Source of the DNA: Octopus vulgaris | Lineage: Eukaryota | DNA: 64,000 nucleotides | NCBI GenBank assembly: GCA_951406725.2 | Contig: OX597819.1 | Location: 79,670,001-79,734,000, forward strand | Reading direction: 5' to 3' | Part shown: piece after piece, positions 1 through 64,000 of the stretch | How the letters are laid out: every line of letters starts with the position of its first letter | Numbering within the stretch: position 1 is the stretch's first letter | The notes under the pieces: model-generated | The model's input: the letters and a program-made list of their open reading frames with translations, nothing else | Database searches by the model: none | What the model was told of the DNA's origin: nothing | Position numbers and translations under genes: made by a program

Positions 1-228
1 TATATAGGGAGTATCGCTCCAAACTTACAGGGAAAAATTAGATTTAGGATTAAATCAAATTTCACAGTATAAATATATAAAATATGAATTAGAGATAAAA
101 CCACTATTAGGCAATTCAAACAGTGATTGACACAAACCAATACATAAATAACAAATAATATAAATATAATTAATATAATATATAATATATATACATATAA
201 AATTTAAAATTTATCCCTAATTCATATT

Positions 229-263
<35 letters not shown>

Positions 264-699
264 TATATGTGTGTGATATCTTTGCAGTTAATAGCACCAC
301 CATCATCGCTCCAACTGTCACCAACAATATCATCGCTTCCGTAACTAAAACTATAACCCACATCATTAGTACCGTCATCCTTTGCACTATCACCACTACT
401 ACTATCAATTTCAACACCACTATTACTATGTTTCCCACGTAACTGACTCAACCATAATCATTTCAGCTACCACCACCAGTACTACCGCAAAAAACAGCAG
501 TCACAAGCACACTTAACCCCTTCAAAATCATCACCAACGCAACATTGACAACCAACGCCACCTACAGGAACACAAATAACGGCCAAAACCTACTCCAAAA
601 GGACAACCACTGTCATAGTATATACAACCCCCAATAACTAAACTGCAACCACCACCACTAATACGACCAACACTTCCGGCAACATAACCGCGCTCACTA

Positions 700-710
700 C
701 CATTACCAAA

Positions 711-760
<50 letters not shown>

Positions 761-773
761 AACAACAACAACA

Positions 774-807
<34 letters not shown>

Positions 808-815
808 GCACAACA
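700..815. repeat. (ACT)n/(ACA)n trinucleotide microsatellite within a low-complexity ACC/ACT-rich tract
   Basis: Direct inspection; explains the poly-V ORF 638..859. Confidence 0.95.
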
Positions 816-1484
816 ACAGACACCACCACTTCCACCACTGAAACAAGCAACCTTCCCACTGTGACACCGTCACTAACATCACTTTAAGAAGCTGTCCAAC
901 CAATACCACCGCCGCCAATAATGTTAATGGCACCACCATGAACACACCAACAGATTCACCGCCACCTTTTAGGTGAGGTTTTGCTATGTTTAATTTCTTT
1001 CTAAATTGTTTCATACAGAAAATTATATATTGTTTAATTAATGACATGCCGTCAAAAGCACAAAACTGTAAACTAGGCAATCTAACATAGTACTGTCTTA
1101 ATTGGTGACTCCTTTGTATAGTATGTGATCTATGTTACTTATAAAGGGATGAGCTGTGAATGTCGTCTCTGAAGAGCGTTCGAGAAACTGGGTAACGGTC
1201 TGTTAGGAGAATCCCCTGTTTTTTTTCTCTACTTTCACTGCGTAGAAAGAACATATTTACATCCAAATTTTACTCACAATAAAGATTTGTGAAGTATAGT
1301 GAGGTTTTGTAAAGTGCAATGGGACTTTTTAAAGAACAGTAAGGTTTCATAAATATTTAAACTATTACATACATACAAATTTGCGTGTGTTCGCACGTAT
1401 GCATGCATGTATGTATGTATGTATGTATGTATGTATGTATGTATGTATGTATGTATGTATGTATGTATGTATGTATGCATGTAT

Positions 1485-1645
1485 TAAGGCAGCGAATTCG
1501 GCAGCATCCATGAAACACTTAATAGAATACTTCACGGTATTTCTTGCGACTCCCTACGCTCTGAATTCAAATCCAACCGATCTCAATTTTGGCTTTCATT
1601 CATTCCAGGTCGATTAAAAAGTACCAATCTAAGTCGTTGGGTTGG
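1485..1645 (+). mobile_element. SINE family B (tRNA-like head), degraded copy
   Basis: Similar to the better copy at 43098-43330 (aaggcagcgaattcggcag...tgaattcaaatcc...ggctttcattcattccaggtcgatt...gtacca). Confidence 0.65.
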
Positions 1646-1683
1646 TGGACAAGACGCCAAGCTATGTCTGTTCCCGCTCTTTG

Positions 1684-1740
<57 letters not shown>

Positions 1741-1756
1741 TCAAATATATATATAT

Positions 1757-1978
1757 TCTCTTACTCTTTCATTCTTTTACTTGTTTCAGTCATTTTGACT
1801 GCGGTCAAGCTGGAGCATTGACTTAAAAGGTTTCAGTCGAAGAAGTCGATCCTACTACTTATTCTATCAGCCACTTTTGCCAAACTGCTAAGTTACGGAG
1901 ACATTGACACACTAGCATCGGTTGTCAAGCGATGGCTGGGGGAACAAAACCAGATACGCGCGCACGCAACAGACGCAG

Positions 1979-1985
<7 letters not shown>
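1757..1985 (-). mobile_element. SINE family A, 3' half
   Basis: Reverse complement of the family A tail (cttttacttgtttcagtcatttgactgcgg...gctggagca; agcatcggttgtcaagcgatg) seen at 2490-2670 and 9230-9400. Confidence 0.8.
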
Positions 1986-2029
<44 letters not shown>

Positions 2030-2206
2030 AGGTTCCCAAGTTGAGGTCTGCAGACCCCTGATGGTCCGCAGATGTAGTGCTGTGGGTCCTTGAACTAAAT
2101 TCAAATTTTCATGCATATATACATAAGGATAAGCATATTAAACGGGGTTGATGGAAAAACTCATTTAAATATAAGGGTTCTAAACCAGTGTTAGGAATCA
2201 TTGGTG

Positions 2207-2233
<27 letters not shown>

Positions 2234-2239
<6 letters not shown>

Positions 2240-2392
2240 GAGTGGCTGTGGTAAGAAGCTTGCTTCTCAATCGTATGATTCCGGGCTGAATCCCATTGCG
2301 TAGCACCTTGAGTAAGTGTCTTCTGCTATAGCGTCGGGCCGACCAAAGCCTTGTTAGTGGATTTGGTAGACGGAAACTGAAAGAAGTCCGTC

Positions 2393-2458
<66 letters not shown>

Positions 2459-2670
2459 ATCAGTTATTTGTGTCCGTGTTTTTCCCCCCCACCATCGCCT
2501 GACAACCGATGTTGGTGTGTTTACGTCCCCGTCACTTAGCGGTGCGGCAAAAAGAGTCCGATAGACTAAGTATTAGGCTTACAAAGAATAAGACCTGAGA
2601 TCGATTTGTTCGACCAAAGGCGGTGCTCCCGCATGACCGTAGTCAAAGGAGTGAAACAAATAAAAGAATA
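2234..2670 (+). mobile_element. SINE family A, full length, with internal (TA)n/(TG)n microsatellite
   Basis: A-box-like tggctgtggtaag and B-box-like gggctgaatccc head, shared body gtgtcttctgctatagc...gaccaaagccttg...ggaaactgaaagaag and tail gaaacaaataaaaga; many copies in the window. Confidence 0.85.
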
Positions 2671-2674
2671 TATA

Positions 2675-3855
2675 TTATGTTGTTTCACATGAAATGTATT
2701 TGAAAGGTAACAATAAAATGTTTCAGAAGTGTTAGAGAACTGATTTATTTAATCAAAGTATGATCCATGTTCATTTATGACATTTACCCAACTTTCTCTA
2801 TGTCAGATATCTATCTTTAAAAAAAAATGCATCTTTTGCCATGATAAACTGTCCGAAAGATTCAATTACCTCTTCTCTATTTAAGAATGTTGTATTGCTT
2901 ATGAAAAGCTCAAAATGATGATCAGTAGGAGTAATATCAGGGGAATAGGGAGAATGTTGCAAAATCTCGTAATTCAGGCTTTGAAACTTTGGGAGCGTAG
3001 CTTAAGGAGTGTGAGGATGTGCATTGCCGTGGAGCAAAATTGGGCCATCTTTATTCACTAGTCTGTGTTTCTTTTTCAAATTCTCATGCATACACTTAAT
3101 TCCCTGGCAATACGATGTTGCTGTTAACGTTTTTCCTTTTTGCAAAAATGAATATTGAATAACTCCCTTCGCAGACCACCATACACGGACCACTAACTTT
3201 TGAAGGTGCAATGGTGGGTTTGGATAATGTTTAGGTGACTCTCCAGCATCTAACCAATGTCCTGTTCTCCTGCTGTTGTCAAAGAGTATCCATTTCTCAT
3301 CACATGTAATGTTGTCTTTTTTCAGTCGAGAAAACAATAAGCAGCACACTTCGAGGCGTCTGTTTCTTTGAACCTCTTCCAGTTGATGTAGAACAAACCT
3401 ATTCGTTTTCTAGACCTTTCCAATATTTTACAGGTGTCCAAAAACAGTTGTGCGAGATGTTTGGAGTTCTGATGAAAGTTTTCGAACCTTTGTTCTCGGA
3501 TTTTGTTCAATTTAATTCATTTAATTCACCATGCTGAGTATCTGATTTTGGCCTACCCCTTGGTTTATTTTCAAGGCTATCATCTGCTGAACGAGAGCTT
3601 TGGAACCATCTCTGAAAAATTCTGATGTCAACAAAACCATTACCAAAGGCCCACTTGATATTCCATAGAGCTTTTGCGGCAGAGTAACCCAGTTTGTACT
3701 CATACGAGAAAATCACTGAACATAGTTTGGCTGTTATCATTTTCATTTCCATATTGTTGGGAAAGAAAAAAGTTTAAATGCAAGGTATTACATAATTAAG
3801 TTTTTAAATTACTGAAATAACAAGTAATTAAAAATGGGACATTTCATGTGGAAAA

Positions 3856-3860
<5 letters not shown>
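2675..3860 (-). mobile_element. mariner (Tc1/mariner superfamily) DNA transposon, near full length, decayed
   Basis: Imperfect TIRs TTATGTTGTTTCACATGAAATGT (2675-2697) and ACATTTCATGTGGAAAATCTAA (3839-3860), each flanked by TA; internal transposase remnants. Confidence 0.9.
2790..3752 (-). pseudogene. mariner transposase pseudogene
   Basis: ORF 3507..3752 gives the N-terminal HTH (YEYKLGYSAAKA...RWFQ...LENKPRGRP). ORF 3002..3349 gives ITCDEKW and LLHGNAHPH. HSPYSPDITPTDHHF reads at about 2912-2956. Frameshifts and stops present. Confidence 0.92.
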
Positions 3861-3906
<46 letters not shown>

Positions 3907-3951
3907 CATACATACATACACATATATATGTGTGTATATATATATATATAT

Positions 3952-4460
3952 GACAGGTTTCTTTCAGTGTTCGTCTATCAAATCCACTCACAAGGCTTTG
4001 GTCAGCCCGAGTCAAGCAGAAGACACTTGCCCAAGATGCCACACAGTGGGACTGAATCCGGAACCATGTGATTGTGAATCAAGCGTTTTACCACACAACT
4101 ACGCATGTATATGATTATTGATAAGGTGCGGGCGTAGGTGCGTGGTTAAAAAGCTCGCTTTGCAGCCACATGGGTTGCCTGCATCTCGGTCAAATGTCAT
4201 CTACTATAACCCACATACAGATCTATGCCTTGTGAGTGAACCTGATACACGGAAACTGTGTAGAAGCCAGTCATATACATGTACATGCATATATGTGTGT
4301 GTTTTTGCCCACCTCTAAACAGTGAGTAAAACCGGTGATGGTTTGTTTACGTTCCCGTAACTTAGCTGTTCTGCAAAAGTACTAAACTTAAAAAATAATT
4401 ACTAGGGTCGGTTTGTTCGTCCAAAGGCCTTGAAGGTGGTGCCCCAGGAATAACTTAACC
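3952..4460. mobile_element. Two head-to-head SINE family A copies (3952-4108 minus, 5' half; 4125-4460 plus, degraded)
   Basis: caaatccactcacaaggctttggtc...agacacttgcccaag...gtgggactgaa is the reverse complement of the family A head; the second copy retains cccgtaacttagc and gtcggtttgttcg. Confidence 0.75.
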
Positions 4461-4659
4461 ACTAAGCCACGCGCCTTCGCGACGAAAACTGTACCAACAT
4501 CTATAACAACACTAACAACAATGACAACAGAATGGTGAAGATCATCATCGTCATCATGATCATCATCATTATCATCATCATCATTATGAGCATCAGCATC
4601 AGCAGTGGCATTGCCTTCAACATGAAGAACAACGAACCAACAATCCAGGCTCAGCAAGA

Positions 4660-5460
4660 TTATTTGGTGGCGTGCTGAAAAGAATAGCCCAATCTCCCTG
4701 AAATTCCACTGTCTTGGAAGAGAACACATTGAATATTGATTTACAAACACGGGGGCAAAGATAAGATAGTCACGGCTGGAATGTTTTTTGATCACCAGTC
4801 TCCTCCATATTAAGTGTCCTGGGGGTTACGTATCAATAGCGAAAACATGCAAAGAGGACTGGGAGTTAAAGCGTCATGGGGAAGAAATAGCAGCCAAATG
4901 CCCTAAAAGCACATCTTATTATCTTGACACAGGACACGTTGGATAATGTAGTCCTAGTTATATCGCAGATGGTGTTCACAACTGGAATAAAGGACAGTGG
5001 GACTTAGAAGTAATCTCTACGTTTTTGTTGGGTACGCTAGAAATAGTAGTCAAAGTCCCCTCAAATCACAATCAAACGTCTTTCAAACGGAAGGTCTTAG
5101 ATAATTTAGTCACAGAAAAATAATTTGAAGTAAATATAATCATGACTGGAACACATTTGATTGTCGGTCTGCAGAATAACATTTGAACCTGAGGCTAAAC
5201 CAGAACAAAAACAGTAAGGAAATATCAAAAATTTACCATCCAGATTATTATCAAAAACGGAGTGTGCCTCTACTTAGTGGCTAGAAACAGCAGTCATATA
5301 CTGTCAAAATATATTACCGCTAAAAAAGGAGAAAGTGTAGGTTACTGTCAACAACGTGATGTTAGATACGCTTAAACAGACAGGATAGTCAAGGCTGGAA
5401 TGCCTTTGATCACAGGTCTTCCTAATCACGATTGATGTGGAACTGAACAACGTCAACAAG
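4660..5460 (+). repeat. Cluster of about four degenerate copies of an unclassified 150-200 bp interspersed repeat
   Basis: Recurrent motifs gctagaaatagcagccaaatctccctcaaat, ggacacattggataatgtagtcctag and ggctggaatgcctttgatca; again at 7120-7620. Confidence 0.65.
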
Positions 5461-5889
5461 AGAAACGATAGCAATAACGTTAGAAGTGAAAACAATAAAA
5501 TGTCTGCCATCACCAACAATATCCGCGACAAGAGCAGTAAGAAAATGAAACAAGTAGTATTTGAAGACCACTTTGAATACAGACAACAACAATAGCAATA
5601 AATGCCGATGGTTGAAGATGTAGGAAGGAACGTCTTCTGAAGTAAATGGCCTGGCCCTGAATCAATAGAATTACTTGGTTAGGGTGTCTTAGACAAAAGA
5701 CGGCTGTAATGTGTTCACAGAGAATACATGTTTAATTAACGCGATAATTACACTTGGCAAGGGAAGAAGAGAAAAAAGAAAGACAGAGTTGTTGTCGCCC
5801 AGCCTACACGAGAACGTTAATTGTGATAGAACTCTCGAGAACTTTTTTCAATTGAACAACAGCGATGAAGTCGACAGCAACAAGCGCCG

Positions 5890-6471
5890 CCACCGCCGTC
5901 GACGATGAGGATGTTGAGAATGAGGATGAGGATGAAGACGACGATACGATGGTGACGATAACTAGGATGATGACAACAGCTATAAGGACGACGGCAAAAA
6001 CAGCAGCAGCAGCAACAACAACAATAACAAGAACACAAATAACAACAGCATCAACATCAATAGCACCAGCAACATCATCATCATCATCATCAACGTCATC
6101 ATCGTCATCATCTTCATCAACATCATCGTCATCATCATCATCATCCCCATCATCTTCATCATCATCATCGTCGTCGTCTTCATCATCATCATCATCATCA
6201 TCATCAACAAGATCATCATCATCATCATCATCATCATCAACAACAACAACAACAACAACAACAACCACAACAACAACAGCAGCAGCAACAAGAGATTAGC
6301 AGTGACATTAACGATATCAGCAACAGCATCATTAGCAGCAGCTGCAACAGCAGCAGCAGCACCACCAACACCAACACCAGTGCAACCAAGAAGTATAAAG
6401 CAAACACAAACAGTAAAAAAAAAACAAACAGCGTCAACAGCAACAACAAAAACAACGGCAGCAGGAAACCA

Positions 6472-6525
<54 letters not shown>

Positions 6526-6742
6526 TGCATCAATAACAGCAATACAACAAAAACAACATCACAAACAACTACAATGGTAGTAGTAATTGAAATAACGTCA
6601 ACAATAAGAACAATAACAACACCAAAAAAGAACTTTAATAATAACAACGATAACAAAAGGAACAACAGCAACAGCGAAAATTTTGACAGCAGACCCAGCA
6701 GCAGCAGCAGCAGCATTGCAAATAAGAGCATAAGCCAACAGC

Positions 6743-6777
<35 letters not shown>

Positions 6778-6810
6778 GCTGCATCAACAGACTCAGGCAA
6801 CAACACCAGC
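5890..6810. repeat. Compound trinucleotide microsatellite region (CAT, CAA, CAG, AAT)
   Basis: Direct inspection; source of homopolymeric ORFs in all frames. Confidence 0.95.
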
Positions 6811-7119
6811 AACCAAAATGCCGGAAAAAAAAAGAAAGGGAATTTTAAACTGGTAAAAATATATAAAATTTAAAAGCAAATCACCAGAATGTCCAAAAAA
6901 AGACAAAAAAAAGACAAAAAACAAATATTGAAACAATAAAATGAAAATAACTAACAAAAAAAGGTATAAAATAAAGATTTAAAATGAAATAAATTGAAGA
7001 CGAATCAACCATGAAACAAACTAATCAAGCAGCGATCAATGTACCCGACAAACCAATTAAACACTTTATCATTTAACCCACTCAACCGACCAATCAATGT
7101 ATAAGCCAATGAAGGAACT

Positions 7120-7620
7120 TCTTCGTTTTACGCTCATCCTGCTAGAAGAAAAATAAGAGCCAAAATCTCTCCCTCAAATCATCCACTGTCTGCAATAAAT
7201 AAAGGACACATTTCGTAATGTAGTACTGACTAGTCCAAAACTGGCAGGAAGTTCACGGATGGAATGTCTATCATTATTGGACTATTTGATTAGGCTTGGT
7301 CGCATTCTACACAATATCTGCAGGGACGAAATCCGCGACGGAGTTCACATCGAACTCCGTGAAGACGGCCAGTCAACAAAAAATAGTCAAATCTCCATTA
7401 AATCTATTCTCTTACCAAACGATGAAGGACACAGAATATAGTTTGTGATACGCCGTGTCTGAAAACAATGAAAAAGACACCCTTGTCACGGTTGGAAAGC
7501 CTTTGATCATTCTTGTTCTGTCTAAATAAAGGAAGAACGCATTGAATAATGTAGTCCTAGATGCACTATCACTGAGATTACATTTGATCACGATTGAAAT
7601 ACCTTATTTTCATGATAGTT
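7120..7620 (+). repeat. About three more degenerate copies of the 4660-5460 repeat
   Basis: gctagaag...ccaaaatctctccctcaaatc, aaaggacacatt..taatgtagt, gtcacggttggaaagcctttgatca. Confidence 0.6.
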
Positions 7621-8167
7621 GATATTTGATTAAATAGCCACATCACAGCACGTAAAAGAAGCCATAGTTTTACGGAGTTACATTTCTACAGCCATCTGAT
7701 GACACGATAACAGCATAAACTATGTCTGGTGGAGTTTAAATTTCAGTGGCAGGGAAAGGAAAGTGAGTTCAGAATACCTAATTACCAATGGCATGTAACT
7801 AGTAGAGCTCTGAAGTCGTAGTCTTCTGTGGTAGTGGAATAACAGACAGTTCGTCTGTCGATGAAGAGCGCGTCTATCCGCGTGAACTGATGCGAATTGC
7901 AGGACTCAGGGAACATCGACACCGCGAACGCACATTGCGGCCCCGGGATCCTATAGGTCTGCTCGCTTAGCCAGCGGGGTGGCGTCATTTGAAGGCTAAA
8001 ACAATGCGAAGCGCATTGTAGGCAGCAATGTGTAACAACATCTGATAGCCTGGTCGGTCCCGGTGATATACATATATATATAAACATGAGATCGCCATGT
8101 TGATTCGCTAGCTTCTGCACGCATTTTTTTTCTCTCCTTGTTTCTTTCTGTGTTTCTTTTCTGTGTA

Positions 8168-8205
8168 TCTTTCTGTTGAAGAGCGTAGCCTCGAAACGTA
8201 AAAGA
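8168..8205 (+). ncRNA. Degenerate minimal type I hammerhead-like motif in a short repeat (related copy 13147-13178)
   Basis: TCTTT-CTG[TTG]AAGA-G..C-GAAACGTA-AAAGA: stem I TCTTT/AAAGA and palindromic ACGT stem III; core has a 3-nt insertion. Confidence 0.45.
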
Positions 8206-8350
8206 CTTGTTTTATTTATATTCCTGAGCGCCATACTAATACAATTGTTTTTTTATATTCCACCTGCCTTCGTCTTTTGTTTATTTTCATAAACCTTCCC
8301 GTTATATATAAACATATGTATACATATATATACACACACACACACACATA

Positions 8351-8414
<64 letters not shown>

Positions 8415-8423
8415 GTATATATA

Positions 8424-8585
8424 TGCGCACGCATGGTTGTGCTGCAGGAAATTTGCTTCCTAACCGCATGGTTCTGAGTTCAGTCCCACAGCGTGGCATC
8501 TTGGGTAAGTGTCTTTTTCTATTGCCTCGGACCGATCAAAACCTTGTGAGTGGCTATGGTAGACGGAACCTGAAAGAAGCCCGTC

Positions 8586-8634
<49 letters not shown>

Positions 8635-8870
8635 TGTATGTATGTATGTATGTTTGTATTTGTGTGTTTGTTCCCGTCATCACTTGACAACCGATGCTGC
8701 TGTATTTACGTCCCAGTAATTTAACGGTTCGGTAGAAAGAGAACTGATAGCATAAGTAGTAGGCTTATAAAGATTAAGTCCTGTGGTCGATTTGTTCCAC
8801 TAAAATCTTTTAAGGCAATGCCCCACCATTAACCACAGTCAAATGACTTGAGCAAAGGATAAGTATGCGT
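8424..8870 (+). mobile_element. SINE family A, full length
   Basis: Same head, body and tail as 2234-2670, with internal (TA)n. Confidence 0.85.
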
Positions 8871-8925
8871 GTGTATATGTTTGTGTGTCTGTATTTGTCC
8901 CCTAACAAAGAACAAAGGAGTAAAA

Positions 8926-8977
<52 letters not shown>

Positions 8978-8979
<2 letters not shown>

Positions 8980-9138
8980 CGAAGGAGTGGCAGTGTGGTT
9001 AGTAGCTTGCTTAAAAACCACATGCTTCCGGGTTCAGTCCTACTGCGTGGCACGTTGGGCAAGTGTCTTCTACTATAGCCTCGGGCCGACCAAAACCTTG
9101 TGAGTGATTTGGTAAATGGAAACTGAAAGAAGCCCGTC

Positions 9139-9185
<47 letters not shown>

Positions 9186-9405
9186 TTTGTGTGTGTGTGT
9201 ATTTTTGTGTGTCTGTATTTGTCCCCCAACACCGATGCTGGTGTGTTTACGTCCCCCGGATCGGCAAAAGAGGCCGATAGAATAAGTACTGGGCTTACAA
9301 AGAAAAAGTCCTGGGGTCGATTTACTTGACTAAAGGCGGTGCCCCAGCATGACCGTAGTCAATTCATTGAAACAAGTAAAAAATAATAAAAAGAATAAAA
9401 AAGAA
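8978..9405 (+). mobile_element. SINE family A, full length
   Basis: ggagtggcagtgtggttagtagcttgc...gggttcagtcc...tail ggcggtgccccagcatgaccgtagtc...gaaacaagtaaaa. Confidence 0.88.
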
Positions 9406-9559
9406 TATATATACAAAAACACTAAATATATAAATACTTCATATATGTTTATGTATGTTTATAATATATGCATACATGAATGCATGCATGTATACACACA
9501 TACACACACGTATTACATAAATATAGACATATAAATATATATTAGACGAGAAAAAATAG

Positions 9560-9970
9560 GAGAAGAAGAAGAAGAAGAAGAAGAAGAAGAAGAAGAAGAA
9601 GAAGAAGAAGAAGAAGAAGAAGAAGAAGAAGAAGAAGAAGAAGAAGAAGAAGCTAAGAGAAATCTGAGGAGCCGAAGGGGAAGAAAGAGAAGAAGGATGA
9701 GGTGGAGGAGGCGGAAAGGGGTGTATTACATCTCCCAATTCCTAGACGATCTGATGGGTGATGTCGACTTAAAAACTTTTTCCCCAAACTGCAGGTGCTT
9801 CTGGCAGAGATGCGTCAACGGAGAAAAAGTCTACATTGGTTTGGTACCCCGGGCACGTCTCCAACAATCATATCCCCAATAGAGCCCTTTAAAAAGCCAA
9901 TTCACTGACTGCTCATTTCCACGTGTGCATTCATGTCTCCCCCACATTTATATATATATATATATATATG

Positions 9971-10041
<71 letters not shown>

Positions 10042-10455
10042 AGGTCTTTTTTAATTATATTTTTGTTCTTTCCGTATCTTTTTCCTTCTTTCCTTCCTAT
10101 CTTCCTTCTTTCCTTCCTCTCTTCCTTCCTTCCTTCATTTCTTTATCATTTTCTTAGGTTTTCTCTTTTACTTTCTTTACTATGATTTCTTCTTCTTCTT
10201 CTTCTTCTTCTTCTTCTTCTTCTTCTTCTTCTTCTTCTTCTTCTTCTTCCATTTCTGTTACTGTTGTTATTGTTGTTTTAAACACACACACACACAGACA
10301 TACACAGACACACACACACACATACACACACACACACATACACATACACACATACACACCCCACCTCACATGCAACCCACATGTCTTTCTATACTTGCGA
10401 GTATGAAAGTTTGTGTGTGCGCGTGTGTATGTGTGTGTGTGCGTGCGCGTGTGTA

Positions 10456-10490
<35 letters not shown>

Positions 10491-11170
10491 TCGCATTGTG
10501 TGTGTGTATCGTTGTCTTGGCACAATTCACAACCAAAATCTTATCAAGCTGTTTGACAAGTGCCAATAAACTACGGAAAATTTCGGAACGTTCCTTCTCT
10601 CAATTTACACTTCCATGCATTTATTACACACACACACACACACACCACATCACATTCATGTCCTTATAAGAATCTATTAAATGCCCCGTCCTACCTGACA
10701 CTCTTCTGCTAGCTTAACACTCTCATTCCTTCTTTCCTATCCCTGCTCCTCTTACTCCTCCCACGGTGCGACTTTTCAGCTCCTACCACACCCTTATCCT
10801 CCTTGCCCTTTCTCTCTTTTTCCTCTTATTTCACACATAAGCTCACCTTTTCTTTTTATGCAGCTTACACTAGTTTCAATATCATATTATCTCCCTTGAC
10901 TCTTCACAGCACCTCTTCTCAACTTGGACATCGCTTCTTATAAACATACTATCAGTTATTGCTGTTGTTTATACACACATCTTGCACACGCAATCGAGCA
11001 GATACACATGCAGTCAAGTGCACACGCACGCAGACACACGCAGATTCATACACTGCTTATTACTTTGAATATGCACATACATGTATGTGATGTATATATA
11101 TATATATACATGTCTATGTATATACATACACAAGTATGTATTATTTGCGTGTATGTATGTATATATATGC

Positions 11171-11206
<36 letters not shown>

Positions 11207-12097
11207 ATGTGTATGTATATATTACATGTGTGTATCATTCTACACATATGTATCCGTCTATCTATACACTCTTCAAAAACATTTCCAACTTACAGACAGA
11301 TTATATTCCATCTTTTTCTTCCCTAATCGAGAGTTCTTCTTCTTCTTCTTCTTCTTCTTCTTCTTCTTCTTCTTCTTCTTCTTCTTCTTCTTCTTCTTCT
11401 TCTTCTTCTTCTTCTTCTTCTTCTTCTTCTTCTTCTTCTTCTTCTTCTTCTTCTTCTTCTTCTTCTTCTCCTTCTTCTCCTCCTCCTCCTCCTCTTTCCA
11501 TTCCTCGATTCCTTACTTTTACTCTTCCCCATTTTTCTTTCCTTTTGTCTCCATTTTGTTTTTGCTTCCTTTCTCTTTCATTTATACACACATCCGAATG
11601 CAATTACAGACAACATTAACACTCACACACCACCGCTCGCGAACACACTGTTACATGCATACACACACACACCCACACACATACACACAGGTGCGCATAC
11701 ACACACAGACACACACACACAGGGGCATAAAAGTACATATATGAATGCGAAACTAAGGAGTCTCAAAAGAGATGAATGCATATACAAACACACACTCGGT
11801 GCACGTATATAAACACACACACTGACACATAAGTTCATATATATAAACAAGCATTATGACTTTCAAACCCAAAAGTTCTCTGCATAGACGCATATAGAAC
11901 GCACACGAACATATTTATACATTCTCATTGAAGGTTGTATGGTTATAGAATATCACTGGCTTTCTGTCAGAAAAAAAAACCAAATTATTTCGTCCTTCTT
12001 GATGATGATTTTGTTCATCATCATCATCACCATCATCATCACCACCACCACCACCACCACCACCACCACCACCACCACCACCACCACCACCACCACC

Positions 12098-12170
<73 letters not shown>

Positions 12171-12251
12171 CCAACATCATCAACAACAGCAGCAGCATCG
12201 TCAACATACCACCACCATTACCCTCCCATGGTTGCCTTCTTCTTCTTCTTC

Positions 12252-12318
<67 letters not shown>

Positions 12319-12335
12319 TATTATTATTATTACTC
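9560..12335. repeat. Series of long microsatellites: (GAA)n 9560-9650, (TTC)n 10187-10250 and 11335-11470, (CAT/CAC)n 12015-12175, (TTA)n 12255-12330, plus (TA)n/(CA)n
   Basis: Direct inspection. Confidence 0.95.
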
Positions 12336-13295
12336 CTAATTTCCAACGGCTGTATGAGTCTTCGAAGATAGTTGCTCCCATAAATACCAAAATGAATTTC
12401 GGGATTTATGGAGGATCAACGTTGGGAACAAAAACAGGACAGTAGAGACGTACAAGGAAACCGAACGAGCTGCCAGATTTGTTAGCACGCTGGACGAAAT
12501 GCTTAGCAGTCCGTTGTGTAAGGGTGATTAGGGATCGCTGGTGTATTGTATCCTAAATGGGCATCGTGTTCATTCCTTAATGTCCAGCCTTTTTCTGCAT
12601 CGTGGTGGGAAGGTTAAACGATTGAGTGTCAGAGCCATGCCATCAGGGACTTTGAGCTCCTGGATGGATCATCCGAAGGCGGACAGCTTTGACACCGGCG
12701 GTGCTAGGGTTGCAACCCCGCTAATGGTGAATTCCAGGCGGCGCCTGTTCTGAATCTGGCGGCTTACAGTTGGCGTTGAATTGCGTCAGTGGGCATCATG
12801 CGGTGAGAAGATTATAACACGAGAGTGACCTGCCACCGGTCGTGTATGGCGGCTTGTAAATACAAGCGGGAACTGTTTTCGCGGATTTTGATCATCTCTT
12901 GAAATTCCTATGAACTAATAGGAGTTGGCTTAACCCCTCCCGGGGGAATGCCGTTGCAAGACGAGAATAAGAAGGTATCGTGTTATTTTGTTGTATAATG
13001 TTCATGTAACATGCGCAGTCTGAATGGTGGCATGTGTTTTTGTTCCGGTTGTTACTCCTTAAAAATCTGTAGGCATGGTTGTGTCGTTAAGAAGCTCAAT
13101 TTGGAAAGCAGACAAATGGTTTTGGATCTAGTCTCACTCCACGTCACTGTCGAAGAGAGTAGTTTCGAAACGTAAAAGTCGGGCGTTAAACTATTACACC
13201 TGCTTGCTGTTTCTACACCTTGTATTAGTTTGACGCTTCGTCAAGGAAAAAGTCCAGAGAAGGAAATGTAATCGCTAACGGCTCCTCGTTTGTGG

Positions 13296-13353
<58 letters not shown>

Positions 13354-13373
13354 ATATATATTTATGTATAGTG

Positions 13374-13430
<57 letters not shown>

Positions 13431-13920
13431 TATAGTCATTAAACTCCTTTCTGTCTGCAAAAAGTGATACGCTTGGATGCATACCTACGGACAAACACAT
13501 AAACGCACCCAGGCACTTTATTGTCTCTTAAATAATCTTAATGTCCACTCAAACATTTCATCTTCTATCCACTATTTTCACACATACATACATACATACA
13601 TACATACATACATACATACATACATGCATACATACATACATACATACATACATACATACTTACATGCATGAATACATGCATAATTTCATACACACACACA
13701 CATATATATGTACACATACATATGTAAATTAATGTAAACAGCCATGTTCGCATTGTGTTACCAAAATGGAAAACTGTGTCATTAAATGCGACTAGGGAGT
13801 TTGAACACCTACATTGCTAGAAATAAGAGCTAAAACGGTCTAATGCTGTAGTTAAAGCGCATAACTATATACATATATGCTGTGAGGAATTTTAATTGCC
13901 CAAACACCGATCCAGAATTC

Positions 13921-13970
13921 CTTATACTGACCGAACAGTTTCGGCTATATACGTAACATCATCAGTAAAG
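13921..13970 (-). ncRNA. Degenerate type I hammerhead ribozyme motif
   Basis: Minus strand reads CTTTA-CTGATGA-tGTTAcgtataTAGCc-GAAAC-tgttcg-GTC-AGTATAAG; core boxes are intact, but stem I is out of register and pair 10.1-11.1 is mismatched. Confidence 0.55.
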
Positions 13971-14160
13971 ATCTCTCGGCTGATACCGGGCTTAATTCCC
14001 TCTCAGTATATATGTACTCACCATAAAAAAACGTATGGATAATTTAGCGAATCGCTAATGTGCATACAAAAATTAATATAAACAGCCATGTGCAATATTT
14101 ACAGAAAGGAAAAACTGTAAATGTCACTAAATGCGACGAGGGTGTCAGGACGCGTATATG

Positions 14161-14228
<68 letters not shown>

Positions 14229-14251
14229 CATATATATATATATATATATAC

Positions 14252-14343
<92 letters not shown>

Positions 14344-14357
14344 ACATATATATGCAT

Positions 14358-14869
14358 GGAGGATTAAAGTTGGGAACAAAAACAAGATAGTGGTGACATA
14401 CAAGGAAACCGACCGAAAACAAACATGGAGGATCGTTAGACCAGAACGAGGGTAAAGTAGCAAAAACTGGAGACATAATTTCTTTGATTAGAGAAAGGAT
14501 AGAAGAGAGAGATATAAGATACGCCCAGTCCTTGGGACATTCTTTCTCTAATTCCTCTTTGGTCCCCTTTACCATTTCTATCTGTTTCTCTGTCCCCCTC
14601 TTTCTACTTTACTCGCTCTCGTTGCTCACTCGTGACCATCGTCCATCCTTCTTTTCTTCACGCGATCATCTTTCTTTACTTTTAGGTCTGTCCTAAGGAC
14701 TGGACGTATCCTATCACGCTCTTTTCTATCCTTTCCCTTATCAAAGAAAACTTTTCTTTTACACTTGTTCTGGTCTAACGACCCTCCATGTTTGTTTTCG
14801 TTATATGTTTTGTTTTCGTTACCTTATATGTCTCCACTGTCCAGTTTTTGTTCCCAAATTTAACACTCC
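14358..14869. repeat. Diverged long inverted repeat (arms 14358-14539 and 14689-14869) of an unclassified repeat family
   Basis: aaagttgggaacaaaaac...gaaaacaaacatggaggatcgttagaccagaac...cagtccttgggaca mirrored by tgtcctaaggactg...gttctggtctaacgaccctccatgtttgttttc...gtttttgttcccaaattt; solo fragment at 12410-12465. Confidence 0.85.
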
Positions 14870-15167
14870 TTAAATCCCAAATTTTATTTTGGTACTTATG
14901 GGAGAAACTGTCTTCGAAGAATCATATTAGCTGTAAGCTAATGAAGTTCATTACATCACTTTTGTTTTTTCGGTGTCATCTCTTTCTTCCTATTATCACT
15001 CTATATTCATCTAATATTGTTTTCTGCATCATATGTATATTGAGTTCCACACCAGGTTACTAGTTTCGCTATACCTAAGCGAAATATTGATATATATATT
15101 TTTATACACACACGTACGCAGGCGCGCGCACACACACACAATAAATCTCATGTCTTAGAAAATATTA

Positions 15168-15590
15168 GGTGCAATTGCTTAGGCAAAATGTGATGTCTAC
15201 TTTCTGGTTGATTTCTAGTAGTAACTGTTTTTTGCAAATGTAATGTTGTGACGGAGACCAATACTTATGCTTATATCGGCTGTTCCGTAAATCTCAAGGA
15301 GCATTTACGTAATCACCATTATTCCGTTAAATTGAGACTTAAAGCAGCCATAACTTCTCTAGCCACGAAGATTTGGAAACTCAAGGACGTCAATGTTAAT
15401 TTTGATTTGAGTTGGGATATCATTAGGGTCGCTAAACTGTACTCAAACAACACATGCGGGTGCAGGCTTTGCTGCATGGAGCTGTTTGAAATTTTAAAGA
15501 GTTCAAATAATTAAAATGTAATAAACAATAAACTAGACCTTTGTCTTTACTTTATACATAAGGCTGCCCGCACCTTTAAATATTTTAAGG
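15168..15590 (+). pseudogene. Penelope-like (Neptune-type) GIY-YIG endonuclease remnant
   Basis: ORF 15248..15514 YAYIGCSVNLKEHLRNHHYSVK...TSLATKIWKLKD...LSWDII...CRLCCMELFEI; upstream decayed CNC..C.L.G linker. Confidence 0.85.
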
Positions 15591-16830
15591 GCATAAACAT
15601 CCTCTATAATAGGTCCTAACCTAGAGCAAATCTAATTTACTCCCTCTACTGTTGCCCCAGAAGTCGATTGATGTACTTAATCGTTTGAGTCCTTCTAGTC
15701 TCGTTCTTCTTTGCCATTACTTCCTAATCACACTTACTATACTTGCATGGTATGCTATATTGAAGGAACTAACCATTCTATTTGTGGTGTACCCAGCATT
15801 ATGCATTAGCGATAGCGAAAATATCCAACCTAAAAGTAGCAGCCTGTACTCTCTACCCAGTTCTTTTCTAATTTCACTGATACAGTTATTTTGATGCGCA
15901 TGTTAAATAACAGATGGAAGACACTATCCAAACCTCTTACCCGCAACTTTTGTCCGGAGTTGCATTACCTGATTCATACAATGGTGTTTAAATAATATAA
16001 ACGCCACCCATATAACATTCCAAATAGTTAACCATTAGACTACTTCCTACAGCCGGCTTTCTTTGATATCCGATATGGTGTTTCCTCTAACTCGGTACTA
16101 GGGGTAGTTTATTATATAACTCCCTCTTTCTTTGAACTCCTTAATGATACGTAGTGCTCTATTACTAACAGGTTTTTTTCTCTGCAGGCAAACATGTCCT
16201 TATATTCCAAGCGGTCTCTACTAATCCATATAACATATTCGTATCGAAAACAACACCCTACATCTTTCCACTTTACCAGATAAATCAATCGCGCAAAACA
16301 ATAAAATTCGTTAACAGTTAGAACTTATCATTCGATTGCTTCCGTACCCTCCCCCAACGTCTAACCTACATCCACAGAATACCCCTAAATTCTGTGTATC
16401 TCTGCCTTCCTCCCTTTGTTATTTAGCCTTAGCTAGCGAATCCTAAACCACGACTCTATACCTAATTGGCTTTATTTATTCATTTATTTTTCTTCATTTT
16501 AAACTTTTGTGTTCTTTATCCTTTCTTTATTGCTTATCCTTACATTATCTTCGGTCCTCTCCCAGCTACCCAATTCTCTAAGACTAATATAATAAAATAT
16601 CACCTACACCCCATTCTAGCCTACCAAGGAACTAGTCTTGCAGACTCCTATCTCACCTTAAATATCATATTACACCCTTTCACAAATAATATTCTTAACT
16701 TAACCCCGCTCCTTAATGCCTACAACAGCCAACTTTGCTGGTCATTCTCCCATTTCGTAGTTAGGCTCGGCAGACCTCAGCCACGCCCCTGATGTATTCT
16801 TATGAATATTCTCTTGTTTGTAAATTGCAT

Positions 16831-16913
16831 TTCGTCTGATGGTTACGGTTTATATAATGAAGTAATGTTCTCAATCTTCTATTTTAAAATGTGTAAGAAA
16901 CAGCTGTAACGAA
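16831..16913 (+). ncRNA. Type I hammerhead ribozyme motif (variant core CUGAUGG, long stem II insert)
   Basis: Stem I TTCGT(16831-35)/ACGAA(16909-13); CTGATGG; stem II TTAC/GTAA; GAAAC-AGCT-GTA with palindromic stem III. Confidence 0.7.
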
Positions 16914-16946
16914 CTGACAATTGTCCATTGTCTGTTATTATTCATT

Positions 16947-17025
<79 letters not shown>

Positions 17026-17334
17026 TGTATATATACATATATATAAGAAAATGAGATGACAAAAGAATAAACGATTCTCTCATGAATTCGTTAGTTTCGT
17101 TAGTTGTTTCTGTTATAAGAGTCGGTGGAGTCTTATTTGAGTGCGTGAGTAACATCTTATAGCTTCATCGGAGCCTCAAAGAGAAAGTGCAATTTATTAT
17201 GGGAAAACAATTACATTTATACCTATACATACATACATACATACATACATACATACATGCATTTATATATATATATATATGTATATGTATGTATGTATAT
17301 AAATATATATTTATGTATATATGTATATATGTAC

Positions 17335-17366
<32 letters not shown>

Positions 17367-17652
17367 TTCAACAATTGAGGGTAAAATTAATTAATTATTA
17401 ATTAATTTCACCAAGTGTTCAGTATGCAAAGGGACCATTTAAGGCGAATTCAAATTATTACAATATATAAAAGGGCTTAGTAAAATAAATTACTTTGCCG
17501 CATACTGAACTCATTAGAAATAGCAGCTAAAAAACTTTTTTAAAAACCATTTCTAATACTTAAAGAAAATCTCTCTCGTATAGTGTTTGGTCAACTCAAC
17601 TCACGAAAGTTTGGGGGTAAAGACATAAAAAAAATCAAATGCAAAGGTTATT

Positions 17653-17704
17653 TGAGAACGTACGTTTCAAGATTAGTCATCAAGACACTTCTATCATCAG
17701 CTCA
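17653..17704 (-). ncRNA. Type I hammerhead ribozyme
   Basis: Exact reverse complement of 18294-18345. Confidence 0.75.
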
Positions 17705-18293
17705 GAAACTCCATGGTTTGGATTTGAAAACACTGAAAGTGAGAGCATACTCTTTCGGCCTCTCATCGCCTTTGAAGATCTGCTCGTAACTAACAGTGCC
17801 AACAAACTCAAACATGCAAGCGAAGAATTTCTGTCCTCCCCTTTCCACCAGCGTGGGTTAAAATCAACAAACACTCTGCTTATTTCGGTAAAATCCGAAG
17901 CATTAATTAGAGGGAGATTAATTATAATTTCAACAATTGAGGGTAAAATTAATTAATTATTAATTAATTTCACCAAGTGTTCAGTATGCAAAGGGACCGT
18001 TTAAGGCGAATTCAAATTATTACAATATATAAAAGGGCTTAGTAAAATAAATTACTTTGCCGCATACTGAACTCATTAGAAATAGCAGCTAAAAAACTTT
18101 TTTAAAAACCATTTCTAATACTTAAAGAAAATCTCTCTCGTATAGTGTTTGGTCAACTCAACTCACGAAAGTTTGGGGGTAAAGACATAAAAAAATCAAA
18201 TGCAAAGGTTACGAGCAGATCTTCGAAGGCGATGAGAGGCCGAAAGAGTATGCTCTCACTTTCAGTGTTTTCAAATCCAAACCATGGAGTTTC

Positions 18294-18345
18294 TGAGCTG
18301 ATGATAGAAGTGTCTTGATGACTAATCTTGAAACGTACGTTCTCA
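18294..18345 (+). ncRNA. Type I hammerhead ribozyme
   Basis: TGAG-CTGATGA-tAGAagtGTCttgatGACtaaTCTt-GAAAC-GTAC-GTT^CTCA: stem I TGAG/CTCA, canonical core, palindromic AACGTACGTT stem III, U-U at 10.1/11.1. Confidence 0.75.
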
Positions 18346-18527
18346 AATAACCTTTGCATTTGATTTTTTTTATGTCTTTACCCCAAACTTTCGTGAGTTG
18401 AATTGACCAAACACTATACGAGAGAGATTTTCTTTAAGTATTAGAAATGGTTTTTAAAAAAGTTTTTTAGCTGCTATTTCTAATGAGTTCAGTATGCGGC
18501 AAAGTAATTTATTTTACTAAGCCCTTT

Positions 18528-18570
<43 letters not shown>

Positions 18571-18575
<5 letters not shown>

Positions 18576-18730
18576 ATATCTCCACTATCGCGGGGGTTCC
18601 AAAACCACCCACGATAGATGAAAATCCACGAAGTAGAAACAGTACTGTACTGTATATTTTTTTAATTATTTTTTATAATTTCTATATATTAGGAAATTAA
18701 GAGTGAAATGTCCGATTTTAAAGTGAAAAT
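18571..18730 (+). mobile_element. Tigger/pogo-like DNA transposon end fragment
   Basis: TA followed by CAG..ATCTCCACTATCGCGGGGGTTCCAAAACCACCCACGATAG, resembling Tigger-type termini; no matching second end found. Confidence 0.45.
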
Positions 18731-18736
18731 TTATAT

Positions 18737-18780
<44 letters not shown>

Positions 18781-19449
18781 GGTCTCCCGCGCGGTTCCTG
18801 TCTACTGAATTCACTGACAAGGCATTGTGAGGCCTGGGTCTTTAGAAGAAGACACCTGCGGAAGATGCCACCAGGCACTGTGACTACACTCGATGCCTGT
18901 GGATGCAAAGCAATTTTAATCACATAGTCATGCCTCAGTATTTGTAATAAGATTTCACTTGTGGGAGCGAACCTAGCAAGTCCTATGGCAAAACAATATC
19001 TTCCTTAAGCACAGACTCGTTGCACAAAATCTCGTTCTCCCTTACCAAAACTGTCCGCATCCCACCGGCATACAATATCGTCGGAGCCGGTGCCATTGTT
19101 ATACACCAATTGTCGCCAATTCTTCAACAAAAATGACATTTTAATTATATATCAGGATTCGGAATGGAATATAAACAATCAAATATAGAACCGTGAGAAC
19201 AGTATGGAAGGAACACTGCGGAGAGCATTCTGCAGGCACAATTATTAATAGAGATATAAAGAAATGTTGTATACATAATCAATTCGTAAAATTACGAATG
19301 GTACAAAACCCTATATTGGTGCATGCTGAAAAGTTTCCCCTAAGTTGTGTAGAGAATTGTACTGCACACAAGAGACGGAAGACAATGCAGCACTGTGAAA
19401 ATCCTATTCCACAGTGATAGTGGGTTTACATAACTACTCACACACACAA

Positions 19450-19500
<51 letters not shown>

Positions 19501-19567
19501 TGTATATATACATGTAGAGGTAGGTACGTACATATATGTTTATATATATATGCATATGTTTTATTTA

Positions 19568-19610
<43 letters not shown>

Positions 19611-19612
<2 letters not shown>

Positions 19613-19947
19613 TGAGACCCCTTTCGGTCATGACTGACCATGGGATTGCACCTAGAAAGTTACCCTCCCAGGCACAAGTCCGGACAAGGTTGTTTATGGA
19701 AGACCTATAGTCGTCCATGGATACCGGCCTCCCCTCTCCACGCCACCAGTGTTATCCAAGGGAAAGGCAAAGGCCGATATAGCTTGGCACCTGTGACGTC
19801 GCAACTCATTTCTATAGCTGAGTGAACTGGAGAAAAGTGAAATAAATTGTCTTACTCAAGAACACAACACGCTGCCAGGACCGGGATTCGAACTCACAAC
19901 CTCACGATCTTAAACTCGACGCTCTAACCACTGAGCCATGCGACCTC
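19611..19947 (-). mobile_element. tRNA-derived SINE family C
   Basis: Minus strand head GCATGGCTCAGTGGTTAGAGCG (A box) ... GAGTTCGAATCCCGG (B box), then gtgttgtgttcttgagtaagac body; related head at 57140-57275. Confidence 0.8.
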
Positions 19948-20235
19948 GTATATACATATATATATATATGCGTGTGTGTGTGTGTGTATAAATATACCCA
20001 TATACATACACATATATGTTCATATATATTTATATATACATACACGATGAGCTTTCGGTTTACCATTTTACAAATCCACGCACAAAATTTTGGTCGGCCC
20101 GCGACTATAGGTCAAGACACTTTCCAGTGGGACTGAAACCTTCATCATGTACTTGGGTAGCACGCTTCTTACTTGATGGAAATTCTTGCTGACGAGCGCG
20201 CACACACACATACACACACACATACATACATACAA

Positions 20236-20278
<43 letters not shown>

Positions 20279-20363
20279 TATATACTTACGTGTGTATACA
20301 TCTGTATGTATATATGTAATATATGTATTTATAGGTATAAAGATATATATTATAAATAGATGA

Positions 20364-20459
<96 letters not shown>

Positions 20460-21392
20460 ATATATGTGCATATATGTGTGCGTGTGTATGTATGCGTTTA
20501 TATGACGTAATATGTACATATTTATAACGATAAAAGGAAAAAAGTTCTGAACAAATGTAGACATCACTTCTTTATATGTATGTATTATACACACACTCAC
20601 ACACATACGTATATATGTATGTATGTATGTATATATATATATAAATAGTCTTTGAATTTTCTTAAGGAAAATGAGATGAAATGCTGCTTCAAACCTTTTA
20701 TCTTTTTTTTTTCTTGTGATGTTGTTTTGCGCTCCAGAGTCAATCTCTGTCCCTGAGGAGAATTCGAAATGTTTTTATATTTGTATATAAATATAGAAAG
20801 AAACAGTACCTGAGTTACTTCAAACTAATTTTTCTTTTCATTTTATTATTATGCTACTCAGCGCATTGCCAAGAACTTTTCTTCATATAAACATGAGCAT
20901 AGGCGCGCGTGTTTGCTTGTATGTATGTATACATCAAACAAATACATCATCGCGGTGTTACTTTTTTAACATTTATTTATTAACTTACAAAAAAATATTA
21001 TAAGTATAAAAGAAATCGACAATGTAGATTTCCATTCATTTCCCAGTAATTATTTTGGACTTAGACACAAAACTTACAATTCTGTGGGAGTGTATAAGAC
21101 AATGCTATAGATCTCAATACTTCATTGTGTTGTTTCATCGATCCCAGAGTGATGACCGATGATCACTGCGACCAGATTTGAACTCATGGCAGAAAGAACT
21201 GGAAAATAATGCCACGAAGCATTTTGTCCAACACTCTATCGATTCTGGCGATCTACCATCTGTTTCTCTTCTAGGAAGAGCCCCAAAACATTTCTTAAAA
21301 TTTCTGTAGCATGGAAATGATCCTATGAACCCTGTTCCAATTTTGACGAAGATTTTTAGAAATTTTATAGTAGATAGTAATAGAAGATAGAA

Positions 21393-21755
21393 TAGGCGCA
21401 GGCGTGGCTGTTTGGTAAGAAGATTGCTTTCCAACCACATAATCCCAAGTACAGTCCCACTGAGGGGAACTTAAAACAAATGTCTTCTACTATAGCCTCC
21501 AGCCGACCAAAGCCTTTATGTGTTAGTGTATCTTTGTGTTTGTTTCCCTGCCATCGCTTGAGAAACGATACTGGTGTGTTAATGTCCCGTAACGTAGCTG
21601 TTCGGCAAAATAAACCGTTATAATAAATACTAGGCTGTCAAAGAATAAGTCCTGAGGGGTGGTCGATTTCTTCGACTAAAACCCTTTAAGGCAGTGTTCC
21701 AGCATGACCACAGTCAAATGACTGGAACAATTAAAAGAATAAAAGAGTAAAAAAG
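21393..21755 (+). mobile_element. SINE family A
   Basis: aggcgcaggcgtggctgtttggtaagaag...tail cagcatgaccacagtcaaatgactggaac. Confidence 0.85.
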
Positions 21756-21879
21756 GATCATTAATAATGCATTTTTTTTTTCCTTTTGAGTGTCAATTCT
21801 TCGAATGGCTAAAATGGTTAATTGTTGTGGTTTAAGCAGATAATCTCGGGTCAAGTCAGTTGTTTTATATATGTCTTTA

Positions 21880-22720
21880 AATATTGGCTTCATATTTTGG
21901 AACAAGGTCAATAATTTCGGGAGAGACGAATCGATTATATCGGCCCTAGTGCTAAACTGGTACTTATGTTATTAACACCGAAATGATGAAAGGCAAAGCT
22001 GACCTCAGCAGCATTTGGACGCGGGCATAAAGCTGCTAAGTATTTTTCCCGGCGTGCTAACGATTCTCCCAGCCCATCGCCTTCTTTCTATATTAATTTC
22101 AAATTTTGACACAAGGCCAGCAATTTCGGGAGATGGGGTGCATCGATTACATCGACCTCAGTAATTAACTGGTACTTATTTTACCGACGCCGATAAAGAT
22201 AAAGGCAAAGTCGACCTCGGCGGAATTCGAACACAACGTAAAGACAGACGAAATGTCGCTAAGACTTTTGCCCAGCGTGTTAACGATTCTGCCAGCTTGC
22301 CGCTTTATATGCGTTCAAATTTTTTTCTACAATAGGCACCAGGCCTGAAATTTGAGGGATGGGGGCTAATCGATTACATCCACTTCAGAGTTCAACTGGT
22401 GTTTTTTTTTATCGATCCCGAAATAATGAAAGGCAAAGACGACCTCAGTGGAATTTAAACACAGAACATAAAGACAGGCTAAATGCCGCTAAGATTTTTG
22501 CCCGGCGCGTTAACGATTCTGCCAGCTCACCGATTTATATTTATTTAAATATTCTTTTCTACAGTAGATACAAGGCCGGAAATTTTGGAGGGAGGAGGCC
22601 AGTCGATTAGATCGATCCTAGTACGCAACTGGTATTAAATTAATTGTTCACGAAAGGATGAAAGATAAAGTCGACCTCAGCGGAATTTGAACTCAGAACG
22701 TAAAGACAGACGAAATACCA
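21880..22720 (-). mobile_element. Four head-to-tail SINE family B copies
   Basis: Repeated units with aactggtact...gaaaggcaaagtcgacctc..cggaattt; the first three end in taacgattctgccagct and the fourth is truncated. Confidence 0.85.
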
Positions 22721-23397
22721 TATCTATTTAAATATTAATCGACAAATCTGTGAGAGGTAACCATTCCTGCGATCAAGTGGAAACTTAGGTGTTGCAGCAC
22801 AGTGAGTGTGACTTTATTTCACATACGTACATCGCTAATTAATGCTTTTGAGAAAGACAAACCTTACGGTCTGCAATTCCCAATTACTTCAATTAGCGTA
22901 AAAATGGAATTATGTGACGTTAATGTATTTTTTGAAATGCTGTAGCATCTGAAGAGAAGTGAGATGATTTCAATCCCAGGTCTGAAACCATAACACCGAT
23001 TCTTTCTCACAACAGGGGTGTATGTCTTGCGTTGAAGTATTTTATCACTGACAGAATGATGAAATTAAAAGGAGATATTAATGTTATTGAAACATAAATC
23101 TTTGTTCAAAATTTAGTCACGCACACACAAACATACACACACACATACGCATACACACTTACACACACAGAAACACACACACACATACACACACACACAT
23201 TCATACATACAAGCATACACTTACACACATTCATGCAAAAGTGCTGACAGACACACGCTCACATGCACACATACACACCGCATTTGTAAATGTATATGTA
23301 TATATACATACAACTGCATATGTCGATAAGCCTATGTATATGTATATACTATTTATGTATGTATATACTATGCTACACATGTATGTATGTATATATG

Positions 23398-23429
<32 letters not shown>

Positions 23430-23482
23430 AGTTTGTATGTGTATATATGTACATACACACACACACATACACATCCACACAT

Positions 23483-23519
<37 letters not shown>

Positions 23520-23846
23520 CATACATACATATATATGCATGTATACACACATATGTACATACACACATACATGCATACACATAAACAAGACCAATATATG
23601 TTTGATATGATAACTTACATAGATTTCGTGGTACATCAGTAACGTTATACACAGACAAACACAGAACACACAAACACACACACACACACGCCACACGTAC
23701 TATCTTTCTTTTTTCTTCCCCTCTCTCTCTCACGCACACACATTCGTTCACGTTGCACGGTGTTCCTGTTATTGCTTTTGTTGTCATTGTTGCTATGGTT
23801 GTTGATGTTCTTGTTAGTGGTGTTGATGTTGTTTTTGTTTTTGTAT

Positions 23847-23902
<56 letters not shown>

Positions 23903-24039
23903 TAATCCTTTCTTTATATTTTGATCGTGTTGTTTCGTTTTCGCAAGGTTTGCTACATCATCTGATGGTGCTGTATCGAATGACTTATAGTTCCCTGGTA
24001 ATTGCATTAAGGTAATAAACATATTTCTGTATTAAAAGT

Positions 24040-24510
<471 letters not shown>

Positions 24511-25191
24511 TCAAATGAATAAATAAAAATGCAACAAAATATAATATATACATTTATTTCAATTAGGATCAAAATTTCATTGATGAATGGAATTCTTGAG
24601 ATGAGCGGCGGTTCTACTACACGCTGAGGCAAAATATTAAGGAATTACAGGCAAGGCTGTGTGTATGTTAGAATGTGTGTGTCCGTATGTATGCATGTGT
24701 GAGAGTATAGTGAGCTGTGTGTTTGGTGTATTGTGCACGTATGGAGTGTTATGTGTATGGTGTGTGTGTGTGTCTTCGTGTATGTTAGATTCTACTCCGT
24801 GTGTGTACGTGGGATGTGTCTATGTTGTGGTATATATATATATATATATATATGTATTATAAGATACGTGCGTATGTATGCACAGCGTATGCATATGCTG
24901 TGTTGTGTGTATATGGTTGCTGTATACGCATGTTGTTTTGTGTATGTGTATGGTGCAGCATTTGTGGTGTGTGTGTTGAATTGAGTGATAGTGTATATAT
25001 GTATATGTTGTTGTGCATTATGTGGTGCGCGCATGGTAAGATGTGTGTGTATATGTTGAAGTGCTCTATAGCGAATGGTGTGTATGTTTGAATGAGTGAA
25101 GTGTGTGTATGTACGTTTCTGAATAGATATGCGTACGTGTATGTGTATGTGTGTATATGTACGTGTATGCCTGTAGCCGTGCATTTATATA

Positions 25192-26000
25192 CAGGGTGTT
25201 CGGGCTAAATTTGACAGTTTTCATAAAAGGAAAAGAAACTTAATAGCCCATCCCAAAATAAAAGCATCTTTTAAAAATCATGAATATATGAACTAAATTA
25301 TGGGTGGGAGAAACAGCTTACTCAAAGTAGCCGCCCTCAGTTTCGATTACAGCCTCAAAAGGATCCGGAACTTGGCGCATGCGTTCTTCACTGTGTCCCT
25401 GGAAGATCTTCGAATACTTACGTGATATTGGCAACCAGCTCGGTTTTGGTTGTATCTTTCTCAACAGCACTCCGCATATACTAATCTTGGCCACCAGTTC
25501 GGCTTTGGTTGTGTCTTTCTCAACAGCACCCTGCACATACTAATCTATGAGGTTACCATCTGGGGAATTAAGAGGCCAAAAATTGGGGCTGGTAAGGTCA
25601 TAGAAATTCTCCGACATCCCCATATGACTCTTTCTGGAGGAATGACAAAGAGCCGAATCCTGCTGTTAAACATGGCATTTCAGCAGCAACTCTCTCCAGC
25701 CAGGGATTGACCAATCTCCACAAGTTTTATATAACCGTCTGAACTGAGTCGAAGACTTATTAAAATATTCGAGGATGAATCCCGGCGCGTGAAGGCAGTC
25801 AGAAGGTCTGCTATATCCTTTCCTTGCTGGCAATGGCTTCGTAGTATCCGTTTTTAGCCCTTATTCCCCTTACAGTGTTCACAGAGCATTCAGGAGCAAT
25901 CATAATATCGGCATTTTGATTCCTGGCGCGAATCATTGTGATACACGTAACTCTTTTCCAATTGTCAGATGGCTTCCAAATCCTCCATGCCTCTAATCTT
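25192..26000 (-). mobile_element. Tc1/mariner-superfamily (maT/Tc1-like) transposon remnant
   Basis: TA|CAGGGTGTTCGGGCTAAATTTGACAG terminus; transposase C-terminus FEAVIETEGGYFE* (ORF 25318..25536); same terminus at 49952. Confidence 0.7.
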
Positions 26001-26458
26001 TATACTCTCCATCGCTGTTGAGTGTTGAGTGCATGACTGCTTGGTTTGTCGGCTTGTGGTGATTTGGGTTGCTGTTGTTGTTGTTGTTGTTGTTGTTATT
26101 GTCATCGTCGTTGTTATTGCAAGTGTTGTCCCGTTCCATGACAGCCCTGCTCAAGCAGATTTACATATAATCAAAGGCATACTAACCTTGATCATTCCGT
26201 CGTTTTTTTTTGTTTTTCCTATGCACAGTAAATCCAGGATCAATTTATCTAAATCAGACTGCTATTTTTAGGCGAGCAACTTACCATGTGGTCGCTCTCT
26301 CTCGTTGTTGTATAGCTTAAAGAAAGAGAAGTTTGGAAGAAGTAGCGTGAACTGAAACCGGAAACTGTAGTGACGAATGATAATTACAGGGTTTTATGAG
26401 ATTTCGCCATTTTGACTGGACATAACTACTGAAATAAAGAGATCAGAAACGATCGGAG

Positions 26459-26528
<70 letters not shown>

Positions 26529-26579
26529 ACACAAACACAAACACACACAAACACACACATACATGCACAAACATAACCA

Positions 26580-26631
<52 letters not shown>

Positions 26632-26649
26632 TATACGCACAAACACAAT

Positions 26650-26935
26650 CAGTGAAAAGATCATAGACTCTACAATACCATATGATAGCCGAGTGAAAAG
26701 CGAGGAAGCTATAGAAGTTTGAGGAATATCAAGACTTAGTGAAATGAGAAGATTGTGAAATACAAGAGTGAAAATTACTCCCATGATAATTTGAGCGTTC
26801 AGCACAACTCCCAATGAGATGTCAAACAGGTTGAAGGACATACGAAGAGTTTGAGACGCCTAGTGTCGGCCTACCATCCTGTAATCTGTGGCAATCCTAA
26901 GAAAGACTTTCGAGATTTGAGGAGACTTGCTGCCA
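26650..26935 (+). pseudogene. Decayed 3' end of a restriction-like endonuclease LINE
   Basis: Reads KIIDSTIPYDSRVKSEE...MRRL*NTRVKITPMII*AFSTTP...ILRKTFEI*, homologous to LIDVSIPADDNV...RMWNLKTETIPIIVGALG...ILRRTLSIQ of ORF 51986..53050. Confidence 0.7.
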
Positions 26936-27133
26936 ACAATTTTCGGGATTACATATCTGCTAATTAAATTATCATGTAATAGGTTTTTGTTTACTTATGA
27001 CGATGATGATGGTGATGATGATGATGACCATCATCATCATCATGAACAGGATGAAGATAATGATGATAGTTATGATGATGATGGTGACGACGGCGATGAT
27101 GACAACAACAGTAATAACGACAACAATAGTAAC

Positions 27134-27187
<54 letters not shown>

Positions 27188-27198
27188 GATGATGATAG

Positions 27199-27250
<52 letters not shown>

Positions 27251-27268
27251 AATGACGATGATGATGAC

Positions 27269-27304
<36 letters not shown>

Positions 27305-27339
27305 AATAATAATAGTAATAATAATAAAAATAATAATAA

Positions 27340-27610
27340 TCCTTTCTACTACAGGCACAAGGCCTGAAATTTATGGGAAGGGGAATCGCCAACCACATTG
27401 ACCCCAGTGCTTAACTGGTAATTAAGTTATCGACTCCTAAAAGATTGAAAGGCAAAGTCGACCTCGACGGAATATGAACTCAGAACGTGAATACGGACGA
27501 AATGCCGCGAAGCGTTCTACTCTAGGCACAAGGCCTGGAATTTTGGGCGAGTGGAATTCTCGATTACATTGATCCTCGGTGTTCAACTGGTACTTCTTTC
27601 ATTGCCCCCC
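27340..27610 (-). mobile_element. SINE family B, two partial tandem copies
   Basis: aggcacaaggcctgaaattt...gaccccagtgc..aactggta...ggcaaagtcgacctcg. Confidence 0.8.
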
Positions 27611-27950
27611 CTCCTAAGACAGATCTAATTTCAAACTACACGCATAACTCGTTTGCCTTTTCGTACATTCTGGCTGATAAAAGATATACTACACATTTAC
27701 TAGTTTCATTTAATTTACTTATACTTATGTATACTGTCATCAACAGGAGCAAAAGAACTATTACTGGCAGCGCCCGTGAAAATTTCTCAATTATTTTGAA
27801 AACTATAGGCTTGTTACAAGTGCATGGATAACCATTAAATACATCATGTCTTTCTGAATTTTCTAATAGTTACTTTTTATGTTTATTCTTAAGCGTTAAA
27901 TTCTTTGAGATTGTTCAAAGATGTGTATAGGGAGTACTAAATAATCTTAG

Positions 27951-28326
27951 TACCTCTGCCTTAGCGAAAGCGGAGGTATTGTTTTACAGTCGTGTTTGTT
28001 TGTCCGTGGACAAGGTATCTCAAGAACCGCTGGATGGATTCGGATAAAACTTCCAGAGATGTTTGGCCTCGTGACTGGCACGAACTGATTAGGTTTTTGA
28101 ATCGATCTGGTACCGTACAAGGATTCTGGATTATCTTTCTTGTTTTTTTTTTTTTTGTTTTTTACTTAATTTTTGAGAGCGTTCGGGTTCATTTTTAGTG
28201 TTCTCGTTTGTGAGAAGAGTCGAGTTTATTTTAGATATACTCGTTCTAAAAATCATCTCTGGATAATGGTTGAGAGGACGTTGGTGTTGCCTTGTCGGAG
28301 GTTTGCGCTCTCTGGGTGCTCTTGTT
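27951..28326 (+). mobile_element. Non-autonomous Helentron-associated (HINE/DINE-1-like) element
   Basis: 5' TACCTCTGCC with nearby inverted GCGGAGGTA, GTTT/GTCC microsatellite, 3' sub-terminal CGGAGGT (about 28296-28302) and terminal hairpin GCGCTC-TCT-GGGTGC before CTTGTT. Confidence 0.7.
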
Positions 28327-28701
28327 AATATCATTTTTCTTCTTTTCCGGTCTAGTCTAATTTGTACTAATCCTTGCTAAAAAAATTGTCTAACGGTAAA
28401 TTACTGAACTGAATACTGTTGCCTATAATCTTATGTTTTGAAACTGAGTTAAGCTTTCAGTATAGATCTAATATATCAACAATATTCATTGTTAACTTTT
28501 TGTATAATATGTATGTAGATGTACGTACGTATTAATATTGTTGTCGTTCTTCTTGTTCTCTATATAGTTCAGCAATTTCTATGTAAACGTCTCTTAACTC
28601 TGTGTCATCACCTCACAGAATAAATACGGAAAACGTGACGCTTGCGTAAATTTTGCAAACCGCATTTCATGCTTATTTCCTTTCTGAATAACTACTCGCA
28701 C

Positions 28702-28738
<37 letters not shown>

Positions 28739-29399
28739 TTTTAGTCATGATTTCTTTGTTTATTCATCAGCTGCACATATGTATATTGAAGACACACATA
28801 AAATATGGCTGATAACATCTGTACCACCATGTAGTATGCAATTTGAAGATGGTCAAATGCTTTAGAATCAGACAGAAAAAGCCCTTTTGCTTTATATTAG
28901 ATTTGATCTCATCATAACTAGGTTATATATTTTATTTTACGTTGTCAAAATATGTACAGATTGGTATGTAAAGCATTATTTTTATTATTGAGTACAAATA
29001 TACGAAGCCCAGTATAACCAAAACGACTACCTACCTGATAAGGATACACCAGGCACATGCATCACAACCGTATGTGCACGAAACACACATGTCTTCGGGA
29101 GTAGGGCGGGGAACTATTCAAAACCCCAAAGAATTTCTCTCAACACATGCCTATGATGCTACACCACTACTTCTACTCGTGATCAGAGATGCACATATTG
29201 TCCGCCACTAAGGGACATGCTCAACTAGTTATGGTCAAGCAACTGACAACCAGATCTGTGATACTGACCAGAATATTTGTTGTAACCCATCTTTTATACC
29301 ATGACAAAGCATGTACATGATAACCCTGCCAATCATTTAAGATCAGAGAGCCACGGCTTGGTACTACATCATGGCATTTATTATCATTATTATCATTAT

Positions 29400-29975
29400 T
29401 ATTCAGTAGTCTTTTTTTATCACCTGCTTTCACTGTACTACCGAGCGCAGCTCCGAGTGCTTTGGGCATGTGCTGTGGTTTGTTGTGACGTTCTTATTTT
29501 CACTGTATTGAATGTGTTTAATGTAGGATGTGTGCGGTGCCTAGTAATGCTATTTGCTATATGCTACATATACCTGTTAGTCCTGGTGTTTTTGTTATGT
29601 CTTAGTCTGAATATTTTTTATCATATCCAATGTGCCTATTATAATAGGAACTGTTTCTGTTTTTAGGCTCCACGTTCGAGTTACCTCTATCTCCAGACTT
29701 TGTATTTTGAAAGTTTATCCGTTTCTTTTTGAGAAACATTGTCATATGTTGGCATTAATACATCGATTAGAAAGCACTATATCCGGCAAATTCACCTTAA
29801 TTTATCTGTCTGTGTGTACTGAGATATCCCAGACTATGGCTGCTTTCTCATTTTCTGTCTCCTTTTCTGGTGTGTGCCTATACCATCTTTTTTCTGTGGT
29901 TATTCCATAGTGTTGATATAGCTTTTAGTGTATATAGGCCTCCACTCTATCGTGTCTGTGAATATATTCCTTCTT
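29400..29975 (-). mobile_element. 5'-truncated, diverged copy of the RLE LINE at 52043-53147
   Basis: KKEYIHRHDRVEAYIH motif; the 3' UTR attcagtagt...ctaccgagcgcagctc...gggcatgtgctgtg is the reverse complement of 53060-53150; flanked by (TTA)n-type tracts. Confidence 0.9.
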
Positions 29976-30061
29976 CTTCTTCTTCTTCTTCTTCTTCTTC
30001 TTCTTCTTCTTCTTCTTCTTCTTCTTCTTCTTCTTCTTCTTCTTCTTCTTCTTCTTCTTCT

Positions 30062-30153
<92 letters not shown>

Positions 30154-30378
30154 ATGGGTGTTTTCTTGCTACTCAGCTTCATGTTTTCAGCTCATTTATT
30201 GTGCTCAAACAGTTACAGTTATATGGGTAGCACAGGAATGCAAATCACTAAATCCGAATAAAAATCTATAAACAGATGTCTTGCCAAGCATACACGTTGA
30301 CACTTAAGAAATAAAAACTCTTGTGTACTATGTGACATAAAAGGCTTTCAAGAATCCCTTACGAGAAATCGCAGAAGT

Positions 30379-30612
30379 TTCATCCTGTAGCATTTAAACC
30401 AGCCATATTCGGCCAAAATCCGAGCATTCTATCTGCTTTATGTTCAAACTGCCCAAATCTAGCACCTCGCTACTACTCTCCAATGGGATTCTAAGAATAA
30501 ACTAGCAAGTCATTAAAATTTTGAAGGTATGATATGATGCACGATTACTTCAAAACAATGTGACTAAATAAGCATTATATTTAAAGGAAAAATTTGAATG
30601 CTGAAGGATTAA
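30379..30612. mobile_element. piggyBac-type MITE, degraded (inverted partial copy at 38957-39130)
   Basis: Termini tt.a.cct.tagcatt ... aatgctgaaggaTTAA; body shared with 38957-39130. Confidence 0.55.
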
Positions 30613-30910
30613 ACAAAACGTGAATTTTTTTCTGTAAGTCAAACTAAGCTGCTTCCGCTTTTTCAGTTACGAATTATCACTCACCTTACGTATGATTACT
30701 TATTCGGTATCAGTAAATTAAACAGAGGATTCCTGTAACCATCTTGAATAAAGATATGGCTTTCATTATTTGACTATAGAATGACAACAGATAAGATGTC
30801 CGGGAAACTTTCGGTAACGATACAAAATAGCCTAATAAACAGTTATACGGTACATAATCCATTGAGCATGTTTTGTGTTATTCGTTACAAGCAATATATA
30901 TATATGTATG

Positions 30911-30973
<63 letters not shown>

Positions 30974-31287
30974 ATATATACTAATCAATACGGACATTTA
31001 AGCTAGGTCCTTCGGAGTGCTAATTGGACCTGCGACACAAAACTAAAGAGAGCAATAATAATAAAGCATTTATTGGTACCTTACCAATATTGTATTACTT
31101 TGAATTCAGTCTAAACGAAAAAATTATTAGTTCAAAAATTTTTGGAGTTCTTTTAAAATTTGAATTTCCAACTGTTAGCATATAAAAAATCCTCATACAA
31201 TGCTGGATGTCCAAGAACCAAATGAAGGGTAGATTTTCAGTCTCAGGATCGTCCTGATTCCAAAATGTATAATATATCTATGCATAG

Positions 31288-34262
31288 CATAGCTTCCCAA
31301 AGTGGGCAATATTGCCCACTGGTGAGCAATTTCAACTTAAAGGTGGTCGATGGACGAATTTCTAGAAAATTTTGGGCAATGTGAACATTTTGTGGGTGAC
31401 AAAGAAGTTTTAGAAAATAAGTCTTCATTTTCTGATATCTAGGCATGTCTAGAATAAGGATGCACTTTTGTTGATTTGACTAGTCGCATGAGACGTCCCT
31501 TTGTATTTAAAAAGCGGACTTGTTTATCGGTCGAATATTTTTGTCGCAGTCATTGAGTTAGTTGTCATATATACTAAAAATAACAGCCAAAGAAGCTTAG
31601 GCCTTAAATCGCGCTTTTTTTTTTACATAATCGTACGAAGTCCCACGTGTAGAATGCGCATTCGCAAAATGTTTCTGAAAGCTCTAGAAAATAGTAATGA
31701 GGGGTAATTCTACGGTTTCATATCAAAACACAAGTTGACAAAATGTGCAGTCACGCACAAAACTACAGCTCTGAAATCGTGTTTCTTGACTGGGTGAAAA
31801 TGATCAAACTTTAAGCCTCTATAAGCTTTTAAAAACAGTTTTGTTGGAAAAAGTTGAATAATTCCAGCAATTTAGCTTGGAAAGGTATATTAATGTGCTA
31901 AACTTTAAAATTTTCAATAAACTTTAATTTTTGAAATGCTGGCAGCCAAACGAACTAGCTCTGTATTTGCTCCAGTACAGACGTGTCATCTGACTACTCT
32001 AACGACTTCTACTTTTCTTTGGGACTACCATACTGCCTTTCTGTCAACGTCTGTAGAAATTCGTTTTCACATTTTCACTTTACTGATGTCTCCAAGAAAA
32101 TCTTTTGACAGTAGACTAGTGATTATTTATCGTTTAGATTTCTTCCCACTCCTCAGAACTGTCAGTTACCAATGTGCCTCCTTTGTCGTCAAATATTGAC
32201 CAATGAAGCAATGAAACTTTTATGCTCAAGAAGAACAAGCCGTCGTCATACTTTTTGCAGCTGAGCGTCTCTTTTAAAAAGCAAACACTATCATCCAATA
32301 CGCTACTCTGGGAAACTAGTAAGCAGGAGAATGACAAGTTGATTGCATTGTACATCACTGCATTGGTTGTTGCTAAGTCTGTGAAGTTTCACACAACTGG
32401 AGAAACATTACATTGTCCGGTTATCGAAGAGGTTTTGTTAACCGTTATGCACAGAAAACCTGATGACATTATGAAGAAGATTCCACTTAGTAATAACATG
32501 ATTTCTCGACTCATCGATGAAGTGGCCAACGATATCAATTATCAGCTCATTAATGTTCTATAGCATTCTGAATGTTCTATACAAAGTGGATGAGTCAACT
32601 GTTGTGGATAATCAATGTTTGATGATGGTATATGTTCGGTTATTTCAGCGAAGACCTTCTACCTTATGAGGAAATGCTGTTCACAGAGAAATTGCTGCTT
32701 GATTCAAAAGGTGCAACTATTTTTCACACTCTTAAGACTTACCTTTTTGAACATAATATCCCACTCAATGATATTCTTGCCTGTGCGTCTGATGGAGCCC
32801 TTTCAATAATAGGAAGATACAGAGGTTTTTTCATCTCTCCTAAAGCGTGAAATTTCCCACCAGATACTAACTCTTCGTTGCCTGGCACACCGGCAGCATT
32901 TAGTGGCAAAAATATGAACGGTAGTTTGAATGATATACTGCATTTAGTTATCAAGACTGTGAACAAATTGAGGTCCAATGCCTTGTCTGATCGAATTTTC
33001 TGTCAACTATGTCTGAGAAATGATGAGGACTATACCAAACTCTTATACCATACCGAAGTACCGTGACCGTCAAAAGGAAACTGTTTTACGCTTTATTGAA
33101 CTGTTTCATATAATCGTATCTTTCTTTGAAGATGCTCCACTATCCGCTTCATTGAGGGATGCAAGGTGAGTTATCTTTTTTCTTCGCGATATATTCATAA
33201 ATTAAATGATTTGAATAAGTTATTGCAAGGAAACAGAAAAAAAAACTCTCGTTGATTGTAAATCATTTACCGTAACTTTCATTTCGAAATTAGTGCTGTA
33301 GAAGACTAACATTTCAAAACGTCAATTCCATCAATTTCCACAACTTGATTCTTTGAAAGATGAATTGGTTGATGAGGGTTTAACTACATATCACAAATAG
33401 TTACACTTATTGAACGTTGACATGGCGGGGCGATTTCAAGATGTTATTGCGTTGAATATTCCAAATTAGTATAGCAACCCGTTTGAGGTCGATGCAGTCG
33501 ATTGCGAGAATGACGTTCAGGAGGAATTGATAGAATTACAAAATAACAATGACGCCACAATATGATATCGCTGTAATGGCAAAGAAGTTTTGTGGTACCA
33601 TTAAAGTATATTGAATTCCTACCCTAATCTGTGGAAACATCTGAAATTACTTTTGCTTGCTTTCCCTACCTCGTACCTGGTTGAATCTGGTTCTAGCCAT
33701 GTTAGAACTTTACTTTCCCATAAAAGAATTAGACTGGATGTGATACAGCGAGGAGACTTGCGGCTAAAGTCAACAAGTTTGAAACCGAATGTATCTGCAC
33801 TAGCTGCATCGCAACAGATACAAGGTTGTCATTGAAAAGTTGTATTTTTTCCTTTATAATACAATTATTAATTACTTTTGCATCGAAAGTTCTGATCAAT
33901 GGTTCATTTGAAGAAAATGAAAATCAGTGTAAAAGAAAGCGCAAATTTCCAGAAGTTAATCTGTCTGCATAATATAGAGTTAACGTTAGAATTTTATTCA
34001 CACTAATGGCAAAACTAAACCCACAATAAGGGATTTGTAAACAACCGCATATTTAGTCCAAACGGCACTAACAGGGCAACAAATTTACGATATAGTGTGT
34101 GTTAAATGATGCAAGGGAGGGGGGTCTCTTATGGGATTTAGTGTTGAGGTGGGGTGGGGGTTATGTTTGGGGTTTTTTTTCTACACAGACGGGCGATGGA
34201 GTATTTTTTGGAGGATAGATGGGTCTTATTGCAATTTGGCGTGAAAAGTTTCGGAAACACTG
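31288..34262 (+). mobile_element. hAT (Charlie/Buster-type) DNA transposon, decayed
   Basis: Left end CATAGCTTCCCAAAGTGGG, right end AAAAGTTTCGGAAACACTG; internal transposase; TSD not convincing. Confidence 0.8.
32222..33835 (+). pseudogene. Charlie/Buster-type (ZBED5/SCAND3-like) transposase pseudogene
   Basis: AKSVKFHTTGETL, KIPLSNNMISRLI, DEST, ACASDGA, KLLYHTEV and LLAFPTSYLVESG...RGDLRL motifs in broken ORFs. Confidence 0.92.
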
Positions 34263-34831
34263 ATATCAAGCAATGTAGACTGAGATCCTGGGGTCCTCGA
34301 ATTTATTATTATAGATTTATGTATATACCACAGAACCTTCCAAAACTAAATACCAATATCTAAGCCTAATCTATGTCTAATTAGAGTACGTATGAAAAAA
34401 TCGAACATTTAGCAGGACAACTGAAAATAACGAGACTAAGATATAAGAAATTGAAAATCAAGCACAATGAATGTGTATTCTCATCATCTGCTGCCAAATG
34501 GATATTAGTATAGTTTCAACATCAAACACACACTCACACTTGCACACACACATACAAATAATTGTAGTCCCTCACACACTTACACACATACACGGCGTAC
34601 ACTCATAGTACTGTGTTTCTATGTGTAATGCGTGTGTGAATGTTTACTTTTACTCAAAATACTCGAATTGAAATATCGAGATAACTCCTAGAAGGAAACG
34701 ATTCATACATTTGCACATATAAGTACAACTACGGGATTGAACAATTATATATATACATACACACACACAGATGCATACACACACATGATCACACAAACTC
34801 GCACACATAATCAAAGACACACATACAAACA

Positions 34832-34874
<43 letters not shown>

Positions 34875-35414
34875 ACACACACACATACACTCATTTGTTA
34901 TTCAGATTATTCACGTTCATTTTATTCTCCACCACAATCACCACCACCACCACTACAAGCAACACCAACACCAGCACCATCACTGCTACCACCTATACCA
35001 CTACTACCATATTCATACAAACGCAGAGACACAAACAAAGACGCACTTACTGTTACACTCGCATATATAGTCATACAATGTACAAGTTCTAGCTGTCGGT
35101 ATTATTGGCTATTTAATTAATTTATTCACAATAATTTCATCTTTAAAATCATTGTTTAAGAGCAGCGTATTTCAATGTAATTAATAACTTAACAATATTA
35201 AACATAATTAAGCGGGGTTGGAAACGAAATGGTTTGAGGAGTGATAGTCTTGTTGTAAGCGTTGTACAGCAAGCATTATTATCAGTGGACAGTGAGCTGG
35301 CTCTATTAGTTTCGAGTCCTCTGCGAAGCCTATTTCGCTTCATTTGCAAGGTATGACTATTATATACAGATTTTTTTTTGCGATTTAATCCCCAAAATAA
35401 CGGTTAAAATCTTT

Positions 35415-35819
35415 GGATCTTTTCGGTTTGAACGGCAGTTTTTTAAAATAATTTCCACGTAACTAAACACTTTTAAACATCTTTTTCTCTTGGCTTTATT
35501 GAGAAAATTCTATAGTTTGTAAGATATTTGTTGTTCTTTTTCTTCAATTTCTGCAATTTCAACCAATCAATGACCATCTATTGAGGTGAAAACATTCTGT
35601 GCCGTATGAATATGTCCCTCGTTTAAGAAACAGATTGGGTTTATTTACATTTCTGAAGAAAAAAAGATACCTTTCCCCTAACCCTAAAACCCTAACCCTA
35701 ATCTTAACTAACCCTAACTAACCCTAACCCTAAAAGAGATCGATACTAGGGTCATAATTATGGGTAACAACTTCATATGACACCGCTAGAAAAAACTGCC
35801 GTTCAAACCGAAAAGATCC
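35415..35819. mobile_element. MITE with perfect 30-bp TIRs, 8-bp TSD and internal (CCCTAA)n-like repeats
   Basis: GGATCTTTTCGGTTTGAACGGCAGTTTTTT (35415-35444) and its reverse complement (35790-35819); TSD AAATCTTT at 35407-35414 and 35820-35827. Confidence 0.92.
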
Positions 35820-36275
35820 AAATCTTTTAAAACACTTTAACGAGATAGTTATTTATTATGAGTTCCCGTTTCTTTACGTTCTGAATTCAAATGCCGCCAT
35901 TCTTTCGGGATTGGTAAAGTATATACTAGTGGAGCACTGGGGTTGATATAATCCACTCCCATTTTTTCTCAAAAGTGTTGGTCTTATTCTAAAAATAAAG
36001 AATTATCATTATGATTCAGTTTATATTGTGCTCAAATCATTTTAGCCATTTTAGGACACGCAGAAACTCTTACATATTCTCTTCCCAATAATTTTAAAAA
36101 TACATTGTTAATTATTTCTAATACATGAAATCAACTATGGTGGTGGTGGTAGGGGACATTCAGTTAATTCAACGGAGATAACCGTTTTTTCATAATATTT
36201 GGCTGTATTTGGAGTTGCAGTTTGAAATTAAGATTTGAGGAAGGAGATGCTCTCCTTCTTTCTCTCTCTCTCGCA

Positions 36276-36318
<43 letters not shown>

Positions 36319-38073
36319 ACACACACTCACACACACACTTTTATATAATGTGGTCCTATGAAGCACTGGAGATGAAATAAAACTTTCATACTCATCTCTA
36401 ATATCAGCCTCCTGGCATTTTAATATACGCTGCTAAAGTAATATGCTTGAAGTCTCTGAACTTGTATGTCTTTGCATGGATGCATGGCACATTTTCTAAC
36501 ACAAGTGTTTCAAAATCTAATTTTTTTGAATATGTTGGAAATGATCCGTTACCTTTCTATTATTAGCCGTACTCAATAAAACATTTTTCAAAAAGTTTCA
36601 AGATTATTTTGAACTTTCTAAAACGTGTTAGTTATATTTTTAACTCCATGACATAACAATATACTCTTTGCGAACATCAGTATTCCACAGTGCATTACTT
36701 CACAGCGTAAGTCGCTGGCTTAAATGGCGTGAAATAAAAGTATTCTAAAATACCGTTGACAGTGATAGCAGTAAGTACTACAACAATGGTTGTATGCCGC
36801 AAAAACCTTAACATGTGTGCTAGCGGAACGTAAACTCGTGGTAGAGCTTCCTATGCAGAACAAATCGGATAAAGGCCAGACTAATATAGAATAACTCTTC
36901 TGAAGATTAAAAATGGGTTTGTGTAGGGCCAACACCACGACATAGGAAAAAGAGTAAAGTTACAGAAGCTCCGAGGAGAATGCAAAACCCAAAAACCTAG
37001 AAGAGAAAAGGATACCCCAGAGTCAAAAACAAAAGCGAAAAGAGGAAAGGTGTCGCTCCATAGGCAGCAAAGGGCTTAAGTATGAATGGATGAGAGGTAA
37101 AATTGGTGTCGGTGGGATACGAAATCAGAATGTAAAGAGCCAGAACAAATGCCACGAAGCAGTTTTCCCGACACTTTAATGTTTCTGCCAATCATATGAA
37201 AGGTGATATATTATGAAAAACAAAAGAATAACGACGAGCAAATGCATTTGAACGAAAATCATTACATAAAAGCATTGCTGAGAATATCCTAAATTAATTA
37301 TGCCAGGAAATGGTACAAAAATAACTGTAGCATTTAAATGCAATTCCAAGAAGACAAGCCATGTTGAAAATGTAAAAGAAAACAAAGAAAAGAGTATTTG
37401 AAGCTATTATTAAAGAAGCAATGCCATATATAATCCACATGAGGAAGTGATACCCAATCAGATTAGACGATGATGTATTTCATTTTGGAAAAAAAAAAGA
37501 GAAAGGAAAGGAAAATTCATGAAAAATGTCACCGTGGTACACATGTCAAAAACGTTTACTTTCGTACCTCTTTATAGAGAAAACTTTCTGAAGATGAAGG
37601 TAATCACTATACCAGCATATATTGTTTGTCATGACCTTCATAGAAGAATTCGGCGATTGGCCGATGTGTTGGGCGTTGTTGAAACCGTTCTGAAATTATA
37701 AAATCTTATCTTGCTCAAGTTTACGTGCTGGGTATTTTTAAAATGGCTCTGAAGTTACACAAAACTTTTTTTTTACTGCATTTAGATGTCTCCAGAACAA
37801 AGACATATATATCTGAAGTTGTTTGTTTACGTCCTACACCTCCTTTGTAAATGAGTGTTCAATTTCGCATTTTAAAGCATTATGGAAAATTTACGATGTC
37901 TGGTGAATTTTGCCATGTCTTTCAGGATTCATAAAGGCTGGCTTACGGGATTTTAAGAGTGGGAGAGGAAGAAAAAAAACTGTTGCAGAGAAGAGTATAT
38001 GTCAGACAAGTTCTTGCCCTGATTATTTACAATTATATAAAAATTATACGCGTTTGATAGATATCAGCATATA

Positions 38074-38940
38074 CATGGTCTGATCAATAAGTATTCGGAC
38101 TGTTGCCATAATAACAAAACTAAAGCATGCAGAGTGAAGCCGCTTGGCACAGATTGACTTTTAAGTCTGTTGTACATGTGCACTATGTGTTAACGTTCTA
38201 GCTCACTTCCCCTGTTTAGAGCTGTACTTGGGGGGAGGGGGGGAGGTTGCATTGATCATGTCAGAGAAAGTTGAGCAGAGAATCTACATCAAATTTTGCC
38301 AAAAACTTGACGATATCTGCCCAGAGGCCTATGCAAAGTTTTCAAAAAGATTTCATCATTCTCGTCACAATCAAGAAGATCTTGTGCAACTGAAATCCGA
38401 GTTCCTTTTTTGGTCAGCTGAAAGTAGTTTTGGCACAAACTTGGCAGACACGCGTCTCATACCCAAATCTTCAGTGATAATGGACTGAACTGAGCCGTAA
38501 CTAATCTCTACATCCTCTGATAACTCACAGATGGTGATTTGACGATTTCCTCTCACAGCTGCACGCACATCTGCGATGTTTTTCTTAGTTCTGCTGGTTG
38601 CGGATTTCCCAGAACGTTCAACAATATCAACATAATTCGGCGATCTTCGAAACGTTCAGACCACTCGTACACTTGTGTGTGGCTCATACAATTCCATCCA
38701 CACACTTTCTGAAAATTTGCGTAGGCTTCTGAGCAGGTATCGCCATGACAACTTTCTCTGTCATGGTCAATGCGACGATCACACGCTACACATCTTCCTT
38801 CCAAGCACTCCTGTAAACAGTTAAAACTTAGTGCACATGTATTGCAGAGTTCAAGGTTAATTTTTAACCAGCGGCTTTGCTCTGCGTGCTTTAGCTTCAT
38901 TACTATGGTAAAAGACCAGATACTCATTGATCACACCTCA
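38074..38940. mobile_element. mariner derivative made of two inverted 5' ends
   Basis: TA-flanked TIRs (CATGGTCTGATCAATAAGTAT / ATACTCATTGATCACACCTCA); plus strand MSEKVEQRIYIKFCQKL..EAYAKF; minus strand EAYANFQKV..SHTQVYEW..RRVSAKFVPKLLSADQK. Confidence 0.88.
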
Positions 38941-39447
38941 TATCAGGTCGTTTTCCTTGAACCTTTAGCAATTAGATTAGTGTATCACAGATAATGCTTA
39001 TTTATTCACATTGTTTTGGATTAATCATTATCTCGTAGCTTCAAGAGTTCAATGATGTGATTGTATATACATTTAGAATGACATGGTAAAGTAGGTGTGA
39101 GAAGCAAGATGCGGCTGGTTCGAGCATAAATTTCGCTAAAAGACAAAAATTATTATACCGATATCGTGCGGTTTAGCTTCGACAGAGTTACCGCATTTTA
39201 TATTGGTATAGAGCGACACAACCTATGTTTAAGTCCATTTTTTAGTCAAGTGACTAAAGATGGACTGACTCATTGTTATAAAACAAAGAATTGTGAGCGA
39301 TTGGGAGTTTGTGTTGGTAGCAGATTTTTTGTGTTGAGTTGTTGATAACGGAGTGTTTTTATAGTGAGAGCGTTAAATATTTGTTCGTTTATTACTGTTC
39401 GAATAGTTGATATTGTAAATTGTTGTTTTTTTCCCCATTGGGGGAGA

Positions 39448-40845
39448 ATGGAGAAAACGCCAGCGGGTGGCCACAGTTATTCGGCCGCAACTGGAAAAGG
39501 AACAGAAGAGGAAACGTTGGAAATAATTGAAATTGAGGTAGAACCAAGGAAAATGAAGGAATATGAAAGATTACTGGAGAAGGAGGGAGATACGTTGAAG
39601 TTAACGCCGCCTGCAGAACTGACAAGCAATGTAACAAAACGAACAGATGTATTTAAAACCATGAAAATAGCAACGAGAAAGACAGAGATTGCGACTGTGG
39701 AAGAAATTGAAGAGATTTTGAAAAGCATAAAAAAACTTACGACATATATAACAAGAGGAAGGAAGTATGCCACAGTGGAGGAGCGCTTTGCGACAGAGGA
39801 AGAGGCAATTAAGAATGCAACGGAGGCAATAAGATCGGGGGAGTGAGTACTTTTGCCTTCGTACTGTGGCAAACGTGTGGCCAGAGCGCGAGTAGGCAAA
39901 GTACCCCCAGAACTAAAAGAGACATGGCTGATGACAGCCATAATGTTCAACATGAAAGATGAGGCCAAGATACTGAAGGCCACAAGGACAAATAGAATCA
40001 ACTATTGGGGATACGGGATCGAGCTCACTCTCCAGGCAACAATAGAAGATATAAATCGGATTGCTGAGGAGATAGTGCTGCCCGACGACTTGAGATTGAG
40101 AGTAATGGTGGTGGGCAGGCCGCCTGTATGTTTTACATGTGGGGAGAAAGGCCACATGAAGGTGAGGTGCCCACAGAGAGAACAGATGGAGAAACAGGAG
40201 AGTACGGAACAGGTAGTACAGGTGGAGATGGAAGAAGAAACAACGGAGGAGGGATTCACGGTGGTGGAAAGAAAAAGAAGTGGAAGAGTGAGCCCGCCGC
40301 CAGGTAACCAGAAAAAGAAGAAAGAAGAAATGAAAGCTGCGACCAGGAGGAAGGAAGACAAAATGGTGGTGGAGAAAGAAGTGAAAAAGTAACTGGAAAA
40401 GTGTGTGAGAATGAGTTACAGAAGGAGGAAACAGTGTTGAAGACACCGGTTATTTTAGCGAAGGAGAAAGATTCAGGAATGCAGCTGTACGAGGGTGAAA
40501 TGGAGAAACTTTTCAGATTGGAGATAGAAAAGGAAAAAGTACATGAAGTGGAAGTAGAAAAGAGAAAACCAAGAAAAGGAAAAAAATAAATGGAACTTCG
40601 CAACACATGCAAAAAACAAAGAGACGGAAAGAAAAATTGTGAAATTTAAGCCTATCATAAGGGTAAGGTTAGCCACGGTTATGTATTCCGAAAATGTGAA
40701 GGCCATTGTGATCGACAAAGACACATACAAGAGACTGAGAGACATGTGCGGAGACAAGATTGACCCGCCCGGAGTGTTGGTGGAGTTCGACGAACTGCCA
40801 CCCGTAGCTGAACTCAGAGACGTGGAGCCGTTCATGAGGTATTAA
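39448..40845 (+). pseudogene. LINE ORF1/gag-like protein with CCHC zinc knuckle, disrupted
   Basis: ATG 39448, in-frame TGA 39844, CFTCGEKGHMKVRC, FTVVERKR motif and E/K-rich tail, further stop and frameshift; no ORF2 follows. Confidence 0.8.
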
Positions 40846-42323
40846 AATGAAAAAAGAGTAAGTAAAATAGTTTTGTTGAAAAAAAAAAAGGATAAAGTAA
40901 AAGTGTTTCATGATAATTAAGAAAAAAACAATAGAAAAATAGTACGATTGTAAATAGTGTGTATAAACGTTCAAATGGCACTGCATGAGAATGGGGCTCA
41001 TGCAGCCATTTCATTTCTTCATTTTTATATAACATTTCATTCTTATTCGTTTTATGTTTTATATCCCCATTGTAGTGTTGTGTCTGTCCTTGTAGTGTCC
41101 CCCTCTGTGTTGTGGCCTTGGTGCCAAATAAAGAAATTTCATGTTGGTAGTAATTCACTGTGAGCCTTTGATATAGTGCGTTGCGTCTCATGTAATGGTA
41201 GTACGTCATGTATATACTTTCTCCCCACCCCTGATTCATTATATTATATACTCGATACAAAGGATATAAAATCTTGGTGCTCCAGCATGGCTGCACTCAA
41301 ATGACTGAAACAAGTAAAAGAATAGGAGAATAAAAGAATACCAATGAAGAGCATGAAAACTCGACTAATTTGGGCGTTCTCAGTATAAAAGTATTGGCAC
41401 CGCTTTTTGGAGTAGAAATGATCCCACGATGTCACAGACGACATTATACATCACCATAGTGTTTTTTATTCGAACATTTACAGTGAAAGTCTACCGAAAA
41501 TCGCTACGTCTATGTTGCTACATGCTAGCGCGAAATTATTAGAAGGAAGTAATTGCAAACACTATATTTACATTCTTTTATTACGCTATTTTGTAGCATC
41601 TGTCAGCCAATGAAATACAGCCGTGATGGGACGGCGTCTTGAAGAATTTAATTAAACAAACAAACCCCAGTATTCTTACACTTTTTAAAGTCCGTTACAT
41701 AGTCTATTTTACTGAATCACTAGGTTACAGGAACGTAAACAAACCAACACTGGTTGTCAAACAGTACCTGACCAAACCACATCAGTGGATATTAGTCACT
41801 GATACTTAGGTAGCCTACCTCTATAAATCGCACATCTAATATAGCTTTCTAAACAACACTAACAATTTTTAGTAATGCGAATGTCTATATTTTATGGTTA
41901 TTGCAAATAACTTGCTGAACCCAACGTCAACTTGTGTAGATTACATAAAATCTATTAATTCTGATTTATATATTAATAATTTCTAAGTGTAGGTCTTTAA
42001 CATTTTATAACAATTGATTCAAATATCAATAAATCATTGCATTATTTTTTAAATATTTATTTTTAGTTTACATTGCTTTATCCATTTCTTTGAAAACTAT
42101 TCCACTTTTGATGAATATTCTACCTTCTCTTCAACAAGTATTTTTCGATAAAGTTGCATTTCGGCTAACTTCTCTTTCGGTTAATATACTTTCGGCTCTT
42201 GTATTTTCGTCGAATGTGTTTTCACTTAATGTGTTCCTTGACCCATTTATGTATTTATATATATATATACACATTTAGACACACACGCACGCACGCATAC
42301 ACACACACACACACACACACACA

Positions 42324-42396
<73 letters not shown>

Positions 42397-43097
42397 AAAA
42401 GATAGATGCATGTGTTGGTTAAGAAGTCTGCAGCGCAACCGCGTGGTTTTGATTTCACTTCCACTGCGCGTTATTCGAGGCAAATATATTCTACTACTGC
42501 CCCTGGTCAACCAATGTGGTGTGTATTCATATCACACATAATTCACCTGTTAACTGCGTCCAATGAGACGAGGCGTTCTCCGGTGGAGAAAAACAACCGT
42601 GATAAGATATTCATGATAAAGCCTGCCAGAACACATTAAATATGAATAGATACATTATTGTTTGGATTCTCGCTGTTCTGTGTTCAGCCCACGATTTGTT
42701 AACAGTTTGGCAGGCAACTGCACACATCAGCAAATAATTTGTGTGCTGATTCCTAAAAGACAAGAGGTCGTGCTCTTGTGACATTTATCGACCCGGCCCT
42801 GGGGTAGCTTCGACCGAGGATACACACAACAAAGTCGAAAAACTGCGGCATCTCGAAGTCCCCTTAATCCGTGAACCAGTGAATCACGGGTGCTATGAAC
42901 ACGGGAGTGGCATTAGTACAGTTTATGTTACTAACGATTGCTGTGATTAAACGGTTAGTAATAGAAGAGAGACGATGTTAGTGATAGTGGCGGTTGCGAT
43001 GGTTGTGTTAGTTATAGTCATGGCATTGATGGTCGTCGTACTGGTTGTGACGGTGATGATTGTAATAAAGGTGTGGGAGTAGGAAGAGTGATGGTAT

Positions 43098-43520
43098 TAG
43101 GCGGCGAGCTGGCAGAAACGTTAGCACGTCGGGCAAAATGCTTAGCGGTATTTCGTCTGCCGTTACGTTGTGAGTTCAAATTCCGCCGAGGTCGACTTTA
43201 CCTTTCATTCTTTCGGGGTCGATAAATTAAGTACCAGTTACGCACTGGGGTCGATGTAATCGACTTAATACCTATGTCTGTCCTTGTTTTTCCCTTCTAT
43301 GTTTAGCCCCTTGTGGGTAATAAAGAAATAGGTATTTCGTCTGCCGTTACGGTGTGAGTTCAAATTCCGCCGAGGTCGACTTTACCTTTCATCCTTTCGG
43401 GATCGATAAAGTAAGTACCAGCTACGCACTGGTGTCGATGTAATCGACTTAATACCTTTGTCTGTCCTTGATTGTCCTCTCTATGTTTAGCCCCTTGTGG
43501 GTAATAAAAAAATAGGTATT
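43098..43520 (+). mobile_element. SINE family B with a 184-bp internal tandem duplication
   Basis: Head aggcggcgagctggcagaaacgttag, B-box-like gagttcaaattcc; units 43147-43330 and 43331-43514, plus GGTATT start of a third. Confidence 0.9.
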
Positions 43521-44629
43521 AGTGTGGGTTTGGGTGTAGTTGGTGGGGTTGATGGCGATAAGTTAGTGCTGCTACTGTTATGTCATGGTAATGGAGATGA
43601 TGGTGGCGATGGTGGTGATGATCATGCAGATAGTGCCATTGGTTTGGGCGTGGTGATGATATTCGTGTCATGGTTGTTAGGGTGATGTCGATGTGACGCG
43701 TTATGAGCTTCATGATGATAATGAGGGTGCTGATGCTGGTAGTGATAATGATGCGATCATGATACTGCGGATGATGTTATTGGTGGTGGCGATGTTGGTG
43801 GTGGTGATATTGTTATTGTTGATGATGGTGGTGAAGACGAGGGCAATGCTATGATGGATGGTTGTGTTAGTGTTGTTTTTGGTGATGTCGGTAGTGGTAA
43901 TGCTAGAGGTGGTGTTGGTTGTTGTTGTTGTTGTTGTTGTTAAGCAACAAGACGAGTAAGGGTGATTACGTGATAGTCTAGGGCTTAGTGGCAGGAGACC
44001 CCAGACCTTGGAAAAAAAATTTTGGTCGTCTTGTTGTAGTCGAGGGCGCTTCGTTGACGCCCGTCGCTGGAAATGGAGATCTCCAGGTCCAAATTCTTGA
44101 ACGGGTGGTGGCCGTTGTGGCAGTTTTGTTATTGTTTTTGGTAGTGGTGATGGTGGTGGTGCTGGTGGAGGCGGTGATGGTGTACGTGGTGATAGTGGTC
44201 GTGATGGTGATGATGGTAATAATGGTAGTTGTGATGGTGGTGGTGGAGATATTAATGGATTCATAGTCATGGCGGAGACATCACTAGTGTTGATGTCAGT
44301 GGTGACGTAACGGGGTACGATGGTGGTGGTGACGACGCATTTATAATGTCGACAGTGATGACAGTGATGATGTCGTCGTCGGTGATGCTGCTGATAATGG
44401 TGATGCTTGATAAGGTAGTAGTGGTGGTAGTTGATAAGGTAGTAGCGACGGCCCCATCGTGACGATGGAGGATATTAGTGATGCGTTGATGACGTCTGTG
44501 TCGTTGGTATTTCAATTGATAATGAAGATGGAGTTAACGTATGTTGGTGGAGGCAATGCTGGAGATGGTGGCGGGTGGTAACGGACTCAGATGGGGGGGG
44601 GCTGATAGTGTTGGTACCGTTGACGTTTA

Positions 44630-45002
44630 TCTCTCTATATATAAACGGCAGTTTGTCTGTGTGTGTTTCTGTGTGTCTGTCAGCTTGTACCCTCACCCTG
44701 ACCACGGCTTTCAACCGATTCTGATGAAACTTGACACACACATAGCCCAATGTCATAATTCAAAACTAACGCAGCGAAAATTTTGAAAAGTTCCCCCAGT
44801 TCTGAAAAGAATCGATAAATTCGACATGGGGTCGAGAATCAGAAACACAAACCACAGACTGCCTAGGGGACGCAACTCAACCTTTTTAACTAAAAAAAAA
44901 ATTTACCATAATTTTTTTTCCCATTTTTTGGCTATAACTCTCTAAAAATGCTTTATAGTTATTTCCCTTACAAACCCGAGCAACGCCGGGCGATACTGCT
45001 AG
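44630..45002 (+). mobile_element. Non-autonomous Helitron
   Basis: A|TC 5' end, sub-terminal hairpin CCCGAGCAACGCCGGG (44975-44990), CTAG|T 3' end, no TSD. Confidence 0.88.
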
Positions 45003-45077
45003 TTGTATATAAAGGCAGCACGAGTTATACTGTATTTGATGTAACTTTATTTTGTTTGCAGTTATATTATATTATAA

Positions 45078-45307
45078 CCACAGACGTGACTGAGTGGTAA
45101 GAAGTTTGGATCCCGGTCGCATGGTTCTGGGTACAGTCCCACGTTGTGGCTCCCTGAGCAAGTGTCTTCTACTATAGCCTCGGGTTAACTAAATCCTTGT
45201 GGGTGGATTTGGTTCACGGAAACTGAAAAAAGCCCATCGTACATATATATATTTATATCTTATCTTTTACTTGTTTCAGTCATTAGACTGCAGCCATGCT
45301 GGGACAC

Positions 45308-45362
<55 letters not shown>

Positions 45363-45656
45363 CATATGGTATAATTATAAACAGGGCAAATTTTAGCCAT
45401 TTCTCCGCAGACAGTAAAAAATGAACAACCTTAATCAATTTTCGAACCTGACTGGATTCCAGAGAAAGAAGTAGTCACACTGATTAAATGCGGTAGTTAC
45501 TCTATGAAGGAGTCCCTAATTTGCGTATCGAAAGTGTTTAACACTCTATAAATACCAGCGACCCGTCAACGGGGATCTTAGTCCACGCAGTGTCTGTCTG
45601 TCTGCCTGTCTGTATGACTGTCTGTCGGTCTGTTTGTCTGTCTGTCTGTCTGTTTG

Positions 45657-45729
<73 letters not shown>

Positions 45730-45920
45730 ATGACAACTGGTGCTGGTGGTTTTACATCTCCGTAGCATAGCAGTTCTGGAGAAGGGCCGGATACAAGAAG
45801 TTCTTGGCTTCAAAAATATATGTACCGTGGTCGATTCATGCGACTAAAAATTCTTCAAGGCGGCGCTCCAGAATGGCCGTAGACTAATGACAAAAACAAA
45901 TAAAAGATAAAGGACAAAAG
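45078..45920 (+). mobile_element. SINE family A split at its internal microsatellite (5' half 45078-45240, 3' half 45732-45920)
   Basis: Both halves match family A; other sequence intervenes. Confidence 0.7.
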
Positions 45921-46400
45921 ACTTAGCAATACACTATCCAGTTTGTCCTTCCTAGTCTTTGAAGATATGAGGGTGATTTGAAATGGACTTCCAGGGTAAG
46001 TCCCTTGTAGTTTGCTGTTGTTTCCTGCGGTCCCCCGTGGTCTTCTTCAATGGCTCGATAATGAAGGTGGCGTTGTTTAATCCCAGGTTATCAATGGAGA
46101 GGAGAACTATGATCAAAAGAATTGCAACCAAGACCATTCAGCACATTTTCTGTGTACAATGGTCATGGGACCACATCATCAATTTAAGATGCTGAGGGTG
46201 GGTGTAGCTTAAGGATGGATTAGCTGATATTTCAATCAGGTTGAAGTTGAAGCCCTCGATATCAGTGGTGGTTGTGGTGCCGATGGTTTTGATATGAACA
46301 CCTTAGTTCTTGAATGCTGCAATGAAATTGATATTGATTTTGGCGTAGATAATAATCGTTGTTGCTCTTGTGGTGCTGTTGGTGACGGTGTTGGTAATGG

Positions 46401-46453
<53 letters not shown>

Positions 46454-47322
46454 GTAATGATGATAATTATGATAATGATGATGATGATGATGATGATGGT
46501 GATGATGGTGATAAGGTCGACAACGACGATGATGGTAATGATGATGATGACGATGACGACGATGACGATGTTGATGATGTTTATAACGATGACGGTGATG
46601 ATGAGGTGGAGGAGGAGCAAGAGGAGGAATACGAGCTGGATGGTGAAATGACGACGGAGAGGATGACGATGGTGATGATGACGACGATAATTATACAGGT
46701 GGTATTAATCATGACGTTAATGATGATGATGATGATAATATTGTTATTATATGTGTACAGATAATGTATGAGTGCGTATACGAACATTTGCATGCACTCA
46801 TCCAAAGAATTTGCATATTAGTGCGTGCGCCTGCGTGTGCATGCTTCCGCTTGTGTATGTTTATTATTGTGTATGAAAGAGTGCGCTAAGAGCGTGTATC
46901 ATTGTACCAAGGTGTGTGTACACGTGAACGGGTGCACGTGTGTTTGTGTATGTGGTTGTATGTGTGTGTGTGTGTGCGTGTTTATACGTGTGTATGTGTG
47001 CATAAATGTATAGACGAGTGCGTTTTTATTCTGGTGTGTGTTTGTGTGCTGTCAGATTAACCCATTGAGTGCGGTGGGAATGGAATGGAGTTGTCCAATA
47101 ATTTATACCTGATTTATGAGCTAAGGAATCATTTTCTAGATATGCAATCACCGAACTTTGCTTTCGTTGCAATAAATATATAGAAAAAGAACAACGTGCA
47201 TAATTGCGCAAGAGAATCTCTATAACGTTTGTGTGTTTCTGCGTCTAGATATGTGTATGTTTGTGTTTTATATGTATGCATATATGTGTTTAGATTTGTA
47301 TGTTTATATGTATGTATGTATG

Positions 47323-47354
<32 letters not shown>

Positions 47355-47615
47355 TGTATGCATGTATGTGTGTACGTACGTACACATGCAAGTATGTATA
47401 TATGTACATATGTATGTACGCATGCAGGTATGTATGTATTAATGAATGTATGTGTGCATGTATGCTTTTATGCATGTATGGATAATGTATGTATGCATGT
47501 ATGTGCATTATTAAGATACATATAATTGCATGACTGTATGGAAGTATGAATGTATGTGTGTGTATTATTACGATATATTTGTAATTTATAATAGTATATG
47601 CAAGTTTACTCACAG

Positions 47616-47698
<83 letters not shown>

Positions 47699-48250
47699 TG
47701 TTTGTATATACATACATATATGTATATATATTTATGCATACATATATATGTATATGTGTATATACGTATGTAGATATGTATGTATGTGTGTGTATGCACG
47801 TGTGTATATGCATATGAATTTATGTTTGCACATGTAATCATACTCGCTTTAAATTCCATTTTAAATATTAGTAAATGAATATCGATTGCGATGGAAGGAA
47901 AATACTCTCATACATTGCATGAATATCCTTATCAAACTTGTCGTCAGTCATTTATCATAGAATAAATATATTTGGGCGGGAAGAACAAAAATCTAAAATC
48001 AACAACAACAACAACAACAACGCCTAAACAACAAGTATACAGCAATAAACAACTAGCGTGTAACTACATGAATAAGTAAAGATAACCAGAAAACAAAGAG
48101 GCAATCTGTTATTAAAAAAATAGTACGTAAAATAAATATTACATATGAACATGGAAAGACGGAAAATAATATAATTACACACATACACACGCAGACATAC
48201 ACGTCTAGAGAGATATACAGATAACTGTATATATAGATATATAGATAATG

Positions 48251-48281
<31 letters not shown>

Positions 48282-48458
48282 GTATATATATATATATATA
48301 TTTATATATGTACACATAAATGTGTGTTGGTATTTCATATGTACATATATACACGCACATACACACACGCACATACACCCACGCACCCACGCGCGCACAC
48401 ACCACACACACATATAGTTATATGTATAATGACAAATACATACATTTGCTTGTAGGTA

Positions 48459-48490
<32 letters not shown>

Positions 48491-49406
48491 AAAGTATTTA
48501 TGCACACATACATGTAATATATACATAGATACATACATACATACAAGCACACACATACATTCACACACACGCACATACATATATATATATGAAACACATC
48601 TCCATATTAGACATAAATGATGCATTAAGTTCTGCATGAACATTTAGAATTTTTCTATAAACCTGTAAGACGAATGATAATTTCGTGTCTTCATATGAGG
48701 AGAACAGGAAAAGACTTATGTTCATATTATATTGACATCAAAGATATCTCTCGTTATTGTCTTGATAATTTCTCCCTCTCTCTCTATCTCTGTATTTATT
48801 ATTTCTTTTTTACATTGTATTCCATCTTAATGTCATTAGTATTGTAGTATTTATTGTTGTTATTGTATTTGTCATTGTATTTGTTTTTCCATCCACTCCC
48901 TAGTTTTGCTTCGCTTCTGTCTTCTCGTCTATGTATTATCATATATGCGTATGTGTGTCTGTATTTTATTTTGCTTTACTGTTTCTGATGATTTACCTTG
49001 CAATTGTTTAACCGCCGTCGTTTGGATTTTTATTTCGTTTGTTAATTGCCATCCTCATATGCCCTAGTGTGTGCGCATGTGAAAAGCGGGTGCGTATTTG
49101 TACATATGTATGTTTAAATACTTGCATTTAAATCTGCACATATGTAAGCATATATTTGCACACTCAGATTTATATTTAATGCGTGTGTGTGCATGAGTGT
49201 GTGCGCAGACAGAGAGACATACTCAGTCACAGACACGCTGCTGTGGCAAATATGCGTTTACATATACGCTAATATGTTTGTTTGTGAGTAGGCATATATA
49301 TATATATATATTGAATGTTTCTGTGTATATACTTTATATATGATGCACATATATACATATATATATGCATACATTCATAGATACATACACACGCCCGCGC
49401 ACACAT

Positions 49407-49445
<39 letters not shown>

Positions 49446-49951
49446 CACGCATTCATATATCTTAAATTTGTAAATATAGACACTCTAAAACGAAAAAAGC
49501 CATACATATTTATTACAGTTTCATTTATTTTAGTGTTTTATATTAGTATGTACAATACATATAATATAATCATTTATCTTACGTAACTAGCCTCATATTT
49601 GAAACCTATACATCAAAATCCTGACTATACATTTCGCAGACATTTATATATTATTGTCTTGTAATTATTTATTTTAAACTGTTTTCTTATTTGAATGATT
49701 GGAAGCTTATGAAAATACTATTCCTTTCATTTGTCCATTCGCTTATTCCTTTTCTGTTACTGGACTGCGGCAATATCGGGGTATTTCAGGAGTTTCGTCG
49801 ATGATATCGACCCTGGTACTTTATGATAAAATGCGGTAATCAAATATAATGTTACTTTTACTATTTTTTTTTTGTTCTGTGAGCTACCGATTCTGTCTAC
49901 ATATAAATAATATTATTTTTTTCTATAATGTTTTTTTTCTACTATTGTCTA

Positions 49952-50350
49952 CAGGGTGATGGGGCTAAATTTGACAGCTTGCAGAAAAGGAAAAGATAAC
50001 ACCATTTCCCACCTAAGAGTAAAAGTATTCTTTTTTTTAAATCAGAAATATAATAGATTATGGCTGTTAGATAACAGTTTACACAAAGTAGCCGCCCTCG
50101 TTGGAGAGTATCAAGATTAAATTTGTAGTTGCGAAAAGGTTGGTTGACATAGAGAATTGGAAGCCATTTGAATATTGGGAAATATTTACAGCACTCTTTT
50201 CGGAGTCATGGCAAGAAGCCGCATCCTTCTGCCACACATACGGCTTTCCCGCAACAACCTTCTCCAGTCAGAGTTAGACCATAGTCTCCAGAAGCTTCAG
50301 ATAACCGTCTGAATTGAGCCTAAGAGCATGATCAAAGATTTTGGGCGCCA
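49952..50350 (-). mobile_element. Second remnant of the Tc1/maT-like family at 25192
   Basis: TA|CAGGGTGATGGGGCTAAATTTGACAG, caaagtagccgccctc and ataaccgtctgaa shared. Confidence 0.7.
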
Positions 50351-50645
50351 TTACGTCTATCTAACTGGAGACTCACCGAAAGGTCATCACATTTCGAGTG
50401 GATGTATATGGTACATCACATGGAGTGTAGGCAAGCAACCTAACGATATCAATATTTTTACTATGGAATGAAATCGAAGACACAAGTCATTTGGGACTCA
50501 AATGAAACATTCATCTTTTCAGGGTGGGTAAAATAGCTACCAGTTGATGACCCACGGGTATAGTTTCAGAACTTGTGCCTATAGTAGAGAAAATAAATAA
50601 CACTCTTAAGAGATTTGACAGATAAATAAATATAATAAAACAAAT

Positions 50646-50696
<51 letters not shown>

Positions 50697-50697
50697 G

Positions 50698-51958
50698 TAA
50701 ATTCATTTATTAGCCACAAGGACTCACATGCAATAACATTACTATGACACAGACATAAAAGACAACACAGAACGATACAATGGGTTTTACGGCGTGTAAA
50801 CAATATGTAACAATAAAAAAATCTAAAAAAAATTAAAACTCACAATAGGGAAGGCGCTTTAAGGTCCTTGTGGAAAAAGCCGCAGGTGCCTGATCAACAG
50901 AGCAAGAGTCCTTCTTTGATTCCCTTTATTACAGAATTGGTCCTTTCACACTGGCCATTCTTCCAACATTCACCCACCTTCCAACAAACTAGAAGGCAAC
51001 ACTTTCCTCTTTACCCTCAACTCCCTTTGCAAATGAAACTTGAAAAAGTTGATGAGGGCTTGGCCAAGGTGGAAAGTGTCTGACTTTAGCCCTTTCAGAC
51101 GAGTCCACCATACTACCTCTTTCGCTACAACCATCAGACAAATAAAACTTGCTTGCTTCTCCCGGTCAAAGGAGGGAAGCGAAGCAATCTTCACAATGGA
51201 TTCAGCTGATAGCCGGATCCGTTCTATACATGACAGTAGGTGTTCGACATAAGCCCGCAGATCAGCAATACTCGGACACTGGACAAAGGCGTGTAGAATG
51301 GTCTCATCGTTCTGCGCACACCTCAGGCAGGCCCGGTTGAAGACACTTCCGTGCCTGTAAAGTTTATCTCGAGCAGGCAGCGCCCCTCGGTAGCACTGCC
51401 AGGCAAGGGATTTCTGGAAGTTATCCATAGGCCCAGGCCCGAAAGTTCTCCACAACAGACCAGTTAGTTGATCTTCAGCGTCGTCCAGATTTTCCCCGAG
51501 AACGTCGTCGCACTTTCCCTCCACTAGCCCTTTATAGAACGCCAGAGTGGAACTACCACCGATCGATGTCATTACCCGCCTGGCAGGGGGCTGTGAGCGC
51601 TTGACGCCACTCGAGGTGCCAAGCGCACCAGCTTGGTCAACCAGCAAACGGGGCAAGGAACGACGGTCAAGCGGTAATAGCTGACGGATATGATGTACGT
51701 GTCCGCCACCGGCGCCTGATCTTTCAGTGAAAGCTATCTCTCGGCCTATTTCCGAGTTAGATTGGCTACCATGCTCGTCACCTTGTCTCAGTTTTTCTCC
51801 ACCTGGAGGTCTGTACCAAACAAGATTCCGAGGAATTTAACAGGACTGTCTGTCCGGAGCCCAATGATGCTGTTGGACGGCATAGACTTGCTTCTCCAGG
51901 AGCCGAGTTGCAAGCTCACTGACTTTTCCGCGTTAATTTTTGCTCCTGTCACCGCTTC

Positions 51959-51960
<2 letters not shown>
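50698..51960 (-). mobile_element. 5'-truncated L1/Tx1-clade LINE (ORF2 RT C-terminus and zinc finger, 3' UTR)
   Basis: YEAVTGAKINAEKS...VKFLGILFG and LAWQCYRGALPARDKL...CLRCAQNDETILHAFVQCP; ends AATAAA before (TTA)n. Confidence 0.9.
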
Positions 51961-52042
<82 letters not shown>

Positions 52043-52044
<2 letters not shown>

Positions 52045-53050
52045 CACCATAGGACTGCAAAAATATCTACTTCAGAAGGAAGGAAAACTGATCCAGATAG
52101 CGGCAAAACACGAGCAAAACAAAAAACTGTTCTCAGTATTTAAGGAAGCTGACAAATACAAACAAGAAATCATACCACCTAATAAACATGAAGAAGAAGA
52201 AGAAGATGAAGAAACAACAAAAGCTATAAAACAAATGAAATCCAAACTAAAAATAGAACAGCAACGAACCATGATAAAACGATGGCAAGAAAAGCCCCTT
52301 CATGGTAAATACAGCACTAAACTAAACGCAAAAGAAATAGACAAAGAAAAATCCCAGCAATGGTTGAGAAGCTCAGAACTCAAAGCAGAAACAGAGGGAT
52401 TTTTAATTGCAGCACAAGACCAAAGCCTCCCCACCAGAAATTACCAAAAACATGTAATGAAAAGAAATATTACAAGTAACTGCAGAATATGTGGAGATGG
52501 ACAAGAAACAATAAATCATATTATCTCTAGCTGCCCAGTCTTGGCTAAGAAGGAATATATTCACAGACATGACAGAGTTGGAACCTACATACATTGGAAG
52601 CTATGCCAACATTATGGAATAACAACAGAAAAAAGATGGTATAGGCACACACCAGAAAAGGTCACAGAAAACGAGAAAGCAACCATAATCTGGGATATGC
52701 CGATACACACAGATAGAGAAATTAAGGCCAACAGACCAGATATAGTTGTCAGAGATCATGAAGAAAAAAAATGCTTTCTAATTGATGTATCAATACCGGC
52801 TGATGACAACGTGTCTCTAAAAGAAATGGAGAAACTCTCAAAATACAAAGACCTGGAAATAGAGGTAACTAGAATGTGGAATCTGAAAACAGAAACAATT
52901 CCTATCATAGTAGGTGCATTAGGCATGATAAAAAAATATTCAGACAAATACATAACAAAAACACCAGGACTTACAAACACATATAACATACAGAAAATTG
53001 CACTACTAGGCACTGCACACATCCTACGCAGAACACTTTCCATACAATAA
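52043..53050 (+). CDS. C-terminal part of an RLE non-LTR retrotransposon ORF (R4/Dong/HERO-type): CCHC finger and PD-(D/E)xK endonuclease; 5'-truncated but uninterrupted
   Basis: AAQDQSLPTR, CRICGDGQETINHIISSC, RHD, NRPDIV, LIDVSIP, EKLSKYKDL; 3' UTR to about 53147, then (AAT)n. Confidence 0.93.
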
Positions 53051-53186
53051 CCATCAGAGCATCACAACAAATCACAGCACATACCCAAGGCACACAGAGC
53101 TGTGCTCGGTAGTGAAGTGAAAGCACGCTATAAAAATAAAACTACTGAATAATAATAATAATAATAACAATAATAATAATAATAAC

Positions 53187-53236
<50 letters not shown>

Positions 53237-53249
53237 TGATGATGACGAC

Positions 53250-53291
<42 letters not shown>

Positions 53292-53299
53292 AATGATGA

Positions 53300-54640
53300 T
53301 GAAGGGGAAAGCAGGGTATTCTGGAGTGGGATCTGGGACAAACCTGTAAAGCATAATGATGAAGCGGAGTGGTTGCATGAAATCCAAGACAGGTTAATAA
53401 ATATAGAAAGCTAAGATTACATAAAAATAATTACAGAAATTATAAAAAAGCAGTTATGAAATTTCCCAAATTGGAAGAGCCCAGACCCGGATGGGGCCCA
53501 GGGTTATTAGATGAAGAAGCTGAAAGGGCTGCATGAAGGGATACCGCAACAGCTAGATGAATGCTTACAGGAAGGCGCAGTTCTCAGCTGGATGACAATG
53601 GGAAAGATATATGTTGTGTGTTAAGGATCCTGAAAAAGGAAATATTGCATCCAACTTTAGAGCAATAACACACCTTCCACTAATGTGGAAGCTAATGTCA
53701 GGTGCTCTGGCCGTTGAACTATATAGATGCTTGGAAAAAAAGTGGGCTACTAAATATTGAAAAGAAAGGGTGTCGAAAGACGAGCTGGGGTATGAAGGGC
53801 TAGCTCTTATTTGATAATCTAATTATCAGGAAGAGCAAGGGAAGACACACAAACTTGAGCATGGCATAGGTTGGCTATCGTAGAGCATACAATATAATAC
53901 CACACTCCTGGATAATAAGAACAACGGAAATGTATGGAATAGCAAGAAAATATAAGAAGCCTTATATGGAACAGCCTGAAGTGCTGGAGAACGGAATTGA
54001 CAGCGGGGGATCAAGTATTAGGAGAGGTGAAAATCAAGAGACGATTCTTGCTGGGAATGATCCCTTTGGGTGAAATACTACAGAAAACAAAGTTTGGGTA
54101 TGATCTGGAAAGAGGTAAGAGGAAACTGAACCACTTGCTATTCATGGACGACCTGAAGCTATTCACAAAATCTGCGGCAGAACTGGACAGCCCAGTCCAG
54201 TCAGTGCAGATTTTCCTCACTGATATTAAGATGGAGTTTGATCTCTCAAAATGTGCTACGATGGTGATGAGTCGACAAGGAAAGCTTGTCAGGGCAGAAG
54301 GTATGTGGTTGCCAAGTGATGAAATGATGAAAGTAATTCAACCTCAATCTATAAATACCTGGGAACACATGAGGCGGATAGAATCAAGCATAACAACATG
54401 AAGAAAAAGACAAGAAGAGAGTGCCCGCGGAGAGTGAGAAAAATATTATCTTCAAAGCTGAATGCCAGAAACATAATTTCGGTAGTATACTTGCGTGGAG
54501 TTGCAGTAGTTCAGTGGACAGAGAAGAAGCTAAAGGGGATGGACAGGAAATCAAGAAAGCTACTAACGATACATGGAGCCCATCATCCATGTGCAGACGC
54601 TGATTGCCTATACATGAAGAGAGCAAATGGAGGATAGATT
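53300..54640 (+). pseudogene. Older decayed reverse transcriptase region of an RLE-type LINE
   Basis: PNWKSPDPDG, NFRAIT.LPLMWKL, LNHLLFMDDLKLF, MEFDLSKCA and LYMKRANGG motifs with many stops. Confidence 0.88.
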
Positions 54641-55729
54641 TTTTCTGTTAGAATTTCAATATTTACTTCCTAAGAAATAAATGTATTCTGACGAATAATT
54701 GAATTCGTACTCTGTTTTTTTCTTTAGTGTCTGAAGAAACAAGTTTGTTGACCTAAGATACTTCGAGGGAAGTATTTAAAACATTAGAAACGTTTAATTA
54801 ATTTACGCGTGCTTCCTTTTAGAAATTAAGGACATTCCAGCACCAAACGAGCAAAATAACACGAAGAATTAAATAATTGCTTTATTTTTAAAAGTTTACA
54901 TTTAACAATTACTCTGAAAATGCTGACGCTATTTTTTCTTCTTCCTCAGTTACTAATCTATAAATGCTCTACAATGAAAGATAACGCAATAAATAAATAA
55001 ATAAAGATAAAGTCATCCTGATGACTTCTAAACAGAATGAAATAGTGCTCTACATTTGGTACTGACTAGAAATTTTAAGAATTGGTAATCAGTAATCATC
55101 GACAGTAGGATAATTAAATACGCGTAGTCTGTGCATCTTTTTCCTTATTACCAATTTCAAACTTCTAATCTCTCCAGATATGAAGAAACGATTATCTATC
55201 TTGATTTGGGGTACCGCCGATAGGGGGCGCCACATTCTCTTCTACATAGTTTTACTCGTTTGAAAATCTACGATATAGGACACTCAGATTGCTAATTAAC
55301 TCAAAACAAAAGCAAAGGAGAAAACGGGAAAGAAAGATTGAAAGAAAGGAAGAAAAAGAAAAGACAGAAGGAAAAAGAAAGACATAAAGGAAGACAGAAA
55401 GAAAGACAGAAAGAGGGAGGAAGGTATGAAGGAAGAAAGAAAAAAATGGATGGCAGAAAGAAAAGAAGAGAGATTGAAAAAGAAAAAATGACGACGATTG
55501 AAAATGAGGAAAGGCGGGGAAAGTAAGCACAATATGCGAACACAAAAGCACGCGCGCACACACACATACATGCGTGTATACATACAAGTTTTGTAGATGC
55601 ACATTTTATGTCAGGATTTTGCATACATATCTATATGCACACACACATACACACACACAGAGACACACATATATCAATTTCCGTTGTGTTCTCCATGTAC
55701 GTATATACATAGATAAACACAAACATATT

Positions 55730-55779
<50 letters not shown>

Positions 55780-56228
55780 ACACCTATATACAAGTGGTCA
55801 TTGAAATTGAATTAGCGGATAATAAATTATTTATGAGACTTCATCAATTATAATATTCTTTAAAGTGTGTTTGCGGCTCTTGTTTATGTTTCCCCTTCTC
55901 TCTCTCTGTCTTTCTCTCTTTCTCTCTCTCTCTCTTTCATGATATGTATGCTATATATATACATGAATATATGCATTTGTATCTATATATATATATATGT
56001 ATATATGTAATTATATGTATATATATATGCATATATACATATACATTTAAATATTGAAGCATACATACAAATACGTATATAAACACGATACATATGTATG
56101 TGTATATGCACACAGATTAGTATATATGGACAGGAGCACACATACGTACACAAATATACAGACGCATATATCTGCATGTGTTTATACTCACATAATGGTA
56201 CATATATATATACATGTACACATTCATA

Positions 56229-56341
<113 letters not shown>

Positions 56342-57039
56342 TGATAGATAGATAGCTATAGATATAGATAGATGCACATATACGCAGACATATACCTAAG
56401 TAGAATTGTTATATATTGAATATAATACCTCACTTTATTATGTCGTAATAGATTAATCTTCGTTGATGGTAAAAACGATGCTAATATCTAAATAGTTATT
56501 TCAAGACAAAGGTGATATGTCACCGTACCGGATGCTAGTTAAGATTTCAGATCAAGTGCCATCTCAGGTCAGGGTAGATAGAGATAGTGATTTCTGGTAG
56601 AAAGCATGCAGCTAGCATATTGGTTTAGGAAGCGTGGAGTAACACAAGGTTTAATGCGGATAATATAACTATCGATAGAAGATGTCAGTAGTTTGTTAGA
56701 TAGTAATTTATTCGAAGAATAATTACCATTAATTTTACGAAAAAGTCGTAGAATGAAGTATCTGTCATGCCTTTGGTGGCTTGCTGACTTCCTGGTTATA
56801 GCAATGGAAATTGAAGTGACGGTCGCTATAAAGCTATTGTTATGGAAGGTCGCTAGCGCCACCTTTTGTAAATCTGTTGTCTGTGAAGGAAGATAAAAAC
56901 GACTCGTCTTCTAATGTCGAGGATTTGTAGATCAACAGTGGAAGCACATTTGGTAAATGTTTTAAATGCACTCAAACCCATTGACGCCTATATCAACTCG
57001 ATTCAATTTCATGGTGTTCGAATATCAAGAGGAAAACAA

Positions 57040-57275
57040 CTCGAATCATACCGACAGACAAGGGTTGGTTTCCCAGTGTTCATGACGTATATATTCCCCA
57101 CCTGGACGGGTCACCGGTCCGCTGCAGGATTACTCGTTTTTGCTGAGTGGACTAGAGCAACGGGAAATAAAGTGTTTTGCTCAAGAACACGGTGAGTCGC
57201 CTGGTCCAGGAGTCGAAACCAAGATCTTACGATCACGAGTCCAACACCCTAACCACTAAGCCGCAAACCTCCACT
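57040..57275 (-). mobile_element. tRNA-derived SINE related to family C
   Basis: Minus strand GGCTTAGTGGTTAGGGTG...GGTTTCGACTCCTGG, then gtgttcttgagcaaaacac. Confidence 0.75.
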
Positions 57276-57339
57276 AATCAAGCGGAAGTGGGGAGCAAAT
57301 TCCCAAGCGGCTATACATATATATATATATATATATATA

Positions 57340-57645
57340 GGTCCTTGATGCTGCTGGGCCTTTCTTCCTGCCAACACTTAGCAGTTTTAAAGTCGGAACC
57401 AGTTCGCATTTTCTCATCCCACTCTCTAGACTTGCTGGTCTGAGCAGTGACTCACCAGGCTAATACGGCTGTAGGGATTCTAACATGGGGTGGCCTTTTC
57501 CTAGGTGGCTCCACCTATTACGGGGCTGGTGAGCTCCACCTACCACGGAGTTGCCGGAAGGGTGCCAAAGAGGGCACCGGTCCTCCAGAGGGTCTCTTCT
57601 CCTCGATTTGTTTTCGAGGTTGATTCCCTGAACCTTTTTTTCTTT
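57340..57645 (-). mobile_element. Possible RTE-clade LINE 5' UTR fragment
   Basis: GC-rich island reading ggaatcaacctcgaaaacaaatc...cttccggcaactcc...ctaggaaaaggccacccc, resembling RTE leaders as recalled; no protein support. Confidence 0.4.
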
Positions 57646-58065
57646 CCCAAGCACTCGTAAGGCAGTGAGACAATAACATAGACGCTTGTAATTTTATCCA
57701 AAGATTAAAAGCGAACAATTCCTGAACAAAGCGCTAAGTACACGAAACAGAATTCATTATCGCTTCTTAACGTAGTGTCAGTGACTTCAATGTTCCGCTA
57801 ACTGTGGCGACAAATGAATGTTTGATGAAAGCCAGCTTAGTCTTGAGATTATCTTCCTTAAATCATAAGATTATCTTCATTTCAGAAGTAGAGCTGGCCT
57901 GTATTATGATTTGATACATCCCCTAGAGGCAGATTTCATTTAAGTAAAGCAAAAATTCGTGTTGTATGTCACTTGTAATACTGGTATTTGTCTGTATTTT
58001 ACATACAGACACACACGTCCACACACACTCTTACAAACACGCACACACGTCCAAACACACACACA

Positions 58066-58272
58066 CGAGGAATGCTGAGAAGTTCCTGGCTTTAAGGGTA
58101 TCGCGAAAGGTCTTGTTGGCTGCTCAACATTACGAGTTCTTTTACATGACTTAAGAACCGCTGTAATAACTGTGTGAATCTGGGAGGGGAATATACTGAA
58201 TAAAGTCATAATTAACTGATCCTCCTGAATTTTCTTCTATCCAAAACCAGTAACTTTTCAAGATCCCTCTCG
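58066..58272 (+). mobile_element. mariner-derived MITE
   Basis: CGAGGAATGCTGAGAAGTTCCTGG and CCAGTAACTTTTCAAGATCCCTCTCG|TA termini; internal residue of transposase end CVNLGGEYTE*. Confidence 0.7.
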
Positions 58273-58699
58273 TATATATTGGAAACGATTGGATTGCCTA
58301 TGTTGAGTCCACTGCAGGACGAAAGTCCGAGCATGTTCTCTTCACCAACGACATTCTGTTGTGGAGGACGTGAATTTCAGTTTGATATCATATTAGTTTG
58401 ATGATCTCACTCTGCCATGCTGGCAGATGTAGCTTGGCAGAGGGGCACAGTTTTATACTATTGCCCAAGATTAGTTAAATAGATTACATCGACCCCAGTG
58501 CTCATGTGTGTGTGTATGTGTGTGTGTGTGTGTATGCATGTGTATGTTTGTACATATTACGCGCGCGCACACACACACACACATGCGTAAATATGCATAC
58601 CTAATCAACTTAGGAATATTAGTTGCTGAAAAGGCTGAAATGAAATTTTCAATATATGTTAATAATGAAGAACAAACAAGAGCGAGCGAGAAAGTGAGT

Positions 58700-58787
<88 letters not shown>

Positions 58788-60199
58788 GTGTTGAAAATGT
58801 GATTAATGGGTAGAAAAACGAAACACTGTCTAATAGAAGATGAAATTTCATAAAAACTGAGCGTTGAGTATGAGAAAGAGAAATATACAAGTGATTATAT
58901 CTGTTATAAGAAAACAATGAAATAATGAAATAAAGTGTCTAAATTTGCAACTAATATTATACCGATAACCAGCTAAAAACCCGGTATGGAAGACGAAAAA
59001 TTGGCATGAAATACTAAATAATGAATTAGTTTATCCTAATATCTAAACAAAAATGGCGGTGCCCCAGCATGGCCACAGCTCATTAGCTGAAACTGGAAAA
59101 ATCAAAATCATCAAAATCAAAAAGTTATGTTAAAAATAAAATTTTATTTAGCTTTAAAAGACTAAATAACATTCACTTGAAAATTCAGCCTTCATATACT
59201 TTCATGGGATATGTATAAAATTTGTAGTTTGATTAATATTTAATTTAAATTAAAAATACAACATATGTTTTAATAAAATTTATGCCTGTATGCTTGGAAA
59301 TAAGAGTGTTTATAAGCAGGCACAGTCTTAGCTGTGTGGTTAAGACGTTCGGTAGGCAACCATTTGGTTTCGGGTCCAGTTCCAGTGCATACTACTTCTT
59401 ACATCATTGACATGCCCGACACATACGTTTCGATTTCCATAGACAGGCAAATATTTCTTGCCACTTCCTCTTTTAAAGGGCCCTTTCTGAACTCGTATGC
59501 TGTATCTGATACAGACGTGATCTAAACTCTTACTAAAGGGCTAAATTATGTACAAATTTTTACCATTATAGTAAAAAGCTATCTGCAAAGAAAGAAATAC
59601 ATAAACCAAAATACGGAAACGCAAAACTTAATACGAATTTTACCGTAAGTATTGCAACGGTACCTTCAAAATGATCATTTAAAAATGTGAAAAGGTTTCT
59701 TTTCCAGCCTAATAAATCGACAATGGTATAAGAAGCAGCATACAATTTATCTTCAACGAAGGCAACCGCAGTCTGAGATTCGAACCGAGATGCTGATGTA
59801 AGACATTTACTTAATAAATTTTTACCATTTCTACTATTCCATCTTCAGAATGTTTCGGAACAAACCATTATGTAAGTACATAATAGTATTCTATCGAGCG
59901 GAGATTGAAAATCGATAGAGAGAAAAAAAGTAAAAGTAAAAAAAACAAAAAAACAGTAAAAATCTACTCTCATGCTATAGGAACACGAAGCGCAGTAGAA
60001 CAAGAGTTTAATATGCGAAGTGATACAACTCTGGCACTTCACCATCTATGCAACTGTTGGTAATACTATTTTGCAGCTTCAGTAATCTGTAGAGAATAAA
60101 AAAAATGAGTATATGATAAATAAAGGAGACAAGGTTCAATAGTAACAACTAATAGACTACTGTTGTTTTTTCCTTCTTGATTTAAGTGGAGAGTGTGTA

Positions 60200-63560
<3,361 letters not shown>

Positions 63561-63953
63561 ATATGTCGCTTCAAATACATCCCTTGCCGTATGTAGTTGC
63601 GTAGTCTTGCATCTAAATTTCATATTAACACCGCGCTTTCAATATTTCCGTTTTCTTCTACCACTGTTTCGATTAAGAATAAAATGAAGAGCTATATATT
63701 GGCAGTTACTACTCAAATTTGTAAGTTTTTTTTTCTCTGTGTTCAGGCTTACCATTAATATATTTAAAGCGAATTCGTTAGAGCTTCGGGTAAGATATCT
63801 TGTTCTATTGTTTCTGGTTTTTCTTTCCGTGTTCAAATACGACTGAATTTACGTTACCTTTTATCATTCCGATGTCGATAAAGTAAGATGTTTGGGAAGG
63901 TGGGGCATCTTCTGTAAATTTTAGGTCTTGACCTATGCTAGAAAATATTGTTA

Positions 63954-64000
<47 letters not shown>

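Follow-up and report, generated by a model that had tools for sequence, protein, structure and literature searches.

We identified, in a 64-kb window of Octopus vulgaris DNA (contig OX597819.1; "the window" is the whole 64,000-nt stretch analysed), a 562-nt unit that is likely to be a non-autonomous, retrozyme-like Penelope-like retroelement (PLE); the RT and GIY-YIG endonuclease of an autonomous partner are predicted to carry out its copying into (TA)n tracts. We have good confidence that the locus is a young insertion of an abundant, structured, hammerhead-bearing non-autonomous PLE. The first-pass annotation had already proposed an element of this class, and the proposal is supported by the PLE-type layout of the insertion, a multicopy family, head-to-tail joints in all four sequencing runs surveyed and a conserved RNA fold.

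Anatomy of the insertion

The locus consists of a complete unit, a partial direct copy and a partial inverted copy, set between simple-sequence tracts:

17224-17364, no strand: left (TA)n/(TACA)n target tract (TRF array 17224-17366)
17365-17926, sense on the minus strand: full monomer, 562 nt, non-coding, GC 0.34 (BLASTN and global alignment)
17365-17461, minus strand: 97-nt putative tail, at the left end only, bounded by the two positions at which RT is inferred to start, 17365 and 17462 (the latter being where the inverted arm ends; compare the PLE tail described in PMC11167929)
17927-18211, minus strand: 5'-truncated pLTR-like tandem copy of unit positions 1-286, 285 nt (BLASTN and global alignment)
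18208-18211, no strand: 4-nt microhomology, GTTA, at the inversion joint (overlap of the tandem and inverted copies)
18208-18535, plus strand: inverted 5'-truncated copy of unit positions 426 to 98 (17462-17790), 328 nt, without a tail (BLASTN and global alignment)
18536-18570, no strand: right (TA)n target tract (TRF array 18528-18570)

The arrangement noted at first pass, namely a 562-bp unit with a direct repeat of about 285 bp and an inverted copy, was confirmed in its coordinates by BLASTN and global alignments, as were the (TA)n flanks by the two TRF arrays. The copies are almost identical, as had been claimed, with five differences over the 613 nt aligned between the unit and its two partial copies: the direct copy carries one substitution and one A-run indel, and the inverted copy two substitutions and one G-run indel relative to 17462-17790 (global alignments). 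A BLASTN search with the unit found no further copies in the window. The insertion junctions have just 1-2 nt in common with the (TA)n target, and priming by long (TA)n microhomology was rejected on this ground. No TSD was discernible at this (TA)n-flanked insertion, and the 562-nt unit contains no TIRs.

The unit had also been described as non-coding, and we found nothing to contradict this. Its longest ORF (105 aa, ATG start, 17639-17956 on the plus strand) runs antisense to the ribozyme and spans the tandem junction, and a frame of this length was reached in 9 of 1000 shuffles. It has no Pfam match and no homologue among proteins of near length, and shows no coding constraint; we rejected it as a gene, as the listed family variants comprise 20 non-synonymous against 4 synonymous changes, together with minority frameshift indels. 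An RT or GIY-YIG ORF is absent from the unit.

PLE insertions are reported to target microsatellites and to combine a partial tandem with a neighbouring inverted copy that is 5'-truncated and, at one end, a tail of 30-40 bp; most copies are 5'-truncated (PMC8557442). Five of the six PLE features tested were found at the locus. The copy at 17927-18211 corresponds to the partial tandem (pLTR) and that at 18208-18535 to the inverted 5'-truncated copy; a one-sided tail is present, but at this single locus measures 97 nt against the published 30-40 bp; (TA)n on both sides of this locus provides the microsatellite or AT-rich target; and the hammerhead lies at the pLTR, the pLTR-like copy beginning 6-10 nt 3' of the predicted cut. 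The unit lacks the RT plus GIY-YIG ORF that characterizes an autonomous PLE.

Family, RNA fold and hammerhead motif

The unit was found, at least in part, in 20 of 24 listed sequencing runs, these coming from nine studies with four organism labels, and none of the runs being recorded as RNA. The family was surveyed in four of the 24 (X1, X2, X4 and X13, under three organism labels), using contigs only and a likeness of 80%. This yielded 3948, 29, 556 and 2379 unit-matching contigs, respectively, with all 30 bins of the unit covered, and the head-to-tail joint 17926 to 17365 in each of the four runs, so that the unit is multicopy rather than single-copy. Summed contig depth does not equal copy number; individual variant contigs, however, reached depths of 1234-1434 against 25-60 for others, and the family is therefore both abundant and diverse. 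In X2, which is an RNA run by guess and not on record, the head-to-tail joint had a depth of 82.9. X13 contained one opposite-strand joint, together with a contig of 630 nt that is about 84-85% alike and has a period of 561.

Near-exact matches to the window variant were present in X2 (227 nt, one difference) and in X4 (176 nt with one difference and 109 nt with none), the latter carrying a different organism label. At 17 of its 562 sites, the copy in the window does not carry the allele that forms the majority in both X1 and X13; X1 is possibly the window's own source and does not count as independent support. The earlier description of the element as young holds for the insertion and its subfamily (five differences in 613 nt), but the family as a whole is older and diverse, as those 17 sites indicate. 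Depth drops toward 17897-17926 in X1 and X4. A deletion variant at 17680-17773, in which 94-96 nt are skipped and the hammerhead loses its 5' half and the rod some of its apex, was seen in two of the four runs (X2 and X4).

The sense unit folds with an MFE of -155.6 kcal/mol (z=-5.6), and the predicted structure includes:

17568-17925, minus strand: rod-like fold with the hammerhead as a side arm, predicted (whole-unit MFE and helix list)
17380-17412, minus strand: AU-rich terminal hairpin of 15 bp (pair probability 0.97; the variant at 17403 keeps its pair)
17417-17510, minus strand: 11-bp long-range helix enclosing a loop with the second end site, 17462 (p=1.00; the variant at 17417 keeps its pair)
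17512-17558, minus strand: hairpin of 13+7 bp (p=0.97 and 0.81; the variants at 17546 and 17548 keep pairing)

Natural variants tend to spare the pairs of the predicted fold of the unit RNA. Among the 40 substitutions listed (of 45), 21 are unpaired, 11 keep their pair, one is compensated by a partner allele and seven break a pair, compared with 15.6±2.5 pair breaks by random placement on the sense fold (P about 0.0007-0.002). The alleles at 17427 and 17500 (42% and 49% of X1 depth, unphased) would swap a G-C for an A-U pair. With the 17 majority alleles introduced together the fold reached -157.5 against -155.6 kcal/mol, a stability equalled in 1 of 150 random placements; in this test as in that of the pair breaks, the alleles were unphased and the structure was that predicted from one copy. 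The antisense strand behaves likewise (z=-6.6; variants spare pairs with P=0.004; 5 of 150 random placements), and the choice of strand therefore rests mainly on the ribozyme. We rejected the idea that the rod hides the ribozyme, as the predicted fold puts it on a side arm. Sense A/G transitions outnumber C/U transitions 19 to 9 among the family variants (P=0.024), and the window lineage differs from the majority by six A-to-G and one U-to-C changes (P=0.033). This excess is possibly an imprint of A-to-I editing, or plain tolerance of G-U pairs.

Two matches to a type I hammerhead descriptor lie at the locus:

17646-17712, minus strand: type I hammerhead arm (descriptor; core 17700-17694 and 17668-17657)
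18286-18352, plus strand: second hammerhead, in the inverted arm, core from 18298 (descriptor)

In the minus-strand motif, a 4-bp helix I is followed by CUGAUGA (17700-17694), an extra U, a helix II of 3+3 bp and GAAA (17668-17665), with the predicted cut GUU^C between 17657 and 17656. The conserved core (C3-A9, G12-A15.1, U16.1 and H17) is canonical at every position (CUGAUGA / GAAA / U-U) and the 10 nt of the helix III region form a perfect palindrome, in agreement with the first-pass annotation. Helix III of the monomer is predicted to have 2 bp with a GUAC loop; a two-copy self-duplex of the palindrome gives -11.6 kcal/mol. Only 11 of 5000 dinucleotide shuffles of the unit matched the descriptor. 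An Rfam search, which had been suggested as a check, found no hammerhead family in the unit, either at gathering score or at E≤10. PLE hammerheads are described as having an additional nucleotide after A9 and a helix III that is palindromic, with stress laid on the G10.1-C11.1 pair (PMC4209133). This pair, which closes helix II, is absent here: helix II opens with U/A opposite U, the best register being AGA/UCU. The active fold of the arm is also 6.3 kcal/mol weaker than the alternative (-2.7 against -9.0). Given this difference in predicted stability, the absent pair and the lack of an Rfam match, the hammerhead is likely to be a weak cutter that would depend on a dimer or on protein. The direct tandem supplies just one complete hammerhead at the locus.

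As to conservation of the core across copies, raised in the earlier annotation, none of the 40 listed substitutions (of 45) falls in the 19-nt core, a result that by itself does not reach significance (P=0.25). Outside loop II, the 54-nt arm likewise contains none of the 40 listed substitutions (45 in all; P about 0.02, post hoc), and in our own reading of the family table the loose-end variants in helices I and II remain pairable. A second hammerhead-like motif, at 17741-17775, was rejected; it is without a CUGA core and lies among the most variable parts of the family. A core-pattern scan of metagenomes returned 76 loci, four of which passed the helix filter and two of which were convincing hammerheads (L013 and L047). 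None of the 76 was similar to the unit at E≤0.01, and a metagenome scan with a 21-nt pattern from the unit gave no matches. L013 (1377-1424, plus strand) and L047 (154-201, minus strand) are well-formed type I hammerheads on AT-rich metagenome contigs and are otherwise unrelated to the unit; both share its palindromic helix III and GUU site, and this variant therefore recurs in nature.

Copy ends and a proposed route of insertion

Two family alleles missing from the full direct copy are found in the inverted arm. At the equivalent of 17595 the arm has T, which makes up 86% of X1 depth and is the majority allele of the family, against C in the two direct copies; at the equivalent of 17773 it has C (58% of X1 depth), where the full direct copy has T, and 17773C also occurs in near-identical contigs of X2 and X4. 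Judged by these alleles, the arm is likely to derive from a second RNA rather than from a fold-back, and the "fold-back" form assigned at first pass is probably wrong. Taken as a circle, the sense unit contains U[AG]UAAU at two places only, which are the two copy ends, 97 nt apart (AU^URUAAU); a random pair of sites matches the end motif as well in 0.4% of cases over all sites and in 4% among AU-rich sites. The tandem copy breaks off 6-10 nt before it would reach the predicted cleavage site, an outcome with a chance of about 2% if ends are uniform (within 10 nt), and one X1 joint lies at 17653. Both the end-motif and the cut-site coincidence come from one locus and were noticed post hoc.

Work with purified PLE protein provides a context for these ends: the protein cuts AT-rich DNA and extends both strands, and its RT begins at two sites inside the RNA, these delimiting the tail, with no need of target homology (PMC11167929). 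In the one PLE tested there (PAc, Frangieh et al. 2024), the hammerhead cleaved only when protein was present, cleavage could be dispensed with, and none of the reads had its end at the cut site (PMC11167929).

For the unit, a comparable route may be proposed. The minus strand would be transcribed as a structured RNA longer than one unit, either tandem or circular, and the RT and GIY-YIG endonuclease of an autonomous partner would cut both strands of a (TA)n tract. A cDNA would then be primed on each cut strand, starting internally at either of the two AU^URUAAU sites 97 nt apart. On one strand, 848 nt would be copied from site 1, through one uncut or religated hammerhead, the cDNA halting just before the next cleavage site, probably at the 5' end of a self-cleaved template; as this cDNA crossed one hammerhead site, that site must have been uncut, religated or bridged. 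On the other strand, 328 nt would be copied from site 2 on a different RNA of the family, and the two cDNAs would be joined via the 4-nt microhomology. The hammerhead would trim or circularize templates only occasionally.

Competing readings and related elements

The strongest rival, which we regard as possible though doubtful, is that of a true circular-RNA retrozyme, in which the dimer self-cleaves and is ligated to a 562-nt circle, around which the RT rolls 1.5 times. It differs from our best explanation solely in making the circle the obligatory template. The predicted rod joins both sides of the cut, holding them together in the cut-to-cut monomer (-153.6) and in the circle (-150.5) alike; both direct copies share all subfamily alleles over 286 nt; the head-to-tail joint is deep in the run guessed to be RNA; and mussel retrozymes form abundant circles (PMC7229834), as has also been proposed for PLEs (PMC4209133). 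Against this, contigs cannot separate a circle from a tandem and none of the listed runs is recorded as RNA, the locus has a single complete direct hammerhead of weak appearance, and the 562-nt monomer exceeds the ~170-400 nt given for invertebrate retrozymes.

The metazoan non-LTR retrozymes (Cervera & de la Pena 2020, PMC7229834; Li, Clavereau & Pollet) nonetheless provide a close comparison. As described there, they are non-coding, low in GC and self-paired, with one type I hammerhead per monomer, head-to-tail joints, a high copy number and PLE co-occurrence, all as in the unit, which at a GC of 0.34 lies below the 45% limit and whose fold (z=-5.6) is spared by variants. Its size, above the invertebrate range, falls inside the 51-972 bp given in bioRxiv 2026.07.22.740005. 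In contrast, the locus amounts to a 1.5-mer to which an inverted arm and a tail on one side are added, all within (TA)n, whereas retrozyme arrays have at least two complete hammerheads, and its hammerhead is of the weak PLE type, unlike that of non-LTR retrozymes. Because two or more successive units bearing complete hammerheads (bioRxiv 2026.07.22.740005) are not present at this locus, we did not file the element as a non-LTR retrozyme. Retrozymes have been argued to be PLE derivatives (bioRxiv 10.64898/2026.07.22.740005), the claim that they are PLE passengers having so far been based on co-occurrence and sequence similarity (bioRxiv 2026.07.22.740005). In Xenopus, eight of nine retrozyme dimers are reported as uncleaved (bioRxiv 2026.07.22.740005).

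A bolder version, which we think unlikely, is that of a viroid-like, rod-folded circular RNA parasite, grown to a very large number of copies, that would hijack the telomerase-related PLE RT via the helix-enclosed AU^URUAAU loop, with two RNAs per insertion and an A-to-I imprint. Were it true, the unit would offer a minimal natural template on which to dissect how PLEs initiate and how tails and inversions arise, and would show directly that PLEs use retrozyme circles as substrates.

It is improbable that the unit is no more than a locally rearranged pLTR, the 3' terminal part of a long autonomous PLE. 5' truncation is usual in PLE copies (PMC8557442), and the fall in depth at 17897-17926 in X1 and X4 indicates that many copies end or diverge before the full unit. 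The unit nevertheless closes on itself at 562 nt in four of four runs, a diverged relative keeps a period of 561, the predicted rod requires both halves of the unit, and a coding remnant was not found. Little probability attaches, too, to the inverted arm being a fold-back by template switch onto the nascent cDNA, or an assembly or library chimera. Such an origin would suit the 4-nt microhomology, and the joints listed for the four runs do not include that of the locus-specific inversion, contigs showing presence rather than absence; however, a fold-back would have copied the direct-copy alleles instead of the family alleles seen at 17595 and 17773, and the arm ends at the sole other URUAAU motif in an arrangement standard for PLEs. 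A satellite or DNA-transposon-type repeat (Helitron/MITE) with a chance hammerhead, for which the AT-rich terminal hairpin (17380-17412) and the lack of a hammerhead in Rfam might speak, is very improbable in view of the rarity of the descriptor in shuffles, the absence of TIRs, the sparing of the 54-nt arm and the pairable loose-end variants.

A non-autonomous, hammerhead-bearing PLE thus stands as the preferred reading, and close parallels are found in the EN+ PLEs (Penelope/Poseidon and Neptune, Craig et al. 2021, PMC8557442; PAc, PMC11167929). As far as described there, these have the same pLTR, inverted copy, tail at one end and AT-rich/(TA)n target, and in their hammerheads, too, A9 is followed by an extra nucleotide and helix III is palindromic. 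The unit differs in being without an RT/GIY-YIG ORF and a G10.1-C11.1 pair, in its tail of 97 as opposed to 30-40 nt, and in ending at an AU-rich motif where PAc ends at an AC-rich stem-loop. Non-autonomous Chlamys PLEs such as MRC1 (PMC8557442) are likewise described as non-coding PLE passengers with pLTRs and head-to-tail insertions; unlike the unit, they are algal, mostly hammerhead-less and target (CA)n/(C)n. Their 3' ends are in common with known autonomous families.

The type of element is already known, the link between retrozymes and PLEs having been argued before and non-autonomous PLEs such as MRC1 described. Judging from listings, we found no published description of this family in Octopus or other cephalopods; the PMC13282606 library, Dfam or Repbase may contain it. 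The former source reports 31 recently active PLE families in Octopus vulgaris, and no ribozyme analysis of them appears in the portion of PMC13282606 available to us. If the unit is a parasite copied by a PLE enzyme, it would support the view that animal retrozymes move by the PLE route, and it bears on how PLEs make tandem, inverted and tailed insertions and on the role of their hammerhead (PMC8557442, PMC11167929). A short, abundant, non-coding family with the whole PLE signature puts such questions within reach of genome data alone: RT start sites and the ribozyme cut would be mapped by where copy ends accumulate, and phasing of alleles would reveal whether the arms represent two RNAs. An RNA of this rod-like kind, if abundant and transcribed, would moreover provide the host with much double-stranded RNA.

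A candidate partner type is represented 2 kb from the unit:

15212-15511, plus strand: degraded C-terminal GIY-YIG endonuclease of an autonomous-type PLE, given as context (HMMER protein search)

The HMMER search with this relic matched 772 proteins at E≤0.001 (best 5.5e-15), unlike a word-index protein search, which gave no match. Pfam GIY-YIG was present in 2 of 12 matched proteins scanned, below the curated cut-off, and in our own reading the longer matches resemble RT-linker-EN proteins. We take these matches to be "Neptune-like", as we have labelled them. GIY-YIG PLEs hence exist in this genome. The hammerhead arm was not significantly similar to any of three nearby hammerhead-like relics (13.9, 16.8 and 17.1 kb; 341, 758 and 128 of 1000 shuffles), nor was the 3' half of the unit to the 13.8-kb relic (48 of 300 shuffles), only relics of the window being compared.

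The region 13.7-18.7 kb looks like a cluster of PLE-type insertions. A degraded PLE 3' end (15212-16948, plus strand) has a GIY-YIG-like frame, a long AT-rich trailer and a decayed hammerhead-like motif near 16836, and ends at the (TA)n of 16949. At 13726-14152 (minus strand), a repeat adjoining (TA)n contains a hammerhead-like core at 13965 with intact CUGAUGA/GAAAC, weakly similar to the 16836 motif (45 of 1000 shuffles), and a short segment between (TA)n tracts (17046-17223, minus strand) has a decayed hammerhead-like core with a long helix II. Elsewhere in the window, which is rich in microsatellites, 7849-7973 (plus strand) is an isolated degenerate 5.8S rRNA-like sequence (Rfam, 50 bits). 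Non-LTR retrotransposon fragments lie at 51923-54637, 50970-51836 and 39349-40392, comprising zf-RVT-bearing frames (R2/R4-like and L1/Tx1-like by our own reading) and a zinc-knuckle ORF1-like frame, and SINE-like tandem repeats with periods of 232 and 184 (TRF) occupy 22142-22716 and 43147-43520, respectively.

Follow-up and report, generated by a model that had tools for sequence, protein, structure and literature searches.

Does the genome of an octopus preserve traces of RNA cleavage by a hammerhead ribozyme? This question is raised by an inversion joint in a repetitive element of Octopus vulgaris, which is located a few nucleotides from the predicted cleavage site of a hammerhead. According to the original prediction, a reverse transcriptase that had passed one uncleaved or religated hammerhead reached a 5' end generated by the ribozyme and switched its template, leaving a footprint of cleavage in vivo. 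What the hammerhead contributes to Penelope-like elements has been called unclear (PMC8557442), such hammerheads were described as lacking in vivo evidence (PMC4209133) and, in the sole element of this kind that has been reconstituted, the ribozyme was reported to be dispensable (PMC11167929).

Results

Layout of the element

The features of the element are summarized in Table 1. In the window, the 64-kb stretch of DNA that was analysed as a whole and that is AT-rich and dense in microsatellites, positions 17365-18535 encompass 1.5 copies of a 562-nt unit in tandem and an inverted arm, which are together set in (TA)n. Realignment of this region reproduced the coordinates on which the original prediction was based. 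The insertion into (TA)n is young, and its tandem unit is non-coding and bears a hammerhead. When compared to positions 17365-17650, the second copy (17927-18211) carries one substitution and one indel, the arm (18208-18535) differs from the reverse complement of 17462-17790 by two substitutions and one indel, and each of the three copies, the arm included, holds one private substitution. Both outer ends of the insertion are 3' ends of the element running into (TA)n, and the plus strand entering from the left flank and the minus strand entering from the right flank would both be cDNA. The element and its layout are ordinary and such layouts have already been published, with partial tandems next to an inverted 5'-truncated copy and a bias for (TA)n being typical of Penelope-like elements (PMC8557442). 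The main family has no further copy elsewhere in the window.

Table 1. Features of the octopus element and its flanks, in window coordinates.
Feature	Position	Strand	Remarks
Left (TA)n-rich target tract	17224-17366	none	merges with the 3' end of the element
Full 562-nt unit, copy 1	17365-17926	- (hammerhead sense)	non-coding; predicted to form a highly self-paired circle
Sole (TA)3 run of the unit	17463-17469	+	arm meets the right (TA)n flank here; putative second priming site
96-codon frame from ATG	17639-17926	+	family variants without coding constraint
Type I hammerhead	17647-17709	-	core 17700-17694; GAAA 17668-17665; long helix II; predicted cut 17657|17656
Imperfect palindrome spanning the cut	17652-17670	-	candidate stall site; foot at 17652
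81-codon frame, in register with the 96-codon frame	17925-17683	-	family variants without coding constraint
Partial tandem copy 2	17927-18211	-	equals 17365-17650 (first 286 nt of the unit); stops 6-10 nt before the predicted cut
GTTA microhomology at the inversion joint	18208-18211	none	equals 17647-17650; complementary to 17787-17790
Inverted 5'-truncated arm	18208-18535	+	equals 17790 down to 17462; crosses the cut site intact
Second, identical hammerhead, within the inverted arm	18289-18351	+	C3 18298; predicted cut 18341|18342
Right (TA)n target tract	18528-18570	none	flanks the inverted arm

Structures of this type are known to trouble assemblies (PMC8557442), and the joint 17650/17790, which is seen in the assembly, is absent among the joints listed from the contigs of four public sequencing runs, both of which would be in line with a chimera introduced by the assembly or the library. 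We nevertheless consider such an artefact very improbable, since the arm carries 140 nt (17651-17790) that the adjacent copy 2 does not contain, deviates at three positions and is flanked by unique sequence, since the layout is standard for such elements, and since joints at a single locus are mostly hidden in a listing of joints from run contigs.

Other parts of the window contain further repeats. An older, (TA)n-flanked element at 13708-14159 on the minus strand, built from a ~345-nt repeat of which it holds about 1.3 units, does not align to the main 562-nt family. Its type I hammerhead is degenerate, with the core at 13965, a GUC cut at 13929|13928 and a broken helix I. An isolated, diverged copy of 5.8S rRNA at 7849-7973 on the plus strand scores above the Rfam gathering threshold, and a dispersed SINE-like repeat family is found at 21874-22730, 27395-27516 and 43095-43520; its copies of ~230 nt are arranged in tandem at 21.9-22.7 kb, and a tandem of ~185 nt occupies 43147-43520. 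The open frames at 51923-54398 (plus strand), 50973-51836 (minus), 39349-40389 (plus) and 3005-3409 (minus) resemble remnants of non-LTR retrotransposons and of a mariner-type transposase.

The repeat unit and its family

Part of the unit was found in 20 of the 24 public runs listed, and the contigs of four of them (X1-X4), of which X2 may represent RNA, were aligned to it. All four contain the head-to-tail joint 17926->17366, at depths of 437, 9846, 624 and 83, and 562 nt is therefore a standing head-to-tail unit of the family. Each such unit of a few hundred nucleotides contains one hammerhead, as is characteristic of retrozymes. At the locus itself, copy 2 ends before its hammerhead and there are no two consecutive units with complete hammerheads, while elsewhere the run contigs are too short to span them. 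In the three larger runs the half of the unit at 17366 is covered 2.0-4.5 times as deeply as the other half, in terms of contig depth, which is not equivalent to copy number; this unevenness suits a common 3' end combined with 5' truncation. The subfamily represented in the window accounts for only a small part of the family (in X1 and X3, for instance, about 3-6% of the depth at 17590), and its relatives appear to miss about 17 nt before 17774. The unit contains strong local hairpins at 17513-17557, 17381-17404 and 17729-17800, the first of which may be changed in variants suggested by loose ends at 17544/17545 in X3 and X4.

Among the substitutions listed from the family, 25 are evenly spread over the three codon positions (8/9/8), 1-nt indels are also present, and protein searches of the unit revealed no Pfam family, no homolog and no Atlas match. 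We thus conclude that the unit is non-coding, and, given the variant pattern together with the blank searches, we rejected the 96-residue plus frame and the 81-residue antisense frame as coding sequences. As a circle, the unit has a predicted folding energy of -150.5 kcal/mol compared to -111.9 +/- 6.1 kcal/mol in 40 shuffles (z -6.3). Neither the unit nor the long frames of the window contain an ORF with reverse transcriptase (RT) and GIY-YIG, and an autonomous helper element was not found in the unit or in the 64-kb window. The unit fits a non-LTR retrozyme or a non-autonomous Penelope-type element. A search with the hammerhead pattern matched 4 viral and 39 metagenome stretches, none of which aligned to the unit beyond the motif, and a 22-nt pattern of the family had no match in bacterial and archaeal genomes. 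Downstream of the hammerhead, a stretch of 78 nt (17604-17527, minus strand) leads from a donor-like GTGAGT to a pyrimidine-rich, acceptor-like AG and is close in size to the 75-bp Penelope intron; among the joints listed from the run contigs there is no corresponding spliced joint.

The hammerhead ribozyme

The assignment of the hammerhead is based on a descriptor scan and on variation within the family. Its core motif CUGANGA, the GAAA and the UH are present, and helices I and II follow each other in type I order. In minus-strand hammerhead numbering, C3 is located at 17700, G12 at 17668, A15.1 at 17665 opposite to U16.1 at 17658, and U17 at 17657. Helix I (17704-17701/17656-17653) consists of 4 bp with a weak distal extension of 3 bp, and helix III is palindromic, with only 2 bp and a GUAC loop, a property that would imply cleavage as a dimer and is reflected in the predicted pairing from unit to unit. 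The base of helix II is formed by a U-U where G10.1-C11.1 would be expected; this pair is an A-U in a related family recovered from loose ends of run contigs, and an axolotl hammerhead with a U-U at this place has been reported (PMC7229834). Rfam returned no hammerhead match at the gathering score or at E<=5, and a relaxed descriptor matched three times in the 64-kb window, two of the matches being the two hammerhead copies of this element. None of the family variants listed (40 of 71 substitution rows and 12 of 21 indel rows) falls within the 27 positions of the core, helix I and helix III (P about 0.08), and the loose ends contain relatives with a different helix II and an intact core.

The predicted active fold is weak, with an energy of -2.6 kcal/mol compared to -10.0 kcal/mol for a rival fold. 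In the predicted dimer the palindrome at 17652-17670 pairs from unit to unit in a form in which the ribozyme is inactive, with pairing probabilities of 0.7-1.0 except for position 17656 (0.17). Poor cleavage in vitro has been described for hammerheads of this type (PMC4209133). A second hammerhead-like string near 17730-17770 was discarded: its core is broken, it fails the descriptor and it is part of a stretch that is among the most variable of the unit.

The inversion joint and its distance from the cut

The geometry of the joint proposed in the original prediction holds. On the minus strand, copy 2 starts at the equivalent of 17647-17650, 6-10 nt past the cut, with 17927-18211 corresponding to 17365-17650, and the GTTA at 18208-18211 is the complement of 17787-17790, leaving an ambiguity of exactly 4 nt. 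Copy 2 is thus without 6-10 nt of the 3' cleavage product expected from a cut at 17657|17656. The breakpoint on the side of the arm is found 130-134 nt upstream of the cut, and the arm reads across the uncut site.

By chance, one named end would be located within 10 nt on the 3' side of the cut with P=0.020 and either of the two ends of the joint with P=0.039, or 0.047-0.056 if a 4-nt microhomology is required, which for a random pair of ends has itself a P of 0.023. Since the closeness was spotted after the fact, the nearness of the joint to the cut exceeds chance only weakly. Microhomology partners are 1.5-1.7 times as numerous in the stretch 17650-17656 as on average (85th-90th percentile). 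It is possible, although we are inclined to doubt it, that the same insertion acquired its near-cut joint by chance and local microhomology, with the hammerhead not being involved in its placement. Such an origin would agree with a P of 0.04-0.055 for either end of a joint matched after the fact, with the richness in microhomology partners, with the location of the other end at a distance of 130 nt and a ribozyme that was read through in two of three encounters, and with the run contigs, which display neither a depth step nor a pile-up of ends. It would also agree with the older element at 13708-14159, a counter-example that terminates about 114 nt from the equivalent cut, and with the negative data reported from Anolis (PMC11167929). 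A second joint near the cut, described in the following, argues against it.

Joints and ends in run contigs

Among the four non-tandem joints listed from the runs, only one is a true rearrangement, 17653->17537 in X1 with a depth of 44. Read as an inversion it matches 7 contiguous letters and read as a step back it matches 2, and it is a probable second inversion joint, different from the assembled one, in a run that could derive from the same sample as the window. Its cDNA end would be located at 17650-17653, at a distance of 3-6 nt from the cut (P of about 0.025-0.04 under the null). As the kind of this joint is our own reading and alignment is easier in conserved regions, this evidence is soft. 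We left out the remaining three joints (17541->17646, 17677->17774 and 17679->17774), in which diverged relatives have a stretch replaced or skipped.

The ratio of median depths upstream and downstream of the cut is 1.0, 0.81, 1.08 and 1.11 in the four runs, again as contig depth rather than copy number, and this flat profile implies that most copies do not end there. The contigs of the four runs contain no pile-up of molecule starts or ends on the unit, and among the loose ends listed (19 of 187) none of the nine classed as 'behind' falls into 17640-17660. Contig ends at 17650/17651 and 17657-17659 mimic a peak at the cut but resemble graph breaks, as they are found ~30 nt from the common variants at 17680/17683 and 17627/17628.

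A proposed mechanism of insertion

Taken together, we favour, with a probability of about 0.45, an insertion by a Penelope-type enzyme, in which both ends of the target were primed, the resulting cDNAs were joined at GTTA and the hammerhead site probably served the RT as a minor stop. The first cDNA would start at 17365 and, on an RNA that is either multimeric or circular, reach a length of 847 nt, passing one hammerhead before it ends at 17646-17650. The second would start internally at the (TA)3 run at 17463-17469 and end at 17786-17790, having passed an uncut hammerhead within its length of about 330 nt. The 3' ends of both cDNAs would be complementary over GTTA/TAAC and would have been joined there. 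It follows from priming at both ends that the joint has two breakpoints and that the RT would have read through the cut in two of three encounters. Comparable properties are described for the Anolis enzyme, a predicted dimer that nicks AT-rich DNA, extends the two target strands and initiates inside its RNA; its ribozyme mutants insert normally and no RNA-seq reads are reported to start or end at the cut (PMC11167929).

We regard it as likely that the joint originates from such two-ended (twin) priming rather than from a single fold-back. In the latter case, a single RT would have reached a 5' end made by the ribozyme and its cDNA would have snapped back via GTTA onto the first copy and copied 330 nt prior to its junction with the flank. 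The geometry permits this, copy 1 and the arm are 99% identical, R2 proteins give rise to snap-back joints at low frequency (PMC11331408), 5' junctions of R2 are set by ribozyme cuts (PMC3774820), and linear retrozyme monomers and multimers have been found in vivo (PMC7229834). However, at 17595 the arm holds the base of the family majority, unlike both tandem copies, its outer end is located on a target-like run as expected of a primed end, and a fold-back would require both cleavage and the rarer route and still leave 6-10 nt missing, which renders it improbable. The base at 17595 is a weak hint towards a separate template of the arm; since each copy has one private substitution, it could reflect a later mutation and a separate template is for this reason favoured only weakly, leaving a fold-back open. 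A second candidate marker at 17773 was dropped, as it is a CpG site and the base of the arm is present in near-identical contigs.

The cause of the first cDNA end near the cut has to be considered on its own. Chance in combination with microhomology may well account for it. A 5' end of the RNA made by the ribozyme, which would then require a trim of 6-10 nt, is a somewhat less probable cause, and a stall at the hammerhead palindrome appears unlikely; of the two causes linked to the hammerhead, the ribozyme-made end is the likelier. A stall would explain both near-cut ends, that of the assembled joint and that in X1, since both fall on the palindrome foot at 17652, but a special stall at this place is less obvious in an RNA that is predicted to be structured throughout.

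Discussion

Our results retain one part of the original prediction and replace another. That an RT had passed one hammerhead and ended near the next cut is supported, with the second joint in X1 ending near the same place. In contrast, a template switch of a single cDNA at a ribozyme-made 5' end does not stand as formulated, and the arm is more readily explained by a second cDNA, primed from the other end of the target. The proposed model is unsupported in its stated form because the tandem is the standing 562-nt unit of the family in all four runs, because the arm passes the cut without interruption and terminates 130-134 nt upstream of it, because contig depth has no step across the cut and because a stall at the palindrome would give the same end without cleavage. 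For the claim of a footprint of cleavage in vivo, one or two joints are too few, and the flat depth and the end predicted by a palindrome stall weigh against it. The support for a role of the hammerhead is limited since there are only two joints, the first of which was found after the fact. The two near-cut joints thus hint at a ribozyme site that stops the RT in the animal but do not show it.

It is conceivable, albeit in our estimate less probable than its opposite, that the hammerhead cuts in vivo, that linear multimers with a ribozyme-made 5' end serve as templates besides circles and that joints cluster 3-10 nt downstream of the cut. If this is true, the many copies in the genome constitute a fossil record of hammerhead cleavage and two-ended priming in Penelope-type elements, which can be read from the assembly alone. 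A peak of breakpoints at the cut, if found, would indicate, at the level of DNA, the copying of cleaved RNA in the germ line, as in R2, and it would test the circle-template model for retrozymes. In the literature searched, which included few subscription journals, we found no map of breakpoints relative to the hammerhead cut in Penelope-type elements, and the value of the locus lies in offering a cheap test on a young family of high copy number.

The described properties relate the octopus element to several known systems. Non-LTR retrozymes are considered to be derived from Penelope-like elements (Li et al., bioRxiv 10.64898/2026.07.22.740005). With those of metazoans the octopus element shares a tandem unit that is non-coding, low in GC and equipped with a single type I hammerhead, a strongly self-paired circle, which is here a prediction, an insertion that exceeds one unit and a proposed mobilisation by Penelope-like elements (PMC7229834; 10.64898/2026.07.22.740005). 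Its length of 562 nt is above the 170-400 nt given for retrozymes in one account (PMC7229834) and inside the range of 51-972 bp in another (10.64898/2026.07.22.740005). Unlike in retrozymes, there are only 1.5 tandem units combined with an inverted arm, and both circle and cleavage are predicted.

The partial tandem, the inverted 5'-truncated copy and the microsatellite target resemble pseudo-LTR insertions of Penelope-like elements (Craig et al. 2021, PMC8557442), whose hammerheads equally combine a small palindromic helix III and a short helix I with a long helix II and occur in pairs 100-700 bp apart on opposite strands (PMC4209133; PMC8557442). Comparable in its mode of insertion is Poseidon PAc of Anolis carolinensis, where the 3' end of the insertion is likewise found downstream of the hammerhead, which fits internal initiation, the target is AT-rich and both strands are extended (PMC11167929). 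PAc is autonomous, and its RNA-seq is described as without ends at the cut, whereas the octopus family has two DNA joints near it (PMC11167929). In contrast to autonomous Penelope-like elements, the octopus unit is without an RT/GIY-YIG ORF, no helper was found in the regions searched, and U-U takes the place of G10.1-C11.1.

The joining of two cDNAs has a counterpart in the twin priming of L1, in which, as Ostertag and Kazazian reportedly proposed in 2001, the 3' ends of two target-primed cDNAs are joined by microhomology to yield a 5' inversion. Unlike in L1, the octopus cDNAs overlap on the tandem unit, which would require a second unit or a second RNA. Finally, although R2 employs a different ribozyme and belongs to a different class of element, and the link there was drawn from many junctions together with cleavage assays (PMC3774820), R2 with its HDV-like ribozyme provides a precedent for a ribozyme cut that is recorded in genomic 5' junctions made by microhomology (Eickbush et al. 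2013, PMC3774820).
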